The position numbers and the translations under genes are program-made. A stretch of 64,000 bases of DNA, from NCBI RefSeq assembly GCF_044704955.1, contig NC_091984.1, positions 104,532,001-104,596,000 of the forward strand, read 5' to 3'. This DNA is from Pristiophorus japonicus. Taxonomy: Eukaryota. Positions 1 to 64,000 of this stretch are shown one piece after another. The notes beneath the pieces were generated by a model. The model did no database searches and was not told where the DNA came from. It was given only the letters and a program-made list of their open reading frames with translations. The stretch's first letter is position 1. Each line of letters starts with the position of its first letter.

Positions 1-400
1 GAGCTACCCCACCTCCTTTCCCCCCTTGTCTATCTTTCCAAATTGTCAGATACCCCTGTATGTTTAATTCCCAGTCTTGGCCCCCCTGCAAACACGTTTC
101 TGTAATGGCCACCAAATCATAACCATTTGTAATGATTTGTGCCGTCAACTCATTTACTTTATTTCGAATGCTGCGTGCGTTTAGGTAGAGTGTTTTAATA
201 CTAGTTTTTAAACCATGATTTTTAGATTTGACCCCTCCTGCAGCCTTTATATTCATACATATTGTCGCTTCCTGTCACCTTGTGGTTTACACTTACCCCA
301 GTGCTACTCTGCTCTGTTGCCTCCTGCCTTTTGCATTCTTTCTTGGGGTCCTGTTATCTGAGTTCTCACCCACTCTAACTATAGCTCTAACCGCCTGTAG
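1..400 (-). mobile_element. CR1-type LINE fragment (start of ORF2 APE endonuclease), runs off the left edge
   Basis: Minus strand reads LYLNARSIRNKVNELTAQIITNGYDLVAITETCLQGGQDWELNIQGY, matching the CR1 endonuclease N-terminus also seen at 41720. Confidence 0.85.
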
Positions 401-663
401 CTCCCAGGAACAGCCCGGGGCAGCAGGTGTGTCAGCCAGAGTGCGGGGCAGGCAAGGATTGCGAGCTACCAACACCGGCAGCCCCAAGTTTTAACTCGGC
501 TTGGCAGCAGGGGAAAGAGGGCGAGCCAATACAAGAAGGGCCGGAACCAGGGCCAATGCACCCGGTCCAGCAGCAGTAGTTTGGCCCGCCTGATGCCAAT
601 GGGGCAGCAGTACCCCTCGAAAGCAACTTTGTCGTCCCCCACGACACCCAAAAACTGAGGGCT

Positions 664-1525
664 ATGATAGGCCACCTAAGTAAGCTCACCCAACAGGGGA
701 ATCCCTCGGTACACTTCCTGGAAGTGGAACACACAGGGGATATTAACGGGTGCAATGATTCGGAGCAGGCTAAGCTGTTGCTCTTCTCGCTTTACACCAA
801 GCTGTGCCATTCCCTCTCTGCAGACAGTAGAAAGGGGCGAAACACGTACGCTACGGTTAAGGAGGAGGTTCTAGAGGCCATGGGTATGAACGACGGGAGT
901 CCTTTCTCCCGGGTGGAGAAAACAGTGCAGCTCTATGGGGAGACTCCACAGGCTTTCGCCGACAGGTTGTGGCCGGTCTACGAAAGGGCCTGTGATGGGG
1001 TTCTTAACCAGGCCCACCTGAACCCTAACAAGCTGGCTCACCGGCTCCACAGCCTGGTGGCAAACAGCTTACCTGGAGTAAAGGCAAAAGCCGAGGTCTG
1101 GTTCGATCCAAGAGATCCCAGAACCACCGAGGAGACAGTGGTCAGACAGTTGACACTGGCTTACCGGAACGGTAGAGGGACAGAGGAGCCCTCCTCCTAA
1201 AGGGAGGGTTCATGAGATTAAACCCAGCCAAGGCAAGAGAGAGTGGCATCAGGAAGGTGGGAACCCTCCCCACAAAGGGGGCGAGTGTTTTGGGTGTGGG
1301 AAAAGTGGGCACTGGAGGAAGGACTGTGGGAAACCCTGGAAAGAGACTAAGGGAAAGGCCGCTCCAGCCCCAGCCCGTAAGGCCGGGGCAGGAACATCCG
1401 ACTCAAATGAGACACTCGTAGCCGCCCTACAGACACTTATAAACTGACAGGGAGCAGTAGCCATCTCAACCGGTCCAGTAGCTGGTATGGTAAAACCCTC
1501 TGCTCCAACCCACCCAAATGCATGA
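664..1525 (+). pseudogene. Retroelement gag remnant with zinc knuckle
   Basis: Capsid-like ORF, a frameshift near 1195, CX2CX4HX4C at 1286-1327, an internal TGA near 1445 and a terminal TGA at 1523-1525. Confidence 0.75.
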
Positions 1526-2215
1526 CTAGAGCCAGCGCAGCCTGTGTACCTGTGTTCCCTAGAGTACGATGCCTGGAAGAGACCGTGCGTTACGATGGAG
1601 GTGGAGAAAGTGAAAGGGACCTATCTGCTAGATACTGGTGCTTCCAGCACCCTTGTATATGCAGATAACCCAGCTACCTCACCTCTATCGAACAGGGTCC
1701 CGTACAGTCTAGTGAGGTTCACAGGTAATGAGCAAACTGGTTCGTTTTCCATCCCACTCACCATTCAGTTAAAATGGAAGTGTGTCCTGATGAAATGGGA
1801 GCAGAAGGGAAAAGGGATACTGGGGGCTGATTTTATCATTGGCCACCAGATCCTAGTGGATCTCAGGAACCACTGTCTATGGGGAGCCATAGTGACTGAC
1901 AGGGAAGGTGAGGTGGCGGTGATCCCAGAAAAAGGGGCCAAGGGAACATTGTGTACCGTGAAGCCAAAGGAGCGTTATGACTTGGAATTACTGGTCAGTA
2001 ACACCCCAGTGGAGTACCAGGCATATGTACGGGCACACCTTGCAGCATTCGCCACATACAAACATGACTGTGGTAGGGTAACGGGGATGGAAGTTAGTAT
2101 AGTAGGGGACCCCATGACCCGACCACAAAAGCAATATAACTTCCCCAGGGAGGCAGAGGCAGACCTGACAACGGCACAAGCAGCCTGCTTCCTCTACAGT
2201 GAAGAAATGGAATAG
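1526..2215 (+). pseudogene. Retroelement aspartic protease and truncated RT start
   Basis: LLDTGAS active site and GILGADF motif; in frame with the gag zinc-knuckle frame. Confidence 0.8.
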
Positions 2216-3318
2216 TGAAGGAAACTACCAGAACTCATCAGGAACTGACCGAGCACGAGGCCCACGAAACGGAAGGTTGTCAGCAACCAAACTGACAACC
2301 ACTCTACAATCTACTTCTGAATGACCCAACGGGGGAGAAATTACCAAAAGGGACTAACTAATACTATTCCTAACCAAAGAAAGTGGGTACTTACTCCATA
2401 CATCCAAAACGCAACTTAGCGCATCAACGGACGCACCCCAACCGAAGACTACGCAGTCCGAAGTCCTCTCCTCTGTCCGGGGTGCAGCTCGCCTAGAAGG
2501 CCAAGTGTAGCGAACCCCAAAACCGTGATTCACCGGCAACTGTCTAAAGGGATTGGTGAGCATAGTCCCTGAACCCTCAGAGCTGTAACTTAGTTAGTTA
2601 GGGGAATTGGGAGGGGGGAGGCTGGGATAACTTGTGTAAATGTATCTGCATTCTCCTCTTTACCCCATTTCGAGTTTAAGCTGTATTCTTTTCCCCACAG
2701 GCTGTAATTTGACATTTTATTCAATGTGTTGTACCCCTCAGTGTGTATTGGTCTGTGTGTGTTATTAAAGGTGTGCCTTTTACTACTTTTTAAACACAAT
2801 AAAGCCATACCTGCTTCCTATCTTGAAACCGATTGTCTGTCCAAGTCTGTCGCAGTGCCTTCATAATTCCAGTGTCGAGAACCAAGGGTGTGGGAGCGAT
2901 TCGGAACCGCTCATATAAGGTCAGAAGGGAAAGCTGACCCCCCTGCAAACCACCCCTTACAACACTAAAGAATCAATTAATCTCACTTTTGAGTCTGCAG
3001 TTGTGATTGAGTGCGATCTTTGTATAGTATTTCTTCAATGAACATAGCTACTATATGATAATCATTTTGAACGCTGTGCACTTTAGTCTATATAATAAGA
3101 TTTATTCTTAATTCCTGATTCAATTGTTTAAAAATCATTCTTTTTATGTAGATGCAGTATTTGTGATTTCAGTCTGCTATTTGAGATATTTTAAATCAAC
3201 AATATCTTCATTAAAGGAATAAAGAGTTACATTAAACAGAACAGAAATTAGATCAAGTGCTGAAAGGCTTTTGGACCATATAAAGAACAAAAGGAAAGCC
3301 TCCAAATAAGCAAACCGT

Positions 3319-3887
3319 ATGAGGGCCTTGGTGAGGCCTCACCTGGGATATTGTGTTCAGTTTTGGTCTCCTAATCTGAGGAAGGACGTTCTTGCTATGG
3401 AGGGAATGCAGTGAAGGTTCACCAGACTGATTCCAGGGATGGCTGGACTGACATATGAGGAGAGACTGGATCAACTGGGCCTTTATACACTGGAGTTTAG
3501 AAGGATGAGAGGGGATCTCAGAAACGTATAAGATTCTGACAGGACAGGACAGGACAGGTTAGATGCGGGAAGAATGTTCCCGATGTTGGGGAAGTCCAGA
3601 ACCAGGGGACACAGTCTTAGGATAAGGGGTAGGCCATTTAGGACTGAGATGAGGAGAAACTTCTTCACGCAGAGAGTTGTTAACCTGTGGATTTGTTGAT
3701 GCCAGTTCATTGGATATATTCAAGAGGGAGTTAGATGTGGCCCTTACGGCTAAAGGGATCAAGGGGTATGGAGAGAAAGCAGGAAAGGGGTACTGAGGTG
3801 AATGATCAGCCATGATCCTATTGAATGGCGGTGCAGGCTCGAAGGGCCAAATGGCCTACTCCTGCACGTATTTTCTATGTTTCTATG
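3319..3887 (+). mobile_element. CR1 LINE 3' fragment
   Basis: RT C-terminal region (LYTLEFRRMRGDL) plus 3'UTR ending in ttctatgt repeats; nearly identical to the 3' ends of the copies ending at 15764 and 44552. Confidence 0.92.
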
Positions 3888-4625
3888 AAATTAAAATGTA
3901 AATAATTAAGAAAACAGCATAGGAAACAGCTTCAGAAAATCAGTGCATTTGACAAAACCTGTACAGTTCGAAAAAGCAACAAAATCACAGCTAAAGTTAT
4001 TATGGTGGGGGGGGGGGGAAATCGAATGATTCTAACTTACTTATTTGAATTGATGCAGCTTTTTGCTGTGCCTGACAAGAGATCCAATTCCAGACTAAAT
4101 TGGTGAAATGCAACAGAGATATAGAATACTGTCTGAAATGGATACTAAAAGGCTTCTAATGTGACCTAGGTGAACAACTTAGGAAAAGCAGCTATATTTA
4201 TCACCATGCCACTGTTGCCGTCACGGCTGAGTACCCACCCCCTAAATTTTCCTTTAGCCACTGAAGTAAAAAAACTCTTATGCGATATGAAAGAAAAGTA
4301 TCACCAATTTTGCCCTGCAAATGTGTTGGCTGCTTTGACTAGCATTAATAATTGTGGAGCAACCATTGTCTCCAATATCCAACCCTCCCAGCTGGAAAAG
4401 TAAGACGAGTCAGAGGTCCTTGTTGGAGTTTCAAATATTGTTTTTTAAATCCTTAGCAGCAAAGTAACTGAATTCTAGTTAGAAAGTGTCAATACTTCAG
4501 ATATTGCTTTTCCAATTTCCAATATTAAGAACTGAAAATCGTGAAGCATTTAATATTCATAATCATGCTTTATTTGGCATTACCTTAATTCAGAGATATA
4601 GAATACGGTCAGTCACTGCAAGGAG

Positions 4626-4713
4626 AATAATTTTAGCTAAATTGTTTATGAAGCTTACAGCCAAAACCGGAGAAAGCTGTGGCCTGATGTTTTGAAATGT
4701 AGCTAAGATTATT
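4626..4713 (+). promoter_or_regulatory. Eukaryotic type I SECIS element, probably in the DIO1 3'UTR
   Basis: Helix I pairs 4626-4639 with 4700-4713 (14 bp, one G-U). ATGA core at 4648-4651 faces TGAT at 4685-4688. Helix II is GCTTACAGC/GCTGTGGCC. The apical loop carries AAAA (4663-4666). Layout resembles the human DIO1 SECIS as I recall it (TTGTTTATGA..CACAGCC.AAA..GGCTGTG..TGAT), and DIO1 neighbours HSPB11 tail-to-tail in human. Confidence 0.85.
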
Positions 4714-4747
4714 TAAATCAGTGGAATCGAGTTTTATATTCCGTGCT

Positions 4748-4753
4748 ATTAAA
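4748..4753 (+). terminator. Candidate polyA signal (ATTAAA) of the SECIS-containing transcript
   Basis: ATTAAA 35 nt after the SECIS, followed by a GU-rich tract (ggtgttttggatgttt, about 4770). Confidence 0.5.
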
Positions 4754-5008
4754 TAATTACTATTCCACAGGTGTTTTGGATGTTTCCATTGTATTACATT
4801 GAATAGACTATTTACCCTAAAGAGAATGGAATATTTTTACATTTTATCCCCCAAATATTTTCAAATATAAAACCTATCCAATCTGTTGCAATTTTGGGAT
4901 AAAAATATTTTCAATTCAAAACATTGTGATGCATCATTCAGATTTTGATCAAAAATACTTTCAGGAGTTACTAATGAAGACCGCGACAGTATTGCAAAAC
5001 AAAAATAA

Positions 5009-5014
5009 TTTATT
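5009..5014 (-). terminator. IFT25 polyA signal AATAAA
   Basis: tttatt on + strand, about 120 nt beyond the IFT25 stop. Confidence 0.65.
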
Positions 5015-5136
5015 CACAAAGATAGCAATTCAATAATTAATGATTTGTAACAAATACTGCAAAAATATTTACACTAGTAACATTGTTCAGCCTCAATGTT
5101 TCACATTTTAAATTCTGGTTTTGTAACAGTTGTGCT

Positions 5137-5247
5137 CTAGACTCGAGCATCTTCTGTACCTTCCACTGTCACCTTGTGTACCGACACAAAATGGTCAAAA
5201 CCAGATTTGATGACAAATCGTAGGTGTATAGCGCTGGTCCCATCCTG
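5137..5247 (-). CDS. HSPB11: IFT25/HSPB11 coding exon 5 (last)
   Basis: QDGTSAIHLRFVIKSGFDHFVSVHKVTVEGTEDARV*; CAG acceptor, phase 0. Confidence 0.93.
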   Translation of the reverse strand, partial: QDGTSAIHLRFVIKSGFDHFVSVHKVTVEGTEDARV

Positions 5248-5925
5248 CTGCATAGAGAACATATTTGTTAATTCACATTCCATTTTGTTTAATGTTACTG
5301 TTCTCCTAGTAGCTTAGTTGGTAGAGGTGGTGCCCAGTGCTGTATTGAGCCACATAGACCAGAAAGTTCCTGGTTTAATCTATTATGTGCTCAGTTGGCT
5401 GATTACAAATAGTGTAACAGAAGGACATTAACTTTGCTGGAAAATACATGCCTAGGATAAGAGCAGAATAGGTCTCAGCTTTGACATGGTCATTGCTTAT
5501 GTATGAAGAGTGTTTATTCAGGCTAGGTACTGAGGCTGCTGTTGCCCAGCAAGACACAGCCTTTCAAGAGCGATGGGGGAAAAAAATCAAACCTGAGGAG
5601 TGGAATTAATGAAATGGCACCATTTCTTGTCACAATAACATTTTCACATAAGTAAAATTGTACATATCAATATTTGAGATGTATATTTGTTTTATTTCAC
5701 TCCTCAACTTAGTGTGCAGTCTACCTTGCGCTCCCAACATATTCAATATTACTTTGAACCAGCTGTTCAAAGGCCCATTTTCCACATGGTTTGACACAGC
5801 ATTGGTAACGTGTACTCAGTATGACATTCTTTGAATTGCCCCCACTTTCTCCAGTGAACTGCCTACCTATAATCATTTCATAGAGTAATATTTCCAAAGT
5901 TTTTTGAAATATAAAATGGACTTAC

Positions 5926-5969
5926 TGTAAATTCTTCTATTTGAAGCTGTTCCTCGGAGCGCTCAAGTT
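5926..5969 (-). CDS. HSPB11: IFT25/HSPB11 coding exon 4
   Basis: (E)LERSEEQLQIEEFT; AG/GTAAG, 44 nt, phases fit. Confidence 0.9.
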
Positions 5970-6078
5970 CTGATAAAAAGACAGCATCACAAAATGAAAC
6001 CAGCAGATGAACTGCAACAGGGTAATTTTTTTCCACAGTAACCCTGATGATATTGAAATGTTTGTTGAATACACTTAC

Positions 6079-6147
6079 CGCTCTTAGTTAAAGGTTCGAA
6101 GTCGACAGGATCTCTTGCCACACTTTTCTCAATACTAAGACTGCGCA
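6079..6147 (-). CDS. HSPB11: IFT25/HSPB11 coding exon 3
   Basis: VRSLSIEKSVARDPVDFEPLTKS; AG/GTAAG, 69 nt. Confidence 0.92.
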
Positions 6148-6582
6148 CTAGAACAGTGAATCAAGTAGAAACGTATTACTTTTGGAAGGTTTGGAATTAT
6201 TTCAAGTACCTGGTGTCTTGCTGTATTCTAATCAACGTTAGCAAGATAAAGTTAAATGTTTACTCATATACATTTACATTTGACTTTTTTTTAAATTAGT
6301 TCATAGGATGTGGGCGTCACTGGCAAGGCCAGCATTTATTGCCCATCCCCAATTGCCCTTGAGAAGGTAATATACCTCATATTAGCCCCCCCTCTCAAAA
6401 CTGAATATTTATTCACTATGGCAAATGGATGAAATTCAGGTAAAGTTTATTAATAATTAAGGAATTTCTCTTCTTTGAATTTTTCTTTTATACATGTACA
6501 GAACAAGATAAAATAGCCCTTTCATCAGATTAAATCCTTAGTTTATTCAAATACAGTGATTAAGAAACAGCAAAGATCTTAC

Positions 6583-6689
6583 CATTATAACAGTGAATTT
6601 TCACAGAGCTAATTTTTATAAGATTAGCAAAACTTAGGATAAATTCTTGCGGGAACATTCCTGTTGTGATCCAAAATGTTTCTGTATTA
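6583..6689 (-). CDS. HSPB11: IFT25/HSPB11 coding exon 2
   Basis: NTETFWITTGMFPQEFILSF, matching human NPETFWTTTGMFPQEFII; AG/GTAAG. Confidence 0.95.
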
Positions 6690-7514
6690 CTGTAAGAAAA
6701 AGTATGAGAAGTCTTATATATTCCAGAGACTTGGTATTTTTGTTTTTGCAATTTTCATCCCTGCCTTTCCTATTAATGTTGGATTACAGTTTCACAGGTT
6801 CTTGCTGAAGTGGACATTTTTCATGACTGAGCCTAGCTAACAACTTAGATTTATATAGCACCTTTAACATTGTAAAACATCCCAGGGCACTAGACAGTTA
6901 GGAGGAGGAAAGGAAATCAGCCAGTTTCTGCTCCAACTTCTGGGAGCATGCCCACTTGGACAAGGTTTATCAAATTTACTTCTCATTTGGGGGTAAACTC
7001 TATATTTACTCAGGATAGTCAACAATGTTTCTGCCATCGTCATTCAGGACCACACACCAGCGAACAATTTTTTTTTCTCTCCGAGAATAGCCAGTGGCTC
7101 TGGAAATGTGCTCCATTACAGTGCCTTTGGAAGAGGAGGAAGAAAAAAAAAGGGTGTACAAATAAAATGGGAAAATTCTGCAATGGAGTATGAGCTACAA
7201 AACTTGCTGAATACTATCTCGTCCTTGGTCTAAAGTACCAGGACAGGGATAGTAAAAAAATCTGAGATACAGCATTGAGGGACTGTGCCACACAGTGGTC
7301 AGATGTGGTTTTGTGCCAATGGGCACCTGCCCGAAGAAACAAATTCCTGATCTCAGCTGGGCTACTTTGGGGAGGGGAGGCACCGAGCCAGGGGAGAGAG
7401 GGAGTGCAAACCAGCATCGTAAGTGGGGGGGGGGGGAATTGGGTGGCTTGGAGCTGGGAGTTTCTCGCTGACCTGCATTGACTCTTGGTTAAGCAACATC
7501 TCAATTTTAGCTCC

Positions 7515-7824
7515 TCACTATCTCTAATCTACTCCAGCCCTACAACACTCTGCGCTCCTCTAATTCTGGCCTCTTGAGCATCCCCAATTTTAATTGCTCA
7601 ACTATTGGTGGCTGTGCCTTCACCTGCCTAGGCCCTAAGCTTTGGAATTCCCTCCCTAAACCTCTCCACCTCTCTTTCCTCCTTAAAACCTACCTCTTTG
7701 ACCAAGCTTTTGTTCATCTGTCCTAATTTTCCTTTTGTGGCTCGGTGTCAAACTTTGTTCGATAATGCTCCTGTGAAGTGCCTTGGGACATTTAACTACG
7801 TTAAAGGCGTTATATAAATATAAG
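7515..7824 (+). mobile_element. L2-type LINE 3' end
   Basis: Same sequence as the 3' part of the longer copy at 24830-25515. Confidence 0.75.
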
Positions 7825-8251
7825 GGGGGAGAAATTTGGTAGTTTAGTGCCACCATTAGCGCCAGAGAGGGGCACGAAGGGGCCACTAAACACCTGCTGT
7901 GAACTTCATTGGTGGTCATTTAGCGCTGCACACTCTAGTGCCGCCCACTTGCTGATATGTTTCTGAAATGGGGCAATATCACGGGTATGAAGAGACAATT
8001 GTTAATAGTCAAATTTTTTACAATGACTTGTCTCTCCCATTTTTTTGCACATTTCACATAGTCGACCTCACCTCTTTAGGCACTAGAATGCCGGTATCCT
8101 TACATCTTAAGTTGTACAACGCTTCCCTCTATTCTCCTTGGGACGATACAACTGAATATCCCACCTTGAGGCGAAAGACATCGCCCAGCGCTAAAGGTAG
8201 CGCGCAAATAGAATCACCGCCTCAAAGAAGGCGATACCGAATTTCTAACCC
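7825..8251. mobile_element. Harbinger-like MITE inserted in the L2 tail
   Basis: Imperfect 17-bp TIRs gggggagaaatttggta / taccgaatttctaaccc; 3-bp TSD AAG on both sides. Confidence 0.7.
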
Positions 8252-8409
8252 AAGTTGTTATCTTGGTGGTGGGAGCGTTGAAAAACGCGGCACAAGCTGT
8301 GAGGGAGTCCAGCACCCTCAATTGATTCGCATCCTCAGAACTCCCGGAGTCTGTGCCCCCGCTACCCGGACACGGCCCCAGTTAACCGGGGGCAGGGGCT
8401 CGTCCTCAC

Positions 8410-8504
8410 CCGTCGATGATATTCTCCGGCGGATGTTTCTCATCTCCAGACGCCGCCAACACAAGCTGTGTCCCCGCGGCCGCCAAACCGAAATCCCGCT
8501 TCAT
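8410..8504 (-). CDS. HSPB11: IFT25/HSPB11 coding exon 1 (intraflagellar transport protein 25, 141 aa in total)
   Basis: MKRDFGLAAAGTQLVLAASGDEKHPPENIIDG, then GTGAG donor; DEKHPPENIIDG is identical to human. Confidence 0.95.
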
Positions 8505-8695
8505 GTCGGCCTCCCCGTTACCACAACAATCCGTCACTTCCGGCTCTTCACAAAAGCGCTCCCCTGTATGTCCCATTTGCGATTCCGGCCGCATGAGATG
8601 CCGCGAAGCGGGTGCGTTACTCAGTCGCTGCATTCCACACGTTATCGGGCAACCCTCGTCACTGTCCGGCCGGGTGGTCGCCTGAAAGTGGGCGG
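8505..8695. promoter_or_regulatory. CpG-rich bidirectional promoter of IFT25/LRRC42, including the probable non-coding LRRC42 exon 1
   Basis: Head-to-head genes; CpG-rich; ETS motif CACTTCCGG (8535-8543) abutting CGTCA; X-box GTTATCGGGCAAC (8641-8653); + strand donor GTAAGT at 8696. Confidence 0.75.
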
Positions 8696-8768
8696 GTAAG
8701 TGATGGACTGGCTCCGGACTGGGAGAGGAAATAGAAACGGACGGGCTCCGCTCCCGGGTCAGCCATCT

Positions 8769-9227
8769 GCCCCCCCTCACTCCACCCCTCCCCTCACTCC
8801 ACCTCCCCTCCCTCCCCTCACTCCACCCCCCCTCCCCTCCCCTCCCTCACTCCACCCCCCCCTCCCCTCCCCTCCCCTCANNNNNNNNNNNNNNNNNNNN
8901 NNNNNNNNNNNNNNNNNNNNNNNNNNNNNNNNNNNNNNNNNNNNNNNNNNNNNNNNNNNNNNNNNNNNNNNNNNNNNNNNNNNNNNNNNNNNNNNNNNNN
9001 NNNNNNNNNNNNNNNNNNNNNNNNNNNNNNNNNNNNNNNNNNNNNNNNNNNNNNNNNNNNNNNNNNNNNNNNNNNNNNNNCACTCCCCCCCCTCTCACCC
9101 TCACTCCCCCCCCCCTCACCCTCACTCCCCCCCCTCACCCTCACTCCCCCCCCTCTCACCCTCACTTCCCCCCCCTCTCACCCTCACTCCCCCCCCCTCT
9201 CACCCTCACTCCCCTCTCAACCCCCCT
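8769..9227. repeat. C-rich low-complexity tandem repeat flanking a 200-N assembly gap (8881-9080)
   Basis: Variants of (ctcaccctcactccccc)n on both sides of the N run. Confidence 0.9.
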
Positions 9228-9275
9228 TACATTTTTTTAAATTATATAAATTTTAATTTTTCAGATTGTCTTCCA

Positions 9276-9742
9276 ATGTCTTCATACACCAATACAAGTC
9301 CTGCGTTTGAATTTGGACCTATCTATGTGCGTGAACAGGGACAACTGCACCTGTTAAATGGTGCTTCAAACTTGAAGGCAAGCACTGGAAAACCCAAGTC
9401 ACTGCGACTGTTTCAAAAGAGTTTCACTGTTAAATTGTGTATCGAAGATGGAGACAAGCCAAACGCTTGCAGGACTGATCACATTGTCTTCACTTACACA
9501 AAGGAAGGGAATCTTCGCTATTCTCCCAAGTCACTTTTTGACGTGGTGCTTGGTTTTATAGCTGACAACATACAGCACGTTGACTCATTAATTGGCTTCC
9601 CAGAGCAGATTGCTGAAAAACTTTTCACTGCAGTAGAAGCAAGAAAGAAATTTATTGACCCCGGCACAAGTACCAAGGCTCTGTTTATATTCAGTGAGGC
9701 CTATGGAAGTCTTGTGCTCCAGTCCCTGTGTTTACGAGAAAG
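9276..9742 (+). CDS. LRRC42: LRRC42 first coding exon (leucine-rich repeat-containing protein 42)
   Basis: MSSYTNTSPAFEFGPIYVREQGQLH...FTYTKEGNLRYSPKSLF...SLIGFPEQIAEKLF; acceptor at 9263-9264, donor at 9743. Confidence 0.96.
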
Positions 9743-10894
9743 GTACAGTCTTTCCTATCTGATCTGATGTGACAGTATTGAGAATTCAGAACCCTACATG
9801 TCGGCATCTGTGGAATTCAGAAAGGGTCTGTACCTGAAACGTTAACTTGTCTGTTCCCTCCACAGATGTTGACTGACCTGTTGTGATTCCAATGGTTTCT
9901 GTATTTGTTTCAACTAGTGGAGCTAGAATTGGTCTGTGTCCCTAACTTAAGAAAATGGGCCCATGAGTCTTGTTCCTGGTTGCTATCCAGTAACTGCTCC
10001 TGGAGAGCTTGGTTGTAATGTTCTCTCCCCCGCCCCCAACCCCAGTCCCAGTAAAGTAGCCTGATGACACCCAGTGTGTCACACACAAAAAATGGCCACT
10101 TGGGAAAGGCACTTTCCCCAGTGTGAAACTGCATCTTCAAAAGAGTTCAAATTGGTTGGGGCAAAGATGTAAGATGTTTCGTAGTTCACAGCACAATAGA
10201 ACTGCTTCATTACATATTGGCTGTGTCCAATGGTTATTGTGTTTGATAATTTAGTGACCTCTTTAAATAAGAGTTTGAAATCTTTCCCTTTCTCTTGTCC
10301 TTCCCATTTTCTGCTTTCATCAGACCAGGGACCTCCCACAGCTGAGAGGGCAGGCGAATGATCTGCCTCCAAGGCTCTGCCAATTGCTGTCGTACACCTG
10401 GCTGTTAGGACCTGCGTGCAAATGTCTAGGTGGCTGTTCTGCCTCCAATCTCGCTGCTTAGATGCAATATGCAGGCCAGGCACCTCCCTGCCATAGTACA
10501 GCTAAGATCAAGGGCCCAAGTGAAGTGAAGCAATCAGACCTACCTCTTGCTGCTCTATGGCACCATTCCAGTTTGGTTACCATCACTGACATGAATGAGA
10601 TGTAAGTTACATCATTGTTCTCTGACAAAATCATTACAGTTTGGGACCATATGATGTAGTGTTAGACACCGGTGTTTCACCTCTGGGACCAGAGCATAAA
10701 TCCAGCCAAGACTAATTTGATGAACGTCCCTTCTGTTTTCTGACTGTAAGAGCCCTGCATGAAAAAAAGCTTGGGCAGTCTCAATTCATTTGCTATTGGA
10801 CCATAACCCAGGTCGCTGATTGGAGCGTGTGCAGGTACAGCAGGAGCGGCGAGAGATTGTAGAGCAACCTGATCGGGGCCCAGGAGAGGCGAGG

Positions 10895-11212
10895 GCAATG
10901 GGGCAGCACAGGCCAGCCCACACTGTGATATGTGTGCACATTAGGTCCGTGCAGTAGAGCTGGTCTCTAGTCATCTTGGTTAATCCTTGCTACTGGACCA
11001 AGACCTAACTCTGCCATGCCCATGTGCTGGCTGGTGTACAATGGCCACCACACGTTTAAAAAAATCCACGCACAGGCATCTTCCACCCTTCAATATGTAG
11101 ATCGGGACTTAGAATATCAGGTCCCTCATTGAAACACCTGTGAACTTTTTGGTGTGGAAGCAAGTCATCCTCGATTCGAGGGACCGCCTAAGAAGAAGCA
11201 GCAGCAGCAGCA
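10895..11212 (+). mobile_element. Non-autonomous RTE derivative (5'UTR joined to 3' end)
   Basis: Shares the 5' leader (about 54460-54640) and the 3' tail (gtggaagcaagtc...gcct) with the RTE at 54400-57739. Confidence 0.75.
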
Positions 11213-11839
11213 ACTATTGGACAGGGGCCGACCACACAAAACTCTCCCCTAATTTGGTAATAATTAACTATTGCTTAGAGAGGCCAATGATGGCTGGTGT
11301 GGAGAATGGATAAGGCTTGCATGAAGCACATTGATGAGGCAGAGTAGAACGACTTTATTCTGCACCTAAATGACTTGTGCCTGACCCAAGAGCACTGAGT
11401 GTCCAAAACGGAAAGTGTTCCATTCCTCGCTACTAACAGCCACAGAACTAACTAAAGTAATATCCTTTTTTTTTAAGTCATTGTAATTGTTTTGTTTTCT
11501 TCAATCAGTTACTTGGGCTTTAATTACAATCTGCAACTAGGGATAAATAATTGACAGAACAGCTTTTTGGTGAATGTTGGTGCTCCTCAAGATGAACATC
11601 AGTTGAACTGGGGCCAAAGAATGGAACACTTATCCCTAACACTTTCCCCAAGTTCAATCATCAAGCTGGATCTAAGTAGAGCAAGATTAGTTTGTATCAA
11701 ACCTGCTCTGCAGCTAACCTGGGAGTGCTTGATGCAGGCAGTGAAGTCAAAGAGCAAAAGAGTGATGCCGCTGAAGGCATGGATATCTCTCACCTTAATT
11801 CACTCCAGCATTTTACAAAGGTGCCTTTAATCCTTGCAG

Positions 11840-11971
11840 ATTTCTGATGGTGTCAGAAAAGTTGGAAGAAATCCAGTCTTTTAGTGGTTTGACGTGCCTG
11901 GATCTGTCGAGCTGTAAACTGGGGGATGGACACGAGCTCCTACAGCACTTGACAGCTGAAGCCCTAGTGAG
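11840..11971 (+). CDS. LRRC42: LRRC42 coding exon 2
   Basis: FLMVSEKLEEIQSFSGLTCLDLSSCKLGDGHELLQHLTAEALV; 132 nt, AG/GT. Confidence 0.95.
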
Positions 11972-12519
11972 GTACAGTATGTGTTAGTGTTTCTGTTCTA
12001 TCCACCATGAGAAACGTTCAGCAATTCCATTTAAAATAAATCCTTCATGGCACTGTGCCACACCCTGAGCAGATTCAACACTTCAGCAACATACTTGACT
12101 GGTACTAGAGTCCTTAAATGACTTGATGGCTTAAGATCAGCCTCCAGGGCAAAAGCATGGCTCGATACCCATTGAATCAATGCATGCACTAGCTGAGTAA
12201 ATGTGTTGCTGGACATAATTGGAGTACAAATGAGGGTCTGTAACTTACCAGTGCTGTTAATGATTTATCTTAATAGAAATTAAACAACTGAAGTATGAAA
12301 GGATGAAACTTCTTGCACTGAAACTGACGTATATTTCATGCCAGTATCAGATTCTTGTGATGCGTTTTGTGCTATATTAAACATTTAACAAAGCAGTTTT
12401 ACGTCATAGTTTTTTAAAATATATCTAAAATCTGCGGTGATATGTAACCCTACTGGGTTCAGCCTGTAATATCCTTACCCAACAACACTGTCTAAAACTA
12501 TATAGCAACAAGTATTAAA

Positions 12520-12690
12520 TACAAACAGAAAATGTTGGAAATACTCAGCAGAGAGAGAAACAGAGTTAACATTTCGGGTTAATGACCTGAAACAACACTC
12601 CCTCTCCACAGGCCTGACTTGCTGAGTATTTCCAGCATTCTCATTTTTTTTCCAGATTTCCAGCATCTACAGTATTTTGATTTTGTATTA
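12520..12690. repeat. Palindromic repeat, probably derived from a Penelope-like element terminal repeat
   Basis: Inverted arms aatgttggaaatactcagca / tgctgagtatttccagcatt; related degenerate copy at about 9795-9910. Confidence 0.5.
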
Positions 12691-13859
12691 GCAAAAAATA
12701 TTTACTCTTCATATTTAAATTAAATCCTGATTGACCTGCCTAACGCTGTTACACTTCCGCAGCATCCTCTCTAGCGAGATATCCAAACTGGGTCATTTCG
12801 GGCCCACTCGAATCCTTTTAATCCAGCCTATAAAGCCCAGGCAACGCAGTTCCATTTGTGCTTGTGTTTCTCACTTGCGGGGAGTGATACAAAGTTCAAG
12901 GATATACTAGTATGGTACTCACCAACTCTTTAAAATGTTGTGACACAACCAAGCTCTCCTCCCCCAGTTTAATGGTCCATCTTCATCAAATCATATTTTT
13001 AATGTCCTTCCTCTCTAAACTCTAAGGACTAGAATTTCCCCTGGGATTGTCCTGTTACTGCCTGTTTTTGCCAAAAAGGCAATTTGTCGCCCATTTTACT
13101 CCCAATTATCGCCGGCAGTAATTTCGGCCTACGATTGCTGCTGTTGCTGCACGTTTCCCACCCAAAAATGGAACAAAATTCCCCTGCAGTGCTAATTTCC
13201 ATAAAAATGTCCTTTTTACCGCTCGTTATCGTTCAGGATCGGAACCGCCCATTTTTTATGTACTTGCCTTACTTGGGCCCAGCGTTATGCCTCCATTTTG
13301 TTTTTTTTCCTCTGTGTGGAAACGACTGCATTTTTAGTTTATCTTTCACTCCCAATGTATATTGAACGAGGACAAGAAGAAACAGGAGCATTTGATCAGA
13401 AACAAACGATAATAAGTCGGCCCAGCAATCTCGAGGCCTCATAGAAAATATTGAAACTGAGGTTTAAATTTCTGGCTTCTTCAAATTGTTTCATGTCTTT
13501 TATTTTATTTTGCCATGCTTTCAAATAAATATTATTACTCTGAAATCTTACAGAAACCCTCCCTTGCTTTTGCAGGGTTCCCAACTGTTGCCATTCACTC
13601 ACAATTCAGAGACCACTAGTGTTTCGTTCAGTAACATTCTATTGCTTCAAAATATTTCCCCTGAATTTGCAGGGGTTCAGCTGATTATTTTTATTCTATT
13701 GCAAAATCTGCCCCTAATAAAGATGAGTTACTACCATGCACGCCCCCCCCCCCCACACTTTTCTGTTCTGAAAATGTTCAATCTTGCTGGAGTCTGACCC
13801 AGCGGGTACAGTGAATCACCTTACTGCCTCAGCCAAGAAGACATTCTCATGTGTAAGCC

Positions 13860-16070
13860 TAGATAGATTGCAAAGTGTTGCAGTACAGCGGGACCTGGGG
13901 ATACTTGTACATGAAACACAAAAGGTTAGTATGCAGGTATAGCAAGTAATCAGGAAGGCCAGTGGAATTTTGGACTTTATTGCAAAGGTGATGGAGTATA
14001 AAAGCAGGGATATCTTGCTACAGTTGTACAGGGTATTGCTGAGGCCACACCTGGAATACTGCATGCAGCTTTGGTTTCCATATTTACGAAAGGATATACT
14101 TGCTTTGGAGGCAGTTCAGAGAAGGCACTAGGTTGATTCCAGAGGTGAGGGCGTTGACATATGAGGAAAGGTTGAGTAGGTTGGGCCTCTACTCATTGGA
14201 ATTCAGAAGAATGAGAGGTGATCTTATCGAAATGTATAAGATTATGAGGGGGCTTGACAAGGTGGATGTAGAGAGGATGTTTCCACTGATAGCAACTGAT
14301 CTAGAGTCGATAGTCTTCCCTATGGACTGGAGGGTAGCTAATGTAACACCACTGTTTAAAAAAGGAGGGAGAGAGAAAACGGGTAATTATAGACCGGTTA
14401 GCCTGACATCAGTAGTGGGAAAAATGTTGGAATCAATTATTAAAGATGAAATAGCAGTGCATTTGGAAAGCAGTGACAGGATCGGTCCAAGTCAGCATGG
14501 ATTTATGAAGGGGAAATCATGCTTGACAAATCTTCTGGAATTTTTTGAGGATGTAACTAGTAGAGTGGACAAGGGAGAACCAGTGGATGTGGTGTATTTG
14601 GACTTTCAAAAGGTTTTTGACACGGTCCCACATAAGAGATTAGTGTGCAAAATTAAAGCACATGGTATTGGGGGTAATGTGGATAGAGAACTAGTTGGCA
14701 GACAGGAAGCAGAGAGTTGAGATAAACGGGTCCTTTTCAGAATGGCAGGCAGTGACTAGTGGAGTGCCGCAGGACTCAGGGCTGGGACCCCAGCTCTTTA
14801 CAATATACATTAACGATTTAGATGAAGGAATTGAGTGTAATATCTCCAAGTTTGCAGATGACACTAAACTGGCTAGTGGTGAGAGCTGTGAGGAGGACGT
14901 TAAAAGGCTGTAGGGTGACTTGGACAGGTTAGGTGATTGGGCAAATGCATGGCAGATGCAGTATAATGTGGATAAATGTGAGGTTATTCACTTTGGGGGC
15001 AAAAACACGAAGGCAGAATATTATCTGAATGGCAGCAGATTAGGAAAGGGGGAGGTGCAACGTGACCTGGGTGTCATAGTTCATCAGTCATTGAAAGTTG
15101 GCATACAGGTACAGCAGGCGGTGAAGAAGGCAAATGGTACGTTGGCTTCATAGCTAGGGGATTTGACTAGAGGAGCAGGGAGGTCTTACTGAGGTTGTAC
15201 AGGGCCTTGGTGAGGCCTCACCTGGAATATTGTGTTCAGTTTTGGTCTCCTAATCTGAGGAAGGACGTTCTTGCTATTGAGGGAGTGTAGCGAAGGTTCA
15301 TCAGACTGATTCCCGGGATGGCGGGACTGACATATGAGGAGAGACTGGATCAACTGGGCCTTTATACACTGGAGTTTAGAAAGATGAGAGGGGATCTCAT
15401 AGAAACATATAAGATTCTGACGGGACTGGACAGGTTAGATGTGGGAAGAATGTTCCTGATGATGGGGAAGTCCAGAACCAGGGGTCACAGCCTAAGGATA
15501 AGTGGTAAGCCATTTAGGATCGAGATGAGGAGAAACTTCTTCACTGAGTTGTTAACTTGTGGAATTCTCTACCGCAGAGAGTTGTTGATGCCAGTTCATT
15601 GGATATATTCAAGGGGGAGTTAGATATGGCCCTTACGGCTAAAGGTATATGGAGAGAAAGCAGGAAAGGGGTACTGAGGGAATGATCAGCCATGATCTTA
15701 TTGAATGGTGGTGCAGGCTCGAGGGGCCGAATGGCCTATTCCTGCACCTATTTTCTATGTTTCTAGAACTAGAGGGCATAATCTTAGAATGAGGGGCCGC
15801 CCATTTAAAACTGAGACGAGGAGAAATTTCTTCTCTGAGGGTTATGGATCTGTGGCATTCGCTGCCTCAGAGAGCTGTGGAAGCTGGGACATTGAATAAA
15901 TTTAAGTCAGAAATAGACAGTTTTTTGAACAATAGGGGAATAAGGGGTTATGGAGAGCGGGCAGGGAAGTGGACCTGAGTCCAAGATCGGATCAGCCATG
16001 ATTGTATTAAATGGCAGAGCAGGTTCGAGGGGCCGTATGGCCGTCTCCTGCTCCTATTTCTTATGTTCTT
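13860..16070 (+). mobile_element. CR1 3' fragment (family B) interrupted by a younger CR1 (family A, about 14293-15764)
   Basis: The host reading RMFPLI..RTRGH is split. The insert carries RT motifs (YLDFQK, KFADD) and a ttctatgt tail. Confidence 0.88.
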
Positions 16071-16799
16071 GTAGTCAGTGTTGACGGGCAATTTGAGCAT
16101 TGGTCGATGGGTGGGGGGGGAGTTACTGGACATGAGTTGAAGCCTTGACAAATTGTTAAATTACTGCTGTTTTAACACATGACAATCTTCAGATGATTAC
16201 CAGAAAATACTACACAATGAAAGAAAGAAAACATTTTTAACTTATTTTTCAGCTCCAGTGAAGGGGTCACATTCAAAGCATAATAAATGATCTTTTCTCG
16301 TTACAAATTTTCACTGACTATTGCGCTTTTTCCACATTTTCTGTTGTATTTTGGATTTTTTTCCCCCACTGGTGGGTTGGTTTCTAATAGATATATTAAA
16401 AACTTAAGATGTGGCAAACAGTCAAACAGGACAGTTACCAGGGACACGTTCCTAAAAGTTGTCATATGAGAGATATTTTTCCCTAGGAAATGCCTATGTT
16501 TAGATTATATCTATACATCAGGAACATTTCAATTATAAGACAACTATGGGTCACTACAATTAGTTTGCAGGCAATGTATTTTTTAGTGATTTTCATTGAT
16601 TTTGAGTGAATTCTGGAGTAGTTATGAAGGGATTTTGAATATATTGTGGATAATTGCTTTAAAACAGATGGGGCCTGTAGTTTCACTGCCAATATTGCTG
16701 ACCCTTAAAATGATTGTTACTCATAATTTCCCAGAAGTGAGTGAGACACAGTACAAGAATGGTTCAGTTGAATAATTTTTTTTAATTTGTAATTTCTAT

Positions 16800-19278
16800 T
16801 AAACTTTAACACTGTAATAAAATAACATAATTCTTCTGAGTGACAATTTTACAAAACAAAACATTATCAACAACAACAGTAAAAACAACACTCATACCAT
16901 CCATGCACCCTCCCACGATTCTACCTGCGGCCACCTTTCCAACACCTTTCCTCCCGAATCCCCCCAACCCTTGGCCCTGACCCCCCTCCCCCCATCTCCC
17001 GTTATCAATGCCCCTGGCCCTGCCCATGTCACGACCAGTACGGCATGCAGCAGAGCACCTCGAGCGTGACTGTTGGGGGTGGGGGGGGGGGGGAGGCGTG
17101 ACAATGGCAGCACTATGTCTGGGGGCTCTGGAGAAGATGGGGGTGCTGAGAACCCATCTTCCAAGTCAGAGGAAACTAGTTCCTCCCGACGATCAGGTGC
17201 TGTCATCATTGGTGGCATGGCACCTTGGGGTGCAGTGCCATATCCCACAACCGTCAATTGCCGCATAGCATTGGCATTGACGGTCTAGGTAGTCACCCTC
17301 ACCGCGGCAATCTGCTCCGCCATGTCCTCCGATTGATGGGCTGCTAAAGCCGCGATGTTTGTGGACAACCCAGCAATGGCCTGGAGGAACTTTCGACTCA
17401 AATTGATGCTCATCCTGGACAATCCCACCGTGTTCAGGCCCGTCTCTCAGCGTTCCCACCTTGCCGGACCAGCCGCTGTGGATTAAGCATGGAGGTCAGT
17501 GTGTGCCGCTGCATTCCGCTTGGTCCTGCTTCCTCGGACCGGAATCCAGGAAAGTTGGATTCCGACGAGGAACCGGTGGCCACAGGTAGAAAGGACCTTT
17601 TGAAGTCCGGCCACCTCTCCCTCCTCGTGCACCACCACTGTGACAAAGTTTTGAGGAGTGTTCTCCTCCTGCTCCTGCAGTACCGTCTCTTCCACCACCA
17701 TCTGTACATTCCTTATTCCCTCCAAAGACTCCTCTCTAGGAGGGGCAGGTGGCTCCACCTGTGCAACTGCAAAAACATAACATTAATGGTTGGCGACAGA
17801 GATGGGGAGGGGTCAGAGATAACATGAGAGCAATTCACGTTGCGCAGGCTTATGTGGAGAACAAACGTACATTACCGAGAATCATTACATGAAACTATCA
17901 TAAGCAAAGTAGACAGAAACTACGTGACATAACAAAACTTGAGTCTGAAACAATTTGCTTTCCAAGTGGTAGTATGATCAACCAAAAAGTCATGTCAGAA
18001 CTAACAACATTTCGTGCACCCAGCATTACATTACATTCTACATTATATTGGCATAACATTGAATTACATGACCGCAGTACAGCCCAGTGATTATGCAGAC
18101 TTGCCCTCCGGGAGAACTGGTTCGGCACCAACACACATGGCGGTGCGATCATATGCTCCTGTCAGGGCTGCAGCGCGTTCCTCTAGGTCTGTTAATGGAA
18201 GAGTCTTCGGCGAACCTCCGCCTGTTTTGCGGATCTCCACCCTGTTGCCGGCTCATTTTTTCTGCAAAGGTGACACAAAAATGTGTAAACTAATTTCACA
18301 GCTACTAATATGGAATACATACATACACATGTAATATATATAGGTAGACATCACCAGTTAATCGTCCCCAGTCCTTTTGTCAACGAGTGTACCATTTAAG
18401 TTCTGTTAGCACTCGAGTGTTGCATGATGAACAGAGGACTAACACAATGAGATCGATGATGGGAAATAAAAAATGTTACCAAGCTTTACAACATAATAAA
18501 ATGTGGCACTAAAGAGTAATTAGTCAGTGCATGATAAAAGTTATTACTTACTCTCGCAGATCCCAACGATGTCATTCCACCGTTTGCGGCACTGATTCAG
18601 CCCCCGCATCACGGGCGCGATGAACGACACCGCCTCAGCGATCTCTCACCATAACCGTTGATACACATTTGGTGCAGGTTTTCCTCGCCCACCCCTGCGT
18701 TAATTGATCACAGTGGGCCTCCACTTCGTGGACCAATGATTCCTGGGCTTCTTCGGAGAAACAAACGGCCCTCCTCCTCTCTCCTACCTCCCTTTCCACT
18801 TCCATAGCTTGATTTTCCATCTTCTTCATACTGATATTTTTATATTTAAATTTAAATAATTATTTTATTTTTTTATGATGTACTTTCATTGTTAAAAGTT
18901 ATATTATCAATTAATACTGAATATTATCCCTCAAAATCCTTTTATAATCAGATCTTATTAAACAGCTCTTCTCCCTCAAATTGACCCACCTCTGCACTCT
19001 CAAAATGTCCAGTACACTGTGTTCTCTGCGCATGCACAGGATCACCTTTGACCCTGAAATTGCAGGAGAATGCCCATGCATGTGCAGAGAACAAAAAAAG
19101 TGCATTTTCTAGGGGGGCTGCTTGCCTTTAGTAAGCAGCTCATCGACTTTTAGGCTCTTTGCCACCACCACCGAAAATTGCGGGTGCACGCAGCAGCGGT
19201 ATTCCGGCAGTTCAAAAGACTCAACCCCCGGAATACTGCTAAGAATCCGGCGGCAGTGATGTCGGGAAATTCTAGCCC
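16800..19278 (-). mobile_element. PIF/Harbinger transposon remnant with a spliced Myb/SANT-like DNA-binding gene (pseudogenised)
   Basis: Exon about 18552-18829 reads RRRAVCFSEEAQESLVHEVE...EIAEAVS..QCRKRWND. The exon starting at 18261 reads RVEIRKTGGGSPKTLPLTDLEERAAAL. An acidic exon lies at about 17000-17760. TIR gggaaattctagccc ends at 19278. Confidence 0.75.
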
Positions 19279-19401
19279 TATTTGTCTTAATTCTGGTTTG
19301 TGATGGGTCACTTGCACGTTGGATGATGATAAAATGGTTGTGACGTTTCTTTTTCTCGCTCTTTCTCCCCCACACGCCTTCACTGTCCCCGTTTCTTCCA
19401 G

Positions 19402-19520
19402 TCTCATCTGCTTATACCTTGGGGATAATGGCCTGTCCGACTATGGTCTGCGGAAAATGACTGCGCCCGTCCGAGTGGTAAAGAAGGGTTTAGATGATTT
19501 GGAAGTGCTGGATCTGTCTG
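19402..19520 (+). CDS. LRRC42: LRRC42 coding exon 3
   Basis: LICLYLGDNGLSDYGLRKMTAPVRVVKKGLDDLEVLDLS; AG/GTAAG. Confidence 0.95.
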
Positions 19521-20147
19521 GTAAGTTTATGGGAGTTCCAGATAACTCCGGTTGACTTTTTGCAATTACAAAAGGCTTTCAGTGCAAAATAAAGACAGAA
19601 AATGTTGAATATATATACAGCACACAATGGGTTAATGTGTTGAGTGGGACTCTCTGGCGACGATAGCCTGTCTTTAAGATGCTGGCTGGCCCGTTGTGCA
19701 TTTCCAACATTCATATTTTTTCTATCTTGAAATTTTGTGTGGGTCTGTAGAAAAGGTTTAACTGCAGTATGTTTGGTATTTGTGCTGGCAAAATGTTCCT
19801 TGCTTTGATTCTCATTGTACTTTATTATAGAACAAACTGTGCACACCTTTTTGTAATGACTGCACTTGCATCTTGACATTCCCTTATTTTGTGGATTAGA
19901 GTCAGTCCCTGTCAGTTTCTTAAAATGCAAATGGTTTTTTAAGTATATCTGCTACAGATGGTGTGCAAATTCTACTGGAATTAAAATAACTTGTGATGCC
20001 AATTTTTGAAATGTTGTTACAGCATCATTGAAATGTTGTTACCCCTTCATTTTGGAAGAAATAAATGAGTTTAATTCTGACTTCACCTGATCACCATTCA
20101 ATCAAGTACTGAACTACATAAAGCAGCATGCAAGTGTAAGAAAGATA

Positions 20148-21440
20148 GGGCCGGATTTTTGAGAAGTTTGCAACCAGCTTTTCACCGTGATTTGAACCTC
20201 CGCGGCGAAAACCCGGTCGCAAAGCCCATGCGGGATCCTCGGGTACCTATTTGCGGCGGCGATGGGACGTACTGCCGGGGAGAGGAGCGCCGATGTGCAA
20301 CGACGCCGTTTGCGTCCAACTTTCGGCTCTCCCGACCTGTACGCCATGCCCAGAATACCGACAGGACAGCCCTGCCAGCAGCGGTACGTATGAAAACCTG
20401 CAAAAAAGGTAAATTAAAGGGCTCAGTTTTCCCCGAGCCCATTTTCTGGCGTATTGCCTGAGTTGCGCCGCTTAATTAGATAAATAGATGCTCCAGAAAA
20501 AAATCTCCGAAGTTTCCCCGATGTTTGGCCTCTAATCTGCAGCCGCGCAGCATGGAGACTTGCCTCGGGGTGGTGGAGCCTGCGTCTGTGCTGGAAAAAG
20601 GAGCCGGGCCTTCTGCGCATGCGCAGGGGGAAAAACTGCAGTTCTTGATGTCGCTGAAATGGCTGTGCATGCGCAATAGAGCTCCGAATGAGATGCCTTC
20701 CTGGTCAGCTGCGGTGAGTACCCTCCCCAGCTGAGCCTCTCTGGTGCCTTCCTGCCACTCTGTGGCCCCCGATTTCATGCCGGTCCAGGTCTGCTCCGCT
20801 TCCCGCCCCAGCCCAGGCCAAATGGCCTCCGATTTACTTACCTGTGCTGATTTCTTTAACTCTCCGCAAGGGATTTCTCAAGAGGCCACATACGCTGGCC
20901 TAAGTAGAAATGGAGTAACTATTAGCTGGCCAAAGTTGCCTAAATGGCCAGAATTGGCGTAGGTGGTTGGTAACGCCCGCTTTCGAGGGGAAAAAAAACA
21001 TATCTTAAAAAAAAAATGTGACTAACTGAGTTATGCTGGTGCAAATTGATTGGGGATACTGGGGAATTTTAAGTTAGGCCAGAAAAAGCAGCCTACTCCA
21101 AAAGAAAACGGCGCAAATACTGGGGAAAATTGAGCCCAAAGTTTTTATTCATTCTTTTTCAGCGATTTGCTAGCTTAAGGGTTTTGTGAATGTTTTTTTC
21201 AAAAAATTTTTTCCCCCCTCCCAAGGCCTTTCTGCAGTGCTCCCGGCCCCGGACTAAATTTGTTGAAACTTGCGTTTTTACGGCGCGAATCCTCGTGCAA
21301 TGCTCCCTTACCGATGCACAGATGTAAAACACGAAAGTCCAGCCTAAAAACGGCAGTGCAGTGAAAACAATAAGTTTCACGTATTGCTATCGTTTTCGCC
21401 AAAAGAAACTCGAAAGCTGAAGCGCAATTTCTCCCAAATG
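20148..21440. mobile_element. Harbinger-like non-autonomous element with a nested MITE (20419-21137)
   Basis: Inner element has TIRs gggctcagttttcccc / ggggaaaattgagccc and TSD AAA. Outer element starts gggccggattttt; its right end is uncertain. Confidence 0.65.
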
Positions 21441-21539
21441 AAGCCGGATTTTCAGCTTTCGAGTTTTTTTTGGCGAAAACGATAGCGATAGGTGAAAATT
21501 TGAATGGGCAGCACAGCCAGTTATAAGGCCCACGCACCA

Positions 21540-22330
21540 AAAAAAATAAGAGAACATTGCCCTGCAACTCTTCAAGTATTGCCATGAGGTCCTTTACGCC
21601 CACCTACAGGGCAGACTTTATAGGGTATTGGTGAGGCCTCACTTGGAGTACTGCGTGCAGTTTTGGTCACCTTACTTAAGGAAAGATATACTAGCTTTGG
21701 AGGGGGTACAGAGACGATTCACTAGGCTGATTCCGGAGATGAGGGGGTTACCTTATGATGATAGATTGAGTAGACTGGGTCTTTACTCGTTGGAGTTCAG
21801 AAGGATGAGGGGTGATCTTATAGAAACATTTAAAATAATGAAAGGGATAGACAAGATAGAGGCAGAGAGGTTGTTTCCACTGGTCGGGGAGACTAGAACT
21901 AGGGGGCACAGCCTCAAAATACAGGGAGCCAATTTAAAACGAGTTGAGAAGGAATTTCTTCTCCCAGAGGCTTGTGAATCTGTGGAATTCTCTGCCCAAG
22001 GAAGCAGTTGAGGTTAGCTCATTGAATGTATTCAAATCACAGATAGATAGATTTTTAACCAATAAGGGAATTAAGGGTTATGGGGAGCGGGCGGGTAAGT
22101 GGAGCTGAGTCCACGGCCAGATCAACCATGATCTTGTTGAATGGCGGAGCAGACTCGAGGGGCTAGATGGCCTACTCCTGTTCCTAATTCTTATGTTCTT
22201 ATTATGTAATCAATTGGTTTAATGTCTCATCTGAAAGATAGCACTTCAGTTCTACACCGAAGTGTCAGCCTAAACTCTGTGCCCAAGTCTCGAGTGGGGC
22301 TTCAACCCACAGTCTTCTGACTCTTTAGTG
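21540..22330 (-). mobile_element. Deu-domain SINE split by a CR1 3' fragment (+, about 21620-22200)
   Basis: The SINE halves flank the CR1 ([15 protein letters not shown]...) and join into the same sequence as 39772-40224. Confidence 0.7.
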
Positions 22331-22599
22331 CAGGTTGAAATGGTTATTTCTAGTTACATGTGTCACAAAAAAGGGAATTAATATTGTTTGAATTAACCAT
22401 TAAATTATAGTTATGAGACTTTGCAGATGATTTAGTGGGTAAGTGCACTATCCACAGTGGCAATGAATAATATAAACCAGAAGTTCTCACGTTTGATCCC
22501 TGGCCTGTGCTGAAATTATTGTAATGTTGGGGATTGCTTGTAGTTTGCAATAATTCAGCAAATATGATGGCTTGAGTCACTGAAACTTCAACATACATA

Positions 22600-23216
22600 G
22601 AAATAAGAGTTTATTTCTAGAGGGATAGAATTGAAAAGTAGAGAAGTTGAGCTCAACCTGTATCAAACCTTGGTTAGACAACACGGAGTACAGTCTACAG
22701 TTCTGGTCACATATTATAAAAAGGATATAGAGGCACAGGAGAGGGTGCAAAAAAGATTTACAAGGATGATACCAGAACTGCAAGGTTATACCTATCAGGA
22801 AAAGATGAACAGGGTCTCTTTTCTCTTGAAAAGAGAAAGCTGAGAGGTGACCTAATAGAGGTCTTTATAATTATGATAGGTTTTGATAGACACAGAGTGT
22901 TTCCACTTGTGGGGAAGAGCATAACAAGAGGCCATCAACATAAAATAGTCACCAAGAAATCAAATGGGGAATTCAGAACAGACTTCTTTATCCAGAGAGT
23001 GGTGAGAATGTGGAAGTAACTATTATAAGGATTAGTTGAGGCGAATAGTATAGATGCATTTAAGGGGAAACTAGACAAGCATATGAGGGAGAAGGGAATA
23101 GAGGTTTATGCTGATAGAATTAGATGAGGAAAGCTGGGAAGATGCTTGAGTGGAGCATAAACACCGGCATGGACTGAGCCGAATGGCTCGTTTCTGTGCT
23201 GCGTATCCTATGTAAT
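22600..23216 (+). mobile_element. CR1 3' fragment
   Basis: KSREVELNLYQTLVR...QERVQKRFTRMIP plus 3'UTR. Confidence 0.8.
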
Positions 23217-23913
23217 CATAATCGGCAGCCCCTCGAAATCGAGGAAGACTTGCTTCCACTCTAAAAGTGAGTGCTCAGGTGACTATACAGTCCAATACGG
23301 CAATTATAGTCTCTGTCATAGGTGGGACAGACAGTGGTTGAAGGAAAGGGTGGGTGGGGAGTCTGGTTTTCCGCACGCTCCTTCCGCTGTCTGCGTTTGG
23401 TTTCTGCATGCTCTCGGCGACGAGACTCAAGGTGTTCAGCACCCTCCCGGATGCTCTTCCTCCACTGAGGGCGGTTTTGGGCTAGGGATTTCCAGGTGAC
23501 GGTGGAGATGTTGTACTTTATCCTGACCAACGGATCCACCACAGACCCAATTCACATCCGGAACGAGGACAAGCAGGGCTGCGTCAACCTCGCTGCAATG
23601 CGCCATCTCACCCTCAACAAACTCCCTGTTGGAGTGGAACTAAACTATAGAACCAATGGGAACCTGTTCAACCTTCGTCGCCTCCAGGCTGGATCCATCC
23701 TCTGTCATCAAACTACAGTACACAGACGTCTGCGCACATTCAGAGGCCGAACTCCAAACCATCGTCAACATCTTCACCAAGGTGTACGAAAGCATAGGCC
23801 TGACACTAGACATCTGTAAGACAAAGGTCCTCCACCAACCAGACCCCACCTAACAGCACTGCACCCCCGGTCATCAAAATCCACGGCACGGCCTTGGACA
23901 ACGTGGACTATTT
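23217..23913 (-). mobile_element. RTE LINE insertion with a 5' inversion and 11-bp TSD
   Basis: TSD tcctatgtaat at 23206-23216 and 23914-23924. The 3' end lies on the minus strand and an upstream RT segment on the plus strand. Confidence 0.85.
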
Positions 23914-24466
23914 TCCTATGTAATACATGAAACATGGAGGTCATTACTGTATGTATGCTCTCAGCAAACTATAAACCACACTAAGTTTAGATTAAGTGTG
24001 GTTATGGACTATCAATCCAAAGATCAGTGTTCAAATTCCACTATGCCAAGTTGTGAAATTGAATTCAATAAATCTAGTAACTTGTGAGCTGGGAACAGAA
24101 AACATTATTTTGGAAGCTGAATATTGTTGTTAAAAAGCCAATTGGTTCACAGTCCCACACTGTGTGGTCGACTTTTAAATCATTCGGTTATGAAAACTTC
24201 TCGATGAAGGCCCACCACCAGCTTCTCCGAGCAACCGGGGATGGGCAATAAATGCCAGTCGTCCACATTCCAAAAACAAAGGCAACAAAAAGTTGTGATG
24301 CTTTGTCTGCCACAAAATATGGAATAAAGTAAAATTAACATTCTGGGATGTTGTCAATTAACCTCAGAAATATTCCTGGAGCAACAGTGGTAAGTTTGTT
24401 CAGAGAGTTCTTGCAGTAGGATCCTTAAACAGAAACCAATCTGCACTGTTGTTTCTTCTACACCAG

Positions 24467-24555
24467 GAAACCCCAGAATCAGTGAGCATGGCATGCGGTA
24501 TCTGTGTTGCTTTTCAAAGCTGAGGGCTCTGGATATCTCGGGAACTGGTGTTACG
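24467..24555 (+). CDS. LRRC42: LRRC42 coding exon 4
   Basis: NPRISEHGMRYLCCFSKLRALDISGTGVT; AG/GTGAG. Confidence 0.94.
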
Positions 24556-24829
24556 GTGAGGATAGATAGTTTCCCATTTAATATACTGTTATCTCTGGTA
24601 TCCAAACTGAAACTCATTCCCTTTCATAATATATATTTGATGCAGAATTTCTTGGAAATCAGTCACGGATTTCTTAAACCTTAATGGTGTCTTGTTAACC
24701 CTCCATCGCATATTGGGGATACAGAACACATGTAACGTTGGCAACAAAAAAACTGTTTAATGCTGAATTAAATTCCCATGTCAACTGAAACAGTAAATAT
24801 TATAAAACAGAAACCAAAGTGGACCAGAC

Positions 24830-25515
24830 CATTTGCAACCTTGGTGTTTGACTCTGATGAGCTTCCGACTACATATCCACTCCATCACCAAGAACGCCTA
24901 CTTCCACCATCATAACGTTGCCCGATTCTGCCTCATCTGCTGGAAACCCTCTTCCGGGCCTTTGTTACCTCTAGACTTGACTATTCCAATGCTCTCCTGA
25001 GGCTTCCCATCTTCTACCCTACATAAACTTGAGCTCATCCAAAACTCTGCTGCCCATATTCTAACTTGCACTAAGTCACCCATCACCCGTGTGCTCACTG
25101 ACGTACATTGGCTCCTGGTACAGCAACGCCTCAATTTTAAAATTCTCTTCCTTGTTTTCAAATCCCTCCATGGCCTCACCCCTCCCTATCTCTGTGGTCT
25201 TCTCCGACCTTACAAACCTTCGAGATATCTGCGCTCCTCCAATTCTGGCCTCTTGCACTTCCCCTGTTTTAACCGCTTCACCATTGGCGGTCGTCCCTTT
25301 AGCTGCCAAGGCCCTAGGTTCTAAATTCCCTCCCTAAACATCTGCCCTACTCTATCTCTCGCTCCTCCTTTTAAGATGCTCCTTAAACCAAGTTTTGGTC
25401 ATCTGTCCCAATATCTCCTTATGTGGCTCGGTGTCCAATTTTGTTTGATAACGCTCCTGTGAAGTGCCTTGAGGCGTTCTACTATGTTAAAGGCACGATA
25501 TAAATGTAAGTTGTT
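24830..25515 (+). mobile_element. L2-type LINE 3' fragment
   Basis: FVTSRLDYSNALL and VHWLLVQQRLNFKILFLVFKSLHGLTPPYL motifs. Confidence 0.82.
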
Positions 25516-26287
25516 ATTTCAGGTTGTAATTTAATCTCTTGGTTTGGGTGACCGTTAAGCTCTCGAGCTTTTCTCTCGGGGTTTCTGATCTGACCCCCTC
25601 TGTCGAATGACTACCTTGTAACTGTTTCCGTGTAGTCCTTATTCTGATTTTGATGCAACTGCCCTGCCCTTTTTGTTTCATTTTTCCCCTCTCCCTCCTC
25701 TCCTAAAGGCATTGATTCTTGCAGTGCGGTTCCACACACACCACCTACCTTTTGGTACCTTGCCTTAGTGGCCATTTTTCTTGTCTGAGACCAGTGAAAG
25801 TTGGTAGTCAAGTTTATTCATTGGCAGGTGCAGCACAGCCAAACCTGGTTTTGTCCTCACCCATATTGACACACATGATTTCCAGTGGAGTTTGTTAGCT
25901 GTTGATCAGGGACAGGAAGCTTGGGTGATTTTTTTTTCTTCCCCTTTTTTTTTCCCCCTTTTCCTCTGTCCAAGGGTGCTGAGACCTATTGTAATACCTC
26001 AGCTACTGTCCTGATAAAGATCAGCTAACTCAGTGCAACCCAGGGAGCAAGCCTGGTCTGTGTAACATTGGGTGATGCATTTACCAGTCGAGCCATCAGG
26101 GGAGCAAGCCATCGTCATGTTACAATCTTTGGTGCAATTTTCTTCCAGTAACCTGACGCACGCACCTCCTGCTACGATAAGGTCACCAGCCCCACCAATA
26201 TATCCAGACGGCTGATTTTCCCAATTATAGAAAGTTAATGGTGTAAAAATATGTTTTTCATTAGTTTTAACTTTCCTTTGTTAATAG

Positions 26288-26401
26288 CCCAATAGTTCGT
26301 CAATCCAAACGATTCGGAGCAAATTGTCGCTGTTTCCTGCTGGCGAGCCTCTGAAGGAGTTTGAGCACTCGTGCTGCAGAACAGAAGGCTGGGCAGAGCA
26401 G
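26288..26401 (+). CDS. LRRC42: LRRC42 coding exon 5
   Basis: PNSSSIQTIRSKLSLFPAGEPLKEFEHSCCRTEGWAEQ (human PLKEFDHSNCKTEGWADQ); 114 nt. Confidence 0.93.
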
Positions 26402-27475
26402 GTACTGAGTGTGGTACAAGTGTTCCAATTTACAAATATGATTTGACAAATATGAGCTGGATTTGAAAACTGCAATATGGCGACTCGTGTTTCAGTGGTT
26501 CAGTTCTGAGACCTGATTTCAACACTGTCCCAATTTAATAGGATGAAAGACTCCTGCTTGTCAGGGTCCTATGCGAAATGAGGTCTTCCTGGCTGTTGGC
26601 CCACAGAATAAAACTACTGCTAAATTAGCACTAATTAGACTATCTCAGCAAAGCCACATAACCTTGTAGGTTACTCTTCTGAGGTTGATAAGATGCATTG
26701 TTGGGGCAGAGTAGAGAGAACTTTACCCAGCAGCTGGCTAATACTGAACCTGATCTGGGAGCTCTTGATGCTGATGCCGAGTGCCTGAAATAGAAAGTGC
26801 TTCATTCTCCAGTGACAAAATCCCTTTAATTGGCAATGTTTCAGTGGCTCCATCAATAGTTCAGAGGAGTCATTGCTTTGAATCGCTCCCTTGACATTTG
26901 AACTTGTCTCAATTGGATGAGTTTCAGGCATTTGCAAAATGAAATTTTCACAGCAGTGGGCATTTTCTCAGATTGGAGTGGGGAAGAAGGGAAATTGAGA
27001 CAAATTCACTCTGCAGAGTTGCATTTTCTGTCAACCCATTATAGTCTGGGATATTGCACATGAACAATGTGCTGAAACTTTTAAAACTCGGAAACTGTAA
27101 TGTAAAGAAAATATATTTGTGCTTTTGTGTTTTCACCTCTAGAATATGAATTAAATAAGTTCTTTATTCCACTTGTTCAGTGTTGGCTTTCTTCATTTCT
27201 GAGCAAAACCCCTCTTCCTATAAAGAATGGTTATGTTACTGGACTAACACCTCTGAGTGCATGAGTTAAGATCACACACTACATGATTGATTCTTCATGC
27301 CCTCCAAAATGACCCAGCAAGTCACTCAGTTGTTGAAAAAGACACCTATTTATATTTTTTCAATCTGTAGTGATATTTCTGTTACTCCAGAAAACAATTG
27401 GTACACTTTATTAAAAAAAAGTTTATTTTTCATACTCTTAGAATTTTTGATAAGTTGATTTTTTTTGCACTGCAG

Positions 27476-27551
27476 GTGGTTTATCAGTGGGAGCGCACGT
27501 CTGTTAGACAATGTGAGAACATTAGCGGCAGAACAGTGGCACAGCGATTCT
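27476..27551 (+). CDS. LRRC42: LRRC42 coding exon 6
   Basis: VVYQWERTSVRQCENISGRTVAQRF; AG/GTAAG. Confidence 0.92.
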
Positions 27552-27964
27552 GTAAGTAGCTTGGCGGGAGTATGACAGCGCTACTGCCTTGATCTATGAG
27601 GAGCATTGTGAAAACCAGCATAGCGCTGATTTTCACCTAGATCTGGATCCTATCAAATTGGAAACTGTTTATATGATATACAATGGTGTACATCACACGA
27701 TCTCTAGTTCCACATTACAGTTGGGCCAGTAGAATTTTTAGGAACAAGTTAGGGCTAACAAGCTTATCCCACTTTGATTGATCAACCCCACCTACCCATC
27801 TTCTCACCTTGTTTCCCAATCCTTTCTCCAGAAAAACATCTAATTGTCTACACAATTGAATTATACTGTCTGCTTCAGTGATTTTCACAACTCTGCATAA
27901 ATAAACTACCTTAGATCCCTCCTTCTTCAAAATATCCTATATTCCCTGGTAAGAGAGAAATAAA

Positions 27965-28215
27965 GAGCTTCCATCCATACAGTGCCTTGCCAAATCCTCA
28001 GGACTTCACAATCATTGATTTACTTTAGAAGTGTAGTCACTGTAGTTTTGTGGGCAAACACAGCACTCGGTTTCACATAGCAGAGTCCCACAGTTAATCA
28101 ATTTTGGTGATGTTGTTTGAGAACGCCCTGTTCTTCAAATAATGGCACGAGATCCATTACATCCCCCTGAACAGGCAGACAGGGGCCTCGGTTTAACATC
28201 TCAACTGAAACACAG
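27965..28215 (-). mobile_element. Deu-domain SINE fragment
   Basis: ggcagacaggggcctcggtttaacatctca matches the copy at 39772-40224. Confidence 0.7.
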
Positions 28216-28928
28216 TATTTGTATTTGAGTTCTTCACCATAATTAACAATCCACTTAGGTCATTGTTGTCAGTTAGCTTCATAATCATGAAACTTCAGTG
28301 AAGATCCAGAGAAAATAATGCTAACTTAATTTTTCCCACATCTTAAATTCCTGATATCTTCATTGTTCATCTTTGTATCCTCTGAAGGGTGATAATTTTA
28401 TTTCTCTGATTAGTGAACAGAACCTACAACTCCAGATGGGATTGTCCAATGCTTTTTACAGGAAGAATACATCCCATTTGATTTATACTTTGCAGTCCAG
28501 TATCTTACCGTTTTCATAGAATCATAGAAATTTACGGTACAGGAGGCGGCCATTCGGCTCATCGTGTCTGCGTCTGTGCCTGCATCGTGTTTTGCTTCAG
28601 TTAAGCTGATGGTTTTTTTTTATTTGTCTAGTTATAAAGCCAGAACCCTTTCCTGATCAGCATTTAACAAATACTTTCTCTTCTACTTTGCTTCTATGCT
28701 AATTATTTAACACTGAACCACATTGAATTGCATTTGCTACCTGTTAGCCCACTTATCTAAAAGATATCAATGTTTCTGATCTGGTTGCATTGTTTCTCCT
28801 TATTTGCCTTATCTCTTTAGTGCCATTTTCAAACTGGGAGATGTTGCTTAGGATTCCCTTATCCAAGTCATTGCCATATTATAAATAGCAAGGCTCCCAA
28901 GACTGACCCCTGGGATACACCACTCATA

Positions 28929-30194
28929 GGGCCCAAGTTTCCACATGATTTGCGCCTGATTTTTAGGAGCAACTGGTTGAGAACGGACTATCTTAGAAAT
29001 CGCAATTCTCCACATTTTTTTTTCTGCAGTTCTAGTCAGGTAGAACAGTTCTACTTTGGAACAGAATTTTTTCTTCAAAAGGGGGCGTGTCCGGCCACTG
29101 ACGCCTGATTTCAAAGTTTCCACAGTGAAAACGTACTCCAAACTAAAGTAGAATGGAGCAAGTGAAGATTTTTGTAGAACTGAAAAAACCTGTTCTACAC
29201 ATTAAAAAATCAAGCGCAGGTTACAAATTAGGCGTCCAGAACGAGGTGGGGGGGGGGGGGGGGGAAGAGGGGAAGGGAACTCATTAAATTCTACAATAAA
29301 TCCTTATTTATACTTCTACAAATATTATACAAATAAATCCAACCTGAATAAACATTTATAAGCAAAGAAAAGATTAAATAAACCATCGTCCTACCTGTGT
29401 GAAAGTGCTTCAGGCACGGAGAATTCTGCAGTCAGCCTGAGGCGCCCGTTCTTCCCGCAGGAGGGGAGAGGAGGCGCCCGTTCTTTCCCGCGGGGGTAGT
29501 AGGAGGCGCCCGTTCTTCCCGTGGGGGGGGTAGGAGGCGCCCGTTCTGCCCGCGGGGGAGGGGGAGTGGAGAGGAGGCGCCCGTTCTTTCCCGTGGGGGG
29601 GGGGGGGTAGGAGGCGCCCGTTCTGCCCGCGGGGGAGGGGGAGGGGAGAGGAGGCGCCCGTTCTTTCCCGTGGGGGGGAGGCACCCGTTCTGCCCGCGAG
29701 GAGAGGAGAGGAGGCGCCCGTTCTGCCCGCGGGGGAGGGAGGGGAGAGGACGCACCCGTTTTTTCCCGTGGGGGGGGGGGAGGGGGAGGGGGAGGCACCC
29801 GTTCTTCCCGCGGGGGTGGAAGGAGACAGTGAGAAGGCTGCAGTGAGATGTGCTGTTGGCAATGTGCTTTTATTTTAAAAATTTTCAAAAATTAAACAGC
29901 TACAAAGAACTACAAAAATGGCCGAGTGCCAATGTTTTTTTCACACTGAGCATGCGCGAACGCTCCAACGCGCACGCGCAGCGTTGTCGGCAGGAAAAAA
30001 ACTAATTTAAATAGTACCCGCCCCCTCCCACTTACAAAATCGGCGCGAGTGTAGGCTCCGCCCCCCCGGGCGCCGCGCCAGGCAGACAAGGAACTGCAGA
30101 ACGCTCCAGAATCGCGAGGTTTTTTTTAAGGCGCGAAAAACGGGCGCCCAGCTCGGAGGGGCGCCTGTTTTTTATCGTGTGGAAACTTGGGCCC
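28929..30194. mobile_element. PIF/Harbinger-type non-autonomous DNA transposon
   Basis: Perfect 17-bp TIRs gggcccaagtttccaca / tgtggaaacttgggccc; 3-bp TSD ATA. Confidence 0.88.
29438..29820 (+). repeat. G-rich minisatellite of about 11 units inside the transposon
   Basis: Core ggaggcgcccgttct(t/g)cccg(c/t)gggg separated by variable G/A-rich linkers. Confidence 0.9.
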
Positions 30195-31214
30195 ATAGCT
30201 TCTTTCCACCTAAAATGCTCCAATTTATTTTTTCTGTTTCTATGCCAGCTTTATTCTGTGTCATACTTTATCTCTTCTTCAGTGACTCCCTATCTTAACC
30301 ACTAATTGCAAGTTGAAACTTTCTCAATCTTTGAGAGTCCAAATATATAATAACTGCATTTCCACTGCCAGTAATGTGTTTGCAAAACTCTAGGTTAGCT
30401 AAATATGACCCCCATTTCCTGAATCCATGCCTTAAACATTTTCTCCTTTTCCAAAATGTTCATCCGCCATATCATTTCTAACAATTTCCTTATAATGTTA
30501 AACTTGCTGTTCTATAGTTTCCATGTATTAGCACAAATTGGCACAGAGCTTTGCATGGTGGAGTGCATATTGGGAATTTGGAAATGAAGGTCAATGTGCC
30601 CGGTCAAATTTTCTATCCGTTTTCATGGACGGAAAGTTACGCGAAGCACACTAGCCTCTACGCCTGAATTCCTGATATACAACCCTGTTACGCAAAGCTC
30701 TGCGCCAGGAGCCATTAATTTATTAAATCTATTTGTCTCTCACATCCACATACCTTGTATTCAGCACCAGGAAAATGTTTTCTATCAACTTCAATCAAGT
30801 GTGCTTTGTTGTTTGCCGGTTTTGTCTTCTCCTCTCCTGGAGGTACAGGTTCTTGTTGATAAATGCATTCATGGGTACTTGCTACCCATTAGAAACTCTC
30901 CCAATAGCCATTCTTCACATGTAAGCCAAGGCAGTGAGTGTCAACGGGCCATTTGACTGAGAGTGGGCACTCTATCCAAACACACCGACCATCCAGGTCA
31001 CTACATGGAAATTGGGGATGGGAATCCTGGCTGATCTGAGGGGTTTTCTCTCCCATTGACATGGCATTTACTGTACAAGGAAGTGTTGGACTAATCCATA
31101 TCCAGCTCCTACTGCAGTACCGCACCGTCTCAGACAATATTAATTTGTAAAATAACTTGTAATTTTCTTTGATTTATATTTCTATAAATATAATCACATT
31201 CACTTATTTCCTAG

Positions 31215-31468
31215 ATGGGACAAACAAATTGATCAATGTAGGAACTGATGGATTTTCAAATGCTATGCAAATCAAGGACCCAATCAGGATGCAATTTCAC
31301 AGAAAAGCCAATCAGGATCTCTGTGTACAGTGCCCTATGACCTCTGCAATAGGGGTCAGTAAGAGACGTGGTGACCGAGCTGAAGTGACTGGTTGTTCGT
31401 CCCCTCTTGGGAAACGCAAGCGTGCTGAATTGACCTTGGATGACTGGGACGTGCTGAACTGTTACTGA
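31215..31468 (+). CDS. LRRC42: LRRC42 last coding exon
   Basis: (Y)GTNKLIN...MQFHRK...LTLDDWDVLNCY* (human EDWDLLNSY*); AATAAA at 31716-31721. Confidence 0.93.
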
Positions 31469-34400
31469 GGAGGAACCTGTCATCCTACAAGAGTTATTCC
31501 ACACACAAACTATGTGAAAAGGATTTTAGACAGTTCCCTGGCTAACGGGGCCCAGATGACTGAATCACGCCATGAAGAAAGATTTCAACGTTCAACCTTT
31601 GCCTGACTAAAATGAAAGTATTGTCGGTCAGTTTACAATGTTTCCGATTACATGTATTTCTCATCTTAGTTTTGAGTTAAATTGTTTTGAATGATATGGA
31701 TAACTGAAATCAAGTAATAAATCTTTAGCTTGTACAAGTTATATGATCTCATACTCCCTGAACTGTAGTTTTTAATTTATTCCGAGTGTCTGTGCCCCTC
31801 TCCTTTCATTTTGTATAAATGAAAATGACTCACTGAGAAATGTCCAACAGCAGTCCATGGATGATATGTCCTTTGATTTTCACTCCTCCTGTGGATGGCT
31901 GCCCAGCCTCTGCAGTGCTTCTCCATAGTGGTACAGCCAAGATCAGAAGGTTGGGACGGGGAAGGAAGGAATTAAACATCTATCCCAACACAGCTGTGGC
32001 ACTAAATGTTGATGTTTTTTGAGCATTTAGTCCATTGGAGGGATTTTTTTTTCATGGAGATTTTATCTCCTGGCCCTTGCCTTTCTGTGCAAGTAAACGT
32101 AACTCTGATACTTGGCACGAGGAAGGTTGATTCTGTTTAGAGAAGGGTCCAGGACTGAATCCAGCCCTAGACTGGAGACAGCTAATGATTTAAAGCCCTT
32201 TACTTAACTTGGACACCATTGTTTGGAAATCCACTAAGCTCATTTCCAATCTGCCTTGCCACCGACTTGTCAGAGCAAAACCAGTTGAATAAAGGCATTT
32301 GTAAATAAAGCATAACTGGGCGGCACTTGGACAATTCCAGATGTATCTGGGTAGATGTGAGGTCTTGTAATAAAAAGCAATAGGTGACTTGAGTTCAGGT
32401 TGACAGTTGTTAACGTTTGATGCCCTGGAGGATATTTTCATTTTGTGTAAAAGAAAATGACTCTGATTTTTGAATAAATGTGAATTAAACCCAGTGCTGA
32501 AATTTGATGTAAATATTTCAAAAATAGTTGTCATTCAACAGTTTGCAAACACATTGTCAGGGGGCATGGTTGTGCAGTGAGTTAGCGCATTGTACTTTCA
32601 CCGAGACCTAGATTCAAATCCTGATGGGATAAAAACCACTTCTCTCTGCCAGCTTTGTGTTTCCGACATTAAATTAATTTGGATAGTTTTGAAATTACCT
32701 ATAGTTTTAATCCCCCCCAAAGAGACTACTGGAAGGTTGATGTGTGAAGTAGAGAGGCTCCTACTGGTTCAAATTCTCCTTGGTGTAGAGAAGGTTAAGG
32801 GGTGATTTGATAGGTGTTCAAAACTATGAAGGGTTTTGATGGAGTAAATGGGAAACTGTTTCCATTGGTAGCAGGGTTGGTAACCAGAGGACACAGATTT
32901 AAGGTAATTGGCAAAAAAGAAGTAACATGAGGATTTTTTTTTAATGCAGCTCTTTCAAAGAGCCAGAGCAGGCACAATGAGCCAAATGGCGGCCTCTCAT
33001 GCTGTTTAATTCTATGAAATTGTAGGCATTGCACTGAGGTTAGGGTTAAGGAACATTGTTGGGGCAGAGTAAATGAAGCTAATTGTAGCCTCACTGTTGC
33101 CCCAGCTAAAATCAGTATGGGCTGAACATTGAACAGAGACCCCAAAAATGCACAGGTCTTCTGGGGCACTTGCAATGTAACTCTGGTGGGAGTATAGCAG
33201 AAGGGCTGTGCTCCAGATAAATCAGGGCCAAACCTGAGCAGGTAGTTTCCAGGTGGCCCCGTCTGGGCCGAAAGGAACGTGTTTGCCTATGTCAGAAGGG
33301 CCAGCGACTCCCTGTGCTGGGAGTTTCAGCTTCATTGAGACCTTGTATAAGTTTGGAGGCTGATATGTCCAGTGTGATTGGACATATGGACCTCGTGAAG
33401 GGAGTGAGTGGGCCCTGCCAACGAGGTAAGGGGAGAGCTAGGCTGCTATCAGGACCTGAACCCAAAGATATGGAGGGAACCTTTTTTAATCCAAATTTTT
33501 TTAACTACTTTCCGATTGAGGCTGGTGGGACTAAAATCCTCCACTTTATGCTAACTTTGACCGGGTCAATTGGGGAGATCCATGGTGGATATGATACTTG
33601 GTGTAACTGCCAGGATTTCACCCCTGTGGATTTTGAGGGGCCAACAATTTCCTGGTCTGTTTGGGGTGGATGATGGCTGTTGGCCTTGTTTTATCAGTCT
33701 CCTTTCCATAGTGATAGAATTTTTACTTTTGTGAGTCATTCCACCTAATGTGTGGAACCAGGACTGATCCGAGACATCACAGGGGAGCACAAGGAAGTAG
33801 TTGGCAGCGATCACCTATCTGACCTCATCGCTGCTAGTCTGATGGCTTACTCAGACCTAAGTACAAGGAATAAGTGATAGCTGGGAGAGATCAAACCTCA
33901 GAGAAGGCAGGTCACCTGCTTCCACACCTCTGCCAGTGCCACTCTGTAACTGGCCTTTTCAGAGATGTCCTCGTTGTCATTCTGTCTGTGAGGGAAATGT
34001 TTAAACATGTTCGTTGCACATCCCCAGTGAACAGTCGAGGTGACGAATCACAAGTGCAACTCCACAGTCTGCAGCTCTGTGGAACAGTGCGTCTAGCTCC
34101 CACTGTATGGTACATTTTAAAATCAAAACTGTTTTTGCCATTACTGAATTGCATGTGTAGGTTTGACTTGTTATCTCCAGGTCCTGAGTAGATCCCCTCA
34201 ATACAAGTCCAAGATTTTTTAATGATACTAGCTGATTTTGTGACAGTGAAGATGGTAAGTTCAATGATGCACTCTTTAATAAGGACAAGAATTTTATACT
34301 GTGCATTGCATATGTATTACTCTACTGCTAAAGGAGCTGTGTTGAACCTGTTCTGTTCTTTTAAGGTCATTAGAGTTTAATTACTGTTAAGATATTCAAA

Positions 34401-34572
34401 GTCAATTAGAAACATTGGGCCAGCATTTGCAGTAAGTGACATTGTACTGAGAGTATGCTGTCATACCACCTTTGAAATGGACTGCAATTTCATGATTTCC
34501 GCATGTGCACTAAATCCCAAACTTGCAAGTTAAGACTTGACAGATGACCAGCATCACACTGGAAATCCCAAT

Positions 34573-34884
34573 CATGATGGAGGTTTGGCGAATGAGGGTA
34601 CGGGGCAGCACGGGCCAGCCCACACTGCGATATAGGCGTGCACTAGGTCCGTGCAGCAAAGCAGGTCTCCAGTCGTCCTGGTTAACTCTTGCCACTGGAT
34701 AAAGGCCTAGCTCTGTCAAGCCCGTGTGGTGGCTGACGTGCAATGGTCACGTGACAAAATCCATGCACAGGCATCTTCCACCCCCTCAATTGGAGTTCAT
34801 GACTGGAACATCAGGTCCGTCATTGAAACATCTGTGAACTCATGGAAGCAAGTCATTCTCGTTCGAGGGACTGCCTATGATGAT
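34573..34884 (+). mobile_element. Non-autonomous RTE derivative with 11-bp TSD
   Basis: TSD gaaatcccaat at 34562-34572 and 34885-34895; (tga)n tail. Confidence 0.85.
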
Positions 34885-36345
34885 GAAATCCCAATTGCTG
34901 CCATAGAGTTGAGCTAATTGACCACTAACTGCCCAGTAATTGCATACAGGCGCCAGAGCCTGTCTGCATCAGCGTAAGAGGATACCTCAGGCATGCTTTA
35001 ACATTTTCATCTCAGAAACCGGACTGAGTAATTTTCTGCAATCCAAGTGTACCATTTGCTCATATTCTTGCATACTGCTGTATCTGTGTCAAATGAGTTT
35101 TTATTTCTGCAAAGATTGGAGTTTTAATGATTTGATACCAGCAAATTTAAATTTTTACGAACAGAACCAGTATCCTGAAGTTGTGGTCAGTCATTACCTG
35201 CTCTGCCACAGGCTGCACGGTGGAACTCCCACTAGCCGGCAAATAAGCTTGTCCCCATTAAAAGTTAGCCTTGGACTAGGTCTAACTGGGGTTTTAACTG
35301 CATATTGACCACGAAACACATTTTATACCTGTGGAATGTCAAATTTCTCCATGATAGAAATTTACTAGATTTTAAATTTTTTTTAATTAAAGTTTGTTTA
35401 ATATTTCAGCTTCTACTTTAACCCATATGTAGGTCCCAAGCTTTATTTTGCTTTCTGTAAAAAAAAATTTAAAAATTAATTGAATCAGTGCTTTTTATTT
35501 CCTGGCTTTCTGTCTGAGAATTCTTCAATGTGATTAGCTACTTAGAGAGTTTAATGACATCACTACAATCAATATAACATCGAGAAACCTAAAGTTTTCA
35601 CCACAGAGATCGAGATCAGTGTGGGCAGCTTACTTTGTGCTCAGCGGTGATTGCTACTGCTTGACCTTAAATTCCGTGCAATTGTTTCCCACCATAAGAT
35701 AAATAAATATCCATTACTTGAAATAATGCCAAAAAAAATCATTTTACAGCATATAATTGTGGAATAGTTGAAACTGAATAGTAAACAAGGAGAAAACACC
35801 GGCACAAACCAATGGAATTTGATCAACGCCGGTTACTGTTAGGCCTGTTCTGGATAAGGGATTTTTCTGGATGAGGGGTGGTCATGTTAAATTGGATGGT
35901 ACAGGTACTGAGCAAGGGGATATCGGGGCTGGCTGGCTTGGGGCTGGGAGTGCGGCAGAGATCAGGTGGGTGGGGCGGTTGCTTGCGGGAGTCGGCAGCG
36001 AGGAAGGACTTCAATTTGTTCATATCGGAGTTCTGCGCATGCACCACCTGGTAGCCAGGAATGGTTCTGAATAAGGGAGGTTCAACCTGTACTTTAAAAT
36101 GTTACCACTCATGTACAATAATGATATGGAACAATCTTATCACAATCCAACAGCAAAGAAACTTGCAAATGTGTAAATTTGGAGTCCATGACAACTTAAA
36201 AATAGTGTGCATTAAGATGCTGCATTTTCCAAAGCTATCTACAGAACAAAGATGCATTTCTTGGGTAAAAGAATCACAAAACAAAAAAGTTGCTGTCCTG
36301 GTTTAGTAATACTCAAGCTGCCATTACAGCTCATTTCTTCTGGTG

Positions 36346-36494
36346 TCAGTTTTCAGTACAGATGTACTCGTCCAACCAATCCGCACAGTGCTGCATACCA
36401 TCCCTGCACAGTTGCCTGGGAATGCAGTTACAATACTGAGACATAATAGACTCGCAGCTCCAGTACTCCGGTCCACATGGAGGACAGTCAGACA
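36346..36494 (-). CDS. LDLRAD1: LDLRAD1 last coding exon
   Basis: SDCPPCGPEYWSCESIMSQYCNCIPRQLCRDGMQHCADWLDEYICTEN*, with the cysteine pattern of the human C-terminus. Confidence 0.93.
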
Positions 36495-36719
36495 CTGAAA
36501 ACAATATTTTAAAAATCATGCAACAATTTTTTGACACTAATCAGTGCCTATTTGAGATGTTAGGGCTGAGAACAGAATACTCTCTGTTTTGGGCATCTAA
36601 TGTTGATGATATCAAACACTCCTGGTCAGGTACAGCATGGTTAGATACACAATAAAGCTCCCTCTGCTCTACCCCAAAATAGATGCCAGTCCCAACCTCA
36701 AGCGCCCACTACACCAAAG

Positions 36720-37090
36720 GCCTGGACTAAATATCCAGAGTTGAGAGTTCAACTAAAAACTAGTGTTAGTAATGGTGACCATGAAACTACTGGATTGTCG
36801 TAAAAACCCATCTCGTTCACTAATGTCCTTTAGGGAAGTAAATCTGCCATCCTTACCTGGTCTTGCCTATCTGTGACTTCAGACCCACAGCAATGTGATT
36901 GACTCTTAACTGCCCTCTGAAATGGCTTAGCAAGCCACTCAGTTGTACCAAACCGATACAAAGAAGTGGGAGGATCTTTACCACATGGACTGCAGCGGTT
37001 CAAGGCAGTGGCTTACCATCACTTTCTCAAGGCAATTAAGGATGAGCAATAAATGTTAGTCTTGCCAGTGACGCCCACATCCCATGAACA
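36720..37090 (+). mobile_element. SINE of a family repeated in this window
   Basis: Tail caataaatg..gccagtgacgcccacatcc also occurs at about 24240 (+) and 6305-6365 (-). Confidence 0.65.
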
Positions 37091-38947
37091 ATTTTTTTTA
37101 AAATAAAGTCTCCCACTTCTCCATTTCCCATACCAGCCTCAGATGGTCTGAACACGCTGCTGGGTAAGACTGCCATTGCCCTTTTTTCCCCCCTATATAT
37201 TGAGCCTTTTCTGTAGTCAGTATCATATCCCAAGTTGTTAGTGTGATTTCTGTTCTATAATTACTACAAGTAGTTTATCTTAGTTATTTCTGTACGTGGA
37301 GAAGAATAGCCACAATCTTTATCCCATGTTCATGAAAAGGTAAACTACCACCAAAATTTTGTTTCAATCATCGATAGTGTTTGCAAAATGTGTTCAAACA
37401 AACATTAGGGTAAAGTTCTTGCCAAATGACTGTGGCTCTTCCCTAATAAACAGTAAATCATATTCCTCTGAGTTTGCTTGGGTGAGAGGATCCAAAGGAG
37501 CTGATCTGATCTTGGCTGAGAGATGCTGAAGAGGCAGAATTGGAGGGCAAATCTTGCCCAGCTTTAGAGGCTAGTGAAAGTGACATTCATAAATGCCTAT
37601 CTTCTTGGAAGACCTCAAGGGCCGAGGAGAAAGCATTCAGGAAAGGAGAGAAGTTACTCGGATCGTCACAAATGGTTGTTTTCCTTAGTGCTAACTTCCT
37701 GGGAGTTATACTTCTATATGATCTTGTTTACAATAAGCAAAGAAAAAAAATGTTCAGTAATGTATTTCTAACATATTCTAACCTTTTTTTGTAAAATTCA
37801 TTAAATTGTTATAACAAGATACACACAACACTGCAGAAGTTCATCAGAATGGTGAGACTATGTAACAAAGGAAAAGCAAAGTAAGAATCGAAGTAGGAGG
37901 GCAGTGAAGAGATACTGGTGAAGCAGTCAATGAAACTAATAAAAAGGGTGCAGGGCAAAAAAGACAATGTTTGAAAGCAGTCTCAGCAATGCTACCTGAG
38001 ACTTCTATACCTCTGCATCTGGAGTAAATATAGTCATTCAACCAATGCCACACATTTGAAAAACAGACCAATAAAAAGTGAGTTAATTAGTGTATAAGTG
38101 AGGCAACAATGCTACCTCCAGAGGCTCAAGACCCAGAAACAACTGACAGCTCCAGATGCAGCACCACCCCAAGGGCAACGCAAACTGGTTTCCCAGCTGC
38201 TGGTGGGTTGACTAACTGAGCCTATCCATAAGCATCTTATTGTCACTGGCCCATGTGTACCTTCCCCAGCCAAGATGCAGTGACTTATAAACAACTGCAA
38301 GCCCACAGTTCTCCCGCTGTAGAACCCACAATATAAAAGGAACAGTTTCAAATGCACCAGAAACCTGAGCAATATTGTACAACTGCTTAAAAACAGTTTT
38401 GTAGCATAAATACAAAAGGCTAACAAGCTGTTCCTGTTTCCATGGATGATCATTACCTGCAGAAAGGGGCATTCAGATACAGTATCCCTGTAGTTAACAA
38501 CCTCCTATTAATGGTCATCAAAATTTACTTTGGCATCACTCCTGGCTGAAAGGTTGCTACAGATCATCACATTTAATAATAAGCTTCCCTCTGATAGTGT
38601 AATGGATGAATGCACTGCATGGTGTGATGCGTACTGAGCAATACAGAGCAGAAGGCCCCAGTTTGTGCTCAGTCAGGGTAGCAGTTGAAACATCACAGTA
38701 AGAACATTGCACCCCTAACTAGAGAGAGGGGGAAAAATGGTCATGATTCTTGCTCCTGATTGTTATCTGGTGACTCCTAATATGTGTGAATAGCTTTCAA
38801 AGTGAGGATATGATCAGGCTTAGCTATAATTCTGAACACTCACTCTCTAGGTGAGGTGCCAGAGGTCTCAAACCATAGGATGGGAGAAAGCAATGTAAAA
38901 GTCTAATGCTCTTGAGCTACTAGGTCTTGGTATGGATTCATACTCAC

Positions 38948-39076
38948 AGGGTCCAATTTCATCCGAACAGTCTCCACAGTTGTTGAATCCATGACACACT
39001 TTATCAATGTAAACCCACGAGCTAGGATCACCACATCTGAACACGAGATACCTCGGCAGATTGTGCGGCAAATCAC
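38948..39076 (-). CDS. LDLRAD1: LDLRAD1 exon (second LDLa-like module)
   Basis: DLPHNLPRYLVFRCGDPSSWVYIDKVCHGFNNCGDCSDEIGP; AG/GTGAG. Confidence 0.94.
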
Positions 39077-39161
39077 CTGACAGGACAGAGCAAGGCATCA
39101 GCTAAATCCACTTACAAGGAAATTGAAATTCAAAAAGAAAACTGCAATAAGGATTACCTAC

Positions 39162-39299
39162 TGCACATTGCAGGATTCTCATCTGCATCATCCAAACAGT
39201 CCTCGATCCAGTTACAAACTTGGGACGATTGCAAACAGGTGGCACTGTCGTCACACAGGAATCCTGAATGATTGTTTGCAGTTATGCAAAATCTGCTCT
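39162..39299 (-). CDS. LDLRAD1: LDLRAD1 exon (first LDLa module)
   Basis: SRFCITANNHSGFLCDDSATCLQSSQVCNWIEDCLDDADENPAMC; 138 nt. Confidence 0.93.
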
Positions 39300-39771
39300 C
39301 TGGAAAATATATATGTTGAGTTTTAACACTCTTCCTCCTCTCTTCCTGCACTACAATCAGGCAGAATTTCCTTTTGTAGTATTTAACAATTGCAAAAGTC
39401 CCAAAAACTGTCTAGCAAAACAAAGGCTAAGTGTGGAACTAAGTTATATAAACTAAAGAAAATCCCTAGTTTAACTGCGCCAACTTAGCTGCTGTCAGAC
39501 AAGGAAACAGTGGGGTGCTACAATTGGCATCGGCTGACCAGGAAAGGGGAGAGGAAAAAAATGAGACTAGTTTCTTGGTTGTGGTCACCGCCCTTTCACT
39601 CCTGCTGGAAGTGCATGTGGAAGGTGGGTGAGGGTGCCCATGGTAGCATAACCACTTGGGTTACGTACAGAAAGACCTGACAGAATCCCAACAGCTAAGG
39701 ATAAGTGGATGAAAATTAGAGGGGAAACACAGATTATATAAGCAGCTGCTCGTTTTAGTATATTGGAATAA

Positions 39772-40224
39772 AAAGACTTACATTTATATAACACATTTCA
39801 CGACCAAAAGCGCTTTACAGCCAATGAAGTATTTTTGAAGTGTAGTCACTGTTGTAATGTGGGAAATGCAGCAGCCAATTTGCACACAGCAAGCTCCCAC
39901 AAACAGCAATGTGATAATGACCAGCTAATCTGTTTTTATTATGTTGATTGAGGGATAAATATTGGCCAGGACACCAGGGATAACCCCCCTGCTCTTCTTC
40001 GAAATAGTGCCATGGGATCTTCTACGTCCACCTAAGAGGGCAGACGGGGCCTCGGTTTAACGTCTCATCTGAAAGACGGCACCTCCGACAGTGCAGCACT
40101 CCTTCAGCACTGCACTGGAGTGTCAGCTTAGATTTATGTGCTCAAGTCCCTGGAGTAGGACTTTGGTCCTGCAGCGTTTTGGGAGTGGGAGGCGAGTGCG
40201 CTACCCACTGAGCCACAGCTGACA
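39772..40224 (-). mobile_element. Full-length Deu-domain SINE (SacSINE1/AmnSINE1-like)
   Basis: tRNA-like head (tggctcagtgggtagc) and central gccgtctttcagatgagacgttaaaccgaggccccgtctgccc. Confidence 0.8.
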
Positions 40225-40554
40225 CTATTAAGCAAGAAGGTGAAAGCAATTAGGCTGAGTGAGGGACGCGAGGGTGAAGGCTTGCTTCCTGTGAGTGGGA
40301 TGTACAGTGGCATGGAGTTTCCGCTAGGGACGCAATTGGCACAATGCGCCAAAAATTGCCAGTTTTGCAACGTGAAGTAACCAAATTTCCAAGCAAATTC
40401 ATTAGCATAAACCAAAAGTAAAATCTCATGAATCAGTGCAATCAAGCAGCGTAATTGATCAAAATCAAGTTGTGACTGCAACTGAGCATTTTCCAGCACC
40501 ACAAAGTGGAGTAGGATTGCCAGGAATTGAGCCATTTTTCAATTGCCTGATTTA

Positions 40555-40830
40555 TCATCAGCATAGGCAGTCCCTCGAAATCGAGGAAGACTTGCTTCCA
40601 CTCTAAAAGTGAGTTCTCAGGTGACTGTACAGTCCAATATGGGAATTACAACTCTGTCACAGGTGGGACAGACAGTGGTTGAAGGAAAGGGTGGGTGAGT
40701 CGTCTGGTTTTCCCGCATACTCCTTCCGCTCTCTACATTTGGTTTCTGCATGCTGTCGGTGACAAGACTTGAGGTACTCAGTGCCCTCCCCGGATGCTCT
40801 TCTTCTATTTGTCTGATTTGATGCTCTCGG
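40555..40830 (-). mobile_element. RTE LINE 3' fragment
   Basis: TTVCPTCDR C-terminus and tail, as at 23217-23500. Confidence 0.8.
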
Positions 40831-41264
40831 TCTGAGATTTTAGTTGGCTTCAATTGACTGCTTTGATCTGCCCTTGGTACACAAGAACTGTGACCAGCAA
40901 CCAAATTGATGCCAGAAAAGGTGTGTCCTGCTCTGCTGTAATGTGTTAAATTTAGACTAATTTAAAGTAATTACACCAGCAGCAACAGGAGAAACACATG
41001 GTCAGGATTCAACTGACTGCTGGTCACTGCAGATACAGGTACTTAATGCTCAAGAAATGGGCGCAGTGTGATGAACGCCCTGGCGCAATCGCCGGAAACA
41101 TGTCATGCGCCCTGGGAGCATGGCCAGTATTAGTATTATGGCATGGACTGCATCAGCCAAACAGACTTTCGAACCAACATATATGATCGGATACTCTGGC
41201 ATAACGCGGGTATGGGCACAACTCGCTTAAATTTAAAATTCCTCAATCTGTAATGCTACTTAAT

Positions 41265-44200
41265 TCCGAGATTCCATTGGTACCTGGGCACAAATAACAT
41301 AGGAAACAGTAGGAATCGCAGGATAGCTCAGATGAATACGTGGCTTGAGGAGTGGTGCAGAAGGGAGGGATTCAAATTCCTGGGACATTGGAACCGGTTC
41401 TGGGGGAGGTGGGACCAGTACAAACCGGACGGTCTGCACCTGAGCAGGACCGGAACCAATGTCCTCGGGGGAATGTTTGCTAGTGCTGTTGGAGAGGGGT
41501 TAAACTAATACGGCAGGAGGATGGGAACCTATGCAGGGAGACAGAGAGAAGTAGAATGGGGACAGAAGCAAAAGATAGAAGAAAAGTAAAAGTTGAGGGC
41601 AGAGAAACCCAAGGTAAAAAGCAAAAAGGGCCACATTACAACAAAATCCTAAAGGGGCAAAGGGTGTTAAAAAGACAAGCCTGAAGGCTCTGTGCCTCAA
41701 TGCGAGCAGTATTTGGAAGGTGGACGAATTAACTGCACAGATAGCAGTTAACGGATATGATGTAATTGGCATCACGGAGACATGGCTCCAGGGTGACCAA
41801 GGCTGGGAACTCAACATCCAGGGGTATTCAACATTTAGGAAGGATAGACAGAAAGGAAAAGGAGGCGGGGTGGCGTTGCTGCTTAAAGAGGAAATTAATG
41901 CAATAGTAAGGAAGGACATTAGCTTGGATGATGTGGAATTTGTATGGGTAGAGCTACGGAATACCAAAGGGCAGAAAAAGCTAGTGGGAGTTGTGTACAG
42001 ACCACCAAACAGTAGTAATGAGGATGGGGACAGCATCAAACAAGACATGAGGGATGAGTGCAATAAAGGTACAGCAGTTATCATGGGCGACTTTAATCTA
42101 CATATTGATTGGGCTAATCAAACTGGTGCGGTGGAGGAGGATTTCCTGGAGTGTATTAGGGATGGTTTTCTAGACCAATATGTCGAGGAACCAACGGGAG
42201 AGCTGGCCATCCTAGACTGGGTGATGTGTAATGAGAAAGGACTAATTAACAATCTTTTTGTGTGAGGCCCCTTGGAGAAGAGTGACCATAATATGGTAGA
42301 ATTCTTTATTAAGCTGGAGAGTGACACAGTTAATTCAGAGACTAGTGTCCTGAACTTGGGGAAAGGTAACTTCGATGATATGAGACGTGAATTGGCTAGA
42401 ATAGACTGACAAATGATACTGAAAGGGTTGACGGTAGATAGGCAATGGCAAACATTTAAAGATCACATGGATGAACTTCAACAATTGTACATCCCTGTCT
42501 GGAGTAAAAATAAAACGGGGAAGGTGGCTAACAAGGGAAATTAAGGATAGTGTTAAATCCAAGGAAGAGGCATATAAATTGGCCAGAAAAAGCAGCAAAC
42601 CTGACGACTGGGAGAATTTTGTAATACAGCAGTGGATGACAAAGGTTTTAATTAGGAGGGGAAAAATAGAGTATGAGAGGAAGCTTGCTGGGAACATAAA
42701 AACTGACTGCAAAAGCTTCTATAGATATGTGAATAGAAAAAGATTAGTGAAAACAAACGTAGGTCCCCTGCAGTCAGATTCAGGTGAATTTATAATGGGG
42801 AACAAAGAAATGGCGGACCAGTTAAACAAATACTTTGGTTCTGTTTTCATGAAGGAAGGCACAAATAACCTTCCGGAAATACTAGAGGACCGAGGGTCTA
42901 GTGAGAAGGAGGAACTGAAGAATAGCCTTCTAAACGGGAAATTGTATTCGGGAACCTGATGGGATTGAAAGCTGATAAATCCCCGGGACCTGATAGTCTG
43001 CATCCCAGAGTACTTAAGGAAGTGGCCATAGAAATAGTGGATGCATTGGTGATCATTTTCTATCAGTCTATCGACTCTGGATAAGTTCCTATGGACTGGA
43101 GGGTAGCTAATGTAAAACCACTGTTTAAAAAAGGAGGGGGAGAGAAAACAGGTAATTATAGACCAGTTAGCCTGACATCAGTAGTGGGGAAAATGTTGGA
43201 ATCAAATATTAAAAAGATGAAATAGCAACGCATTTGGAAAGCAGTGACAGGATTGGTCCAAGTCAGCATGGATTTATGAAAGGGAAATCATGCTTGACAA
43301 ATCTTCTGGAATTTTTTGAGGATGTAACTAGTAGAGTAGACAAGGGAGAACCAGTGGATGTGGTGTATTTGGACTTTCAAAAGGCTTTTGACAAGGTCCC
43401 ACACAAGAGATTGGTGTGCAAAATTAAAGCACATGGTATTGGGGGTAATGTACAGATGTGGATAGAGAACTGGTTGGCAGACAGGAAGCAGAGAGTCGGG
43501 ATAAACGGGTCCTTTTCAGAATGGCAGGCAGTGACTAGTGGAGTGCCGCAGGGCTCAGTGCTGGGACCCCAGCTCTTTACAATATACAGTAACGATTTAG
43601 ATGAACGAATTGAGTGTAATATCTCCAAGTTTGCAGATGACACTAAACTGAGTGGCGGTGTGAGCTGTGAGGAGGACGCTAAATGGCTGCAGGGTGACTT
43701 GGACAGGTTAGGTGAGTGGGAAAATGCATGGCAGATGAAGTATAATGTGGATAAATGTGAGGTTATCCACTTTGGGGGCAAAAACACGAAGGCAGAATAT
43801 TATCTGAATGGCGGCAGATTAGGAAAGGGGAGGTGCAATGAGACCTGGGTTTCATGGTTCATCAGTCATTGAAAGTTGGCATGCAGGTACAGCAGGCGGT
43901 GAAGAAGGCAAATGGTATGTTGGCCTTCATAGCTAGGGGATTTGAGTATAGGAGCAGGGAGATCTTACTGCAGTTGTACAGGGTCTTGGTGAGGCCTCAC
44001 CTGGAACATTGTGTTCAGTTTTGGTCTCCTAATCTGAGGAAGGACATTTTTGCTATTGAGGGAGTGCAGCGAAGGTTCACCAGACTGATTCCCAGGATGG
44101 TGGGACTGACATATGAGGAGAGACTGGATCAACTGGGCCTTTATACATTGGAGTTTAGAAGGATGAGAGGGGATCTCATAGAAACTTATAAGATTCTGAC

Positions 44201-44552
44201 GGGACTGGACAGGTTAGATGCAGGAAGAAGGTTCGTGATGTTGGGGAAGTCCAGAACCAGGGGACACAGTCTTAGGATAAGGGGTACGCCATTTAGGACT
44301 GAGATGAGGAGAAACTTCTTCAATCAAGAGAGTTGTTAACCTGTGGAATGAGAGTTGTTGATGCCAGTTCATTGGATATATTCAAGAGGGAGTTAGATAT
44401 TGCCCTTACAGCTAAAGGGATCAAGGGGTATGGAGAGAAAGCAGAAAAGGGGTACTGAGGGAATGATCAGCCATGATCTTATTGAATAGTGGTGCAGGCT
44501 CGAAGGGCCGAATGGCCTACTCCTGCACCTATTTTCTATGTTTCTCTGTTTC
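41265..44552 (+). mobile_element. CR1 LINE: ORF1 esterase C-terminus and disrupted ORF2 (APE endonuclease and RT)
   Basis: WLEEWCRREGFKFLGHW; ITETWLQ; MGDFN; YLDFQKAFDKVPH; KFADD; several frameshifts and stops. Confidence 0.95.
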
Positions 44553-44731
44553 TATAAGCAATAGGGGCAGAAACAGGCCATTCGGCCCTTCGAGCCTGCA
44601 CCACCATTCAATAAGATCCTGGCTGATCATCTACCACCTTCTTGCACTACCTCCATAATCCCTCCATTCCCTTAGTATCCTAAACAAGAACAGAAGAAAT
44701 CATGCAAAAACTTCAGGCCTGTGTATCTAAC

Positions 44732-44869
44732 CTGGAGTACTTGCTGGGATGCCAAAGACCACAGCACACACCAATGCAGCGACAATAGCTCCCAGCATCA
44801 GCATCACAACTGCAGAGACCCAGCAGCAGTGCCTGGAACAGCAGCAACGCGAGTCACCCCGGCTACAAT
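44732..44869 (-). CDS. LDLRAD1: LDLRAD1 transmembrane exon
   Basis: CSRGDSRCCCSRHCCWVSAVVMLMLGAIVAALVCAVVFGIPASTP; 138 nt, phase 1/1. Confidence 0.92.
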
Positions 44870-44988
44870 CTGTTGGGGGTAAAGATAAACACACACATCA
44901 ATTAACATTCTCGTACAAAACCCATCCTTCGGAAATGCCCAACGCACCAAAAACAAAGCAGCCTAAATTTCCCACTCCCCACCTTTAC

Positions 44989-45052
44989 CTCTCTTGCTGC
45001 TGTTCGATACCATGGACATCGTTGAACCAAAAGAAGTGATATCAAAACTTCG
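44989..45052 (-). CDS. LDLRAD1: LDLRAD1 5' coding exon (start may be the internal ATG at 45019)
   Basis: RSFDITSFGSTMSMVSNSSKR; polypyrimidine-TAG acceptor, GTAAAG donor, phase fits the TM exon. Confidence 0.75.
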
Positions 45053-45770
45053 CTACATGTTGAAGGAAAACAAAAGTAGAGTGTTAGTAATGAGTATAAC
45101 CCTGCATTGAACATCTCAGTACTACTGTAGGGGGGGAATTCTCTGCGGTACCGTGCTGATATTTTCTGGGTGAGCCTTATTAGATCTCATTAGATCTCAT
45201 TCTCTTCAGTTCCTACCGCACGACCTGAGCCTTTATGGCTGGGGAGGTTTGGGTTCGCAGCTGCAGTGCATCGTTTTCCGTTCTTTCAATGTTAGTCCGT
45301 CACTTAGCTACTAAGTAAAACACAGATAAAGAAAATAGATGATGTCGTTTGTGCCAGGACTTCACCAAAGCAAATATTGTCCAGTACTCCAGCACACAAA
45401 TCTGAGCCTAGCGAGCCTGCCAAAAACACCCCAGATTACAATCGAAATGGAACAAATTTAAATTCTCAGCAAGATTTAAACTATGATAGTATAGGAACTG
45501 AAATAGTCAATATAAATGGCTTACAGGGTAAATGTAATTTTTTTAAGCTAATTTTCCATATAGTTCATGTTTCAGTCCATTACTTTTGTTTAGAGATTAG
45601 GTTCCAAGAAGATAAAGAATTTCCCTGGGCCGCAGCATCAAGAACATTAGATCTTCCATTAGATGCGGCGAGTCTGTAGACTTCACTGAATCGAACAAGA
45701 AATTGAACGCGTTTCAGACGAAGATTATAGCAGAGGTGACAGTTTGAATGATCTGATCTAAATGTTTTGG

Positions 45771-45798
45771 ATTGGTTTCATGGCGACTATCTTTTATA
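45771..45798 (-). promoter_or_regulatory. Candidate LDLRAD1 promoter: TATAAAAG, X-box and CCAAT cluster
   Basis: Minus strand TATAAAAG (45791-45798), GTCGCCATGAAAC (45775-45787) and CCAAT (45771-45775); GTAAG donor at 45524. Confidence 0.45.
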
Positions 45799-46079
45799 TT
45801 GACACACCGGGCCCGATTAAACCTCCCATCACAATCACTTGTACAGTCATTCGATCTTGAACATCTCCAGTTTGCTCAATGACAAAAGAACTTGGCATTT
45901 ATACAGTGCCTTTCATGTGGGGATTTCTAAATGAAGGGGCAGTTGGTGATTTATTAATTACTACAGTATAGCGGAGGCTTTATTTTACCACGATGACCAT
46001 ACAATGTTGCAAATGCCTTACACTGTTAAAATGGTCTCTTCCTAACTCAACCCTCCCACCCCCAAAACGCTGCAGGACC

Positions 46080-49000
46080 TGTTCCGTTTCGAATGACTCC
46101 ACAAGACTGTACATCTTCAGCTCAAACTGTTGTGACCTTGGTCTCTTTATTGTAACTCCACAGTGAGGAGGCAGCATGGTGGTCTGCCTTTTATACCTGC
46201 TTGCCCAGGGTGTGCAGGTGACCCTTGGGTCTCCCTTAGGTGCACCCCCTGGTGGCAAGTCTTACACATTGGTAGTGTTTACATACATAACATTATTCTC
46301 CCCCCCCCCCCCCAAAGTCTTATGCACAAGTTATTTATAAGTTGAGGCAATCCAGGGCCCTGAGTTCCTGAGTTGAAGTCCTGGCACGGGTGAGTTGGTC
46401 GGATCATTGCTGTATGGCTGCACGGCTGGTCTGCTCGGACTGTCGGGCATGGTGGGCTCATCCTTGTGGTTGACAGCGAGGTCGATTGCGTTCGTGGGTC
46501 ACTAGGGCCAGGTCCTTTCCAGTAGTTCCTGGTTATCTGTAGTTCGCAGTTTGATCTGCTCCAAATGCTTTCTGCATTTGCCCATTACATGGTTTCACAA
46601 CAAACACTCCATTTTCATCAAAAACATTCCATTCCCCTCTTTAGCTAATACAGTGATAGTAGCGCATCTCGGGCCATGATCATGGTCTACATCATTTATT
46701 CTAATGTCGCATGGAGGAGCCGTACTATCATGGTGCATTCTCTGCTGATAGCATACGGAAGGCCCGGTTCTGAGTGATTCAGCCCGGTGACTACATAGCA
46801 CCCGGGATAGCCAGGTCTGTGGGGAGTCGACCGTAACATGGGTGGTGCTCAGCTTTATGATTTGGGCTGCCCACTCCGGACTATTGTTGCTGACTCCAAG
46901 GTCCGGCAAGCCAAGGATGGCAGATATGGCCTTGAGACTTTCAGTAGTGGTGGGAGGCCGCGTGGTCCCCGTGGACCCTGGGCCATGGTATGGAGGCCCA
47001 GGACCACCAACTGTGTGTAGCCTCCCTGCCTTTCTTTGCAATGTTGCAGGGTTGCCCCATAGGGGCCAATCTGATGGGATGAGCATTTCGTCTTTGCGAC
47101 GGATAAGCTGCAACATCCCATCTAGCGGATCGCCGTTAGCAGGCGGCAACATGGGATCCTGGTTGGTCCAGGTCCTAGTCTGGGGAACCGTTACGGTTGA
47201 CCCCTCGCTTTCTAGCACTTCCATAACAACGAGCAGGTCTGCGGGCTGCGCCATTTCCACCCCGGTGATGGGCAACGGTAGCCAACTGAGGGCATCAGCG
47301 CCGTTCTCCGTGCCTGGCCCATGGCGGATCAATTTACAGTGCACAGACGGTGTTAGACCTATTCGAGACAGAGCATTGATAATGGCGCCTCAGCTCTCCA
47401 AAAAGAGAAATTGTCAATTGACTCGAGCAAATATTGGGGCACACTTTGGTACGTCTCTATTGTCCCGTGAATGCAGGCTACAGCCTTGGGTAACTTATTG
47501 GATACATATACAACCGGTTGGGGTTCGCCCGCTACTTTGGCTTGTTGTAAGGTATCCCCGACCCAATATGATAATACATCATTTGCCACGAATGGGCGCT
47601 CACATGGATTACACAGTGCAAACAACTTATTGGAATGTAGAGGATTCCTGGCCTTGTCAACGGCTGCCCCTTTACCTTTGCCCCATGCCCAGTCGTCTTC
47701 CTTGCTGGGCAACACATGCCTCTGTTTCGTTGCAGTGACATCCCGTGGTCTGGACGCACTCTCGTCTGTGTCCGTGATGCCGACTGCCGTGATCTTCCTC
47801 CCCAGGGATTTTGCCTCTGGTGTCGGGAAGACTCATTCAGATCGTTTCGGCCAGAGTCCCACTCTGCTCGGTCGACCTGGAGCCTCTTCCATCGTTGCGA
47901 AGAGGTCGTCGGCTTTGGGTGGTGGGTACCATGCCTGTACCGCTGCTCGGTTGATCTTCACCTCCTCGTGGTCGTGATGAGCGGCCTGTGCCTCGGGGAT
48001 CTGCTAATGGATCCGCACTTCGATGCCTGGTTCAGCTGAAGGTGGGGGCTTGCTCAACCTTTGAGCAAGGGAGATGTCATTCGCCGGAGAAGGTACACAG
48101 AGGTCGTCCCAGTTCCATCGAATCTTCCTCATCCACTTTCTACCAAGCAGCGTTGGCCCATCACCTGAAACAATCCACAGTGGTAAATCGTGCACCACTC
48201 CCTCATGGGATACTCTTATGTCCACACTGCCAATAACTGGTATCAGTTCCTTGGTGTAGGTGCGCAGCTGTACCTGAATCGGGATCAGCTTGGGTCGTTG
48301 TGTTCTGTCGCCCCACAGCCTCTCAAATGCCTTCTGGCTCATAATTGATTGACTTGCTCCCATGTCCCATTCCATGGAGACTGGAGTGCCATTAAGTTTA
48401 ACTTTTATTATCGGAAGGCTTTTGGTGGTGAAGTTGTGTATCCCATACACTTCCTCTTCATCCTCAGATTGAGTTGCCTCTCCTGCTCGTGGTTCAGTGT
48501 GGTCCACGCCGGATCGGTCATCGTCTGCCAACTCTGCCACGTGGTGAGTCACAGCACATTTGCTGGAGGTACCCCATTGTTTCACAGTCCTTGCACAAGT
48601 AGTGCTTGAATCGACATTGTTGGGCTCAATGATTACCCCCGCAGCGCCAACATGGTGCTAATGGATTCGCATTCATGCCCCACAGTGGGCTCCAAGTCAT
48701 CCTAGGTCTGGCCTCTGCGAGCGTGTAAGCCCTGCCATGTACAGTTGTGCCTGCTGAAGGTGTTATTTTATGCACACTACTTGCCGGTGAGTTCCGATGC
48801 TGCAATGATATCTGTTTAGTGTTGTTGTTCGTGGACATAAAAGCATAGGCTATCGTGATGGCCTTGCTCAGATCTAGGGATTCGCCAGACAGCAGTTTGC
48901 AAAGAATGACCTCGTGGCCGATTCCAAGCACGAAAAAGTCCCGCAACACCAACACTTCCCCCAAAAATCCAGCAAATACGCAGAGTCCCGGAAGGTGTCT

Positions 49001-49576
49001 TGGATCGGCGACATAGCTCGCCACGTCCTGGCCCTCGAAGCGGTGGTGCGTATAAAAGCGATACCTGGCCAACAAGATGCTCTCCTTCGGCTTGAGGTGT
49101 TTCCGAACCAGCGTGTACAGCTCTTATGTCTTCTCCGTTGGTTTTGTCGGTGCTAACAGATTTTTGAAGTGGTCATATATCGTGGACCTGCAAACAGTGA
49201 GGAGAATCACCCTGTGCTCGATTGCTATTTCTTCCTTTTCCAGCTCGTTGGCCACGAAATACTGGTCAAGACGCTCAACGAAGGTTTCCCAATCATCACC
49301 CTCAACAAATCTCTCAAGAATACTAATGGCAGCCATAACTGCATGAAAGTTTGCGATCTGTTACTCGTCGCCAATTGGTACGTTTAGAATAACTCCACAA
49401 GACACTACAACTTCAGTTCAAACTGTTATCTCTATTAGAACTCCAGAGTGAGGAGGCAGCATGGTAGTCTGCCTTTTATAGCTACTTGCCCAGGATGTGC
49501 AGGTGACCCTCGCATCTCTTACAGGTGTACCCCCGCTGGCAAATCTTACACATTGGTCCTGTTATATATGTAAACA
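46080..49576 (-). mobile_element. Degenerate Ty3/Gypsy LTR retrotransposon (Mag/K02A2.6-like) with both LTRs
   Basis: LTRs 46080-46292 and 49376-49576 (TG..CA). PBS TGGCGACGAG (tRNA-Ser type) next to the 5' LTR; G-rich PPT next to the 3' LTR. Gag ERFVEGDDWETFVERLDQYF, CWRCGGNH knuckle, protease-like WDMGAS; RT largely deleted. Confidence 0.9.
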
Positions 49577-49596
49577 CTACCAAAGTCAGTTTCTAG

Positions 49597-49972
49597 TTAG
49601 CTGTGGCTCCGTTGTCCATGAGTCAGATGGCTGTGTTCAATCCCACTCCACAGAATCTACCCTAACACTTAGCACAGTACCGAGGGAGTGATGTCGGAGA
49701 TATCCAATGAGACATTAAACTGAGGTTACCTATTAGTACCCATTAACCTGTCTGGCCTCACAGGTGGATGGAAACGATTCTATATTTTGAAAAAGAGCAG
49801 GAGAATTCTCCTCAACCAACATCAAAAAATTATCTGGTCATTATCACATTGGTGTTTGTGGGAGCTTGCTGTACGCAAATTAGCCATCATGTTGTCTACA
49901 TCACAACAGTGACTACACTTCAAAATGACTTCATTGGCTGTAAAGCCCTTTGGGATGTTCCAAGGTTGTGAA
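49597..49972 (+). mobile_element. Deu-domain SINE
   Basis: Diverged copy of 39772-40224. Confidence 0.75.
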
Positions 49973-51907
49973 AGGAACTTTTTTTTTTTAAAAACTCTTA
50001 CAGCAATGCCAATGACACTGCACCTGATTTTACTAGAGATACTTGTAAAGTTAACCAGCAATCCGAGCTCCATCATGTGATCCATGCAGTTATCATGAGC
50101 TATGCAAATCTGTTTTTAACTTCAAGGGCACGGTGGCAAATACAACTGGTGCACTGCGGACTCTTAAAATAGGTAGAGTTATGCCTCAAGTTTTGGTAAA
50201 ATTTCAAATTGGAATAATCTGACCCCTCTTCTCTTCCCCCCCCCCCCCCCCCCCCACAAAAGACATGCAGGTGCCAAGAGGTTCAGAAGCTCACTTACCC
50301 AACAGGCGGAGATAAAAGCTGAGAAGCAAGAGTATGACGGGCTTGAATAGGGCAGCCACGTTTCAGAATTTCTGACCCTTTTTCCATAGAATGGATTTGA
50401 AAAAGCGTTACATTTAAATGTTGGGGTTCAAAGCAATGTACTCACACAAGTTTGCAAAAGGGCAGAGACAAAATTCTGATTGGCTAGGCATTGAAATTGT
50501 GTTCTCAAAGCCTGTAGATAATAAGCAATTGGTTAACCAGTCTCAGTAATTAGTAAACACTTCAAACGCATTGTGTTCAGAGGTCACTGATGCCCCATAG
50601 AAAGTGCCTGATATAGGCCCTCTTGTCAGGTTGAGCACATGTAGATAAAAAAGGTGACAGAAAAAGAGAGTCAGGTTTTAAAAAAACAATGCTGCAAAGT
50701 TTTCATTAGAGGGCTAGAATGCAAGAGAGTAGGTAAGTTATTTTGTTTAAGTAAAGCAAGTTAACAGAAGCGTAGCATTTTCATTATTTTGCCAAGAGAA
50801 GTTGTACTGATTGAACAAAGTAGTTCCGGTCATAACTATGTCCACTTGCTGTGAAGTAAAGGGGCTTAACAATTCATAACTGACCTTATCTTATGAAGGG
50901 TTTTCTTAGTTTACCATCAAAAAGAATAGAGATGCATACACAAAAGACATGAACAGCCAGTTACACTATCATAGTTAGATAGTGGGCAGTTCTAGGACAT
51001 CCCAAACGTAAATCGCTCGAACAACATGACTAGCACTGCTGTAACCAAGAGATTGTTTAAGGCTAGACCCAAACTTATAACAAGGACATTCAAGAATTGG
51101 TGAAGAATCAGAACAGCATCAGGATTCAAACAGCCTGACCATCACAAACATGGAAACTGGGCGGGAGGGGGACAGGGGGAAGAGAGGGAGAGAGAAATTT
51201 TGAAACACTTTGCCATTCAGAGGAATTAGAGGTGGAAATGGTCAACAAATGATGATTGGAAATGAGGATTAGCAGGACATTGTGGCTTAAATTTAGTCTC
51301 AGAATCTAGAAAGGGTTAATGAGTACATTTATGAATATTATTCATAAAATAAATGCGTTCCTCTTTAAAACACTTATAATGCATTTTTGAAGATTTTTGG
51401 ACCCCTGAAGGCAATTTCAAATGTCATCCCATTAGAGAACTCAGTGAGACCACATGCCAGTTCTTTCCATTTATCGGAAACAGTGGATCTGGCAACATCT
51501 GTTCAGCCTCCTATGCTGATAAAGAGCCAAATGATCCATTTCTGCCACATTTATTGAATTTTAGACCTACCCCGTCTGCTTGGAGAGTTCTGATGTACAC
51601 TGGCCCAGTCTCAGAGGCTCCAATATTAAATTCTGTTTACAGAGTGACCAGATGTTGGTGAGACCTGTGTTAGAGAAAACTGTCCCATAGTTTCAGTATA
51701 TTCTTTCCCTTTAAAAAGTCATCAAAACTATTTTTAAACTCTCAATGTATCTATCCTTTTGAAACTTCTGGTCTAGTTCATGGTGTGCACAATAGTTTTT
51801 GCCATTTTTTTCCCCCATTAGTCATCTTGCCCATGTTATCTCTGGAACTATGTTCTTCAATGCTGGCAATTTATTTGTCATTGCCTTGGACATCTCCAAA
51901 GCCGTCA

Positions 51908-52160
51908 CAAGAACATAATAATTAGAAGCAGGAATAGGCCATACGGCCCTTCAAGTCTGCTCCGCCACGGTCATGGTAGATCTTCGGCCTCAACTCCACT
52001 TTCCCGCCCAATCCCCATCCCTCAATTCCCCTAGAGTCCAAAAATCTCTCTCAGCCTTGAATATACTCAACGACTTATCATCCACAGCCCTTTGGGGTAG
52101 AGAATTCCAAAGATTCACAACCCTCTCCCAACCCCTTATCCTGAGACTATGCCTTCTAGT
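51908..52160 (-). mobile_element. CR1 3' end fragment
   Basis: Reverse complement of a CR1 3'UTR (aagaacata...ggccatacggccc). Confidence 0.7.
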
Positions 52161-53190
52161 TTAGTTTGGTTTTCTACACTCCCATATCAACAAATTCCAT
52201 ACTTATCCAGTTCTATTTGCTGATGGTTCCACTCTCCAACATTCTTCAGATCACACTGCCTTAGTGCAGACAATACAGAGATCAGCAAGCTCTGCCGGAA
52301 TCAGCAAATTCCACTTGTTGTTGGGGAATAGATCCAAACATTTTAAATGTACTTAAAAAGTAGAATAAGCACAGTGCAACAACTGATGAGGTGATCAAAC
52401 CAGTATTTATTTTATGATTCCTTGAGCAAAAGAAAAAAAATCTTGTCCACAAAACCCATGTCAGGAAATATTACATTTGGATCAAAAACTACAAACACAA
52501 AAGCTGGAGTTTGAATATAATAAAGTAAAAATTTTACAGCAACTCAGCAAAAATATTTTAACTTGGGAGGAAAAAAGGAAATGCACTAAAAACTCAGCCC
52601 AGATGTAAAATAAAAACCACAAGGTTTATTACCAATGAACTACTGACAAATGGATACTTTAAACTGTATTCGCGGAGGTTACTGTGGCTCAATATTTACA
52701 TAATGTATGTGAGCAATTGTTTCATGTATCCAAGAGCATGATACACCATGATGTAGGTACAGAAAGGGGATGCGAACAAGAGGGGAAAATGTCAATACAT
52801 CAGGTCATAAATTGATTAAAACTTCAGTTAAATGTCCATTCTGATAGTAGAAATAGAAAACGCATCATATATTAAATGTTACAGGCAATGACATTTAATC
52901 TGTACAAAGGAACAACCAGTGCGATCGAAAAGGTCAGCTGCTAACAGGTTTTCAAACATGCAGACAAGAGTGGTGTGTAACATATAGCTGTGCTATAGCT
53001 CAGATACCTTTAATAAAACAGGCCATTATCTATAGGTCAATTAAAAATAGTTCCAATTACTCTGTATCCAGGAATGTAACAAAAACAATATTTATCTTAA
53101 TTATGAAATTTCACCTCAACCAGACATTTGGCAAAAATTACCATTTCAAATTTCAGAACATAAGGAGAGTCCAAATTTAATCCCGATTGT

Positions 53191-53343
53191 CTAAATCGTC
53201 GACTGGTCCAGGTTCACTTTAATCGGTAATGGTCCTGCCATGTCCTTTTCATCCTTGGATTTGATGATAATCAGAGAGGATGCTGGATACTGAGTTAGCT
53301 TCAATTCATTCATAAACTCCATGTCACCATATATGCTCAGTTT
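53191..53343 (-). CDS. TMEM59: TMEM59 last coding exon
   Basis: KLSIYGDMEFMNELKLTQYPASSLIII...AGPLPIKVNLDQSTI*; AATAAA candidates at 52625-52630 and 52406-52411. Confidence 0.95.
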   Translation of the reverse strand, partial: KLSIYGDMEFMNELKLTQYPASSLIIIKSKDEKDMAGPLPIKVNLDQSTI

Positions 53344-53459
53344 CTGTAATAGCAAGGCATATCTAGTCACAAAACTTATAGATTTCTTCATTTGTCAATG
53401 TCACATGAAGATTTTCTTTTACATTTTTTTTTATAAAAGCAGTATTTTATTCATTTATG

Positions 53460-56400
53460 GTCTCAGCGTGGCAGCAGGCTGGTGCAGCTGATATGTCCTC
53501 ACTCACCATCAGCACTCCAGGTTTCGGAGCTTGAACAGCAGCTGGAGTCACTGCGGTGCATCCACGAGGTCGAGAACTTTGTGGATAGCACATTTCTAGA
53601 GGTGGCCACCCTACAGATTAAGAGTGTGCAGAGAGGGTGATCGCCAGACAGAGAGGAGGACCAGGCAGGTAATGCAGGAGTCCCGAGTGCATCTCGCAAT
53701 CCAAGCAGTGTTCTGTTGAGGGCAATTGTTCCTCTGCGAAGTGCAGCTAGAGCCAAGTCCACAGCACCACAGGTGGCTCAGCTGCACAGGGAGAGGAGGT
53801 GGGGGAAGAGGAGGAAGAAGAGTGATAGGGGATTCAATTGTTAGGGGAGCAGACAGGCATTTCTGCAGCCGCAGAAGTGACTCCAGGATGGTATGTTGCC
53901 TCCCTGATGCCAGTGTCAAGGATGTCACAGAGCGGCTGCAGAGCATTCTGGGGGTTGGGGGGAGAAAGAAAGGTGGTGAACTGCCAGAGGTCGTGGTCCA
54001 TACCAGTCCTAAGACATAGGTAGAAAGAGGGTAGAGGTCTTGAAGGTAGATTTTAGGGAGCCGGAGAGAGATTAAAAAGCAGGACCTCCCGGTGCTATGT
54101 GCTAGCGAGTACAGAAATAGGAGAATAGGACAGATAAATGTGTGGCTGGAGGGACAGTGCAGGAGGGAGGGCTTTAGATTCCTGAGGCATTGGGACTGCA
54201 TCTGGGGGAGGTGGGACCTGTACAAGCCGGAGGGTTGCACTTCAACAGAGCCGACACCAATATCCTCGCGCGGGGCCCGGGGGTGGTGGGGGGGGGGGGG
54301 GGGGGGGGGGGGAGAAAGGAGGGGGATTCGCAGTATTGATTAAACAAACAATTACAGCTGTGAGGAGGGATGGGTTGAATTGAAGACAAAAAAAGGGGCA
54401 ATTACACAGTTGGGAGCGTACTAACAGTCTTGCGGCCAACATCTCGCCATAGGCAACTAGGCTCATACAGCAGTGTCTGGTCCCTAGTCGTCTTGGATTC
54501 TCTTGCCACTGGACCAAGACCTTGCTCAGCTAAGCCCGTGTGGTAGTCGGTGTGTAACGACCACCCCACATTAAAAGAACTCACGCACAGGCATCTTCCA
54601 CTCATCTAATATAAAGTTCAGGACCTGGAACGTCAGAACCCTAACGGACAACTCCAGCAGTGACAGGCCGGAATGCCGCACCGCCATAGTTGCCCGAGAA
54701 CTTAAGACGCTTTGACATCGACATCGCCGCCCTAAGGGGGGCCCAGCGGGCAGGAGAAGGCCAGCTCAAGGAACATGGTGGAGGTTATACCTTTTTCTGG
54801 AAAGGAAAACCAGAGGAAGAACGCCGCCTTCATGGAGTCGGCTTTGCCGTCAAAAATGAACTGGTCGGTCGCCGCAAAGACTCCCCTGCGAGGTTAACGA
54901 ACACCTCATGACCCTTCACCTTACCCTATCCTGGAACCAATGTGCCACAGTCATCAGTGTGTACGCCCCAACACACGAGGCTAGAGAGTTTTTATTCCAA
55001 CAGAGACATTCCTGTCCTGCATCCCCACAGGCGACAAATTGATCCTTCTAGGTGACTTTAATGCCAGGGTTAGCAAAGAGACAGCCCTCTGGGGAGGCAG
55101 GATTGGCAGAGGGGGTAGGGAAATCCAACTCCAACGTCACCCTACTCCGGGCAAAATGTCTAGAACATGAACTCATCAACACCATGTTCCGCCTGAGGGA
55201 CAAATACAGGGCATCGTGACAACACCCTCGCTCCAAACACTGACACCTGCTGGACTAGGTCATCGCTCGAGCCAGGAATCGCAAGGATGTGCGCATCACC
55301 CGCGCCATGACAGGAGCCGACGACTGCTGGACGGACCATTGCCTACTCCGATCCATCATCAATATTAACATAGCCCCAAAGCAGAGAGGACAGCAGAAGT
55401 AGTTAACTTTTTTGCAGCACAACAGGCACTTAGAGACCCAGCTAAGAGAGCCCTATACAGCCAACGCCTCACAGCCATTCTAGCATGCCTTGATGACCTC
55501 TAGATGCTCAATGCCCACAGCGCTTGGTCTGCCTTCCAGGCCTCCATAACCAGTGCCTGTGAAGAGACACTTGGTTACTCAACCAGAAAACACCAGGACT
55601 GGTTTGACGATGAAAACGATCAGGAGATCCAAGAACTAATGGATCGTAAGCGCAGAGCATTTCTGAGCCTCAAGCAATAACCCAATTCGGGAGCTGCAAA
55701 GCAACGTTAGACGACTCAAGGCTGAGGTCCAACAAAAAACCCGGGACCTAAAAGAACAGGTGGTGGATGGAGAAAGCGCAGGTGATACAACAACTAGCCG
55801 ACACGCAAGGATTCTTCATTGCAGTCAAGGCCACCTACGGTCCAAACTCCCAAGGCCCCACCCCACTCCTGTCCAAGAACGGAGAAATGCCCATCAAGGA
55901 CACCGCGGCTGTCAGGGCCCGATGGAAGGAGCACTTTGAAGATCTCCTCAATCGAGACTCTGCCTTTGACTCGAGTGTTCTCAACTCCATCCCGCAGCAT
56001 GCAACCCGTCACCACCTCAGTGAAACCCCAACGGTGCACGAGACAGGCAAAGCCATAAAACAGCTCAAGAACAACAAGGCTATGGGTGCGGATGGAATTC
56101 CTGCTGAGACGTTAAGATATGGTGGACAGGCGCTGTTTGCGTGGATACATGACCTCATCTCTCTCACTTGGAGGGAGGAGAGCATGCCGGGAGATCTCAG
56201 ATGCAGTGATCGTGTCCATTTTTAAAATGGGGAACAAATCCGACTGCGGCAACTACAGGGGAATCTCCCTATCAACCACTGGGAAGGTTGTCGCTAGAGT
56301 TCTCCTCAATCGTCTTCTCCGTGGCCGAGGAGCTCCTTCTGGAGTCGCAATGCGGATTTCGTCCCCTACGGGGAACGGACATGATCTTTGCAGCACAACA

Positions 56401-59400
56401 ACTGCAGGAAAAATGCAGGGAGCAACGCCAGTCCTTATACATGGCCTTTTTTCGATCTCACAAAGGCCTTTGACATTGTCGACCGTGAGGGTTTATGGAG
56501 TGTCCTCCTCAGTTTTGGATGCCTCTGAAAGTTTGTCAACATCCTTCGCCTGCTCCACAACGACATGCAGGCTGTGATCCTTACCAGCGGATCCATTACA
56601 GAACCATTCCACATCCGGACCGGGGTCAAACAGGGCTGAGTCATCACTCCAACCCTCTTAATCTTCCTCGCTGCCACGTTCCACCTCACTGTCAACAAGC
56701 TTCCCGCTGGAGTGGAACTAAACTACAGAACCAGTGGGAAGCTGTTTAACCTACGCCGCCTCCAGGCCAGGTCCAAGATCACCCAAACCTCTGTCGTTGA
56801 ACTGCAGTACGCGGACCACGCCTGCGTCTGCGCACATTGAGACTGAACTCCAGGATATAGTTGATGTATTCACCGAGGCATATGAACGCATGGGCCTTAC
56901 GCTTAACATCTGTATGACAAAGGTCCTCCACCAGGCTGTCCTCGCCGCACAGCACTACCCCCAAGTCACCAAGATTCACGGCGCAGCCCTAGACAACGTG
57001 GACCACTTCCCATACCTTGGGAGCCTCTTGTCAACAAAGGCAGACATTGATGCGGAGATTCAACATTGCCTCCAGTGCGCCAGTGCAGCCTTCGGCCGCC
57101 TGAGGAAAAGTGTTTGAAGACCAGGCCCTCAAACCTACCAAGCAGCTCATGGTCTACAGGGCTGTAATAATATCTTCTCTCCTGTATGGATCAGAGGCAT
57201 GGACGATGTACAGAAGACACATCAAGTCGCTGGAAATGCATCACCAACAATGTCTCCACCCAGGCTAACATCCCCAGCATTGAAGCACTAACCACACTCG
57301 ATCAGCTTCGCTGGGCAGGCCACTTAGTTCGCATGCCAGACACGAAACTCCCTAAGCAATTGCTCTACGTGGAGCTCCTTCATGGCAAACGAGCCAAAGG
57401 TGGGCAGCAGAAACGTTACAAGGACACCCTCAAACCCTCCCTATTGAAGTGCGACATCACCACTGACACCTGGGAGACCCTGGCCGAAGACCGCCCTAGG
57501 TGGAGAAAGTGCATCTGGAGGGCGTCCAGCTCTTCAAATTTCAACGCTGCAAGCGTGAAGAGATCAGGCGCAGGCAGCAGAGGGAGTGTGTGGCAAATCA
57601 GTCCCAACCCCCCTACAAATGTCTGTCCCACCTGTGACAGGGTCTGTGGCTCTCGTGTTGGACTGTACAGCCACCAAAGAACTCACTATTAGTGGAAGCA
57701 AGTCTTCCTTGATTCCAAGGGTCTGCCTATGATAATGATCAGTCAGAGGGAGATAGAAGAGCAAATATATAGGCAAATTTCTGAGGTGTAAAAACTATAC
57801 TGCTGTAAGAGTCAGGGATTTCAACCACCCCAATATTAACTGGGATAAAATTAGTGAGAAAGGTAGAGAGGGTGCGGAATTCCTAAATTACATTCATGAG
57901 AACTTTTTTAGCCAGTATGTAGCAAGCCCAAGGGAGGGGGCAGTTTTGGACTTTGTTTTAGGGAATGAAGCTGGGCAGGTGGAAGGGGCATCAGTGAGAG
58001 AGCATTTTGGTGCTAATGATCATAATTCAGTTAGATTTAGGGTAGTTATGGAAAGGGACAAAGATAGATCAGGAATAAAAGTTCTCAATTGGGGAAAAGC
58101 CAATTTTCTTAAGCTGAGGTGATTTAGCCATAGTGGACTGGAAACAGCTACTTGAAGGTAAATCAGTGTCAGTAGTGGGAGGCATTCAAGGAGGTCGTCC
58201 GGAGGGTTCAGAGCAAATATGTTCCCTTAAAGAAATGTAGAGACCCCTGGATATCAAGTAACATACAGGGTAGGATAAAAAAAAAAGGGAGGCTTATGAC
58301 AGATACCAAGGGCTTCATACTGCAGAAACTCTAGGAGTATAGAAAATGCAAGGGTACAATGAAAAAGGAAATTAGGAAAGCCAAGAATGAGCATGAAATA
58401 ATGTTGGCAAGTAAAATCAAGGAAAACCCAAAGATGTTTTATAAATACATTAAGGAGCAAGAGGAGAACTAAAGAGTATGGCCTATTAGAGACCCTAAAG
58501 GTAATCTGTGTATGGAGGCGGAAGACATGGGTATGGTTCTTGAATACTTTGCATCTGTTTTCACAAAAGAGGGGCGATGCAGATATTGCAATCAGGGAGG
58601 AGGAGTGTGAAATATTAAATGAAATAAACAGATAGAGAGAGGAATTATTAAGAAGTTTAGCAGCATTGAAAATGGATAAATGCCCAGGTCCAGATGAAAT
58701 GTATCCCAGGCTGTTAAAAGCAAAAGAAATAGCAGAGGCTCTGACTATTTTCCAATCCTCTCTGGATACAGGTGTGGTGCTGGAGGACTGTTAACGTGGT
58801 ACCTTTGTTAAAAAAGGAGACAAGGATAGACCAAGTAATTACAGGCCAGCCAGCCTAACCTCAACGATGGGAAAATTATTGGAAAAAATTCTGAGGGACT
58901 GGATAAATCTTCATTTAGAAAGACACAGATCAATCAAGGACAGTCAGCATGGATTTGTTATGGGAAGGTCGTGTCTGACTAACTTGATTGAATTTTTTGA
59001 GGAGGTAACAAGGAAGGTCAATGAGGGTAGTACGTTTGATGTAGTATATATGGATTTTAGCAAGGCTTTTGATAAGGTCCCACATGGCAGACTGGTCACA
59101 AAAGTAAAAACCCATGGGATCCAGGGTAAAGTGGAAAGTTGGATCCAAATTGGCTCAGAGGTAGGAAGCAAAGGGTAATGGTTGATGGGTGTTTTTGTGA
59201 CTGGACAGTTGCTTCCAGTGGGGTTCTACAGGGCTCAGTACTAGGTCCCTTACTTTTTGTATCAATGATTTAGACTTGAATGTAAGGAGTATGATTAAGA
59301 ATCGGATGTGTGGTTGATAATGAAGAAAGCTGTAAACTGCAGGAAGATATCAATGAATTGGTCAGGTGGGCAGAACAGTGGCAAATGGAATTCAAATCCG

Positions 59401-60170
59401 GAGAAGTGTGAGGTAATGCATTTGGGGAGGGTTAACAAGACATGGGAATATACATTATGTGGTGGGACACGGAGAAGTGTAAATGAACAAAGGGACCTTG
59501 CAGTGCATGTCCACAGATCCCTGAAGGTAGATCAGGTAGTACCAAGATGGTTAAGAAGGCATAAGGAATACTTGCCTTTATTCGCCGAGGCATAGAATAC
59601 AAGAGCAGGGAGGTTATGCTTGAACTGTATAAAACACTAGTTAGGCCACAGCTAGAGTACTGTGTGCAGTTCTGGTCACATTACCGGAAATATGTGATTG
59701 TACTAGAGTGGGTACAGAGATTTACGAGGATGTTTCCTGGTGAATTTTAGCTATAAGGAAAGATTGGATAGGCTGGGTTTGTTTTCTTTGGAACTGAAGA
59801 GGCTGAGGGGAGACCTTATTGAAGTGCATAAAATTTTGAGGGGCCGAGATAGTGAATAGGAAGGACCTATTTCCTTAGCAAAGGGGTCAACAACCAGAGG
59901 GCATAGATTTAAAGTAATTGGTAGGAGGTTACATTTCTTCACCCAGAAGGTGGTGGGGGTCTAGAACTCACTGCTTAAAAGGGTGGTAGAGGCAGAAACC
60001 CTCACCACATTTAAAAAGTACTTGGATGTGCACCTGAAGTGCCATAACCTGCAGGGCTACAGACCAAGAGTTGGAAAGTGGGATTAGGCTGGATAGCTCT
60101 TTGTCGGCCGGCGTGGACACGATGGGCCGAAATGGCGTCCTTCCGCTCTGTGAATTTCTATGATTCTACG
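53460..60170 (+). mobile_element. Decayed CR1 LINE (ORF1 53460-54400; ORF2 57740-60170) interrupted by an RTE
   Basis: ORF1 SGNH motif GDSIVRGADRHFC; ORF2 YMDFSKAFDKVPH; ttctatga tail. Confidence 0.85.
54400..57739 (+). mobile_element. Near full-length decayed RTE-clade LINE
   Basis: TWNVRTL, LRRFDIDIAAL, GYTFFWKGK, ARWKEHFEDLLN, QLRWAGHLVRMPD, C-terminal CPTC..H..H finger and (tga)n tail. Confidence 0.92.
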
Positions 60171-61129
60171 AATAGGACGACGTAATAAAATGTTAGTTAC
60201 ATGCAGGTCAGTGCTGGACTCAGTACCCAGCACTCACTCATCCCTCATGAATGCTAAAGACTTCAGCTGGTGGATAATTAAGTTTAAATTCATTTTCTGA
60301 TCAAAAGAACTGCCAGGTACATATAACATTTATAAAAACTGTACTTGTACTTTCACCGTTTGTCAACAGTTATTATCCGATTGAAATGTAATGAGTGAGT
60401 TAATGTAAATTACAAAATACGGCAATACTCATACCAAAAACCTCAACAGAAAGACATAGCTTCAATAGAAAGATATGCAAATGTCAAAATTAAAACAGAT
60501 GAGCACCTGGTCGGAAAGCAGAAATGACCATGTAGTACTGTACTGATTTCTTAGTCTCAGTCCAACGGCTACAAAGCAGAGGTGACGTACTTTCCTTTAA
60601 GGGGATACAAAACTGGGATTTTTAATCCCAGAGATTTTTCAGAGTTTCTCATCAATGCTGCATTTGAATCAGTTTCCTTAAACTATCAGTTATAGGAATA
60701 CTGCTCAGCCAGTGCATTCAATGGCAAGTGATGGCTCAAACATTAGGAATAAAAATCAGAAGCAGATCAGAAGTGCAACCAGCAGAAAGTGGGTAGGAAA
60801 AGAGAAGTGCATCTTGAATAAGTGAGTACAAGGACATTTTAAAATATACACGCCAATCTGAATATTGTGGAGTTTTTCTTCCCCTTTGGAATCACACTCC
60901 CTCCATTCGCTCATTTCATGCCCCCTTCTCCCCCCCCCCCCCCCCAATTACACCAAGTTCAGGGATTCTACAATTATGGAGCCTTACAGCAGAGTGTTAT
61001 TTTGGCAAAGTACTATTCTTATTCAAGGGTTTACGACAGAGTTACAGTTGAGGAGTTGGCTTATAAATTGGTTTATTAAAAACATTTAAAATTTAATACT
61101 CTCTCCATACGTCAACAATAAAGCCAGCT

Positions 61130-61520
61130 GTGTGGATCCTAAGCTTATGGTTTGTGACATGCAGGATGTCACAAAGTATCCAGAGAGAGTATGTTTTTGT
61201 GGTGCTAAATCTGTCGAAAAACTAATTAAGGGGCTTGAGAACCATCTAGAAATGCTGCTCATTGCAGACGAGAAAATGTATCTCCCAGACACCTTCCATG
61301 AGGCTTTCACTAGCCAGGTAGAGGGAACAGCAATATATAGACGGCAGCCCTAGAGTATGAAAAATAGGCAGAAACAGAACCATTGCAACAGATTTCTGGT
61401 ACTGGAGTTGGACATGGATGGAAGTTCAGGGGAGTGCAACCAGGATCAGGTCAATGGCACTCTGATTACTCCAGGGGAACAAAGATAAAAGGACAATAGT
61501 AGGGGACCCACCCAAGAAAA
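61130..61520 (+). mobile_element. Old CR1 ORF1 N-terminal fragment
   Basis: GLENHLEML..DTFHEAFTSQV resembles ELEQQLESL..STFLEVATLQI at about 53530; IVGD-like motif downstream. Confidence 0.45.
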
Positions 61521-62121
61521 GCTAACGAGAAAAATAAAATTGCACATCAGCATGTTATGCAATTAGAACTCACTAATAACACAGCTCTGCCCTCCTACTC
61601 TGGAGTATTCCCACAGATAAATTATTTCACAGCACCAAAGGAGATTAAAAACCATGTAATTTTTTTTTTCAAACTGTATTTCCTCATATGATTGTAATGG
61701 GCTGTTAGGAGTTCAAAACACCAGGCAGATGATGGGTTTTGCAATTACAGAAATAAATCCACTTAAAAAAATGATGGCGCTCTTCTACACACACAACTGC
61801 ACATCACTCTGTTCTGTCTCCTTTACACTCCTACATGAGTAATGGTAAAATTCCCCATCAAAAATGTTCTTACTGTAATTTTCTTGTCTAACATGATTGA
61901 CAATTCAGCATTGAGGACCGCTTACAGGAGATACAAGGTGCCATGTGTAACAGCACCATGTGAAAAGGATGATCAAACACGGTGCAGAACACTGACCGCT
62001 TCCTAGTCCCATCTCCGTTTTCACGTACATACACTTCATAATGTTCAACTTCCTTCAGCCCGAGTAACTAACTTCAATCTGGAGGCATGATGTAGTATTA
62101 GGATGATTACATCAGTCTTAC

Positions 62122-62239
62122 CTCAGATGGATTGTGCTGCTCCACAGCAGTGGCAGCAGTAGCACAACAGATCCACAACAGCACCAGCACGGAGAGCACC
62201 AAGGTGGTGGTTAATATCCAGCGAGGTATCCCCGCATTC
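62122..62239 (-). CDS. TMEM59: TMEM59 penultimate (transmembrane) exon; gene continues beyond the right edge
   Basis: NAGIPRWILTTTLVLSVLVLLWICCATAATAVEQHNPSE; AG/GTAAG. A possible next donor lies at 63996-63997. Confidence 0.95.
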
Positions 62240-62719
62240 CTGAAAAAAACAATTTAGTAAAGTTTCGTAATCCTGTATTTTATTACCCATTAGGGCTGGT
62301 GTAGGTTTCTGAAAAATATGGGATCGAAAAAGCTTCTGTGAATGTATTTCTTTTGTTCTTCCTTTAGTCATTCCTTGCCTAAGGCATAGTTTCCAGACTT
62401 CTGCTGCACAAGGTTGTACCGAAGAGGCTGCGAGAGTGGCCAAAGCAGGTCACTCATCTGGCTTCCTTTCCTGTGGAGAAATACCCAGTCTCTGACTCTG
62501 CGCAATGGTACAGTAGGGGATTTGGCAACACCTATATTGCCAACTTGGAGTGCCCTCATACTTTCTGCATGGCACAGGGCATCATTTTTTCCACTTAATG
62601 GGAATTAATGTTACAAATTTTATTTTAAGTAAAATTAATTCAACTTGTGATGCTTTACAATATAGTCAATAGATTAAGAAAGCCTTGCTATAAGAATTTT
62701 GTAATTATTTCTGTGCTTA

Positions 62720-63014
62720 CATCATCATAGGCAGTCCCTCGAACGAGGATGACTGGCTTCCACATGAGTTCACAGATGTTTCAATGAAGGATCCGATGTT
62801 CCAGTCCTGAACTCCAATTGAGGGGGTGGAAGATGCCTGTGCGTGGATTTTTAAAAAAAACTTGTGGTGACCGTTGCACATCAGCCACCACACAGGCTTG
62901 ACAGAACTAGGCCTTTATCCAGTGGCAAAGGTTAACCAGGACGACGGGAGACCTGCTCTGCTGCACGGACCTAGTGCACACATATCACAGTGTGGGTAGG
63001 CCTGTGCTGCCCCT
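62720..63014 (-). mobile_element. Non-autonomous RTE derivative
   Basis: Reverse complement of the 34573-34884 family. Confidence 0.8.
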
Positions 63015-64000
63015 AGTTAAAAAATCAAGCTATCTAAAGAGAAACGGATAGTTAAACCTGGTTTGCTCATTTTAAGAATCACAGGGCCTTAAGTAATTTA
63101 TTTGAATTGTTGACTATGTGATTAATTTGCATTATAGTGTGAAAAGTATATTTCCAGTAACTAGCTGCAGGAACACAATGATAGTGACCAATTCAAAAAA
63201 AAACTAGCAGGTTTCCCAAAGCGCTGCTCATGGTATGTCAGGTAATATGCTGCTGTATAATGGCATGAGCATGATACCACATAACATTCAATGCATTACT
63301 TTGTAGGAGTTGCTGTAAGTTAATACAGTCAGGCCAATCAGAGCTTATTCCTATTTGGCAAGGTTTGTAGATTGGAACGTGCTTGTAATTTTGGGTCTAG
63401 GTCTGAAAGACAGTATGCCCTTTGTCATTTGTTTAAAATACTTCTTGCTGTCTGTTAAAATACTTCTTGCTGTCTGAAGTGTGACACTCAATTTTTATTT
63501 ACAGTATGTAAAATGATACAGCTCCCTGATGAAGTAGCACTACACAGAACGTCCCAGGTTCAATCCCTGGCTTGCCCAGAGTAAGCTGATCTCAGCCAGG
63601 AAGGCTGCACAGGAAGGGAAGAGTCATCCAAAGTTCCTGCTCCCGTGTGTTATTCAATGACACCATTCTGGAAAGCACTTGTATATCGATAGGATCTCCA
63701 CACACTTGTACAAGCTGCCAATGATTACTGACTGGATTTGCGTCATTTTCTGCTTTCAAATATGGCAACTGTAATTTTCCTTAGAAGAAACTAATGGTCA
63801 AAGTTAGATTAGACTGGTGCCTCATCAATTGTAATTTGACTGATTTAGGGCATCCATGCTTATCCTGCCAGTATGTAATTGTCAGAATAATTTTGATTAA
63901 AGCCAGAGGCTGAAGTCCTGTGCACATTATATAACCCTCTACAAGCAACAATCTTCTGCCTTGATTTTTCTGAGCCACAATTCATCAAAACACCTACCTT

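Follow-up and report, generated by a model that had tools for sequence, protein, structure and literature searches.

The human DIO1 gene has a four-exon structure and shares synteny with HSPB11. In the available sections of PMC2761289, the SECIS core is described as binding SBP2 and, together with an AA motif, as directing the recoding of UGA from the 3'UTR of the same mRNA, and the human Dio1 element is listed as type 1. For mammals, the accessible part of PMC3316567 gives UGA-to-SECIS distances of 207–5,207 nt and a mean selenoprotein 3'UTR of 1,027 nt. A two-SECIS arrangement is called unique to SELENOP (Sepp1) in the portions available of PMC3316567 and PMC5133445. That gene carries many UGAs, its two elements lie 334 nt apart on average, and a poly(A) site between them gives rise to mRNA lacking the second.

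The window examined here is a stretch of 64,000 nt from Pristiophorus japonicus (G000:C8:104,532,001–104,596,000, so that base 1 is C8:104,532,001), downstream of a predicted deiodinase gene on the same strand. Two SECIS-type hairpins follow the stop codon of this gene, with a poly(A) site between them that would give an mRNA without the second, as in SELENOP; unlike SELENOP, the gene has one UGA and its elements are 19.9 kb apart. It resembles other vertebrate DIO1 genes (Pfam PF00837) in its four coding exons, in a UGA placed within an SCS-U-PPF motif and in its convergent HSPB11-type neighbour, and differs from them in having two candidate SECIS elements, a 3' region enlarged by transposons and two retrocopies that preserve distinct 3' ends. 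The favoured reading, held at a probability of roughly 0.6, is that a DIO1 3'UTR with two SECIS elements was split by transposons, and that the gain of a poly(A) signal downstream of the near element would have left the distal hairpin stranded or limited to a minor long isoform.

The distal hairpin occupies window positions 4626–4713 on the plus strand and was characterised by pattern, fold and Rfam score. Helix I (4626–4639/4700–4713) is paired at 14 of 14 positions, 13 of them Watson–Crick and one G-U. The AUGA of the core (4648–4651) faces UGAU (4685–4688), and the quartet at 4649–4652/4685–4688 reads U.U, G.A, A.G and A-U, giving the non-Watson–Crick quartet with tandem G.A/A.G pairs that defines a SECIS. 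Helix II (4653–4661/4676–4684) is paired at eight of nine positions, with one C.C mismatch and two G-U pairs, and is closed by a 14-nt apical loop (4662–4675) starting CAAAA, in which AAAA (4663–4666), 11 nt past AUGA, supplies the unpaired AA(R) one helix above the core. The stem-loop-stem-loop form with helix I folds at -20.5 kcal/mol (core kept unpaired), and the hairpin is on the same strand as, and 3' of, a gene with an in-frame UGA. An ATTAAA (4748–4753), 35 nt behind it, and a GU tract (4770–4785) make up a candidate distal poly(A) site by sequence (4748–4785, plus strand); hairpin, ATTAAA and GU tract all appear intact. The folding z-score of 4626–4713 is -3.34, and one of 200 shuffled sequences was equally stable. 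The upper part alone (4645–4690) is unremarkable (z -0.52), which traces the stability to helix I. No second genomic copy of the distal region was found in a genome search that skipped very common words.

With type 1 elements (Rfam RF00031) the distal hairpin shares helix I, the internal loop, the tandem-G.A quartet, a nine-position helix II, the A run and a place 3' of a UGA gene. It departs from them in its low Rfam score, in not being the first SECIS after the stop codon, and in lying 20 kb from the UGA (20,362 nt unspliced) unless splicing intervenes, where the mammalian survey has a maximum of 5.2 kb. At gathering score, Rfam gave zero matches across the window; SECIS_1 (RF00031) was the best of seven weak matches in 4400–5000, at 17.8 bits (E 1.5), below the cut-off of 35. 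The near hairpin also fell below that cut-off, at 16.4 bits in an 86-nt search, and was not listed in a 601-nt search. Candidates from the same genome, themselves putative, scored 33.7 bits behind DIO3 and 19.9 bits behind DIO2, both again under 35, which suggests that the cut-off misses elements of this animal. The DIO3 candidate (L001:2525–2591) starts with GUGA instead of AUGA. The DIO2-type gene (L002:1501–2253, minus strand; G000:C4:302.49 Mb), with its candidate at L002:618–684, is a single uninterrupted frame covering profile positions 1–236; the only intronless selenoprotein genes named in the accessible part of PMC3316567 are Dio3 and SPS2b.

A SECIS pattern, written after the hairpins had been seen, was scanned against 102 kb (38 kb upstream plus the window) and against shuffled strands in which dinucleotides were kept only approximately. 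At the loose setting there were three matches on the plus strand and one on the minus strand (shuffle mean 1.4 per strand). Strong plus-strand matches numbered two, both located between the DIO1 stop codon and the convergent gene. The class of the distal hairpin (helix II at least 8, helix I at least 10) was matched in 0 of 20 shuffled 102-kb strands, and that of the near hairpin once.

These figures bear on whether the distal hairpin ever belonged to a DIO1 mRNA. It might instead be an AT-rich inverted repeat that arose by chance and resembles a SECIS at its top, or part of the 3' end of the convergent gene, with DIO1 always having used the near hairpin only; the E value of 1.5 and the ordinary upper stem would suit such an origin. 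The shuffles argue against it, as does the coincidence, on the strand of DIO1, of the core with the length of helix II, the spacing of the AA and a poly(A) signal 35 nt further on, and the shortfall in Rfam score extends to the DIO2 and DIO3 candidates. The convergent gene (5009–5244, minus strand; last coding exon 5140–5244) has its only AATAAA/ATTAAA hexamer of 4600–5200 at 5009–5014, and the distal hairpin lies downstream of that hexamer. Altogether an origin outside DIO1 is judged improbable. The last exon of this neighbour matches PDB 1TVG, titled 'LOC51668 protein', which we take to be HSPB11, hence the name used here. Further right, window 8658–9742 is GC-rich, with a 200-N gap (8881–9080) amid short tandem repeats and a plus-strand exon-like stretch at about 9265–9742; it is probably a second gene, arranged head-to-head with the HSPB11-type gene.

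The first-pass annotation, made from the window alone, had described helix I, the AUGA/UGAU core, helix II, the AAAA loop, the ATTAAA and the GU tract, each of which was recovered here, and had expected a selenoprotein gene upstream on the plus strand. An intact DIO1 is found there. Its coding exons lie at C8:104,500,323–653, 104,508,317–460 (which holds the UGA), 104,514,388–587 and 104,516,592–657, all on the plus strand; three were located with a deiodinase profile and the fourth by a motif scan, and they were joined at GT-AG borders. The coding sequence of 741 nt is intact, its sole internal stop being the TGA at codon 124. The joint between exons 3 and 4 is present in contigs from three of the four sequencing runs aligned (X5, X8 and X17), the fourth being a DNA run. 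Exon 1 shows 74% identity to a protein from the basking shark that is named type I iodothyronine deiodinase, and the whole protein shows 56–66% identity to three shark proteins, two of which bear the name type I deiodinase, compared with 45% to DIO3 and 36% to DIO2 of its own genome (pairwise identities, no tree). Identities nearer to type I than to DIO2 or DIO3, and a UGA at the catalytic site, identify the predicted gene as shark DIO1. The stop codon (C8:104,516,657) is outside the window, 19,991 nt before the distal AUGA, and 15.3 kb separate the last coding exon from the first base of the window, in agreement with the earlier statement that 1–4625 holds no such exon; the separation of hairpin and coding sequence, put at 4.6 kb or more, is in fact 20 kb.

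The near hairpin (L009:2755–2832, plus strand; AUGA at C8:104,516,772), supported by pattern, fold and contigs, lies 115 nt past the stop codon and 486 nt past the UGA. Its quartet (U.U, G.A, A.G, U.U), helix II (7/9 paired) and AAA within a 14-nt loop agree with the structural definition of a SECIS, and helix I has 11 bp and extends further. The fold is stable (z -4.60), none of 200 shuffles being as stable. Two oddities are the pair of mismatches directly above the core and the AAA placed 13 nt past AUGA. Spliced contigs from X5, X8 and X17, as well as a retrocopy on C1, span exon 3 through the hairpin, which places it on the same RNA as the DIO1 coding sequence. An AATAAA and a cleavage site, the latter given by the end of a retrocopy on C7, follow at L009:2864–2888 (plus strand).

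Contigs of 4 of 20 listed runs were aligned to L009:2470–3035, namely X5 from the present organism, X8 and a DNA run from relative B, and X17 from relative C; at the places listed, the DNA run agrees with X8 letter for letter. Over the 78 nt of the near hairpin, B has three substitutions and C two, with no indel among the listed differences; the remaining 265 letters of the UTR carry 41 substitutions (p 0.006). The contrast is no longer significant when only the downstream UTR serves as reference (p 0.40 counting substitutions, 0.058 when indels are added), and all these counts assume that a further 15 substitutions and 5 indels lie beyond the last listed place. The core and AAA are unchanged in both relatives. 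B has a third mismatch in helix II without a compensating change, and no compensatory pair or covariation was seen in the hairpin across B and C. C/D-box snoRNAs are defined by a conserved box C and box D; the near hairpin draws weak snoRNA matches in Rfam, all far under cut-off, and the letter at L009:2771 disrupts its box-C-like word in B, in C and in the C1 copy; a snoRNA was rejected.

It has to be asked whether the distal hairpin could be the only true SECIS of DIO1, the near one being some other conserved kink-turn or stem, in which case the short mRNA could not insert selenocysteine and DIO1 would depend on a very long transcript or be impaired. The distal element has the better-formed helix II and the slightly higher score, and is presumably similar to the SECIS of human DIO1 in helix II and near the core; the snoRNA matches point in the same direction. 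A SECIS-less isoform is known for SELENOS, according to the sections available of PMC5133445. Against this stand the full set of defining features and the stable fold of the near hairpin, its unchanged core and AAA together with the broken box-C-like word in the relatives, and a DIO1 coding sequence that is intact and represented by spliced contigs. A DIO1 served by the distal element only is considered very unlikely. By the numbering used in PMC2761289, as read here, the distal hairpin would bear both marks of a weak element and the near one neither, from which the near element is predicted to be the more active.

The stop codon and the distal hairpin are separated by 19,968 nt, without any N run, of which 18,534 nt are transposon or retroviral and 1,434 nt are other sequence. 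The bulk is a stack of 17,966 nt, which begins 15.0 kb before the window (C8:104,516,996) and has its right end at 1–2961. It contains an inverted pair of LINEs, presumably of the CR1 family, broken minus-strand pieces of endogenous retrovirus encoding env, integrase, RNase H and zinc knuckle, an LTR element and nested LINEs. The retroviral pieces inside the DIO1 3' region cover L009:5387–10000 and L010:1–1796. The LTR element starts some 6.2 kb before the window, is split by a LINE into which a second LINE has inserted, and ends with its right LTR at 2167–2961 (plus strand, from comparison of the LTR pair); three of its ORFs examined against Pfam gave zero family matches, and it is inferred to be Gypsy-like. 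The two LTRs of this element differ at 18 of 794 sites (2.3%), and those of another pair at 7 of 250 (2.8%). The insertions therefore look young, and the intact state of the distal hairpin need not mean selection. One LTR is truncated at its junction with CR1, which points to a deletion. At L009 ~3150–3175, about 25 bp of the CR1 piece appear inverted relative to the C1 retrocopy (alignment by eye).

To the right of the stack lies a non-repeat stretch (2962–3321), then the 3' fragment of a CR1-type LINE (3322–3889, plus strand; 82–91% alike to its five best matches among the copies in 102 kb) and a second non-repeat stretch (3890–4625) leading up to the hairpin. Each non-repeat stretch, taken on the plus strand, has one genomic match only and is presumed to be old 3'UTR. 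The 1,434 nt of non-transposon sequence come near the mean length of a mammalian selenoprotein 3'UTR. On the favoured reading, the old DIO1 3'UTR would have contained both hairpins at a spacing of about 1.4 kb or a little more, and the LINE and LTR insertions would have pulled them away from each other. Upstream of the distal hairpin the plus strand now carries 10 AATAAA (the proximal one included) and 11 ATTAAA hexamers.

A genome search with exon 4 and the near UTR returned two other places. The copy on C7 (L014:1491–1724; G000:C7:77,463,464–667) is 204 nt long with 200 letters alike, spans the near hairpin and the AATAAA, and stops 18 nt later in an A run; it is flanked by 13-bp direct repeats, and its hairpin is intact. 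It is recognisable as a copy, truncated at its 5' end, of an mRNA whose poly(A) tail began past the near hairpin, and its end in an A run behind AATAAA indicates that a short DIO1 mRNA without the distal hairpin existed. Two adjacent A-to-G changes are present in the extended lower stem of its near hairpin. The first-pass annotation had called the distal hairpin the DIO1 SECIS, and the locus, the strand and the tail-to-tail arrangement with an HSPB11-type gene bear out the attribution to DIO1; the definite article does not survive, as a second SECIS-like hairpin is present. It had also held that a DIO1 mRNA ending earlier with a SECIS of its own would speak against its naming, and, as far as the sequence goes, the near hairpin and the C7 retrocopy point to exactly such an mRNA.

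The copy on C1 (L013/L003; G000:C1:275,180,619–275,183,602, minus strand) is a processed pseudogene in which exons 1–4 are joined and the TGA is retained, with a 1.2-kb insertion in the exon 3 part. This insertion (L013:1961–3130) has terminal inverted repeats, is in part 97% alike to window 28,918–29,416, and is inferred to be a young non-autonomous DNA element. The UTR of the C1 copy runs past the near site into the inverted CR1 pair and is then fused to the 3' end of another LINE, which suggests a template switch, as such a fusion would be expected to result from one; given this fusion, the copy sets a lower bound only on the length of its mRNA. Neither a target-site duplication nor a poly(A) tail was found within 23 kb. 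The C1 copy has AATATA where the gene has AATAAA. It differs from the gene at 13 places in exon 4 and UTR, and at 5 of these it agrees with B and C; it is therefore taken to represent an older state, while C7 shares the present one. No retrocopy including the distal region was found in the genome searches, which skipped very common words.

The CR1 parts of the C1 copy show dense A-to-G changes, affecting 40 of the 78 A in one piece and 10 of the 74 in the other, as against 2 of 195 A across the 5' and coding part, and at 38 of the 40 changed sites most other CR1 copies carry A. ADAR enzymes have a neighbour preference, few edited sites having a 5' G. A 5' G is rare at the changed sites as well (3/40 versus 10/35, p 0.03), and the changes fit an apparent ADAR editing of the folded CR1 pair before reverse transcription, fixed thereafter in DNA. 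The CR1 fragment at 3322–3889 was considered as the editing partner, which would have implied a transcript reaching near the distal hairpin, and was rejected as edited sites are enriched where the adjacent CR1 pairs (31/40 versus 17/36, p 0.009). As in the accessible accounts of ADAR hyper-editing of 3'UTR inverted repeats, the dense A-to-G changes are limited to an inverted LINE pair and have few 5' G; unlike editing seen in RNA reads, those of C1 are fixed in the genomic DNA of a processed pseudogene. No report of editing fixed in retrocopies was present among the best 20 of 244 literature matches. The simplest order of events would be CR1 insertion, read-through transcripts, gain of AATAAA and then the short mRNA; this order is built on two retrocopies and small counts, and the LTR insertions are not placed in it.

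Relatives B and C have neither the AATAAA nor the CR1 junction. Their records extend only 130–319 letters past L009:3000, and contig ends are not evidence of RNA ends. A search for the continuation of the B and C sequence (27 letters, with as many as 6 edits allowed) gave no match between the stop codon and the distal hairpin, so the old UTR cannot be rebuilt by mere removal of transposons; the sole match, at 54.8 kb of the window on the minus strand with 6 edits, was taken as chance. In the present organism, the spliced DIO1 contig of X5, from another sample, passes the near poly(A) site into CR1 without differences, which shows that read-through past this site exists today. No contig joining DIO1 to the distal hairpin was found in the four runs, aligned at L009:2470–3035 only; this, and the missing continuation of B and C, would also suit a distal hairpin that had never been part of DIO1 mRNA. 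The words of 3890–4800 (91 sampled) are contained in X5 at a share of 0.41, counted as unaligned words irrespective of strand, with DNA carry-over possible. Runs X6–X20, B and C included, contain shares of 0.09–0.15, likewise unaligned, and are left out of the argument. None of the 20 runs listed for these words is recorded as RNA, and 4 of the 20 may be source DNA.

Such read-through raises the possibility that both hairpins work and that the distal one still serves a long isoform made today in substantial amounts, whether 20 kb long and unspliced or with the stack removed as a 3'UTR intron, alternative polyadenylation then selecting one or two SECIS elements as in SELENOP. The intact distal hairpin, ATTAAA and GU tract agree with this, as does reading through the near site, both in the C1 retrocopy and in the spliced X5 contig, and the X5 word share adds a weak hint. 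Opposed to it are the 21 poly(A) hexamers and two LTR pairs that intervene, the entry of the X5 contig into CR1 unspliced, with no loose end leaving the UTR among those listed, and the retrocopies, none of which includes the distal region. A long isoform in substantial use is regarded as unlikely, if less so than the two alternatives considered above.

Under the favoured reading of a split two-SECIS 3'UTR, the canonical poly(A) signal downstream of the near hairpin would stem from a T-to-A change, that hairpin would now serve most DIO1, and the distal one would be stranded or carried by a rare long transcript. By the known mechanism, the sheared G.A core of either hairpin would bind SBP2, and the A-rich loop would enable UGA to be read as selenocysteine. 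A fuller version, in which a shark DIO1 with a single selenocysteine has two working SECIS elements, the young stack severed the distal one, a one-letter poly(A) gain switched the gene to the near one, and the two pseudogenes keep the mRNAs from before (read-through, ADAR hyper-edited) and after (short, polyadenylated), is put forward tentatively, at somewhat less than even odds. No report of a two-SECIS DIO1 or of a shark DIO1 3'UTR was found in a literature search that left most subscription journals outside its range, and the available part of a vertebrate selenoproteome preprint (10.1101/2025.05.29.656587) makes no mention of a two-SECIS DIO1.

If only one hairpin works, the finding reduces to an ordinary DIO1 SECIS. 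If both work, DIO1 in these sharks would become a second vertebrate gene carrying two SECIS elements, and, as it has a single UGA, the second element would not be explained by processive decoding of multiple selenocysteines. Annotation that keeps only the nearest or the best-scoring SECIS would miss one of the two elements. The retrocopies suggest that processed pseudogenes can place changes of 3' ends in order of time and can fix RNA editing in a genome. With both hairpins functional, the locus would represent a natural case of SECIS redundancy or turnover, in which a recoding signal survived an 18-kb transposon invasion.
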